Below are positions 1-64,000 of a stretch of 64,000 nt of DNA, in pieces. The notes beneath the pieces were generated by a model. The model was not told the DNA's origin and did no database searches. It saw only the letters and a program-made list of their open reading frames with translations. Origin of the DNA: Podospora anserina (Eukaryota); the NCBI GenBank assembly GCA_017654855.1, contig CM030336.1, positions 2,604,001 through 2,668,000 on the forward strand. The letters run 5' to 3'. The translations under genes and the position numbers were made by a program. Position 1 is the first letter of the stretch. Each line of letters opens with the position of its first letter.

Positions 1-602
1 CCAAAGGCCAAGGCCAAGGGTAATAAAAGCAATTCTTATTCCTTATACCTCACTGTATTACAGTGCTTTACCTTCCTTCGGCACTGCCGTCGTATCCTCC
101 CGCTTCCGCTTACGCACTGCTATATTTTACAGCAACCCTATATAGGTTCTATATTATAGGCCTATTAGGGCTTACCAGCTAATAATTATTTATAATATAA
201 TTAATATATAATATATTATTAATAGAAACGATTAAAATTATATTATTTTTTATAAACTTTAAATATAAGGTAGACCTATAGTAAGGATTTAGCGTTAAGG
301 TACTTAAGGCTAGGGTTAAAGTAAATAAACTATATATACTTTATAATAAACATAAATAAAAACTAAAGTTTATAAAGGAAAAAATACAAAAATATTATAA
401 TATTAAAAGGCTCGAGGGACCTCGCTTTAAGGGGGGAAATATAATATTCCTTTCCATACGCAATTTATATACTAAAAGACCTAATAAAAAGCTGAATTAT
501 AGGAGAGTAAGCCTATTTAAGGTTAAAAAGAAAATCTTAAAGATAGTATTTACATTAAAACTATTTAATATAATATATTTAAAGTTATATACTTTATATA
601 TT

Positions 603-986
603 TGTCACGGCTTAACACTTTGGTGGGGCGCGGGGCGCACTACGGGCCAATCATTAGTACAGGAGCGAGGACCAATTAAAGCAAGATCATTGGGATCGAG
701 GATCGATCCAGAAGAGTTAATCCCAAAAGGGATAGTATCGATAGGATCGATGGTCGAGTCAATTGATCCAGGATAGTGCCAGGCTTGGTACAGGGTCTAT
801 ATATACGGAGGAACTGGCTAGTATAAATAAATAGTTCTATAGTATATAATTTAAGTTTATATTTATAGTATTTAGTATTTATATTAAAATATTTTATTAT
901 ACACTATTTAATTATACCGAATTAATTATTAAAAATTACCTTTAACCAGTATCCCTTTTAAAGGTTCTGTATAGAGGTTCGTTATA
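603..986 (+). repeat. 5' LTR of inner element
   Basis: Starts TGTCACGG and aligns end to end with 7526-7909, differing mainly by C>T/G>A transitions. Confidence 0.92.
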
Positions 987-1043
987 CGTTATATACTTAC
1001 TTTAACTCTATTACGGATAAATTAAAAACGTTTTTTTATTACT

Positions 1044-4000
1044 ATAGCCTAACCCAAAAACGTTTAGATAAGAGGCGTCCCGCTTAGCCTAATTATCGAG
1101 GGACTTTCTACGGTAGACGCTAGGTCTAGGGTCACTACGGCTTAATAGTTTATTAATCGCGTTAAGGAGTTTAAAGCCGAAGCCTAATAAACTAGGGAGT
1201 AGGTTTTTACTCTCTTAGCGGCTAGGCCCACGTATATAACTAAGTTCCCGGCACCGGAGCGCTATAGAAGTAGAAAAGTAAAGCTTAAAGGTTTTTTAAT
1301 TTAGTTTAAAACCTATTTTCGTTATTACCCGGAATAGTTTAATATAGAGGAGTCGAAGGTAATATATATAATTACTTAGCTTAAGGATAAAACTTTTATT
1401 TAATTCAAACTTATTTTTAATAATTATTATAAAGTAATAACGGAGGATTAGAAGGAAATTATTATTTAATATTTTTAGAGCTACCGAACTTTTAAAGTAA
1501 AACTTAAAGAAATATTTAAGGAATATAATAAAGATAGACGCGCGTAAAAGAGGTTTGTAAACTTATAGTAAATATATTTAATAATAAAATACGTTATTTA
1601 GTTTAAAATTAATAATCTATATAACGAAATTAACGATAAAAGATTAATATAAACCTTTTATAATAACTTTAAGGAAAAAGTAAAAGACGAGTTATATAAG
1701 GAAGAGAGGTTTAATATTATTAATAAATATATTACTATAGTTATACGGATCGATAATAAATAATTTTAGCGTTATACGGAAAAGAGAAACTATAATAATT
1801 AAGGTTATTACGGAAATTATTACTTTAACGATAAACGTAAATAGTAATACCCGATTATTAATTATTCCGATATTATATATTCGGGACCTATAAATATTAA
1901 CGTTATATAGTAATAAAAACTATAAAGCTAGGGTTAAAGTAAAAATAATTATAAATATTTTAATTATAGTAAAGTAAAATATTTTAAAAAAAATTATTAA
2001 GTATTTAAGTAATTTAAATAGAAAAAAGAAGTTACTATAATAATTACTATATTAAGGGGACCGAGGATTATAAAGGTTATAACTATCGGGTATTAGTAAA
2101 GTAAAGTAATAAACTTCGAGGAAAACTTTAATTAGTACGTTAAATAAGAGGAAATAAAGTTCTAGGGGCTATAAGAAGTAATAGAAAGGCTAAAGGTAAA
2201 ATATAAAGAAAGAGACTTTTAAATATTAATATTTTAAGATCGATTAATATAAATTATTATAAAAATTATTACGGAAATCGTTAAAAATAATAACGTTATA
2301 TAATAGGAAGGACTTATTAAGTAAATAATATTAAAGAGGTAATATAGTAAGTATAAAATTATTATTTTATAGGAAATATTATTATTTATAAAATTCGTAT
2401 ATAAAAATTAAAAAGAATACTAAAAAAGTAAAAAAATTATTAATATCGGAATCGTAAAATTATTAAGAAATATACCTATATTTATATAGTATATACCCTA
2501 TAAAAGAAATATAATATAACTTTATCCTAAATATCCGGAACGTCGGAAAGTACTTTAGTTTTAATATATTATATACGGATATATAAAGTATTACTAAAGT
2601 AAGTCGCTATATAATTATTAACCGGTATATAAATTTATATTAAGGTATATAAAATACTATATTAAATACGCGAACGGTTAAGATATAAACGATAGTATAT
2701 ATTTTTTAAAAAAAATAGTACTAGATTAATACTTAAACCTAAATTATATACTATATTTATAAAAAAAGGATAAATAATATTATTAAATAAAAGTATTTAA
2801 ATAAATAATTAAAATAAAAAATTATTATTAAATATATATACGAAAAAATACTAAATACGTAAAAGACGGAAAATAGGAGGAAGCTAAATAAGTATAATTA
2901 AAAAAACTTTATATTATTAAATAACCCGGAGTAAAAAAATATTTTTAAACGATATAACCGTTTAAAAAACGATTTACGGCCCTTCGCGGAAGCCGGTAAT
3001 CTTTAACGGACTATAAACGGTATTTTCGGAAATATCGGTATAAAACGAAAGTATAGGATAATAATCTAGTATTTATTAGCAAGGTCGTTATTATATAAGG
3101 AAAGAATAAAAAAAATAAATATTTTTAGATTATAATATATTAAAAGGATATTTAGGTAGTAATATTAATAAACAGAAGTATAAAAACGAACTTAATTTTA
3201 CTATAATTCGTATATTAAATTAAAATATTATAAAAAAAAAAATAAATCATTATATAAAAACTATTTTTAACGTAAAAAGTTTATAAAAAAATATTACTTT
3301 TAAATATTATAATTAAAAATTTTTTTTTTTAATTATATTTAATATTATAAATATAGGACTTTCGAAAAATATAATCCTAAAGTAATTATAATATAAAAAT
3401 TATAATTTAAATATCGATTAAAGGGATAATAATTATTTATAATTAAAAAAACCTTAAAAATATTTAATTAACGATAGGAAATTAAACGTATATATAGAAA
3501 AGAGTATAAAATAAGTACCCTCTATAATATTACTATAAAGAACTTAAAAAATAATAATATATTTTATTAATATAAATAGTAAAATCGAAGAAGTAAGGTT
3601 AATAATATTAATAAAAATATCGGAGATTAATAAATATATTTACTATAATTATATAAAAAAAAATAAAAAAAAAATAATATTAATAGAATATTGAGGATAC
3701 TTAGCTTTTACGGTTAAGTATATAGAGGGATTTTTAGAGCGAGGACCGTAGGATTACGAAATTAAATTAAAAGAAGGAACTAAATTACGGTTATTTAAAG
3801 TTTATTATACTAACGATAAATAAAGTAAGGAGTTATAGAAATATTTAAACGAAAATTTAAAAAAAAAATATATTAAAGAATCTATATTACTAATAAGATA
3901 CTCTATATTTTTTATACCGAAGAAAAATAATAATTTATAATTATATATAAACTACTATTAATTAAATAACGAAACGGTAAAAAATAATTATTTATTATTA

Positions 4001-6560
4001 TTAATATTTAAATTACGAAGTTAATTAGTAAGGATATAATACTTTATATACTTAAATATACTTATCGGGTATACTTATATACGAATTAAAAAAAAAAATA
4101 AATAAAAAATAGCGTTTCGTATACCTTATAATTATTTCGAATATCTGGTAATACTATTCGGGCTAATTAATATATTTATAATATTTTAATCTTTTATTAA
4201 TTATATAATCCGGAAGTACTTTAATAAAATAATAATATATTATTTTAATAATATTCTTATTTATTTACGTACTTTAAAGGAATATAAATAATATATACGA
4301 AAAATATTTAACGTACTATACGGAGCTAGACTTTTAATTAATAAAAAAAAATAAGTTTTATATATAAAAAATAATATATTTAAAATATTTAATATTATTA
4401 AATAAAATTCGTATAGAATTTAAGAAAATTACGGTAATTAAAAACTAATTTATATTATAATTATAAATATATATTAAAAAATTTTTAAAGTTTATAAATT
4501 TTTATTAGATATTTATTTAAAAGTATATAAATATTATATAATTATTTAATTATTTAATTAAGAAAGATATAGAGTTCCGGTAGGGGTAGGAAAAGGAGTA
4601 GGCTTTCCGGAAACTAAAAAAAATTATTTTAAAAGACCCGGTATTTAAATTATTAAATCCTAATCGACCGTTCGAGGTTAAGGTAAATATATTAAACTAT
4701 ACGATCGGTAAATAATTAGGATAGCGAAACGATAATAAAAAATTATATTTAATAACCTTTTTTTAAAAAAGTTAAAAAAAATATATTAAAACTATTTAAT
4801 TTATAATAAGAAGTTACTTACTATTATCGAAACGTTTAAAAAATAAAAATTATATTTTAATAATATTAATTACGAAATATAGGTTTATACGGATTATAAA
4901 AATTTATAATATTTTATTATTACGAAAGTCCTTAACGCGCGGTAAACGTAATAATTAAAGTTTCTTTTAGAATTTAATTTTTAAATTAATTATAAAAAGG
5001 GTTCGAAAAACGCTAAAGTAAATATATTTAATAAGCGTACCGATTACTATAAGGATATATTTAAAAAGTTATTATTATTATTTAAAGAAACGTTAAACGG
5101 TATTTTTAAATATTTATTATAGCCGTAAATAAAGTATTATATAGTATATCGCGAGAGGGTTATTTTTAATAAATATTAAAGGAAATTAAATAATAATATT
5201 ATAGAATAATATTAGTAAGAAAAATTAAAGTTATAAAGTATTTAAAAAAATAATTAAGGAAGACTATAATATAAAAATCGAATATATATAAAGTTAGGTA
5301 ATAAAATAGTATTAATAATAAATATTTATAGGTTAAAGTTCGGAGGATATATAAGTATTATAAAGATTATAGAAAAGGTTAAATAATACTTTAATTAATT
5401 AAAAATTAAGAACGACGTTAAGTAAGTTATTTAATTATACTATATATATAAAAAAATAAGGGTTACGAAATATAAACTTTATAGATTTCTGGAACTATTA
5501 TTAATAGTAAAATAATTATAAAGTTTAATTATAATAAATTTTATTATTAAATTATTAAAGTTTAAAAATATAATAACCGGCGTTAAGTATAATAATATAT
5601 TAACGGTAATTAATAAACTTATTAAATAAATATATTTTTTACTATATAAAGAAACTTAGTCGGTAAAGTAATTAATAAATATAGTACTATAGTATATTAT
5701 AGTAATATATATATAGTTAAAAGAATTTATTATAAATCGCGATATTAAATTTATATTAAAATTTTAAAGAGCGTTAATAACGAGGCTAAGGATAGTAAAT
5801 AAAGTATTATCGGTTTATTACCCTTAAACAGATAGTTAAACGGAACGGTTTAATTAAATTATAAAATAGTATTTATAGAATTATATTAATTTTAAATAGG
5901 ACGATTAGGTTAAACTATTATTTACAGTATAATTAATATATAATATATTATTAACGGAAATTATAAAAATTATACTTTTTTCCACGAATTTCGGTTATAA
6001 AATAAATCTATAGTAAGGACTTACGGTTAAAGTACCTAAGGCTAAAGTTAAGGTAAATAAAATATATATACTTTACGGTAAATTTAAATAAAAACTAGAG
6101 TTTATAAACGAAAGGATATAAAAATATTATAATACTAAAAGGCTTAAGGGACTTTATTTTAAGAGGAAAGATATAATATTCCTTTCTATATATAACTTAT
6201 ATATTAAAAAACCTAGTAAAAAACTAAACTATAAAAAAGTAAGCCCGTTTAAGGTTAAAAAGAAAATATTAAAGATAGTATTTAAACTAAAGTTACTTAG
6301 TATAATATATTTACAGTTATATATTTTTTATATTTTATTTCTAGAACCCGTATTATTAATGAATAAAGTTAATATATAAATAATAGCGGAAAACGAAAAA
6401 GAAAAGTATAATATAAAAAAAATATTAGATTTATAGTTTAATCAAAATTAATTAAAATATTTAATTATAAATAATTTATAGGAACTAAAAGTATATTTTA
6501 ATTATTTAAATAAATAAAAAGTATTTTATTAATAATACCCGGACTAATTAAAACCTAAAT
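1044..6560 (+). pseudogene. RIP-degraded gag-pol (gag zinc knuckle, RT, RNase H, integrase, chromodomain relics)
   Basis: Gag-like KFPAPERY..KLKGFL at ~1240-1300, RIPed CCHC knuckle at ~1955-2000, RIPed YxDD-type motif (tat ttt aat aat att ctt att) at ~4240, many RIP-generated stops. Ends approximate. Confidence 0.75.
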
Positions 6561-6616
6561 AATAAAAAAATCTATACTTAAACTATAAAAAAATATTTAT
6601 AAATTTAAATATAAAA

Positions 6617-6687
6617 GAACCTCGGTAAAAATCGAACTTATACCTTTAACGTAATAACTAATATACTATATATTATACTATAAAATT
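6617..6687 (-). ncRNA. tRNA-like Pol III unit embedded in retrotransposon (RIPed)
   Basis: The minus strand shows an A-box-like TAGTATAAT, B-box GTTCGATT, 3' acceptor strand CGAGGTT, and then C-TTTT. Confidence 0.6.
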
Positions 6688-6729
6688 AAAAAATATAAAG
6701 GGGATTAAATATAAATAGTATTACGCGCT

Positions 6730-7400
6730 TTAACTACCCTAGGAAAGGAAAGGCGCGCCGACGGTAGTATCTTAGGCGGCTAAAAAGGAAGGACCGACCA
6801 CGCCCGGATCCAGAGAGAAGTTAGGTAACTAGTCGAAGCCTAAGGCAGGACTTAGGAAAGAAAAGTTAGAAAGTAGGGTATTAGAAGACTCTACCGTAGG
6901 ACAGTCCCGGGGATCTAGGGAGGCGGGGGCCGGAGGAGGAGGAGGAGCGTTACTAGGCGGCGAGACAGACTATACGGCCAGCGTAACTTCCTCCTACTTA
7001 ATACGCTCCAGCTTTTTTACACTATTAAAACCACGGGAGACGGCCGTAGCTATCTATTTAAACCATATTCGTTTCTATAAGCGTAGGCGGTTAATTTTCT
7101 AATCTAAAGCCACGTATTAGGACTCGGCCTTTACTATCTCCGTCTTTAATTAATTATATTAAAAAATAACTTTACGGAGCTATTAAATAAATAATTTACG
7201 AGTATCGTAAAGGAATTAATTATATTATATATAAAAAGTATAACGATTAAAGACGGAAGGGGAAATTTTATAAAAAAAATTATATTTCTTATAAAAAAAA
7301 TAAATATACTTTATAATAATAGTAAACCGTAAAATAATAATAAATAATTCGTTACGATCCGCGGTTTTCGAATATAAAAGTTTAATACCGGGTCGTACTT
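6730..7400 (-). pseudogene. Antisense accessory gene of LTR element: Zn2Cys6-like + coiled-coil protein (RIPed)
   Basis: TAT/TAC codons (RIPed TGT/TGC) are spaced C-x2-C-x6-C-x9-C-x2-C-x7-C at 7302-7207. An apparent intron follows, then KINRLRL.KRIWF..IATAVSRGF..V..LER. Confidence 0.65.
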
Positions 7401-7525
7401 TACTTACGTAATTAAATATAATAAAATATAATAAATAAAGGAAAAAAGAGAGAATTTATAAACGTTAGTAAACGTAAAAGAATAGGCTAGGCCGACGGAA
7501 CTTCGGCCTAAAAGGAAGAGTATTA

Positions 7526-7909
7526 TATTATAGCTTAATATTTTAATAAGGCGCGGAGTATACTACGGGCTAATTATTAGTATAGGAGCGAGGATTAATT
7601 AAAGTAAGATTATTAGGATCGAGGATCGATTTAAAAAAGTTAATCCCAAAAGGAATAGTATCGATAGGATCGATAATCGAGTTAATCGATCCAGGACAGT
7701 ACTAGGCTTAGTATAGGGTTTATATATACGGAGGAACTAGCTAATATAGATAAATAGTTCCGTAATATATAATTTAAGTTTATATTTACGGTATTTAGTA
7801 TTTATATTGAGATATCTTATTATATACTATTTAGCTGCACCGAACCAATTGTCAGAAGTTACCTTTAACCAATATCCCTTTTAGAGGTTCTGTACAGAGG
7901 TTCGTTACA
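7526..7909 (+). repeat. 3' LTR of inner element
   Basis: Direct repeat of 603-986, ends GTTACA, followed by the TSD. Confidence 0.92.
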
Positions 7910-8196
7910 ATATTTTACTTTTAGAACCTATATTATTAATAAGTAAGGTTAATATATAGGTAATAGCGAAGGACGATAAAGAAGAGTATAATATAGAAAA
8001 GATATTAGATTTACGGTTTAATAAAAATTAATTAAAATATTTAATTATAAATAATTCGTAAGAACTAAAAGTAAACCTTAATTACCCGGATAAATAAAAA
8101 GAATTTTACCGGTAATACCTAAACTAATTAAAATCCAGGTAAATAAAAGATTAGTACTTAGGATTACGGATAATACTTATAAACTTAAATACTAAA

Positions 8197-8266
8197 AAAC
8201 TTTAATAAAAATCGAACTTACGCTTTTAATATAATAATTAACGTACTATATTTATACTATAAAATT
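8197..8266 (-). ncRNA. tRNA-like unit in host element (heavily RIPed)
   Basis: Homologous to 6617-6687; GTTCGATT B-box retained, followed by a T-run. Confidence 0.5.
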
Positions 8267-8308
8267 AATAAATATAAAGGAATCCGGACGTAAATAGTAT
8301 TATAAACG

Positions 8309-8990
8309 TTAATTACTTTAGGAAATAAAAACATTTTTGCCGGAAAAATCTTAAGCGGTTAGGGATAATAAAGGATTAGAGGGAAATTAGGGATTTAAAA
8401 ATAAAACGTTAGTTGGAGCGGCGATACCGAAGTTAGAATACGGTTAGTTAAATAAAATAGAAGGCTAGTTAGAGGGGCCGGTATTAAGGGTAATAATTAG
8501 AGGAAGGTCGAGCGTAGGCGTAACCTCGCTAATAACGGTGGTACTCCGTTTCGATAAATATTATTTTTATTAATAAAAACGAAATAAATAAATAATAGTT
8601 TTTTACGCTTTATAAGTAATCTTTTTAATTTTATAATAGGTATTTAAAAGTCGCTATTCGGCGGTTAATTTTTTTAAAGTTAAATAACGGTATTCGGTAA
8701 TTAACCGCTCCACTAAACGGGGTTAGTCGGAATATTAATAAAAAGGTAAATAAATTAATTTATAATAATAAAAATATCCGACGCGTTATAGGTCCGGGCC
8801 TAACGTATATATTTACTATAACGAAAAGAATATTTATATAAACGATAAATTAAATTATAAGTAATATAAAAAAAATAAAGTATAATAATAAAACCTTTAA
8901 AATCGATAAAGGTAATTAAAGTTGAACGGCGACGGTACTATTAATTAACGTTCGGAGTAAAAATCTATAAGGACTTAAAAACTTTAAAAA
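8309..8990 (-). pseudogene. Antisense Zn2Cys6-like accessory gene of host element (RIPed)
   Basis: TAT codons spaced C-x2-C-x6-C-x8-C-x2-C-x6-C at 8877-8788 (de-RIPs to ..SSRCSECVR.ARTCD). Confidence 0.65.
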
Positions 8991-9119
8991 GATTAAATAT
9001 AATAAACGTTAGTAAGAGAGAGGGGAAAAAGGGAGTACTTACTTTAAGAATAATAAAGAGAAAAGATACAGTAAAAGAGGATTTAGTTGCCGAGACGTCG
9101 GCCTAGAGGAGGGGTATCG

Positions 9120-9523
9120 TATTATAACCTTAATATCGGAAACGGTAGAATAGTATAAAGTTATTAGCTAATTAGAATAAGGTTGCGGCGGTCTGGGCAA
9201 TTATAAGTAATAAGATTAGGAAGTATAATAATTACGGAAATATAATTAATAAGGAACTAAAGAAGGATTATAGCGATTATTATAATTATTAGGGAAGAGC
9301 GGAATGACTATTATAATCGGGAAGAATTAAGGTCTATATATACGGAGGAACTGGTTGGTATAACTAGACAGTTCCGTAGTATATAATTTACAATTGTATT
9401 TACAGTATCTTATATTTATCTTGAGACATCTTATTGTGCACTGTTTAGCTGCACCGAACCAATTGTCAGAAGTTACCTTTAACCCGTATCCCTTTCAGAG
9501 GTTCTGTACAGGGGTTCGTCACA
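9120..9523 (+). repeat. 3' LTR of host element
   Basis: The 3' half (from GGTCTATATATACGGAGGAACTGG to GTCACA) closely matches the inner LTRs; the 5' half differs. Confidence 0.85.
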
Positions 9524-9885
9524 GGTAGCGTAATCTACGATTATAATACTGCCCGATTCTTTACCGGATACCTCTACGTAGCCAGACGCCGGCTGGGACA
9601 CCGTTTTGTGGGCTCCTTATGCCTCGGACCCCTCTTTAAGCCTCGACTAGCCTTCCGACCTTTCTCTAGGCCTTGATTAGCCTTCTGGCCTTTCCTTTAA
9701 CCATAGTGCGGCCGGTCCTTTTTTCTTAACCGGTTAAAGTATCGCTAACGGAGCTTTACCGACCACTTAGGGAAATTAACGTATAGTATTAGTTATATAT
9801 CGCCCCCTAGGTATTTCTTAACCTTATAGTGTAGTGTGTAATACGGTGGCTGTTACGTCGGAAGCGCGGGTTCGATTCACCCGCG
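9524..9885 (-). mobile_element. Inverted internal remnant of a third related LTR element
   Basis: Reverse-complement homology to ~6630-6850: C-terminus of the accessory ORF plus the tRNA-like unit. Confidence 0.7.
9820..9884 (+). ncRNA. tRNA-like unit, least RIPed copy (3' acceptor strand missing)
   Basis: AACCTTA-TAGTGTAGTGTG..GGTGGCTGTTACGTCGG..GCGGGTTCGATTC: A-box and B-box at tRNA spacing. Confidence 0.6.
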
Positions 9886-12072
9886 GACGCCTCAGATCAT
9901 ACTAGTATCACTTCGAATGATCACGTCATTGCGTCCAAAGGCCCTTCCACACCGTCGAACACAAGCTGTCGACCCCTCGTTTCCACCACCACTACATCGG
10001 TTGAGAGGCAGAAGCTGTGTAACTACTCCTTAATCGAGAAATACACGAAGCTCGCTCGCGGAAGCGGAGTGGATGTCGAATGGAGCATACCGCCGTCACT
10101 GTGTTCCAGGTTGCTGGTCAGCAACGTGGGATCAGAAGTTCGTGTTGAGAGAGACAAACAGGAGTTGGGTTGTTTGATGCTAATCTTCCAAGGTAATGAA
10201 TGGTTACTGGGTTGTGACAGTCGAGGAGAAGGTTGATGGGAGAAGGAGCAGGATTAGCTTCTCCAAAAGTGAGGCAACGACCGGAAGTAAAAGGTGGTTG
10301 AATTAGCGAAGACTGAGCAGCCACCAGCCGGAGCAAGGAAAAAGATTTGGGCTTGCAGGAAGCCCGGGCCACCGCCCCACGAGAGCTTTTCAACCTCAAA
10401 TGGCAAGAGAAAGGGCGGGGACATCGTGGCGGGCACTGGTTGGCCTGTAAGTGGTACATGTGAGTGTAGATACGCTCCCACGTGGGGTTGCTGGCCAGCA
10501 ATTGGGATGAAAAGGACATCTTCAGCAAACGAAAGCCGGGTGGACAATGAGTCAAGTCAAGCAAGTTCAGCCCCTCAACTCGGCTCAGACTACAGTTTTC
10601 CTGTCCGAAAACATGGAGCCGGAGTATCCGTTCCGGAGCCCGGATCCTTCCCGGCCGGCGCCGTGGCCGGAGCCCGTAAAATTCATAGACCCTGGAGCTT
10701 GTCAAATTTGCAAACTGAGCCATATCTGAGAAGCTAGAGAGATCTTAGATGCCCAGCACTCTGTTGGGCATTCAAAAATAGGCGAACCACTAGGCCACAG
10801 CTAGTACCTAAAGGAGGCATACTTAAGCTGATGGTCGATTGCCTCTAACAAACCCGGCTACCTCCTTAAATTACATACTCCCATCAGCGGCTTTGGCGGG
10901 GAGCCCCACGAAGTACCAGACACGTCGCGTGCGAGGAAAGATTTGTCCCACATTCAATGCCAAAGTCTGGTTCTTATCGTGGCACTGACCCATAGGAATC
11001 AGCTTGGTGCCAGTCCCAAATAAGAAGCGCTTTTCCCACTGCTGAGTTGGGCAAAACAAACAAGATCTCAGTAGGCAGTTTGAAGTATCACAGCAGAGAC
11101 CTTTTGGAAGATGGATAATTCATGTGCATATGGGCTGGCTTGTCACTATGTGGTTGCTTATGAGAATTGCCCTAACCTTTCCTCCGGATTGGATCCTCAC
11201 AGAGCAATATGAACTTACCAGACATCCGATCTTCTTGTACATTGAACAATCCCAAGGTACATCCCGACATGGAACTCCCAGATCGCGTGCTCATCCCTCG
11301 AGACCCAAAGAATTGCGGACAGACTCCTAACATCGACTGTTCAACATCTGTCGTAGTCCAGTCTATGTATTACCGCCCCAGGCCCTTCTTCCACCGTCAA
11401 CTCAATATCTGCACTGAGTAGTATACGCAATCCCTGTTCATGGCCTTTACCACTGTCATGGGCCGGCCTGCAGCACACACTAACCGATAGTCCAGCGTCA
11501 CATCAATTCCTGGCATCATGGATTCTACCACTACCGACCTAGTATTTGAGTCCAACTCCTGAACCCACTCTTTATATCTATCCCTGAATTCACCCCGAGC
11601 CCCAAGACCGACCCTCCGTCTCAGCGCCTTTGAGAGCAAGGCACTTCTGAAATGAGGCTGGGGGTGAAACAACTTATTCTATAAAAATCTTAACTTTGGC
11701 CGCCTGGTCAATTGGGCCGCACCATCACGGCATTGCTGTGAAACTTGGTATTTTGGTTCAGAGTCAATGAGGACTGATGAAGGTTCTCACGAATTTCACA
11801 GCCTGAAAGTGATCTAAACTATTCTATAATAGACAGTGGTTGATCACTGAAGCCAGCCATGTTGTGGCGGGGCTGTCTGCTCGTATGGATGGAGAAAGGT
11901 GGCAAGGCGTGCTTGTCCGGACCGTGGGGATGATATTTCAGGGGAAGGCCGCATGGCGGTGGATATGAAAGGGACATATTAGCTCTTGAAACATACCTAA
12001 AAAGGAGTCCAACAGAACCAATATCTCAAACATTTCAACGGAGAGATCTAATTATCCAGTCAACACAGTCAA

Positions 12073-24893: not shown

Positions 24894-27184
24894 TGTCCAG
24901 ATTTGTCGCAAATATCGTTATCCTGGCGCGGCAGGAGTCGGAATAAGAGAGTTCACAAGCACCCCACCTGGCATCCCTCAGTTGTCAAGTGATTCTGCCC
25001 CACCCACTCAGCCCAGACACTCCCGAGTCCCTCTCCCCTATCCCGGCTCTGCTGTTTTCGCAGCCGGTCCAGGGCTGGAATCCGTCCACCACCGGTCATT
25101 CTCGCTGCTCATGATTCCTTCGACCTTCCGCCATCACATCAACCACCACGCGTCATTTGGTTTCTGGCATCTGGCCGCCAACACCGATCGATCCAGTCTC
25201 ATACCTCCTCCGGACCTCCACGCCGGTTTGGACCGTGGGCACTGGTGTCTCGCTGTAGTGACTCGCTGTCGGTTACCACCCATGTCGCCTATGTATACGC
25301 CTCTCGAACTTGGGCGACTATGGTTGGCACCGTGGTTGACCGAGCATACAGATGGTCCCCAGCGGAACCTCTGAGGGCGCAGGGACTTGTATGCGAGGGT
25401 TGAAAGGGATCCCTATGGAAAGTTTCTGTGGGCCTGCGACGGTCATGTCGTTGACTGGGGTCCCGGCCGAGGTGGGCGTGTTAGCTTTACTATTCTTGTG
25501 GGATTCTCGTCGTGGTTGGGCTTACTCAGTGATTTTATTTTCATTGTCCTGATTGGACTTACGGACAAATCGACTGAAGCTTCCGGGTCGCCTACTCGAT
25601 ATTAGCGATTCCCCCGTTCGACAGATATCACCGACGGGGGTTGGACAATAATTCCGGGCCGCCCCTTTCCGATGAGAACGCTTGAAGTCACGACCAGGCA
25701 AGTTCTCCCACTGTTCTACCTTGCTTCTTACTGACCTCGGCTCTCGTGACAGCTTCCTCGATCTTCCGACGGCCCCCCGACTTCTCAAAAGTCCATTCGC
25801 GAAAGTTCAAGCACACCCGGAGAGCAAGAGTTGGTCAAATAGTCCGAACTACCACCCAGAATCTTGAATTCTACGCCAGCGTGAAGTCCTGCTGCTTTTA
25901 GCTACGTATTGGTGGGTGTGAGGTTTGCACTGGAATTCTTGATCAGACTTGACAGTGTGAAAATTCAAGATTTGAGTAAATAGCTGCAAGAACAGTATAT
26001 CGTCACAAGATTGCTAGCCCTGATATCCTGAGTGTCTTGGGTGTGGGTGCTGTTGAACTGATGAGAGACGGAGGTGCTCTCAGGGGGTGGCGGTGCATTG
26101 TGGCTGGGGTGGCTGAGTGTGTTGCTTGGGGTGACACTTTGGAAATTGGGATCTGGAAGATTTTGTGTTAGAAATGGGAGAATCGTGGGGGGATTTGGAG
26201 GAGATGACAGTTCTGAGGTACTTGCGTAAATGGGGGTTAAACCGGGAGAAAAAGTTGATCAAAGACTTCTCCTACAATAGATGATGGGAGTTCCAGCATT
26301 GGGGCTTCTACAAAATTATGATATGATAAGCAATACCGCCAAAGATTGACCAGGATTGAGAGGGAAAACGAGGCTTATTCTGTTTGTTTGTAGTACTATT
26401 CAGTGCTCCCGAAGCAAAGGGATACCGCCTTTGTATCCACACTGTTGAAGTTAACAGAACTTCCAAGATGCATGCAACAGTGATGATTGAACATGACGTC
26501 ACAGCTTTATAGTTACACGGAGACAAAAATACTACCTGAGCTCAAATTCGTGCAGCAACAGGTATCGTTCTGTATCTATGACCAACGCCGCTGATATCCT
26601 GGTCCAGGCTTCAGATTCCACGAGAAATTGAACAGCCCAGGGGCAGTATCCATTTTGCCATCCGAGCCAGCCAGTTCCAAAAACCGCAATGTCGTATGTC
26701 GTGATAGCTAAACCAACAAAGATTGAGTCTGATCTACTCGGTAATAGCCTTCAAAAGCGGTGTGGTTCATAGGATATCAGTATCCTTCAGCTCTTACGCA
26801 TATTCAAAATAAAATAAACCGATTATCCCAATCCCCGACAGTTAGGACGATCAAACTTGTACTTATTTTCATCCGCAAAATGGCCTCATCAACCAAACCA
26901 CACGCCACCCGAGCTTTGTGCTCCTCTGCTTCATGTTCAACAATCTACAACTGGGATTTCAGTGTGGCGACGGGGCCGAGTGATGCAAGCTGGCCCATAT
27001 GCTCACTGAGGTTGGGGTCGGTGACAAAATGCACCATCTTATCGACACCGTGTTTCATGATGGCGAAGAAATATTTTGACATGTCGGGGGTAATGGGGTT
27101 TCCCATGTCAACAGCGGCGGCGGTACCATCACCGCAAAATAGTTGATACGCATTAATAGGTTAACACATACCATGTTATAAATG

Positions 27185-27265
27185 ATGCTTTAAAAGAAAA
27201 TTAATAGGCCTTCTAACTATTTTTAAAGGCCTATGCACTATCTTTAAAAGCATGTTAATCTACTT
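27185..27265. repeat. AAGGCCT/ACTATCTT minisatellite array
   Basis: GAAAATTAATAGGCCTTCTAACTATTTTTAAAGGCCTATGCACTATCTTT; shares GAAAATTAATARGCCTT with the 20.5-kb array. Confidence 0.55.
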
Positions 27266-28069
27266 TTGTGTGTCAATCATTTTGTGGTAAGGGTGGGCGG
27301 TGGTCTTGAGAATCTCGTCTTTGATGATGACTTGAGGGTTGAGTATATGGGCTGAGAGCCCTGGATCAACGTTTTAGAGTTGAAACAGCAGTGGAATGGG
27401 GAGTACTGTGCTTGCCTTGGCTTGGGGTCTGGAGATGACGATATCGACAGCCGGAAGACAGACTCTTACACCTTGGGACGTGGTCATTATGCAACGTAAA
27501 GGTAAGAAATTTAGGACAGTCAGTCTATGACACAAAAGCTTGACCTAACAGCTGGTAGGGATTTCTGAACAACTCATGATGAGTAACTGCTTGTCTCTAC
27601 AAACAATGTCCCAGTCATGGTCTGCAGCAGCGCAAGCTCACCATGGATATGAGTAAGATGCATAGTACGTTACGGTCATCGCAAGGCCCCATGCTCAAAT
27701 AACACAAAAATAATGTTCAAAGCTCCAAAATAGTCAACGGGCAATGAGCGGTTGCTTGATGCTGTGGAGTTACCTCTGACGACGAGAGGTCCGGCGGCCA
27801 GCTCTGCGGCCCTTCCAGTAACCTCACCGCCCTGGAGCAACCTGGAAGCTGTCATCTGCGCAGACCCTCCAGCTGTCCCGCAATACTCAGCCTGGTCATT
27901 CACCGTGCTCGCACAACAACTGCTGACTGGCCTGAAAAGATCGACTCACTGGCAAACTCCCCCGCCAACACCACCTTCAGCCTTTTCACCCTCACTCTTC
28001 TTTCCCTCAACAATCCTCTCTCTCCACCTCACAAGCTCTCCCTTTTGACACTCCCAGCCTCTCCCAACC

Positions 28070-28809
28070 ATGATTCCCGACACAGGTAACAAATACCGCG
28101 GCAAGGGCATCAGCCACGCAGTCCCCAAACCCACTGCCAGCTCATTCACGACTCCTAATCCCGCCGAGATGACTTCCGCGGTAAGTCCTCAAACACACAT
28201 TTGCCCTATCCATAGCCTCATCCACTAACCCAATACACCCTTCAGCAGACCTCCCCCTCGACCCCCATCCCCGATCCGTCCCCCGATCCCCCCGCCGACC
28301 ACCTCGACTCAATCATCGAAATCAGCGACGACGACGAAGTAAGTCCCCTCCCTCCTTCCCAACACTAACACCCCCGGTACCAATCACTAACCACTGTTCG
28401 CCCACAGGCCGAGATTCACCCCCCTGCTTCTCCCACCAAGAACCGCGCCCCTCACACCAACACCTCTCTTCATGATCTTCGTGGTCGTTCTCGTCCGCGC
28501 GATCCCTCCAAGAAGCGCTCTTCGTTCGCTGATCCCCCTCCTTTCTCTATGGGCCCTCTCCCGTCAACACCCCCCAGAGTCCCCGCCTACATCAGAGCCG
28601 AGCAAGCCAAGAAGCATCTCGTCTCCGTCCTCCTGGAGGACGCCACAGATGAGCTTTGGAGACTCAGCAACACCGTCTCCACTGCGAGATCGACTGCCAG
28701 GCAGGGTGAACACGAAAAGGTGGACAAGCTGCTATATGACCTGTCCTCCCAGGCTTCGAGGTTAAAGCTCAAGTTGAAGGAGGTAGTAGAGACCCACAAT
28801 CGACGCTGA
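28070..28809 (+). CDS. Hypothetical Pro-rich/coiled-coil protein, 3 exons
   Basis: GTAAGT..CTAAC..CAG introns at 28181-28245 and 28339-28407 splice in frame into ORF 28549-28809. Confidence 0.65.
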
Positions 28810-29463
28810 GGGAGAGCTTGTGGTATTCTTCGTGTTGGTTCCATTCTTTGAGAAAGTAGATAGGAAGCTGGGGTAGAGGCCTGAGGGAATCAACACAGGA
28901 GAATTGGTAGATACCTTTACCATTGCTACGTGCTCAGACTCATTGAATATTCCATGGAACTGTACTTGTCAACCTCAAAAGGTACATTTGTTGTCAACGA
29001 CACCATTCTCTAGAGATGTAACGTTTGAAAAGGTCTCCTATCCTTCTGCAATGAACCTTCATCTTTTTCACTCTTGAAAACATAACACAATTCAAAGCAA
29101 AACAATACCGCAAACCAAAAGAAATGAGCACCACAGAAAGAGTTGGTATCAACGGCTCAAGTCGCATGTAGCATTTGGGTATCTCTAAACCAGCACTTCC
29201 ATAGCCCCAGTCCATCCCGGCTTGCCTCAAATGCCTGTAAAAACAACTTCAACCCAATTTGCCAGCGATCCTGCCCAACTCCACCCTCGAAAACTCCAAC
29301 GCTCATGCCAGTCCAACAAAGAAAAGCCAACCAAATCATGCAGATGTCTTTTGAAAGACCAATGGTCAATCAAACCTCGTCATCATTCAGCATGCGAACA
29401 AATTAATCAGAGATGTCAGTTGAGGCATATTTGTGAAAAGAAAACAGAGAGGGTACTTACAGC

Positions 29464-30290
29464 TTACTGGTCGACCTGGCCGCTCAAGAACATGGCCAGG
29501 AGCATTTTCAGCTCCTTGACTTCGCTCAAGGCGCTCTTTCATGGCTCACAGCCATCCTTGTGGGCCTTCTCCGACTTGTCCTGCCGAACAGCGAGACTCA
29601 TCATGCCAGCCGTCAGGGCATCATGGTGACCCTAGCCAGACTTCATCTCCTTGCGGAGACTCTTAGCCTCGTTCTGGCGCTGCAGATCGTGGTACTGCTT
29701 CATCAGAGCAGCCACCGACAGCTCCCCCGAGGCCTGCTCGGCACCTCCCACGAGAACAACCTGGGTCATCACCTCCTCAATCTTTGCGAGGTGAGCCTCC
29801 ATCCTAGTAAGACGCTTGGTTTAGGCGGCCGCCTCGCCTTCGAGCCAATGACTCTGGCCCTAAGGCCCTCGGCAGCCCCGTTCCCGTCGCAAGCGGACGA
29901 AAAGTCCATCCTGTCGCTATCGCCAGTAAAGACCAAACTCCTCAAGCTTTTCTTCCACCTTCTCAACACCGTCCCGCAAGAACTTCGCCGACACGGAGGT
30001 CATGTCCTTCTCAGTCTTCAGTTCTTCCACGTCTCCCTTTTGCTCCAGACGCAGGAGTCCCAAGTCATTGACGAACGTGGAGTAGTTCGTGTGAGGTTGA
30101 GATTTCCTCCATCTTCTGCCCCATCAGAGACAGGCCAGCCCCAGCAGCAAAGGTTTTCATGCCTATGGTGTTCTGGGGGTCCAGAACAGCATCGCACATG
30201 CGGTCGACATTGTAACCCATGTATGACTGGTACCTCTTGATCAACTCGGGGGAAGGTTTGTCGCCGATATCCAGGGTGTTGGACACAAGC
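29464..30290 (-). pseudogene. Coiled-coil protein pseudogene
   Basis: Long E/K/L-rich frame interrupted by several stops. Confidence 0.4.
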
Positions 30291-32186
30291 TCGAGAACAT
30301 CCTCGGCGCTGTCGGAAGAGGCATCATTGTGATCGGGATGATCGGCGGGGAGGGACTCGGCGGCAAAGGGGCGAGTGGATTCGGCACACTAACTGATGTT
30401 AGATGTGTAAAATGACATGAAGAAATACGGGACATTGCATACCTTGTCTTCGGTGTCAACGGACATCGTACCCTCCTCGGCAGAGTTTTTGCGGCGCTGT
30501 CGGCAGCGGCATCGGAGGAAGCACCCTAAGTCCAGTCAGCAAGGCACAGAAAAAAAAAGTTGAGTAAGTCGACCACCAGAAATGCCTCAAGTTCTCGATC
30601 ACCGCGCCACATGAACCGGAACCCCACTCCACCACATGACCTTCGCAGGCCCAGGATATTATATTAGGGCTCCCTTTCAAAACTCTCGCATACTGGTCCC
30701 TGAGTCCTCAGAGGTTCCGCTGGAGACCAACGAATGCTCGGTCAATCACAATGCCAAACGTGGTTGACCAAGTTAAAGAGGCGTCTACACAATTGAGCGG
30801 TGGTGGTTACCAACAACAGACACACGAGAACATCAGACTCAGTATTGACCGGCGATCACATCGAATCAAGGGATGAGTCTGGCTATCAGTGTTGGCAGTC
30901 CCGTGCCAGATCCAAGTGCGGTGAGACGAAAACAAGAGGAGGAGCATATGTGCAGGAGAGGCAGCCTGGGGCTGGGCATACCGATGACGAAAGGTGTAGG
31001 GGGTCGGGTACTTACATTGTTGGTACCTATCAACGCCACCACAAACTTGGTCGCGGCGTTCGTTATGGCCCTCACGCGCCATCCTCAAAAAGCTCGGGTT
31101 TTTTGGCGTCGCTTGCAAAAGCGGAGAAGTTAGCGGTCGAGTCGCTTGAAAACCCCAAACAATTGGTGTGACAAGGGGCTGTAGTGTCAGGGCTTGGAAC
31201 AGTGGTTCAATTCAGCTAATAATCTTCAGTGGCCTCAAGATCCTTGATGACCCCTTCATCTGGCTGTCTAGCGAGCGGGTATCTTATCTCTCATAAAGTG
31301 GTCCGCGCCACTAGCTGCCTAAGGCTGTCGCCAAGGTGCCCATGGTGTCCGTGCATACCAATCTATTTGCTCCAGCCAATAGTACAACTTCTGAACCGCC
31401 CATCCTTTGTTCCGTTTGCCTCACTTCCTAACGACTGGATCATAGCCTGCAGATGCCCCTCACTTCCAGTGGTGTTGGTAGTATTGTTGGTCATGGCCTA
31501 AGGTGGTTGGTCCTTTGCCGTGTGACAATTGGTGATCCAGTCGCTTGAAAACGCAGAGGAATTGGTGATGAAGTGACTTACAAACGGAATCGGAGCCGGC
31601 AGACGACAAAGTTGCAAAACCGAAACTGTGTTGCGAGGCGCACAGAGAAGAAGAAGAAGATGGGAGAGCAGTGGGAAGTTGGAAGAAATTAAATACCCAG
31701 GGAAAGCGGGGCACCTACAGATTGCAGAATCAGCAAGGACCAGCAAAATCAAAGCGGTCGGCCTAGCACCTTCCATCGGGAGGTTGCTCCTTCCCTCTAA
31801 AAGATGTATGACCAGACGATTTGGCGGAGGGCCTACGTCCTCAGGGAAAGAGCAACTTAACTCTGCAAATCAGACGACCAGAATCCAGGCACCTGGCTAT
31901 TGAAGTTGTTCCTCGAAGGCTAGAGCATGACGCGTGATCTTAGAAGGGTACGGAATCCTGGAAGGCTACGGACTCTTTGGAGAGAAGCGGAACCTTTGGT
32001 AGGAGCACTGTGCCTGAGAAGAAAAGTCGGTGGAAGGGCCTCCAGATAAGCCGATAGAAATCTACCCTTTGGGAGGTATCCAACTACGGCTCTCTTCTTC
32101 TGACCTTCCTCAAAACAACAAACAACCAACTCCAATCTATCACATCGTCTCACCAACACTCACCTCGCCATCCACCCACACCCAGA

Positions 32187-32640
32187 ATGACTACCAAGCA
32201 CAAGACCGAGAAGAAGCGATAGGCGTGGAGGGTGAGAAAAAAAGGCACAACACAAAGCAGAAAGGCTTGCCCGTCAGGTACAACGGGGTGACAAGAAGCC
32301 TGTCCCCATTCCAGTATGAATAGCCAGCAAACTTTCATGTATGAGCACTTCTAACCTCAACGGACAGCCCAGAAAGTCAAAGACGGAGCGCCGTCTCGAT
32401 GCTTTTTCTCTGGAGACCGAACGCCAGAAAGCCGAGGTCGAACGACAGAGAGCCGAGATCTAACGCCAGAAAGCTGAGATCAATTCGCTGAAAGCAAAGG
32501 TTCAGAGCTTGAGCAAGAAACAGCAATCCGACACGGCGACAATAATAAAGAGGATTGACAAGGGTGGATCGACCTTCCAGAGCAGAATCAACAAGCTGTA
32601 CCACATGATTCCGCGCCCAAAGGAACCAAGGCCGTGGTAG
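32187..32640 (+). pseudogene. Degraded paralog of the 24346-24893 gene
   Basis: MTTKHKTEKKR*AWRVRKK start, then ERQKAEVERQRAEI*RQKAEI heptad repeats. Confidence 0.4.
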
Positions 32641-33621
32641 AGAGACTGGAATGCTGGTGTATATCAATTTTTGGGGCATGGCATGAATTTTTTGTCAGGT
32701 GGATGTCGAGAAAGTAGATCGTTTGTTGGTTCCTGAGGCACAGTTCAGGGGTAACCTACAAAATAACATCTATGTTGTCACGGTAACTCAAAAGGGGGTG
32801 CCAAGCCCATAACAATTTCACTTCCAAAACCGTCAACCAGGGCCTCATGATGTTCATTGAGACCATCATCGACCACAAAGTTGCCGACACATGATGGATC
32901 GATTTGAAGGCAATTTGTCGCTTTCTATCTTCATGGCCGTCCACCTTCATCATGAATACTGCCAATAAATTGAGTTACCATTGGCCCAGACCGCCTTGCG
33001 TCTGTTTTCCTCATCCTGCATCAAGGCCCTTATTTGCCCAAAGATTGAGCTCTATGGTTATTCCCTGCCTGATGGCCATGTGTGCGGTCCGCCATTAGCT
33101 CATTTCGCACTCCGGCAGCCAAGCATCCCGAACTCCAGACGCTTTCATTCCTCTGGATAATACACAATTATATAGAATTAAAAAGGGTGCCCAAAGGCAT
33201 CGCCCACGCCTAGCTCAGTGTGACGAGGGAGATTCCCAGCCAGCCCTGTGCTGGAAGGGCACGATTGGTCCATTGATCTAACCCACTTATTTTGCCCTGC
33301 CTCAAGACTGCACACACATTGCTCTAGAATCCTATTCACTTGTTGATTAGCATTGTCACTCCTCCTACTTGGGATCTCCCCCGCTTCCCACAAAAGAGAA
33401 AACCAAGAGATATCCGAACAATACGTTCGCCCTCTGCTGCTTTTCATCGACACGCGCAACACCAGGACTCCACAAGTACCCCATCATCGTCACCCCAATT
33501 CCTGTCCAGTCTTCACCGTCGTCATCTGCTGATTTCATCATCGCAGCTGAACCACTGACAGGCGTTTCCGGCAGGACTCAAACCTGAACTCAACCCTCAT
33601 CCCATTCACCCAAGCGCCACG

Positions 33622-34317
33622 ATGTCGCCCACAGCTGCAACTGTAGGTTCCCGATATCACGTCATCGTCGTCGGTGTTCCCCTATTCTTTCCACATACAC
33701 AAATAGATACAGGTCATTCGGACGAGGCGGTACTCTAGATACAGCACTGTGCATTTCTCTCCTGGTCGACTTGCTCAGCTTTGTTTACTTTTGTTCACTT
33801 TTGCCAACGGGACTTTTAGATTGCCGATAGTGATCCCTCACCGACCCTCGATGTCAACGACAAGGCGAAGACCGCATGCAAGAAGGATGAAGAAGCTGAA
33901 TGATTGAGAGACTTGATGAGAAGACAGGACAAGCTCATCAAGCGTTTGGAGTTGGAAAGCGTGGGGATCAATCTGCCTGACTCGGAGGACACCGCATCCG
34001 ACAACACCAATGACAACCAGCTTTCTGCCACTTTTCCTGCTGCAACAAAGCATAACGCTGAGGCCCTTCCAGAGTTGGAGGCTGAGGCGACTGCCAGGCT
34101 GAACGCGGCGGAAAAGGCTTTGGCCTCCAGCCAGCGAGCGTTCCACTCCCGACTTGCGGTCGGTTATGCCCGGTTGCAAAATGTCCAAGCCATCAACGAG
34201 AGCATCGCCCGCCTTCAGGACACGAAACGTCCACCAGCTGCGATTCGCTGTCGTCTCAGGTTGTTGAGTTCATTGATGAGGAACTTCGGGATTTATTCGA
34301 GCACCATGCAGCTCTGA
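33622..34317 (+). pseudogene. Coiled-coil orphan gene remnant
   Basis: Short first exon with GTAGGT donor and an acceptor at ~33819; in-frame TGA at 33901 precedes ORF 33904-34317. Confidence 0.3.
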
Positions 34318-34798
34318 ATAGTTGTCTCCATGAGTATGAGGCATGCAGGGAACATCTGGCTGATGTTAGGGCCAGGGCCACAATGTTGCAGAATGCCGAA
34401 TTCATGGCCTGGGGTCATAGCTTGGGTTCATGAGGGGGTCATAGTATCCGAGGGTGTGGGTGGGCTGGAAGCTACCTACAGGCACGATGTCAAGCAGCCT
34501 CGAGAACCTGAAGCAGTCAACCAGAGAACACATCCTCGACAGCCGTAGATGATCCACGGGGAAGCTGGGGATCGGGGATCCCTACTGGCGATCCATGAGA
34601 AGATGGGATAGCCCAGGAAAACAAAAAACTACCTATCACATAAAAAGTTCACCCAACAAACTAACCAGACCTGAATGACACGTCCAAACACTGTGAAAAC
34701 ATTACTTTATTGGTATCAACCAACCTTTCTATGTACCTATCCAACCCCCTTTCCCTCAAAACCATTTCCCCCCTCCCAATCTATCCATCACCACTCAG

Positions 34799-35560
34799 TC
34801 AATTCCCCCTCTCATACCCCCCACACCCCCTCCCCGGCTCAGCAACCTCATACGCATAAACATCAACCGCAAAATAAATCAACGCATCACTATCAAACCC
34901 GCTCCTCTCATCCCCCCCCTCGGCCATGCCCAAAACCTCATCCCACCCATCAGCATAATGGTGCACCGCATTCTCGCTCACCTGAGGGACGTGAAAAGTC
35001 CGGTGAAGCAAATCGGTAGCCCAGAACAGGTTGGTGGCCCCCTCCTTGACGGTGTACCCCAACCCGCAGACCTGATCCAGCCACCTTCTCTTCCCCGGGG
35101 CAAAAGACAAGTCGCAGATGACGGTTTCTTGCGTAGCGTTGGAACCGCGCCAGTGGCCGGCCCAGCCTTCTTGGGTGGCGCAATTCCGGTCTGGGTCGTC
35201 GCAGCGGAAGAGCATTTTCCCTCTCGCGGCGGAGGCGACGCGGGAGAAGACCCCTAGTGGGGCGATGGTGGTGGAGTTGGGCCCGAAGTACTTCTTGACA
35301 AAGGGGGATGACTGCCCGTGCTCGAGGAGATGATCGCGGGCGACGGAGGCGAGGGTGACGGTCTCGTCAAAGGCGCGGGTGAGCTGGTGGGAGAGGGTGG
35401 AGTTGCAGCTTGAATGGATTGGGAAGGCGGGGGTGGTGGAGGAGGAGCCGGTGTTGGAGATGATGGTGGTGGTGGTGGTGGTGATCTCCTGGCGGCCCAA
35501 GGGGGAGGCTGACACGGCGGCGGCTGCGGTGAGGAGGCTGAGGAGAGTGGAGGAGCGCAT
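34799..35560 (-). CDS. Secreted Aspf2/Pra1/Zps1-family zinc-binding protein (HRxxH)
   Basis: Signal peptide MRSSTLLSLLTAAAAVSA; FPIHSSCN, FRCDDPDRNC, GWAGHWRG, ETVIC and DLLHRTFH motifs. Confidence 0.9.
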   Translation of the reverse strand: MRSSTLLSLLTAAAAVSASPLGRQEITTTTTTIISNTGSSSTTPAFPIHSSCNSTLSHQLTRAFDETVTLASVARDHLLEHGQSSPFVKKYFGPNSTTIAPLGVFSRVASAARGKMLFRCDDPDRNCATQEGWAGHWRGSNATQETVICDLSFAPGKRRWLDQVCGLGYTVKEGATNLFWATDLLHRTFHVPQVSENAVHHYADGWDEVLGMAEGGDERSGFDSDALIYFAVDVYAYEVAEPGRGCGGYERGN

Positions 35561-35738
35561 TTTGTTTTTGGCTGGATGCGGGGGGATGGGAAGATGCCTG
35601 GGCGAGGAATGCAGGATGATGGCAGTGTGATCTTCGAATGGCACGCAGAAGGGGGGGGGGAAGGGGGTATTAATACTTGTGCCACTGGATTGGGACTCTG
35701 TGCATTTTCTTTTCTTTGAGGGGCTGGATGTATGACAG

Positions 35739-35820
35739 CTGAGAACCTTGATGTCAATGTTGGTTCCTGAGAACCTTGATGTCTGGCAGGGTTGGGGATT
35801 CACCATGGGGCACCTTGATG
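35739..35820 (-). promoter_or_regulatory. Three CAAGGT zinc-responsive (ZafA-type) motifs
   Basis: ACCTTG at 35745, 35773 and 35812; the first two lie in a 17-bp direct repeat CTGAGAACCTTGATGTC, 185-255 bp upstream of the Aspf2-like ATG. Confidence 0.65.
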
Positions 35821-36237
35821 GCCACGCCAAGACAACTCCACCATTTTTTTGATAGGGAGACTGGCCAATCACCATCAGACGAACACCGTAATTGTGGTCA
35901 GAGATGCATAACAAAGGAACATCAAGTCCCGATTCTGCACTCCAGGTGGTATTGAGAAGGCGGGTTGGTGGGGGTGGTGAACGGCATGGTGGTGACAAGC
36001 TTGGAATGCCCTCGGGTAACGCGCTGATCAAGGACCCGGGAACCTGGGAAAAAGTCTTTTCGTTTCTGTGAAGCATGAAATCCCACGTGGGGGGGTTGCA
36101 ACCTAGAAAGTGACGCAATGGGCCAGAGCTGGATGAGGCTATCCACCCATCTGAATCAAGAACAGTGTGTTCTGAAAGCCTTCCAGGGCCTACACAAAGG
36201 AATCCAACGCCAGCTACTTATCCTTCAACATCAGTCA

Positions 36238-38091
36238 TTAACAAGCACTCATCCACTCCACAACCACCCTCAACCCCCTAGCCCCCCTCTTCGCCAACCC
36301 CGAAAGCCCAGAGACTGTCGTGGCAACATCCGACTCCTCCGTCTCATACAACGTCAGTTCCGGCCGATCCCCCGGTCCGAACATTGCAACCAGGAGATGT
36401 CTCATGAAGACATAAACCAGATGAATCCCCAAACATGTCCTGGAACCCCTACCCAAGCTTGCAAAATTCCTGTCCATTTCCGGCTTGTGATTCCCTGGTA
36501 ACCACCGCTCTGGGCGGAAGGCGAGAGGATCAGGATAGACCTCAGGATCGGTGTTCAACATCCAGGCAGACATGCCCACTGGTGTACCGGGGAGGATAAC
36601 CCAGTCTTTGTATACGATCGGGGCGTCTAGGTTTCGTCTGGCTGACCCGCGCAGGGCTCCGAAGAAGAGGCTATATCTATGAGCTTAGCACTTTTCACAA
36701 GGTAGAGGGACAGTTGACCAAACTTACCGAAGTCCTTCTTTGACACAAGCCTTGAGATACTCTGCTTTGTTGAGCTTTATCCAAACCGGCGTCTCCTGCT
36801 TTGAGTCCATATCGGGTCCGAGAAGGTCAACCAATTCAGAGCGGAGCTTCTCCTTGATGTCTGGATTGGCCAAAATATGATATGTAGTCACCATCATTAC
36901 CCGTGGTATGTTGAAGATGGTCGCCATGAATATTGTGAGTAGCTCCGCGCAGACCCTCTCGGGAGTCCTTTCGTGTGGGGGTAGGTTGCTATTCAGAAGA
37001 TGGGCAATGAGCTTGGTGTCGGGACTGAGAAGTTCGTCTGTCAATTCGTCGTCTGAGATGGTGACAGTGGTCTTGGACGTCGAGATGCGCGCGGCACGGG
37101 AGGAGTCAAATTGCTTTTTAACGAGCTAGAGGGAGAAGAATGGTTAGCCATCATGGAAGAAGCTGAGGGTTGGGGATGACAACTCACCAAATACAAGCGA
37201 TTATTCGTTGCCACCGTCGGGGCCAGCCGCAAGAGGAGAGTTGGGGGGATGGCGTTGATTAGACCCGTAACCCAGGAGAAATGATTCAACCAAGCCGAAA
37301 CCCGAGCCACTGTTTGGAGGGCTGAGTAGCTGCAGAGGTCAGCGGTCCAATCTTGATCTTGCCTGATGATACAGAAGCCTACATTGAGCCCGGAAGTTGT
37401 AGTTCATCAGTCTCCGTCAAATCTACCGCATCATCAAAACTGAAAGCGGTCACCAGATCAGCGGATACGACCGTAAACAGGTCTTCCATCTTGACCACCG
37501 AACCTGATCGGTTAAGCTTCTGGAGTCTCGATCGTATTCGCCGTGAGATCTGCCATATAATCGGCTCCATATTATCGGTGTTTCTTGAACAGAAGAATGT
37601 CGCAAGAGGCTTTCGTCGCAGTTTGTGTAGCTCATGCGACTCGGTCAGAATGTGGGAGTTGTCAATCAGACGCAGCCCTTGCTGAGACCAGGCATATTTC
37701 TCGATACGATGCTTGACACCAGATGAGTAGATCTGAGAAAACAACACTGGGTCGCTGGCATGGAGCTCCCAGGGGTTGATCCTGATGATGGGGCCTACAC
37801 GGAATGAAACTGACTTAGTCTATGTCCAGGCCGATGGGTTGGCAGAGCGATGTTACCATATTTTTCATGCAGCTTCTGTACCTTCAAGTAGAATTGGCCG
37901 TCTTTAATGATGTCGTAGTAAAACTCGTACCAACCCGTGAGTGCTGCAAGTTTGGGGCCTGGAAAACGGGAAAGCGGGGAAAGGTAAAGTCGGTATAATG
38001 ACACGCCACTGAGGTAAACCCCGAGGCAAGCCAGCACAACGACCGGTAGTGGCGGGGCTGCCTCCATCAAACCACTGAGTTGCTCCAGCAT
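36238..38091 (-). CDS. Cytochrome P450 (trichodiene oxygenase-like clan), multi-exon
   Basis: N-terminal TM, FPGPKLAALTGWYE, GPIIRINPWELH, KEGLR (ExxR), FRPERW, LGRGSRTCLG heme Cys. Confidence 0.9.
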
Positions 38092-39156
38092 GGTTGACGC
38101 CGCTGAGAAGACGTTGATGATATGTTTGCCTGAGCACAAAGAGACGGAGGAGCAAAAGGCACAACATCCATCAGAGAATAATTAATGGACTGTGGTCAGT
38201 TGACCTTTATACCTTCGCTTCTATCAGCGGCTGCATACAGTGATGATCAGTTTCTACCGCCACTCCAATCATCAAGATAGCGATGTTTCACGAACCGGTA
38301 TGCTGCAAGCCTTTCTGAGGACACTTCTAATTGGTTCATTTTCCCGACCAAAGTGCATAATGACCGGCGAGTGTCGGGAAAGGACCTTCAAGCTGATCTT
38401 ATCGCCAGCCGTCTCCCCTGGTTTTTCAAAACTGGCCCCGCATCCAACGTGATCCCCGAAAGTCGCCTAGACAGACTGGAAGGAATCCCCCTCGTCAACG
38501 AGTTCGGTCCTTCTACGACGACTGGGTCGATGCCATGGAGCAAACCGAACGTGACACCCGCGCTGAGACCCTCGACCTTTTTGAACACTTTTCTTCTGGC
38601 CCTCTACAACCGTCAATGCTCTCCAACTTGGGAGCTGCATCACCACCCATCTACAAATATCCAGGCCGGATTGATATGTAAGCTTTTGAGACTGATCGCC
38701 CGTGCGTGTCGTGGATGGTAAAAATTTGGAACAAGTGGACTGAGCACCGGACGAACCGACAGCGGGATGTCGCCTTCAGTTTCAGTTATGATCTTCTTCA
38801 GCCGAGCTTGTAGTGTTTCCTGCGCTCGTTATGGTTACTTTCAGCCCCTTTCGTGAGAATCTAGCCGATGTTTCTTCCCCTTTCAAATCCCAGCCCTTCT
38901 TGGCAATAAACAGAGTTCCGTTCCGGTGAACTGAATGTAGGTGAAGGTTTTGCAAACTTGATCAAGTTCCACTCGCACCTCCATTTAACACGAAAAGTGT
39001 GGGAAATGGCGGCGCCTTGCCACACAACTGGTGACTCAAGTGGCTGCCCAGTGCTCCAAACCTTTCTTTGCCCCTAGTAGAAAAAGGCTTGCTTCCCGCC
39101 TACTTAACATCGCACACTCACGCTTTGGATACAAAACAAGAGACCGCGATCAAATA

Positions 39157-39422
39157 GTAAGGCCTTCGAAGATAGTTCACACACCTCTTAGCCATCTAAC
39201 AAGGCCTATTGTCGATATTTAACGCCTATTTACTATCTTTCCAGGCATATCAACCATCTTATTAAGGCCTTCAAAGATAGTTAACACGCCTCTAAAACAT
39301 CTACTAAGGCCTTCCGACTATCCTCAAAGGCCTATCATACATATTTAACGCCTATTTATTTTATTTGAAGGCATTTAAGCCATCTCCAAAGGTCTTTCGA
39401 CTATCTTTTGAGGCCTTCGACA
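39157..39422. repeat. Largest AAGGCCT/ACTATCTT minisatellite array with higher-order duplication
   Basis: Repeated AAGGCCT units; 39160-39208 resembles 39264-39312, and ATATTTAACGCCTATTTA occurs twice. Confidence 0.7.
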
Positions 39423-39424
39423 AC

Positions 39425-39965
39425 ATGAGTCCAGGATGGTGGGGATGCCCCATTTGTGGTTAGCGTACCTACGTTGAACGAAACCAGCCATCTTGGCAGA
39501 ATGAGTTCCGTGGTGGTACGAGCCGCTATTAATGGACAAAGACTGATAGCTGACATCGTGCTTGTGTATCCAGTATGGAAAGATCTCAACAATGGCCAAG
39601 TCACGGTAACTGGGGTTGGCATCTACGACGAATCCGAGGACTTCATCGCTCCGGTGGATTTCAATGCTCGATACGATGACGACGGATAGGACAAGCCTAG
39701 AGCCGACGAAGTTTTGCTAGAACGGAAGGATCCCATCCAGGGCAGGTACGGATTTGCCATGCACGTTGCTTGCTGGGCGCTACTAGAAGAAGGAATGGGG
39801 CCCGTCAACACCGTCCCTGTCAAGAGAGTATTTCAGATTCTCGACTCGCTTCCTGAAAGACTAGGACTTTTCCAACTTGATTGGGGCATCGGTTACGGAG
39901 CCAACGAGGCATGCCTTCCTTGGGAGCCTTGTCTTCATTTGCAGTCGCCGGGCGGCCCACCATGA
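39425..39965 (+). pseudogene. 5' part of fungal F-box-associated (DUF7600-type) gene, pseudogene
   Basis: CPICG*, W.NEFR, TGVG, FIAP.D, GRYGFAMHVACW, DWGIGYG; in-frame stops; paralog at 60926-62638. Confidence 0.6.
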
Positions 39966-40518
39966 TCTTCTGAGCCAACCGCTCCAGCTGCGACTGATGT
40001 GAGACGCAATGATGATACAGCTCGCGGGGCCCGCGCCAACCGAGATCATATCGTGGAGCGTGTCAAGGCACTTGTCGATATCGTGTGGCTACATCATGAA
40101 GTTCAAGAACTGGTTTCACCTTGGAATGAGGCCTCTGAGGCTGACGACACACGTTGGCGCATCTCCCACGTGTCTCTTCAGTGCAGATGAGGTCACGAAT
40201 CAGTTCACAAGCTGCAAATCACAAAGGCAGTCGCACCAAATAATGTAAATCAACGCAATCTCATTGGTCTCTGTACGCCCTAAATAGCTGCCTGTGATAC
40301 CTTCCCTTTTCAAAGCGATACGAAAAGTAAAAAAGCAGCGCGAAATAATAAATCCCTGATGATATCCCCAAACGCCTCCCATGCACGGTTATCCCGGGGT
40401 ATCATTCCATCCTATCCCATATCCCATGTATCCTCCCCACCAAACCCATCAAACAACGCCGACTAGAAAAACCAACGAAGCATGCCGTTTACTCAGCCTT
40501 ATCAGCAGGATATTCATG

Positions 40519-41597
40519 CTACTCAACAGTCCTAACAGGCAAGCAATAAGCAATCCCGCTGCCCAACCTACGCGTGGGGGTGTTGGCCGCGGAAGTGGGG
40601 ACGGCAAGCGGCGAAGTAGCAGTCATCTGGCTAGCCTCATCATCCGCCATCTCGGCGTCGTCACCCGCGCCGTCCAGCTTCGCACGGGCATCATCCTCCT
40701 TCTTGATATCCTCAGCTTTGGTGGGAGTAGTCAACTGCAACTGGCCCAACTGAGGGAGACACTGCTCCTCATCAGAAGCGGTGACAAGGCTCGAGTTGCT
40801 GCGGAGATCTCGCATGTGGGAGACGATGTTGTTCAACTGTAAATAGTCGCCACGTTAGTGTTTGAACAAATTGCAAAGAGCGCGAAGAGACTTACGGATT
40901 CATAAATCATATCCAACCCATCAGGCCCCTGTCCAGCACCATTCCCGACAGGCACAGCCGTTCCCGCAACCTTCTTCCGCTTCTTGCTCTGGTTAGCCAC
41001 GCCGGCAGCAGCAGCCATGGCCGCCTTCCGAGCCTTGACATCCTCCGGACTGCCGCTGAACTCAGGATGAGCCTTGACCTCATCCTTAAAAGTCTTGAGC
41101 TCGAGCTGCATCTGATTTAACCGACGGTTAATGCCACGAATGCGCTCGAGAGTGGGCTTATTGCCGAGGAAGATATCAATCTCTTGCTCCACAGCAGCAG
41201 CGACTGACTTGGTGAACTTGCGCTCCAGGCGGTCGACGGCGGCATCCTGGCGGGCGATACGGCGGACGAGGAACTGGATGGCGTCTTCGGGGGTCTGGCA
41301 TTGATTGGTCTGGAAATCGGGGATGGTTAGTTAGTATTGGAGTGAAACCAGACGGAACAGATGAGTGAATCGTCTTACAATGAACGTGTTCGCATTATCG
41401 ACAAAGGTCTGATAGCGACGGTTAAAGAAGCGCGCCTCTTCCTCAGTCATCTCCTCATCCATGTCGAAGAGGGGGCGGAGAGGCATGGCGTAGGAGCCGG
41501 TGGGCTGGGCAATCGGGCGAGGCTCGCTCTCGCGGTTGAGATTCTCTTTGTGAGCCTCGAGGTACTCATCCAGGGGGATTGTCTTGCTCAAAGGCAT
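40519..41597 (-). CDS. Hypothetical coiled-coil protein with basic NLS-like KKRKK, 3 exons
   Basis: GTAAG..CTAAC..CAG introns join ORFs 41331-41597, 40833-41192 and 40519-40836 in frame. Confidence 0.7.
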
Positions 41598-42791
41598 GAT
41601 GAGGAGTAGAGATAGGTAGACTGTGGATGTAGACGAAAGAAAGAGAGTAGAAGAGACAACTCGCGAGTGCAGAGGGAAGCCGAAGAGCTTTGAGAAGGCA
41701 AAGGATGTGAGGAGGGTTTGGTGAAAGGTTGAACGGAAGAAAGCTGTGAAAAGGAGGAAGAATTTATAGACCTCTCAGGGAGCAGAACCGTAGCCAGGAC
41801 CCACTCTGGTGACTATTGTCAAGTGAATGGAATGAGGCAGTGACGTAGGGAAGCAATATCGCAATCAAAGGTTGAAATCTCTTCACTCGGCTGCCAATGC
41901 TTGCGTAGAAATCCAGTCAGGGGCGGTGTGACTTGGTGACTTGGGACGAAAGGAACGAATATGACGGAGGGAAGAAGCGTACTGATGGATGTGTCCTGGG
42001 CCTTCGAGAGAGATCACGCAACCAGCAGTGTAAGACTTCATAGTTTCCCCAGAGGAAGGAAGGGGGCCTCGAGATCAGACGAATCGATGGCTCTAGCTCC
42101 AGATCAGACGAATCTAGTCCATCATGCTGGTTGACGCTCTTGGCACCGATCAGCTTGAGGAGACCTCCTTATCGTCTTACTATCGAGGTATGCAGCCGGT
42201 CCGGACACGCCATAGCAGAGATGACTAGAACTACAAAGTAGATTAACACAGGATAGCATACCAAACTATCCCTTATAAGATATATACTACCTTACCTTCC
42301 CTGTGGGAAGGATGTCCTTTTGCTTCCACCATCATACTCCCCTCACCATGACCAGGTCCTCAATTCTCGGCCGCCAAGATGTCCAGGCTGCCCGGTCTGC
42401 CCTTCCTGCTCCTTCAATTTCTTCTCGGGCTCCTGATTGTTCACCTCAAACTCCCCATTTTTAAGCGCGACAAGCCCTTCTACGAGTCCCTCGAGGGATT
42501 GGTGGTAGCTACGACCGGCCGATACCAATGCCGCTCGTACGCCAAAACGCAAACAAAATGACAAGACAGCTACTGATGACGAAAAAACTGTAACTAATAA
42601 AGAATGTATAAACTGAAGTTGCGCCGTATCTCGGGGTTTGGAAGCCAACCCTCTACCGTCCAAGTTCTACATCAACAGAGAGAACGAGAAATGGATCGAC
42701 AAAGCGATTTTTGTGGATCTCAAGAGTCAAAAGAAATCTCAATTCACGTCTACCAAACCCTCATCTCTACCAACCACCATCAACCACCCCT

Positions 42792-43598
42792 CTACTGCGA
42801 ACTCCCCCCACTAATAGTCAAAATCTGCCCATTCACCCACCCGCCATCCTCACTACTCAAAAAAGCCACCACCCTCGCCACATCCTCCGGCACCGCGCAC
42901 CGTCCAAGCGGGCAATGAGCAGCCATCAACCCCTCAATCTTCTCCTTCCCCCAATCCGGGCTCCCCCCGGGAATATAATGCCACGCATTCTCAGTAAACA
43001 TATCACTCTTGATCCCCCCCGGCGCAACCCCATTAACCGTGATCCCCTTCACCCCAAAGTCCGTCGCGAAACTCTTCACCATCCCAATAACCGCCATCTT
43101 GCTAGCATTATACAGCGCATGATCCTTCACCCCCAACAACCCAGCCGCAATGCTTGTCATGAGAATCAACCGCCCGTTCCGCTCCAGATGCTTGTACGCC
43201 GCCTGCCCGACAAAGAACTGCGCGCGCGCATTAAGATTAAAGACGTGGTCGTACTTCTCCTCGGTCACCTCCTCCGTCTTGTCCCAGGATTCAGTCCCAG
43301 AGTTGGACATGACAATGTCGATCTTGCCAAAGTGCTTCTTGGCTTCCGAGAACAGGCGGTTGATCTCGCTGACTTTGGACACGTCGGCCTGGATGGCGAT
43401 GGCCTTGGCGCCGTTCTTGTAGCTCTCGATCTCCTTGACCACCTCGCTGGCCGGGCCGGCCGAGGAGACGTAGTTGACCACAACAGAGGCGCCGCGCTTG
43501 CCGAGCTCGAGGGCGACGCCGCGGCCGATGCCGCGGCCGGCACCGGTGACGAGGGCGACCTTGCCTTCGAGGCTGGCGGTGGGGACGGCGAGGACCAT
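42792..43598 (-). CDS. Hydroxynaphthalene reductase-like SDR (4HNR/Arp2 family)
   Basis: TGAGRGIG, MSNSG, HALYNASK (YxxxK), PGGIKSDMFTENAWHYIPGG. Confidence 0.88.
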   Translation of the reverse strand: MVLAVPTASLEGKVALVTGAGRGIGRGVALELGKRGASVVVNYVSSAGPASEVVKEIESYKNGAKAIAIQADVSKVSEINRLFSEAKKHFGKIDIVMSNSGTESWDKTEEVTEEKYDHVFNLNARAQFFVGQAAYKHLERNGRLILMTSIAAGLLGVKDHALYNASKMAVIGMVKSFATDFGVKGITVNGVAPGGIKSDMFTENAWHYIPGGSPDWGKEKIEGLMAAHCPLGRCAVPEDVARVVAFLSSEDGGWVNGQILTISGGSSQ

Positions 43599-44438
43599 GG
43601 TGGTAGCGGTGATAAGGGACAGTAGGGTGCTGTAAGTGATAAGACTGGCTCAAAGGGAGAAAGGGTGTGGTTAATGGTCAAAGAAAAAACAATAAAAAGA
43701 CAACGAGAACCAAGAAACCAAAAAACCAAAGCCGGGCACTGCCTTTATTTCAATTCACCATGTACATGGACATCCCTTGACTCACGTACAACCTCCTCCC
43801 CTTACTCTTACAAAAACGCCGGAGTTATCAAACCAAAAAAGTACCGGGCCTGCTGCAAATCACTACCCTCACGGTAGTCCGGACCTGCAGCCTTTTACTT
43901 CGGGGCTTCCCCGCCCCACTCCGCCCGCACGCTTTGTACAACGGACTATGCAACGGGATTGCCCCGACCCCTAGTCCGGACTGCAACACCAAGTGCGACG
44001 GTGCCAAGATCTTGGTTTCTCCAGACTCTAGTCAGAAGTTTAGTTTCTCATGAACAGCCGACTGGTGAGACCCCCTTTGAACGTACAGTGAGAGTCCAAA
44101 AGCGGTGGAGGGGAATGCCGATCCGTCTGTGTCTCCCTCCCTGGCGGAGCGTACCATGGTCAGCATTCCGTGTATTCTGAGTTCTGACTCCAACCCAGCG
44201 CCACGGTAAGAAAAGCTGACTGCATCCGTCCGCGGGCCCAAGACATGTCAATCCTCGCGACTCGGGAAGAAGCAAACTGCCAGCAAAGATACCGGACGGC
44301 CGCTGTTTATAAGGCTCCGGTGCCCATTTCGGTCCCGAACATGACAAGGTCGGCAGACACCAAGCACCAAGCACCCGAATCATGTCCTCGGTGAGCGTTC
44401 CCCTCCTTTATCCGCCAGTTGTCCGTCCGTCAACAACC

Positions 44439-46579
44439 TCACTTCCTCTTGAAATAATCCCCCCATAAATTCCTCACCTCCCTCACAATCCCAAACCTAT
44501 TTGCCAGCATCCTCCCCGGGTTCATCTGCCTCGTCTGTGCAGCCTTATTCAGCGCCTTCCTTCTCGCTGCCTCCTCGGGCGTCTCCAACCAAATCTTTTG
44601 CTCCTCCACCACATTCTTGACCGTCCAACCCCTCAGCCCAGCCGGTAGTTTGTGGTCAACTGGCTGCGCCGGTTTGGGCGCCGGAGTCTCCCTGAACAGC
44701 CATTCACAATATCTCTGCGCCTCCACCTGTTCCTGGTTTTGCGGGTCCACGCCCTGGATGTTCGTCTTGCTTCGGAGAAGGTTCTCAAGCTGCTCCATCG
44801 TCGGGCGCATGGCGGGAACATGAAGCATGCACTGATTGATCAGCTCGCGGAGGTCACGGTCGATGTGCTTGAACTTCTTGTCGTTGAGGATGTAGCCACC
44901 AAAGCCATATGCGGTCGTTTCGGTGCCGTCGAGCATTTTGATCGTCATCTTTTCAGGCGAGGGTGGAAGTTCTGCGTGACAGAGGGACACCATTTGCCAG
45001 ATTACCTGCGGTAGAAAAATGTTAGCTGGTAGTTACATTGGTGATGATCTCCCGTTGGACTCACAAGTGCGATTTGATACAGGTTGGTCCACCAGTTGAA
45101 ATTTCCAGCCGTCTCGGATTTGATCGTTCTTGGGTTTCCGTTGATGTAATCCCATTCTTCAGAGAATTGTTCCTTTCCTTGTCAGCAGTAAGCCATGTGG
45201 ATCATGTCCAAAGGGGCCCTACAGGTGTGTAAACTGATTGTTTGCCTCTGCCTCTCGAATTCCAGTAGTCCCAGGCGCTGGTATTCCCGTTGTAGATGTG
45301 GATCAGGCCCAAATCTGCAATCTAAAAGATATCAGCATCACCCAGAATACCAGAACACCAGGGGAGGGATAGCCTACTTTAGTCAAAGGAGCAAGGTTGT
45401 GCTCGTTTGCATCGAACTCATCAACCAAGACTATGGACATTTGTTAGACATTCTATTGTGACAAGTAGAGGAGGGTCGTTCTAACTATTCAATGGGTCGA
45501 TGTCATAATGGACCATCGTGTCTCTGTTATCGTAGGGCTCGAGTGGTCTGAGACCTCTTGCTGTTTCAGATACTTCGGGGACCGGTACTTTGCTCGGGTC
45601 GACGTCCCAAGGCATAAAGGCTTCAGGATAGGCCATCCCTATCACACCGCGAAATACTATCCTAGAAGTCAGTGTCAGTGGGGATATTTCAGCTCGCAAA
45701 CTTACAACAATCAAACACTTGCCACAAAACCAGAGTCGGGAACGGCCTCCTGGTCATGGCAGCCCGGCAGATATGATCGTCCAACCGGCCACGATTCATA
45801 AACTGAATAAACAGCACCCTCTGGTTCGTATCCAGCTCTTTTCTCGCGTCTACTTTCATGTCGTGTTTGATTTCGTTCAAATCCAGCTCCTCAAACTCGC
45901 CAATTGGCACCGCCTCAATCACTTCGAAATCATCATTGCCATCGCCATGCTTGGGGTCACGTTTGCGTTTTCTCCCCCTATTATCAATAGACGTAGGCAT
46001 AGTCATATCCACCCCAGCCGCTGTCTGCCTCGCTATATTTCCCAGTCTGTTGATCGCGGCATCAGATATACCCCCCTCAGCCTGCAGGATAACCTGCTGC
46101 ATGACGTGTTTCGCGCCCGCGGTCATGAGATGGGCCTTGACCTCACGGGGGATACACGGGTAATGGGGAAAGATGTCAATCTTGCACACGACCCGTAGCA
46201 TTTTGTTGTCCTTGCCAACGGCGTCGTACATACTGGCCACGCCCAAACCACCCCAGCCAAGAACCTTGACCAGCCTGAAGTCAGCAACCGCCATAGTCGC
46301 AGCTAGTCTGTCGTTGGCCTCCAAGGCAGCCTGCCTGGTCTGTCCAGGACCTGCCTCGTCCCACACCTCCTGGATTTTGTAGACAAAGTGCCTTGCGTGT
46401 TTGTTTTGGTAGCCCTTCCATTTCCCAGGCTTGGGGACTTGCATTCTCATCAATGCCTCGTTGCCGGGCTGACCATAATTCAGTCCTCTGCGGAACTGGT
46501 CGAAGTAGTCTTGTCGCTGCCGCTGCATGTAGCGGAAGGCTTTTAGATCCTTGATATCCTCCGTCTTTTGGTTAGCCAT
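44439..46579 (-). CDS. Divergent fungal Ser/Thr protein kinase-like protein, 6 exons
   Basis: VLGWGGLG, VVCK, MVHYDIDPLNIL, IADLGL, YTPEQF, C..P.MRPT; five GT-AG introns splice in frame. Confidence 0.8.
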
Positions 46580-47303
46580 GTTGGGCGAGCTGTAGGTTTT
46601 TTCCCTTGATTTTCTCGGTGTTGTGAGGAAGATGCTGTGTCTATTCCGATGACCTCGTTAGCCATCCTTGAGGATACATTTTGGGCTTTTAGTCGTGGGT
46701 GTAACCTGTTCCATTGACAAGGTCACAAAGGGCAGCATTTGTCAGCCGCGGCCATGGTGCAAGGCCATCTTCTCAATGGCCCTCGAAAGGGAGTCGCTGA
46801 ACCGACAAAGCCCTTTGGATGACCCATCCATTTCCGGAAGGCGGGCTTAGATGTTGATGGCTGTCGGGACATGATGGTCGGTTGATGGCCGGGTGATGGA
46901 AGATAATTTTAGAGATGAAAGGTGAAACGCACAGCATTCTCCAACCCCACACAGTCTGTGAAACAGGAGAATAGGCAGCGCCTGCAGCAAAAGTTACCCT
47001 GGCTCTTGCCATATAAAATGACATGACGTCTCTCACCCATGATCTTATCTTATCTAATCTCCTAGCCCAGAGCTAACACAGGGCGGCGTTGAACCCCTCG
47101 TCTCTGCCCTTGTCTGACTTTGTCCCCTCTCTCTCTGGATATTGGATCCAGGAAAAGGGATGTGATACGATGAAATAATCTCCGGGACCCGGCTGACATA
47201 TAACCTCACCTCAGCCGAGTGTTGCCCTCCCTGATGCGGGGTTGTCGGTCGACTTGCAACATCTCATTCCCCATCTTCTCTCCTCAGCAATTGCAGAACC
47301 AAC

Positions 47304-48127
47304 ATGTCTACAGAACAGTCCTAGACATTGGTAAGATGATACGTGTCACACATCTTTCTGAGTCACTTGGATTGACAGTACAGCAGGCGCCAATGGAGGC
47401 ATCGGCTTTCAGCTGGCCACCAGGTTCTTAAAGGAAGGCTACAAAGTCTTTGGAACATACCGCCCACAGACAAAAGACGATGTCTCGGTTGCTGAGGTGA
47501 GGTGGGGCCGCCCTCAAGCGACAGCCTTGCTGTTTTTGATCCTGACACTGAGACAGCTCGAGGGAACCGGGGTGCAAAGCATCGAGCTGGATTATGCCAA
47601 TGAGGAGTCCATCAACCCCGCTGCCAAGGGGTTTGCTGGTGAGAAGCTGGACATTCTCATCAATTGCGGAGCCATATACAACACCTAGGACGAGAAGCCG
47701 TTGACCGAACAGACAGCCGATGAGCCACTTCAAGATTAATGTGGTAGGCCCCGTTTCTCGCCTCCGAGGCATTCCTCCCGGCTCTGGAAAAGGTAGAAAA
47801 TGCAAGGATCATCACCATGTCGTCCGACTTTGCCAGCGTCGCGGACAACACAGGAGGAAATGTCTGCTACCGCATCTCTAAGTTTGGCGTCAACCAGCTC
47901 ACTCGGACCATGGTCATTGACCTGGGGAAGCTAGGTTCCAAGATCAAAAAGTTAGCTGTCCACCCGGGATGCCTCCAAACCAAGATGATGGAGTGGACGG
48001 GCGACGACAACATGGACGAATGCATGAGCAGTCTGGTCTCGGTGGTTGCACGGTTTGGCACTGCCTCGGGCACGGACCTTCCAATGGCGGATATGTGAAA
48101 TGGAACGGCGATATCATGGCGTATTAA
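47304..48127 (+). pseudogene. CsgA/C-factor-like SDR pseudogene
   Basis: GANGGIG, LDILIN, YRISK, AVHPG, YVKWNG; in-frame TAG stops and frameshifts. Confidence 0.75.
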
Positions 48128-49167
48128 TGGCCGTCATCGTTCAGCCTCGTACCTAGAGAGTTGTCGAGGAAACCTTGGTAACCACGGGAGTGCACGAAGC
48201 AAGGCCAGGTGCGGCCAGGGCCCCGGACAAGCACCAAGGCAGCGATCAAAAGTGATGTGAGCCAAGACATGGCGAGGTGACCCTGCAGATTTCTGGAAAA
48301 GACACGCATTAGCACCCATCATGGCCCCCATGGAAATCTGCATCTTGATTTGGACTCCACTGGAAATCTCATCAAGAAATGAGAAGACAATTGCTGCAAA
48401 TAAAAAAGAGCGCGCGGCAATGGGACACGGGGACTGTGCCAGCACTGGCTAGGTGTGGGCGACTGGACTGGACCGTGTGATTTTAGCGGGGAGATCTCAG
48501 TGGTGGAGCGCTAGCGGCGGCAGCTAGTGAATGGAGCAACCTGCGGCCCAAACAGCCAATGGAAAACCTCGGTTCGGCAAGACAGAGAGCCATTGTTCGC
48601 TGTTGTCCCTGGCAACGCCAAGCACCCGGCAAGAAAACAAAGCTTGGAACAGCGATCATGGGCCCTCGTCGTCCCAAGCATCCCGGCAGAGCAACCGTCT
48701 GCTGCAGCAAATCCATACTTTTGCTGCAATTCCCCAACCTCCAGATTTTTCCCACGAGACCTTCAAGCATCTTGCCTTGCCAATTCCAGCATCGCTCGCC
48801 TGCTTGCTTGCCTCCCAATATACACCAAGCCCGATTCGCGATTCGCGACATCGCGACCCTCACCGCCGCCCAGGCTCATCGCCGGCGCAACAGGTTTCTT
48901 TTTCGCGCGCACCTTCGCCGTCGACTGAGGTCGACAGCGACAGCGCGGCTCCAACTGCCCCTGCCCGCCTGCTGTTCGGCTTGCGCTGAGAGGTAGGCAC
49001 CTTGCTCTCTTGGTCCTGGGGCCAATGTTTACCCCGGTGGACCCGCAGAGCCACGCTGGGCAAAACTGACAACGCCAATCATCCAGTCTCGATACCATCA
49101 TCACCACCACGTCGTGATCTTTTCACGGGATCTATACACCACTCTACACGCGACTTCTACCGTTGCA

Positions 49168-51963
49168 ATGCTCTCCAATCCGCCTCAATCGGGCGGCGGC
49201 ATGCACCCGCGCCAGCGCCAACACCGAAGACAAATCTCCACACCCACAGCCTTTGAAGCCGTCAAGATCGCGCCACTGCCCAACTTTTCCCAGCAGCAGC
49301 AACAACAACGCCAACCTATCGCCCACCGACGAGGTCTGAGCCTGGATACTCGACGACAGCAGCAATTCATGCCCACGACGCCCACATCATCCTCTGCTCG
49401 GCAAGAGTATCTCGCTGCCCGACATGAGTACAGCAACCAGATGGCAGCGATGCCGCCAGTCTCTTCCTCCAGCCCGGCCATTCCCACCACACCACAGCAA
49501 ATCCTTCGAGAGAACCAGCAGCGACAAAGCCTGTCGCGCCCTGGCACGTCCGGCACCGACCACAGCGACACCTCGTCCAACCACTCATTCCAGTCCTTCC
49601 ATGACAGCAGCGACGCCTTTCTCGTATCGCCAAACGTGACGCCCAACAACCAGCGGTTCGTCGATGCCCTGGCCAGCCCTGCGCCAATGGTGGAGATGAG
49701 CCCCCTGCCGTACGAAGCCTACATGAACTCGATGGGCATGATGAAGAACCAGGCCGCGTTTGGCAGCAACAGTGGGATCGACGTTGGTGGGGGGAGTTTT
49801 GACTTTTACGCCCAGGGGGATAGCGCGCTTTCCACGCCGACGTTTCTTACTTTTCCCGATTCTAGTCCTGCGAGCACGGGTCAGGGTGGGTGGATTTCGG
49901 AGGGGGAGACGGGGTCTGCGCAGAGCCGTAGGAACTCACGCAGGATAAGCAATGGGATTAGTAATAAGGTGGCCAAGTTTGAGAATATGATGAACAACGG
50001 CGGCGACCTTCAACATCGGCCGGTGACACCTTCCAATCATCATCAGTTTGTTGCGGGAGGGGAGATCAACCAGTGGGCTGCCGGGGTGGACAATGAGAGT
50101 TTTCCTCCGACCCCGACTGAGATACCGGCGGAGCAAGAGCAGCAGCAACAGATCCCGAGCAGGTTTCGCGATGATTATGATGAGAGTATGGAGGAGACGC
50201 TCAAGCCTGTGAGGGGGAATAAGCATAATAATCGGAATTCGGGGATTTTCCAAGAGCTGAGGCAGCAGGCGGAGCAGCAAGCTGCTGCTGCTGCTGCTGC
50301 TGGCGGTGTCAGTCAGACGCCGCCGCCGCCGAGGGGAGGGGTGATGGGGGGGTATGGTGGTGGGATGCAGGAGGGGTTGACGACGCCAGAGTTTATGAAC
50401 ATGCGGAGCATGAATGCCGAGTTTGTCAAGATTGAGCACAATTTTGATGGGTTTCACTTTGGGATGGCAGGGGGAGGGACGATGGCGCCGCAGATGGGGG
50501 GTTTGGTTGGGACGGCTGCTGCCGGGGGTATGATCAACCCGGGTGGTGGTGGTCAACTGGATGGTGATGGACAGAAGGCGACGCTGCAGCACATGCCGCT
50601 TACGGCGGCGAGTCTGTCGCGTCATAGCTCGCCTCATCCATCGTCGTTGCATCAGCACCGCCGAACGGAGTCGATTGCTTCTCTGGCGTCTGCGGCGTCG
50701 ATTGCGTCGATCAACATTGAGGAGACAAAGACTGACACGGGGGTCACGCTGGATGACATTGCGCAGTATATCCAGGGACCTGACCCTTCGGATGGGAAGT
50801 GGGTGTGCTTGTACGAGGAGTGCAACAAGCGGTTCGGGCGGAAGGAGAATATTAAGAGTCATGTCCAGACGCACCTGAACGACCGCCAGTATCAGTGTCC
50901 GAGCTGCCACAAGTGCTTTGTGAGGCAGCATGATTTGAAGAGGCATGCCAAGATTCACACGGGGATCAAGCCTTATCCGTGTGAGTGTGGGAATAGCTTT
51001 GCGAGGCATGATGCGTTGACGAGGCATCGGCAGAGGGGGATGTGCATTGGGGCTTTTGATGGGATTGTGAGGAAGGTGGTGAAGAGGGGGCGGCCGAGGA
51101 AGGACAGAGGGGAGGGGGGGGAAACAGAGAGGAGGGAGAAGAAGGAGAGGGTTAGGAAGGGGAAGAAGGAGGATGGCGGGGGGGAGGAGATGAGCAGTGC
51201 GAGTAGTCAGAGTGGGTATAGTGAGAGTTGCTCGAGTGTTGGGTCGCCGAGGGGGTATGAGGAGGACTTTCCGGATATTTTGGAAGTGGCGATGACCGGG
51301 GGTGGTAATGGGGGGAGTGGGACTGCGACGATGGATCCGGGGAGTTTGAGTTTGGGACCGCCAGGCAGTGGGGGTGGTGGTGGGTTGAGTAATGCGCGGA
51401 TGCCGCCTGTTCATCCGATGTATAAGGGGACGACAACAAGTATGGAGGAACAGGTCAGGAGTCCGAGCGCGATGAGCAATTACAGCCATGCCTCGTCGAG
51501 GCTTTCTGGGAGGAGGGGGACGGTCGGGGAGGAGTTGGTGCCGCCTCGGCGACATGGGTCTCCGGCGAAGAGCACGGCGAGTTATCATACTCCGCCGGAG
51601 CTGTCGAGTAGCTCTTCGCCGCCGCCGACGGGGACGAGTGGGAGGTTTTTTGAGGATGGGGACAGTCAACAGCAGCCGGTTTCGACGGGGGTGTGTATGC
51701 CGGGCTTTGTGAGCTTGGATAATGACATGTTGATTGGGTTTGGGGGGGAGGGTGGTCATCCGCATGGGTTGGTCGTGCCGGTGCAGTTGGATCATGGTGG
51801 GCATCATGATGTGCCGGGTTCGATGGGGATGCAGCATCAGGGGTTAATGTCGACGTTGGGAGGCAAGTTTGATCCTGAAGGGGAGTATGAGCAGATGGGG
51901 ATGTTTGGGGGAATGAATGGGATGGGGGTGCCGGGCGGGGATGTGTTCTTTTCGGGGAACTGA
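49168..51963 (+). CDS. ace2: C2H2 zinc-finger transcription factor, Ace2/Swi5 family
   Basis: CNKRFGRKENIKSHVQTH..CHKCFVRQHDLKRHAKIH..CGNSFARHDALTRHRQRGMC; N-terminal HRRxxS motifs. Confidence 0.88.
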   Translation: MLSNPPQSGGGMHPRQRQHRRQISTPTAFEAVKIAPLPNFSQQQQQQRQPIAHRRGLSLDTRRQQQFMPTTPTSSSARQEYLAARHEYSNQMAAMPPVSSSSPAIPTTPQQILRENQQRQSLSRPGTSGTDHSDTSSNHSFQSFHDSSDAFLVSPNVTPNNQRFVDALASPAPMVEMSPLPYEAYMNSMGMMKNQAAFGSNSGIDVGGGSFDFYAQGDSALSTPTFLTFPDSSPASTGQGGWISEGETGSAQSRRNSRRISNGISNKVAKFENMMNNGGDLQHRPVTPSNHHQFVAGGEINQWAAGVDNESFPPTPTEIPAEQEQQQQIPSRFRDDYDESMEETLKPVRGNKHNNRNSGIFQELRQQAEQQAAAAAAAGGVSQTPPPPRGGVMGGYGGGMQEGLTTPEFMNMRSMNAEFVKIEHNFDGFHFGMAGGGTMAPQMGGLVGTAAAGGMINPGGGGQLDGDGQKATLQHMPLTAASLSRHSSPHPSSLHQHRRTESIASLASAASIASINIEETKTDTGVTLDDIAQYIQGPDPSDGKWVCLYEECNKRFGRKENIKSHVQTHLNDRQYQCPSCHKCFVRQHDLKRHAKIHTGIKPYPCECGNSFARHDALTRHRQRGMCIGAFDGIVRKVVKRGRPRKDRGEGGETERREKKERVRKGKKEDGGGEEMSSASSQSGYSESCSSVGSPRGYEEDFPDILEVAMTGGGNGGSGTATMDPGSLSLGPPGSGGGGGLSNARMPPVHPMYKGTTTSMEEQVRSPSAMSNYSHASSRLSGRRGTVGEELVPPRRHGSPAKSTASYHTPPELSSSSSPPPTGTSGRFFEDGDSQQQPVSTGVCMPGFVSLDNDMLIGFGGEGGHPHGLVVPVQLDHGGHHDVPGSMGMQHQGLMSTLGGKFDPEGEYEQMGMFGGMNGMGVPGGDVFFSGN

Positions 51964-53563
51964 GAACTCGATGGGGGCTCGGGCCAAGTTACTACTGAGC
52001 AATACCTTTTTCCTTTTTCTTGCCATTGCTTTCTATGTGGTATATCTGGCTTTCTTGTATCTCTTTTTGTTTTCTCTTGTATTGTGTGTGGGCTGGGCCG
52101 GGCTGGTTTGGTTATAGAACTGGCAAGGCTGGTGGTTTGGTGGGGTCGTGAGGCAGGCTGACTAGGCATTTGGATTATCATTTGGGATTTTTGTTTGTTT
52201 GTGTCTTGCACTGTTGCTGCTTTTCTTTTGTCAATCTCTTCTCTCTGGTCCCAAGGGGTAATGTGCAAAGGCTGGAAACAAGGGGTTTTTGCTCTCGGGC
52301 GTGGGCGTCCGTTTTGCTATCTTATATCATCGTTGGAAGTTTGTTCCTACTAAGAAGCATATAATTCTTGTTTCTTGAGATTTATTGCCCTTGCCTATTT
52401 TGCTCGCTTCTGCTGCTTATGAAGGCATTTATAACGTGTACTTTTATGTCGCTTCATGGTGGCTAGTGTAAAATAGGGGTGAGGGCTTGGAGATTACGGG
52501 ATGGGGGTGGGCGATGGGGTTGGCTGATTGGTCTCGGTTGCGGGAGGGGGTGGGGTGATTCTGATTTGCTGTTGTGTCTGTTTATTTATTTTTTCATGTT
52601 GACTTGTCGGGTGGCTGTTGTGCTGATAGGCGCGGTTTGGATAGTTGGGGGTGGATAGATACTTTACCTAGTCTGCCCATGTTGGTAGCAACAATAAAGA
52701 GAAGAATTGAGCTTGTTATTCTGTCTTGCAATACGTACTCTGTCTCATGTGTCTACCTAACATGCATGTGTGCTTCGAAATTTCGGAGCCATTATGAGTC
52801 TGCGTAGGTGGGTAGGTGATGGTAGGAACTCTTTACAAGAGCTTTGAGCTTTGGTGAAGATGAAGGGAAAACTTAGGTATATCAGTTGTCCTTATTCCAG
52901 TATGTTTAACACCGCGGTAGCCCATTTCAAACCAAGAAGGTCACATAGGCACCGTCCACCTTCTTGCACAGGGACTGTGATCGTAAAGTACGCAAGACAT
53001 ATATGTCATGACAAAAGGTAAATTCAACAAGGTCTATAAAATTCTCGGCATCTTCTTCCAAACCCCAAAGACCTGGTCCCAACCATCACAGATACCCTGC
53101 TGCCTATGCCAACAAGAACACTAATTCACCCTCTCCTCTCTGATTTGTTTGATGATGGAACCGGGCTGAAGTGGGCTTTTAGAGTTGGCTGGCGGCCGCC
53201 TCGCACCACAAAAAGGGAAACGCTGGAACAGCTCAAGAATTCAAAGTGCTCAAAACTTGACAAAGCACGAGACAGGCGCTCTTAGGCTTAACTCACCCGC
53301 TCTGTCACTGAACACCGAAACGTGGTTTCTCAAATGTCATGGTTGCTCAAGAGCACAGTGCGCGCGCACAGTTTTGCAATTGGCTTTGCCCCACCATTGG
53401 AGATTTCTGAGCTCACATCTGCGCTGTCAGCGACAACATCATGAGTGGACACAGCAAACACCGCGACATGCTCTATCCTTCTCGTTAATCCTCGAAATAT
53501 CTGCTCCCTTCCCCTACCGGAATTGCAAGAAAATACAGCATCAGAATTGCGAGACAAGACAGA

Positions 53564-56500
53564 ATGTTCACTCCCACCACCCACCACCCCATGGCGGGGT
53601 CGTTCGCCTCTGTGGACATCACACCAGCCATCAGCCTCACCGGTGACCTGCCCCAAGGCTTGCCAGCAGATATTCTGTGTGTTGTCGGCCCAGATCTGGC
53701 TCATCATCTTCTTTTCACTTTGGCGTCGGAGAAAGGCCTGCCGCAAAGGAAAAGCATTGATGTCACGGCTTGCGCGGAGGGCGAGCAGGGGGTTCACCAG
53801 ATCGGTCAGCATCCGATACATCCTTGCAGCTTGAAGAGCAAAAAGCTAACGGGTCAACAGCGAGAAATATCCTCCTCTTTACCCTCGCCCTTGACTCCAA
53901 AATCACCGCTGAGCAGGCCTGGAACATCTATTACGATGCCTGGCTGACCCCTTCCAACCTCACCGCCCTCCAGACCCAGGCCAAGAAGCTCTTTGACCTT
54001 GCATCCTCCCTCGACGCCTGGTATGCTGGCCCATACAGCCAACTCCGCTTTTGCGATTCTGGGACCCTCGAATTCGTGAAAGACGTTTGGTCGAAGTACA
54101 CCACATCCGAAGCAACCGAAAACTTCGACACCATCCTGGAACGCTCCCAAAAACGCAAGGAAGAAACATATGGTGAAGAAGGGCAGGCAGTCATCACTTC
54201 CAGCGCGAGATCCTGCGCGCCATTGTCAGTAGGCGGGCTGATGGAAGCGCTGACTGAGCTTACCGAGGAAAACTGGCAAGCGACCGTTAAGAAGCAGGAT
54301 GAGAAGAAACCAAACCCAGTGTTTGCTGCCGCTTTGGCAGCTGGCGATGAGAACCAGAGACGAGTGCTGGAATACCCCACCGATCCACTGATCGGCTTCC
54401 ATCTTGCCTCTGCCAACGCCCCGTTGACGCCACTGTCGCCATATAGAATCGAGAATGCGGACAAGAAGGACATCAAGGAGAGGATTGTCGAGACGGCGAG
54501 GATGCAGTGGGGTGATTGGTTGGAGGCATTCAGAGAGGCGGTTGGGGAGAAGAGGATCACGGTCAGGTTTGCGGCGGCCGACTTTTTCTCATTGTGCTGG
54601 ACGTTGAAGAGAAACAAGGAGTGTGGAGAGTTGGAGGCGTGTTGGCATAGGAGAGAGGTTAGGTTTGACATTTTGGTCTTGGACGAGAAGGAGTATGCAG
54701 AGGGAGAGGCGCCGAATGAGTTTGACGTTGTTGACACGGGAGTTTTGGGGGATGAGAAGGGGGTGTTGAATATGCTTGTTGCTGGGTTGGTGTTGTTGAA
54801 GAGGGTGCCTTCGTCGACGATATATACGGAGTGTTATGCGAAGGATTATGAGGCTATTTTGGAGGGGTACACGTCAGCGTTTTCGGTTTTGTTGGGGGTG
54901 AGCCCGGGGGAGTATTGGACTAACTCGACGAGTGTGGCGGTTGTGGATGAGGTGTTGGCTACGTTCAGTGAGAGGTATGCTGATGACGAGAGACCGAGGG
55001 GCATTCAATCGAGGCTGGCGTGGAAGTGGAATTCTTTGCAGGTTAAGGGGCAGAGCGACCAGTTGACTATGGAGGCGAGGGATTTGATCATGTTCTTTGA
55101 AGGGGTGTTTGGTAGGATCTTCAAGGCTTATGAGTTGAGCCAGGACAACAGCAAGAGAAGAGGGCCGCATCACCACTTCCACTTCAACACTGCTGCAGCT
55201 ATCCTCAAGGTTCTGTGCGAAAGACTGGGCTTGGACTTTCGCAGGGTGTTGGATCCATATGAAACGTTGCCTGCGGACTTTCGTGCCGGGACTTTGGAAC
55301 CTCACATCAAGGGATGGGGCATTTGCGGTGTGCCTGAACCGTCAGGAAACCCCGCATATACGGGGGATTTTCTGTCTGGTGAGCCGGCTTTGAAGTTGAA
55401 CAAGAAGCTTGACTCTGTGGCGATTACGTTTACTGTGCCGGCGGAGAAGTGGAAGCCGGTAGCCCAGTGTTCCAGAGACGAAGGCATTCCTCTGCCTCTG
55501 AAGGTAACAATCCCGGAAGCCGAGATCGAATACACGAACTACCAGCTAGCGTTCGGCTCTATCACCAAGTTCAACTCGCCTGACCAGGATGGTGTCCCAG
55601 GCAAAGCGGATGAAGACAAAGAAGAATGGTCCGGGTCTTCTGATATAGTGGTGTCGCTATATGTCCCTATGGAGAAATTGGCGGGCTTCCAACAATCCAA
55701 ACAGAGTGTGGCGCTGTGCACTGCAGACCCTTTCTACAACCGATTGGCGTACAAGACGGTGCTGGGCAATCCTCAATGCGAAATTCACCGAGTACCCATC
55801 GATAGTGTACTCGTCACACATGTACTTCCAGGGCAGTGGCTCCTCGAAAATGAGACGGTATCGGTTGAGTCAGCGACCAAGAAGCTTGGCGAATCAGAGG
55901 TAACTTCTTCAATGACTCCATGGTTTACAGCTAAGCTGGATGAAAATGCTGTGGATGCCAAGGCGGATGTTGTCTTGCAGATCATCGGGCACATCGATAT
56001 CACCTCGGATGAAGGGCGTAGCTTGTTGTCGGACAAGTCAGTGCCCATCAATATGGAGCAAGTCTCGCCCTTCACGATTGAAGTGGTCTTTGGCGCCCGG
56101 AAGTTGGTCTTGCCCATGATCTTCACAGTTCCTGTCTCCAAGGAGAAGTGTGCCCTAAGAGTGGCACGCAAGTCACACTATGTTGAGGTGGTTTCTTCTT
56201 TGGTGAAGCCGTTGGATGTGCCCCTACTTGACACGCACATCCTGCCGTCGACAGCGATTCAGCCATCTGGGATCCCGGCTACGCTCAACATCCCACACCT
56301 TAACCTTGACAACCTTCCCATTCTGTCAATCGACGAAGATGAGGATGAGGATCCCCGGATCAAGTTTTTGACCACCCTCACCTCCCTCGTCTTCTCGGGA
56401 CATGAGCGCCGTCTCCGCGAGGAGGTCAACGCACAAGACGACAACTACACCGGTCTCGGCCCTTCCCCTCGTCTCAACTTCAAGGAGTCCCTCTTCACCA

Positions 56501-57249
56501 TGTTTATGCTCTCCTCTGGTCTTCAAGGAGGACAAACAGGACTCTTTGCCATTTCGGACCCCAAGAATGGCGGCATTCACATGCTGCTGTTTGTCAACGC
56601 CATCCGCCTTGACTGTCCCCATGCCACGGTCGTCTTGGATGCTGCTATTCTTCCTTTCACAAAGGCTTTAGTTGACAGCAAGGAGCTAGAGGGCTTTTTG
56701 CTGTTGATCAGAACTTTGGAATGCTGCACCATCACCGTTGATGACGAAGAGCTCAAGATGTGGAAGAAGGCTTTGCCTGCCTTTGTTGAGAGGTGCAGAA
56801 CTTGGGAACATAACCCCAAGACGTGTGAGTATGTTACTGCCTCGGGGGAGAAAGGGCAAAAGACTGTTCCGTTGAGCTTGAAGGAGGGGGAGCAGGTTAT
56901 TTGCTCTTGTGGTCAGGGGAAGTTGCCTTCGGATTTCATCCCGTTGCCGGAGTGGGATGAGACTGCTGCGAGGTATTCTACTAGGGTGGCGATCAGCCCA
57001 GTTTATGCTTCGCAGTTGGTGGAGGATATCATTGACCCGGCACTGGCGAGAGGGTTGGCGGGGGGTGGTGAGAAGAGGGTGGCGGGTTGCAGGGCGTGTG
57101 GGAAGGTGGAGGATGAGGAGGAGGGGGTGGCGTTGAAGAAGTGTGGGAGGTGTTTGAAGGTCAGGTATTGCAGTGGGGAGTGCCAGAAGAGGGATTGGAG
57201 GAAGCATCGGATGGAGTGTGAGGAGGCTGAGGAGCATCACCGGAAGTAG
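53564..57249 (+). CDS. DUF4470-type protein with C-terminal MYND zinc finger
   Basis: Intron 53805-53860 gives IARNILLFTL; ERCRTWEH...C.Y, CSCGQG, C-terminal CRACGK..LKKCGRCLKVRYCSGECQKRDWRKHRMEC. Confidence 0.88.
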
Positions 57250-57283
57250 AGCAAGGTGTAAAGAACTTTAGGGGGTTAAATGA

Positions 57284-57951
57284 TCAATCGATGGTTTGAT
57301 GTAGCCGTCTCAAGTCCCGTTCCTCCGACCCAACCAGGCTGATTCTCTGAATCTCGTCAACAATCTCGATGATCTTGGCTTCGTCAGCCTTTGAACTCCA
57401 GCAATTCGTCCTCGTCGTGTCCAGATGCCCGAATAGCAGGCCTCCCCCCGGGAATGCACTCGAAGAACTGCACCTCTCTGCCAATTGTGATGGCCCCAAA
57501 GCGCGCAATGTTGGCGGCATCATGCAGTTGCTCATCCACCACATGCAACCACCCCCACGCACGAGAGGCGTGATCCTCCAGCTGAGATCTCCAGTTCGAC
57601 CAAACACACTCTTTCAATGATTGCCCCTCATTGGGATCCAGCGGCTTCGCATTCAACAGGACGGTCCTGAGACCACGGTTGCCCTCAGAGAGGACGCGCA
57701 CTCGTAAGTTTGGCTCCCCGGAGTTCCTCGGGCGCTCCAATGCAAACCTATCAGAACTCGAGCAAAACAAGGCCAGAAGGTTGAGCCACATGGAGCTGAC
57801 TGCGTGGTGCTGGGCTGGGAAGACGATGTCGTCGCAGAGCTCGATGAACAGACTACGCGCCGTATACGGAGTTACAAATAAAGTTAATGGTGAACTGTCT
57901 GTAATAATAAGCAGATACACTTACGCTCTTGAGAACTTGTCCGGAAGGCAT
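57284..57951 (-). pseudogene. Second PD-(D/E)xK-like family member, degenerate/frameshifted
   Basis: VSSMWLNLL..QLEDH..FGAITIGREVQFFE..(frameshift)DEAKIIEIVDEI aligns with the 21701-22402 copy. Confidence 0.5.
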
Positions 57952-58609
57952 TTTGATTGAATGTCTCGGGTATCTGTCGGCTTTGTTTGTTGGAGAGAGA
58001 AGATTAGGTTGGAGGAGGTTGTTTGGAGAAGGGGACGAGATGGAGAGAGAAGAGGGGAATTAAAAATTGAAGGGAAAGGATGGATGAGAAATTCGTAGAG
58101 TGACGGGGTAGTAGAATAGGCGGGGTATAATAAGGCGGAGAATACTAAGGCGGAGAGAGCAAGGTGGAAAGAACAAGGCCGAGAGTGAAGCCAGGGTTGG
58201 AAGGAGCTGATCTGATGTCAGTGTAGGGAGGGGGCGGAATCCGATGACAGTATTGGAAGGGGCGGAATTTCTGGGGAGAGATCGGAGCTTTCATCTAATG
58301 CCATGACGCTACCAGACCAATGCGGCTACAGTTAGTTACCTAGGTCAGAGGATACGGACCTGACAGTAGGGCTACACCATAGCTTACCATCAATTGACCA
58401 TTTAACACCTTAAAGTTCTTCATATCAAGACGGTGAAAGCAGCAAGGACACAAAGTTTGAGGGTTCATCTGGCACCAATGGAACGTCGGCAAGCCACAAG
58501 ATGCCACACCCATGGTTAGAGATTAAGCTCAAGGCCAGGGTGATGAAAGGTTTATTGATGTCTTTTATCGATCTCAATTTCCATCGTCACATGCTGCCAG
58601 CTCTTATTG

Positions 58610-58740
58610 TCACCAATCCTAGCATACATCGTCATCAATCCTAGCATTCATCATCACCAATCCCAGCTTTCACCGTCGCCAATCCCAATTCTAACCCTCA
58701 TCAATCCCAGCTTCATCACCAACCACCTCACACCCAGCTT
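58610..58740. repeat. 22-bp minisatellite (TCAYCAATCCYAGC...) about 5-6 degenerate units
   Basis: tcaccaatcctagcatacatcg / tcatcaatcctagcattcatca / tcaccaatcccagctttcaccg / tcgccaatcccaattctaaccc / tcatcaatcccagcttcatca. Confidence 0.7.
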
Positions 58741-59430
58741 GTACCACTACCGTACCCTATGCCAAAGCCGGTAGCTTATCAATCCAACTTCATCGATACG
58801 ATGCTCCTCCATAGGTCAACCAGCAAAAGCCATGAGATTTGGGGAAACACTTGGGGATAACGTGTGTCCACATGCGGACAATGGGCTCTGAGCTTCACAA
58901 GGCGATGTCTCCGGGTCTCCACGATACATGCAGGGTATTAGTGGCGAACTCTGCACAGCTGAGGACATATGCACTTACAGTTTCGGCACCTATGCCAATG
59001 CGAGTTCGCGAAGGAGGCATTGTGGATTTGCTTGTTGGAGAGAGAAGCTTGAGTCGAAGGCGGGGTGGAAGACAAAGGTGGAAGGCTGAGAGAGATGGAA
59101 GACGTCAAAATTGAATTCGACGGGTCGTGGGACAGCAGAAGAGGCAAGATCAACATCAGTGTGGAAGGAGCGGAACTCAACGTGTTTTGGAAGGAGCGGA
59201 ATTCAATATCAGTGGCGGAAGGAGCGGACCTTCTAGAGAATGGTCGCTGTTTCCATGAGTGTCAGGAGGTTCCCGATTAAGGCAGTCACGGTGAAGGAAT
59301 GGTGAGTTATCACATTAAGTAGATAAAGATCAACTTCTCGAGAGGTATCAAGCCTTCCATTCCTTGGAGAAGATACCCAGCCTAAATGCCGCACATACTC
59401 TTCCATCTCCGGCCGAGTGACGAGCACTGC

Positions 59431-60311
59431 TCAGAGCGCTGGTACGGCACCATACCGCCCACGTCCATCATTGCCGCGTAAAGTATCATCCTTCAAATCT
59501 TCAGATTGCCGGTGGAGTGGTGTCTGATCAGTTCGTAATTCCCCGTTATCTCTCTGGTACTGTTTGATGAGATTCCGCAGCGGCTCGTTGTCCTTTTTGA
59601 GCCTCCTGTTCTCCTCCCTCTCTTGGTCCAATTGCTTGAAGGACACGAGGTCTTCTAGCTGATGGAAGCCTCGGCGGGTACAAGCTGGTTCTGATTAGAG
59701 GGATGCACCGCGCTGTCGATCACGAGGCCGTCAGTCGAACTTGAGGGGGTGATGATGAGTGGCTCGTCATCGGAGGTATCCTCATGGCCCACGTCCGAGT
59801 TGACCAAGTTCGGATGTGACAAGATATGGCCAGGGAGGCACCAACTGGTACGATTGGATTCCGCTTCACAGATTGCGCGAGTGTGCCCTTCATATAGCTG
59901 GTCTCTTGGATATCGGTCCTGGGTTTCCTCATCAGTTTCGCCGTCTTCATCAGATTCGTCGTCATCTTTGTCGTCGCCAGAGTCTGACTCTGACTCTTCT
60001 CCGGAAACAGAATCTGAATCTTCATAAGGTTCGTCGTCACCTTCTTCATCCTCCTCTACATCATCCTCCTTTTCGTCATCCTCCGCGTATAGATAATACA
60101 CTCCACGCAATTTAGACTCCAACCATGGACCGTCTCGTCCACACTTTCGAGCAACGTGTATTCCAACTGCGCACGTGGCTGCAATTAAAACACACAGAAC
60201 AAAGATGGAAAGGGAGATGCCAAAGAATATCGTCAGGTATATGCAGCATGGGATATTTTGGATCCAGCCCCGGCCGCGCGTACCGATGCTATAGGACTCG
60301 GAGCCCAGCAT
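59431..60311 (-). CDS. Hypothetical single-TM acidic protein, possibly disrupted before a coiled-coil tail
   Basis: Hydrophobic IYLTIFFGISLSIFVLCVLIAA followed by a D/E-rich tract; coiled-coil ORF 59431-59646 lies just after the stop. Confidence 0.4.
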
Positions 60312-60925
60312 TGTGAATGATATCCGGTGGTTAACCTGAAGGGCGCGGTGTGGGTATCTGAATGGCAAAAGTCTGGTGGTATGGTTTTGGGAACGGTAAG
60401 ACAAAGGAAGAATGGCATGGAAAAGGTTTTCGGGTTTCCCCAGACTTTTTGGAACGCGTCTCTGAGGTCACTTGGTTTTTGGGTTTTTAAGCCACGCGTG
60501 TGCCACCTCTCAGACGCTCCACATACTGTGACAAGCTGAAAATACAGGGCCATCAAGCTCGCAGATAGCTTAGATATCGCTGAGTATGCCTCTGTAGACG
60601 AGAAAGTTTGGATGATGGAGGTGTGGCACCACGGTAGGCCACAACGCCCAAGCTCCTGACTTTCAGCCACCAGCAAGTTCAGGTACCGCGATTTGTATCT
60701 CCCAACGGGCTTGTGAATGACATGGCCTGTGGCGGTGGGAGCAAGGCACTCCTCGTCGGGGCTTGGTACTGGCGTGGAAGCTTTTTGGAGGCTGAGAGCA
60801 ACTTGATGCTGCAGCCTTGACCCCACTTCCAGGCTTCGATATTTAGCTTGAGATTTCCTCCTCCCTAGTTCCTTTGCTTTCATCCCTCTTCTCTCAGGAA
60901 AGAGTGTAAACAAGAAACAAGAAAC

Positions 60926-62638
60926 CATTAGTCCACGTTGAGTGACTTGCCCGTTTTGCAGGTGGCTCTTCACTAGAGTAACACCACCTTGGTGCAATGA
61001 GTTCCGCGGCCGTACGTCTTCTTGTTTCCTGCATTGTTACGATAGCTTACTGACACTCGCATGATCCAGTTGTTATCGACAGGGAGGAGGGAAGCGACGG
61101 TCAAAATATGCTGAAAGGACGCGGCTGCTATGATGATCCCGGTGATGGGGGCTTCATTGCTCCCTCCAACCCCGACGGTTCCTACGACGATGAGGGGTAT
61201 GACAAATACGCAGAAGAGGACGACTACTTCTCAACATCCAGAAACAGTAAGGTCGGCAAGCGCGGCTATGTCATCCACGATGCTTGTTGGCCACTCCTGG
61301 AGGAAGCCTTGTCCCCAGGCCCGGTTCCGCTCGACAGAGTGTTTCAAATCCTAGAGTCTTTTCACGAGGGGAGGGGAGCCACCAGTTCTAGTGGGCTGAT
61401 ACATGGGGGTTTGACGATGATGAGTATTTCCCCTGGAGATGACCAGCGGGAGGAAGCTGCGCGATGAAGAGTTTCCACGCTCGCACGTAGACCCATCTTT
61501 GGTTGATGCTCGACAGAAGCGCATAGCCGGAAAGGCAAGTGTGAACCGGGAACCATTTGGAAGCGCGTTCAACAGCTGGCATGTCTTGTGAAGTCAAAGC
61601 CTCAGGATGCCGAACAATGTACGTCATCTCCTTGGAACAAGACAATTGCCCCTAACGACTGCCGCTGGGTCAAAGTAGCAGGAGGCCAAAAACCCTTGTC
61701 TCAGCAGAGCATTGCTGTTCCTGAATCTATCTCAAAGGTGTCTGTTTAAATTGTCAAATTTGGTCCCTTTGACTACATTTCGGGATTTCGACTTGGGTTT
61801 GGTGTATGTATACGAACTATGACTCGAAGCTCAGCGGGAAAAGCCAGCTAAACTCACTCTTTCCCATATAGGGGTTCCATCTCGTCAGCATAGCTGCAGT
61901 CCTCAAAGACAACGTCAACACATCGAACGACGATGGCAGTGATACCGATATGGCCCATCCGGATCGACCTCTCAAAGATCTTGGCCTATGGTACCCCCGA
62001 GTCCCGCCTGACTCTCTCAAACTCAACGGCGTCTTCCACCGAGCCAAGCAATATCTGCCGGGTTTCAACCCTGTCTTATGGACACATTTCGGTGGACCAA
62101 AAGGTGCTTACCTGAAGCACTTGACCAGAATATCCCTTCATGATTATGGCCGCTTCATCTTCCAATACGATAGAGATGACATCCCGGAGCAATGCAGTCA
62201 ATTTGGTCGGAAAGAGAAGTTGGAGCCGCGCTATTCAACGAGTCTCCATTTTGACATTGACGGCCCTGGAGGTGAGCGGATAATCGCTGTGCAAATCCGC
62301 CGTAAATACTCGAAAAATATACCTATGCGTATTGAGGAAATGGATGAAGCAGAGGATGAGGAAATGGATGAAACAGAGGACGAGAGAATTGGATGAAGTA
62401 GATAGAATACGGGCAGTTGGCATCTTTCAAAATAACTACCAGCCGTAGAAGGAGTTGCCGCTTTGGCTTCTTCAGGCACGTGCCTAGCAAATGGTATGTT
62501 GAGACTTTCAAGGGGTCAAACTTGGTCGTGGAGAAGCCCAAGTTGATCACGGGTTTCTATGGGGAGCAATGGGGCTTGGGGATTGGGGCGCCCGGGGTTA
62601 TCACTGAATATGAAGGGGTAGTTAATGCCCTCGATTAA
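60926..62638 (+). pseudogene. Fungal F-box-associated (DUF7600-type) gene, fragmented
   Basis: CPFC, WCNEFR, FIAP, GYVIHDACW, LWYPRVP, HFGGPKG, FDIDGPGGERI, ITGFY; stops, frameshifts and an interrupted middle. Confidence 0.65.
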
Positions 62639-62639
62639 T

Positions 62640-64000: not shown

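What the first reader, a model, noticed from the sequence alone, without database searches (positions are those of the whole stretch)
6613..9884. Ty3 retrotransposons carry their own antisense tRNA-like Pol III unit
Seen: all three related elements (6617-6687 -, 8197-8266 -, 9820-9884 +) have a ~70-nt segment starting 41-43 nt after the stop of the antisense accessory ORF. De-RIPing across the copies gives approximately AACCTCG-TAGTGTA..GCAC-G-TTGGC-TGTYAC-GTCAA-..-GYGAG-TTCGATT-CTCRC-CGAGGTT-C-TTTT. That is an acceptor stem, A-box, B-box/T-arm and oligo-T terminator, but with a 6-nt anticodon loop resembling the LTR terminus TGTCAC. Inference: a captured tRNA-derived gene kept at a fixed position across subfamilies, possibly a TFIIIC insulator against heterochromatin, a regulatory small RNA, or a terminator barrier between convergent pol and accessory transcripts.
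Basis: partly seen in the sequence, partly recalled or inferred. Interest (0 to 1): 0.72.

Follow-up and report, generated by a model that had tools for sequence, protein, structure and literature searches.

The report
Retrotransposon tRNA-hairpin guides against host defences
A fungal jumping gene carries a tRNA-shaped promoter followed by a short RNA hairpin whose first 20 letters match, in antisense, the host's own genes for heterochromatin silencing and for an Mx-like antiviral protein, so it looks like a transposon-borne microRNA cassette aimed at host defences, although its expression is not yet shown.

Summary
The tRNA-like unit is real. Less-mutated copies elsewhere in the genome pass Rfam's tRNA cut-off (up to 54 bits). 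I collected 60 units, all inside a crapaud-like Ty3 family. Its stems are under selection independent of RIP: shared transversions in 3/42 stem columns vs 15/43 linker columns, singletons equal.

Instead a 17-20 bp hairpin of variable sequence and then T4-9 follow, as in herpesvirus TMERs.

The 20 nt starting at the predicted tRNase Z cut are antisense to host defence genes. One type matches the Raf1/DIM-9 (H3K9 methylation) orthologue 20/20 (chance 6.5e-5 genome-wide). Two other types hit one Mx-like GTPase gene at two separate sites, the second found blind.

Best reading: a Pol III tRNA-microRNA counter-defence cassette with swappable guides. Expression, processing and silencing are untested. 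Nineteen of 59 arms have no assigned target, and 3 of 29 same-family copies lack the unit. Three earlier scan notes saw the tRNA-like unit on other pieces of this genome; two called it a relic, one found no shown function, and none (as shown to me) mentions hairpins or targets.

The parts
6617..6687 (-). tRNA-like head, copy 1 (heavily RIP-mutated)
   Evidence: family covariance model 63.5 bits
6572..6615 (-). trailer hairpin of copy 1; its 5' arm (6597-6616) belongs to the class that matches site A of the host Mx-like gene
   Evidence: z -4.8; one transversion, other differences RIP-compatible
6564..6570 (-). oligo-T run after the hairpin, copy 1 (length inflated by RIP)
6688..6732 (-). accessory ORF stop (6730-6732) and 42-nt linker, copy 1
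   Evidence: accessory 3' end homology at 6732-6850
8197..8266 (-). tRNA-like head, copy 2 (1-nt D-loop deletion)
   Evidence: RF00005 24.2 bits; family model 54.2 bits
8152..8195 (-). trailer hairpin of copy 2 (site-A class, two transversions against the host site), T4 at 8145-8148
   Evidence: z -3.2
8267..8311 (-). linker and accessory stop (8309-8311), copy 2
9820..9878 (+). tRNA-like head, copy 3, truncated at the junction with non-element DNA; no hairpin or terminator
9777..9819 (+). accessory stop and 40-nt linker, copy 3
603..986 (+). 5' LTR of the inner element that carries copy 1 (RIP-mutated)
7533..7909 (+). 3' LTR of the inner element (start approximate)
9328..9523 (+). conserved half of the LTR next to copies 2 and 3

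Best explanation
One branch of a crapaud-like Ty3 chromovirus gained a tRNA-microRNA cassette on its antisense strand, between the accessory ORF and the pol end. INFERRED steps: Pol III starts at the tRNA-like head (internal A/B boxes), reads through a 17-20 bp hairpin and stops at the oligo-T. tRNase Z cuts after the discriminator and frees the hairpin with a 5' U. Dicer and/or an Argonaute loads the 5' arm as a guide of about 20 nt. The guide silences host mRNAs for Raf1/DIM-9 (needed for H3K9 methylation and, through it, DNA methylation) and for an Mx-like GTPase (MxF), easing repression of the element. Subfamilies exchange the payload but keep the head, and two-unit elements can carry guides to both genes (L014, L015, L022, L023, L076) or to two sites of one gene (L018, L024). 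SHOWN here: anatomy, selection on structure, strand, and guide-target complementarity beginning at the predicted cut.
For: Head under selection, RIP-blind: shared transversions in 3/42 stem columns vs 15/43 linker columns (p=0.003), while singletons are 8/42 vs 6/43 (p=0.57). Two of the three stem columns are one compensated pair. The 7 least-mutated heads have 25 G-U and 0 A-C among 147 pairs, although RIP is strand-symmetric in the linker (0.66/0.65).

Hairpin: z<-2 in 39/60 downstream vs 1/60 upstream windows. It is kept across 19 purine/pyrimidine arm classes, some of them only indel-shifted versions of each other, and T>=4 lies within 10 nt of the stem end in 55/59. Host tRNA genes also use T4 as first run (13 of the 17 with a run, of 23). 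L014 hairpins have z -7.2 and -6.2 and are stronger on the tRNA strand.

Target 1: L014/L015 unit-2 positions +1..+20 equal G000:C4:2431018-2431037 20/20, antisense to a 972-aa WD40 ORF; expectation 6.5e-5. Best PDB hit is S. pombe Raf1 (8e-17, next 3e-6), and homologues are named Rik1-associated factor 1. The passenger arm differs from the host at 4-5 of 18 positions, the guide at 0 of 20.

Target 2: the commonest arms vary synonymously in one antisense frame. Back-translation gave 1 host hit (control 0), in a dynamin-family gene whose best PDB hits are Mx1/Mx2. Blind check: an unrelated arm type (L024, L018) matches the same gene 507 nt away with no transversion, score 18.4 vs control maximum 14.3 in 132 kb; chance about 8e-5 per type.

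Controls: 15/52 distinct guides score >=15 antisense and 0/52 sense; six other segment classes give 0 antisense; shuffles give 28/2080. The same biogenesis route exists in Neurospora (milR-4, PMC3547838) and MHV68 (PMC4337559).
Against: No expression, processing or silencing data. Almost all site-A arms mismatch the present host at guide position 10 (L014 unit 1: 17/20), and 4 of 6 Raf1 arms mismatch at position 13. The site-A search alone had about 0.27 expected chance hits, and two of the three sites were found using the guides, so only site F is blind. 19 of 59 arms have no assigned target; type H had no antisense coding hit, and one sublineage lost the hairpin. Many class assignments (score 12-15) are within control noise and rest on kinship. 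The genome could not be scanned whole. The guide is also perfectly complementary to the element's own genomic RNA. A 17-20 bp stem is short for Dicer (own knowledge). The D-loop GG is split. The cassette is dispensable: absent in 3/29 family copies and 9/9 informative relatives. DIM-9 orthology rests on best hits (its accession was not seen), and fungal MxF proteins are uncharacterised (PMC11789081).
Confidence: 0.72

Rival explanations
1. The cassette acts in cis. The tRNA-like fold is an RNase P/tRNase Z end-processing signal (mascRNA-like; recalled) or a Pol III roadblock/insulator that ends the antisense accessory transcript, and the hairpin plus T-run is a terminator. The host matches only record where reverse transcriptase captured the arm sequence.
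For: Fixed position 40-43 nt after the accessory stop on the same strand. Relatives without the unit have overlapping accessory and pol ends. Pol III occupancy limits antisense read-through in BLV (PMC4855707 passages). One sublineage kept a compensated head but lost the hairpin.
Against: Does not explain three independent arm types matching two defence-type genes, always antisense and in register with the cut (offset 0 in 35 of 40 assigned arms), nor a guide that stays identical while the passenger drifts. A second tandem unit adds little as a terminator.
Confidence: 0.13
2. The Pol III transcript works as a structure-only decoy that ties up Dicer/Argonaute (adenovirus VA RNA-like; recalled) or as a self-limiting small RNA against the element's own genomic RNA.
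For: Hairpin structure is kept while its sequence varies widely. Any guide is fully complementary to the genomic RNA. In MHV68 the tRNA part alone has activity (PMC4337559 abstract).
Against: Arm variation tracks a host reading frame and host sites. Self-targeting needs no host match.
Confidence: 0.08
3. Inert relic: a tRNA or SINE head hitch-hiked once; the hairpins come from template switching and the host matches are chance.
For: Single gain, dispensable; all window copies are dead; no clear host tRNA donor.
Against: Transversion deficit limited to shared changes. One-strand G-U bias, which template copying would not make. Exact 20-mer at expectation 6.5e-5 plus a blind second site. All 7 matches within 1 mismatch of a head motif lie in the element, with no free-standing SINE seen.
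Confidence: 0.05

Closest known systems
MHV68 TMERs, tRNA-miRNA-encoded RNAs (PMC4337559 passages; PMC3482243 passages)
   Same: Non-decoding tRNA-like head directly followed by a hairpin and oligo-T, several units per genome, distinct payloads behind similar heads, tRNase Z route.
   Different: DNA herpesvirus of mice, experimentally shown. Here a fungal LTR retrotransposon, antisense to pol, one shorter hairpin per head, near-perfect (not seed-only) matches to host coding sequence, prediction only.
Drosophila TART-A capture of nxf2 (PMC7785250, abstract only)
   Same: A retrotransposon holds host defence-gene sequence and is proposed to repress that gene by antisense small RNA.
   Different: Non-LTR element, long captured piece fed into the host piRNA pathway. 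Here 20-nt guides in a dedicated promoter-hairpin-terminator cassette, two target genes, three sites.
Neurospora milR-4 (PMC3547838 passages and Discussion)
   Same: Pol III tRNA precursor cut by RNase Z to give a microRNA-like RNA in a related fungus, so the host pathway exists.
   Different: Host locus with real tRNA-Ala genes, not mobile.
BLV Pol III microRNA cluster (PMC4855707 passages)
   Same: Internal Pol III hairpin genes in an LTR retroelement, facing an antisense transcript from the 3' LTR.
   Different: BLV miRNAs lie on the positive strand of an animal retrovirus; that they have no cloverleaf head is recalled.
Helenus/Cassandra TRIMp3 (PMC10886601, parts 1-4 of 6 read)
   Same: Small-RNA-gene-derived Pol III promoter inside an LTR element, including fungi.
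   Different: Sits in the LTRs of tiny non-autonomous elements and is read as a promoter only. Here it is internal, structure-conserved and followed by a guide hairpin.
crapaud of Podospora (PMC10787394 passages, part 2 of 8, supplement search)
   Same: Ty3 with chromodomain; LTR with one conserved and one variable half.
   Different: The paper shows two ORFs and has 0 hits for 'tRNA', 'zinc' or 'antisense'. Identity with the library sequence could not be checked.

Membership tests
functional tRNA gene | cloverleaf above the RF00005 cut-off | tested here: met
   43-54 bits in less-mutated copies; window copies fall below
functional tRNA gene | 7-nt anticodon loop with a conserved anticodon | tested here: not met
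   6 nt in most units, 7 nt with other sequence in 3; 18 loop variants
functional tRNA gene | clear host isotype of origin | tested here: inconclusive
   23 host tRNA loci compared; best model scores Gln/Glu/Gly 40-47 bits, identity at most 48/72 for intronless genes; only 63 of 1361 candidates were scored
TMER-type tRNA-miRNA gene | tRNA-like head, then hairpin, then oligo-T | tested here: met
TMER-type tRNA-miRNA gene | Pol III transcription and tRNase Z/Dicer processing | not testable with these tools
   needs small-RNA data, ChIP or knock-downs
TMER-type tRNA-miRNA gene | encoded by a gammaherpesvirus | tested here: not met
   Ty3 element with chromodomain and LTRs with TSD; works like a TMER but is not a member
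fungal milRNA | guide from one hairpin arm with 5' U | tested here: met
   predicted only: 58 of 59 arms begin with T at +1
fungal milRNA | strand-specific small-RNA reads and Argonaute loading | not testable with these tools
Helenus/TRIMp3 | tRNA-derived sequence inside the LTRs of a non-coding element of about 0.3-1.3 kb | tested here: not met
   unit is internal, about 850 nt from the 3' LTR, in a 5.4-kb gag/integrase-bearing element
SINE | free-standing dispersed copies | tested here: not met
   60/60 units have the element's linker upstream; 7/7 motif hits within 1 mismatch lie in the element; RIP-erased copies could be missed
primer tRNA of the element | 3' end complementary to the PBS | tested here: not met
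   PBS pairs 9 nt with the LTR R region (Tf1-type self-priming; name recalled), at most 5 nt with the unit
crapaud | conserved LTR half plus variable half, chromodomain | tested here: met
crapaud | sequence identity to the published family | not testable with these tools
   LTR-end motifs not found in the two supplement files held as text

The most novel reading that the evidence does not exclude
This is a programmable, transposon-encoded microRNA platform: a constant tRNA-like Pol III head with exchangeable, host-derived 20-nt guides that knock down heterochromatin (Raf1/DIM-9) and an Mx-like GTPase. The diversity of guides would record an arms race, including host synonymous escape at the slicing position, and would name fungal MxF as an anti-retrotransposon factor. 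The unassigned arms would point to further defence genes.
Probability: 0.55. Interest if true: 0.95.

Novelty: new variant of a known kind. Interest (0 to 1): 0.88.

Why it matters
Transposon counter-defence by small RNA has few cases (TART-A/nxf2). I found none for a fungal element or for a dedicated Pol III cassette (searches; the library lacks most subscription journals). If expressed, this shows a retrotransposon attacking the H3K9 methylation machinery in a RIP-competent fungus. It would give the first functional pointer for the uncharacterised fungal MxF proteins, and the guide repertoire becomes a way to read off which host genes restrict retrotransposons. Every step is directly testable in a laboratory model fungus.

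Tried and rejected
Expression: no RNA holder listed. Contigs of four DNA or unlabelled runs coded as organisms B-E cover the unit region, which shows presence only.

Relatives: viral contigs and genome contigs gave none. Of 13 metagenome loci, 9 span the accessory-pol junction and none has the unit.

Rejected on the sequence: primer role, LTR-like loop and adjacent terminator, structured upstream linker.

Target searches that failed or were weak:
- L014 unit-1 arm as a plain pattern: 7 hits vs 5 control, nothing better than 3 mismatches outside itself.
- Second-best hit of the Raf1-type arm (L111, 2 mismatches, antisense to an ORF without Pfam match): within chance, not pursued.
- Type H arm: 3 host hits vs 1 control, none antisense to a long ORF.
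- Type K pattern: only element copies; it is pol-tail sequence after hairpin loss.
- Weak antisense matches of L010/L042/L009 arms to a second dynamin-family gene L121 (scores 14.3-15.6): not significant after about 50 arms.

Dropped rows: the truncated window copy was left out or masked downstream of head position 58; L084 (interrupted) was not counted among the 29. In the tree, L079 and L084 were left out, L047 gave no hit, and L075 and L081 have long branches from truncation. The tree is neighbour-joining without support values. Scripts returned nothing and were rerun lighter. Covariation counts are mostly transitions that RIP can mimic, so I gave them little weight.
Full report
OBSERVATION. 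The first 10 kb of the window is a nest of RIP-mutated Ty3 elements. The three segments align and lie 42, 42 and 40 nt behind the accessory stop. In the window they are too damaged for ARAGORN and reach only 24.2 bits in Rfam. Genome searches gave less-mutated copies that pass the RF00005 cut-off at 43-54 bits. A profile search of the fetched loci gave 60 distinct units, a lower bound; 15 elements have two in tandem.

ELEMENT. L109 holds a whole young copy with identical 372-bp LTRs, a 5-bp TSD, gag, an internal deletion and an integrase-chromodomain end. The LTR has a conserved and a variable half, as described for crapaud (PMC10787394: passages, part 2 of 8 and a supplement search; it has 0 hits for tRNA, zinc or antisense). 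The PBS pairs with the element's own R region, not with the unit.

DISTRIBUTION. The unit is absent from 9 of 9 informative metagenome relatives among 13 loci. Among 30 pol-selected copies in this genome it is present in 26, absent in 3, and 1 is interrupted. The three unit-less copies branch outside the unit-bearing group in a purine/pyrimidine neighbour-joining tree without support values. Contigs of four runs coded as other organisms cover the region.

SELECTION ON THE HEAD. RIP makes only transitions, so I counted transversions. Changes shared by two or more copies fall in 3 of 42 stem columns against 15 of 43 linker columns (p=0.003). Singletons, which reflect decay after insertion, do not differ (8/42 vs 6/43). 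Two of the three stem columns form one compensated pair. Diversity is 0.013 in stems, 0.005 in the T-loop, 0.059 in the anticodon loop and 0.069 in the linker. The seven least-mutated heads have 25 G-U and no A-C pairs, while RIP hits both strands equally; these heads were partly picked for high scores and are related. So an RNA on the antisense strand was selected for shape, not for decoding. This contradicts the relic reading in e1-7124041 and e1-7124851.

HAIRPIN AND TERMINATOR. Starting 1-3 nt after the discriminator there is a 17-20 bp hairpin. It has z<-2 in 39 of 60 copies against 1 of 60 for the upstream window, and z -7.2 and -6.2 in the two L014 units, more stable on the tRNA strand. 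Arms fall into 19 purine/pyrimidine classes, some only indel-shifted. A run of at least 4 T lies within 10 nt of the stem end in 55 of 59; T4 is also the usual first run behind host tRNA genes. Head, hairpin and oligo-T is the layout of MHV68 TMERs (PMC4337559, PMC3482243; passages). Neurospora makes milR-4 by the same RNase Z route (PMC3547838; passages and Discussion).

TARGET 1, RAF1/DIM-9. I ran five guide searches; two gave notable host hits. The first 20 nt after the discriminator of L014 and L015 unit 2 are identical to G000:C4:2431018-2431037, antisense to a 972-aa WD40 ORF; an exact 20-mer is expected 6.5e-5 times. The protein's best PDB match is fission-yeast Raf1, and many homologues are named Rik1-associated factor 1. 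The Neurospora crassa homologue is 1229 aa and 70% identical, compatible with DIM-9, the WD40 subunit of DCDC required for H3K9 and DNA methylation (PMC2973830 passages); its accession was not seen. The guide has no difference from the host while the passenger has 4-5 of 18, mostly G-U-forming. Four further copies fit this site with one transversion at position 13.

TARGET 2, MX-LIKE GTPASE. The commonest arms differ from one another by changes that are synonymous in one antisense frame. The back-translated motif hit one host place (control 0, about 0.27 expected), in a 917-aa dynamin-family frame whose best PDB matches are Mx1 and Mx2 ahead of Vps1. It is thus like the uncharacterised fungal MxF proteins (PMC11789081 passages). 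Scanning all arms against the eight dynamin-family loci then showed, blind, that an unrelated arm type matches the same gene 507 nt upstream with no transversion. It scores 18.4 and 17.3 against control maxima of 14.3 and 14.8, with chance about 8e-5 per type.

TALLY AND CONTROLS. By a loose rule, 40 of 59 arms are assigned (31 site A, 6 Raf1, 3 site F) and 19 are not. Both intact window copies are site-A class. Against the two coding sequences, 15 of 52 distinct guides score at least 15 antisense and none sense; other segments of the same units give none antisense; shuffles give 28 of 2080; unrelated host blocks give 0-2. Two of the three sites were chosen with the guides, so that control is partly circular.

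AGAINST. There are no expression data. Site-A guides nearly all mismatch at position 10. Types H and K have no target. The guide also matches the element's own RNA. The stem is short for Dicer (own knowledge). The cassette is dispensable. The genome could be probed only by capped searches, so other equally good targets are not excluded.

MECHANISM. Most likely (0.72) a Pol III tRNA-microRNA cassette that lowers host H3K9-methylation and MxF mRNAs. Shown: anatomy, selection, strand, complementarity in register with the predicted cut. Inferred: transcription, tRNase Z cut, Argonaute loading, silencing, benefit to the element. Rivals: cis processing or barrier signal (0.13; BLV precedent, PMC4855707 passages), decoy or self-limiting RNA (0.08), relic (0.05).

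COMPARISON AND NOVELTY. It works like a TMER in build and like TART-A/nxf2 (PMC7785250, abstract) in logic, but is a member of neither. It is not a tRNA gene, Helenus (PMC10886601, parts 1-4 of 6), SINE or primer. Searches (listings), plus passages of a fungal hairpin-RNA survey (PMC9757828) and a crapaud centromere preprint (10.64898/2025.12.02.690432, whose supplements are closed), showed no description of such a cassette in a transposon; the library lacks most subscription journals. The scan's own notes had the tRNA-like unit, but none shown to me mentions the hairpin or the targets. Verdict: real, selected, a new variant of the tRNA-microRNA kind in a new setting, with specific and testable host targets. 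Interest 0.88.

Noticed in passing
L014 913-1602; L002 1062-1701: The antisense accessory ORF (intron, Zn-cluster-like, PF00172 below cut-off) has 75-84% relatives in Thermothelomyces, Chaetomium and metagenomes, multi-copy in T. thermophilus, yet L002's first exon is only 37% like L014's. The 5' part seems to be swapped together with the variable LTR half.
   Followed up: partly
L014 1833-3253 (-); L002 1713-1970 (-): The pol frame stays open through the antisense of the last hairpin and tRNA head and stops only in the linker.
   Followed up: partly
L043, L046, L049, L058, L066, L080: In unit-less elements the accessory 3' end overlaps the chromodomain end of pol. In unit-bearing ones this overlap appears duplicated, with the cassette between the two copies.
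   Followed up: partly
L109 428-5848: Young insertion (identical 372-bp LTRs, 5-bp TSD) that lacks protease and reverse transcriptase but keeps both cassettes; the PBS is complementary to its own R region.
   Followed up: partly
L071 2041, L073 2053, L077 1354: Sublineage with a compensated transversion pair in the acceptor stem but no trailer hairpin in unit 2.
   Followed up: partly
L121 1738-1757 and 1963-1982: A second dynamin-family gene with weak antisense matches to two unassigned arm types; not significant.
   Followed up: partly
L110 about 6430-6730: An LTR fragment of this same family lies about 1.2 kb upstream of the Raf1/DIM-9-like ORF (recognised by its translated LTR sequence).
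   Followed up: no
window 18505-20370: A 49-nt terminal inverted repeat pair (98%) around an AT-rich 1.8-kb stretch: a RIP-mutated DNA transposon.
   Followed up: no
L021 1516-1579, L077 1361-1424: The same 7-nt D-arm deletion occurs in two unrelated units, between short direct repeats.
   Followed up: no
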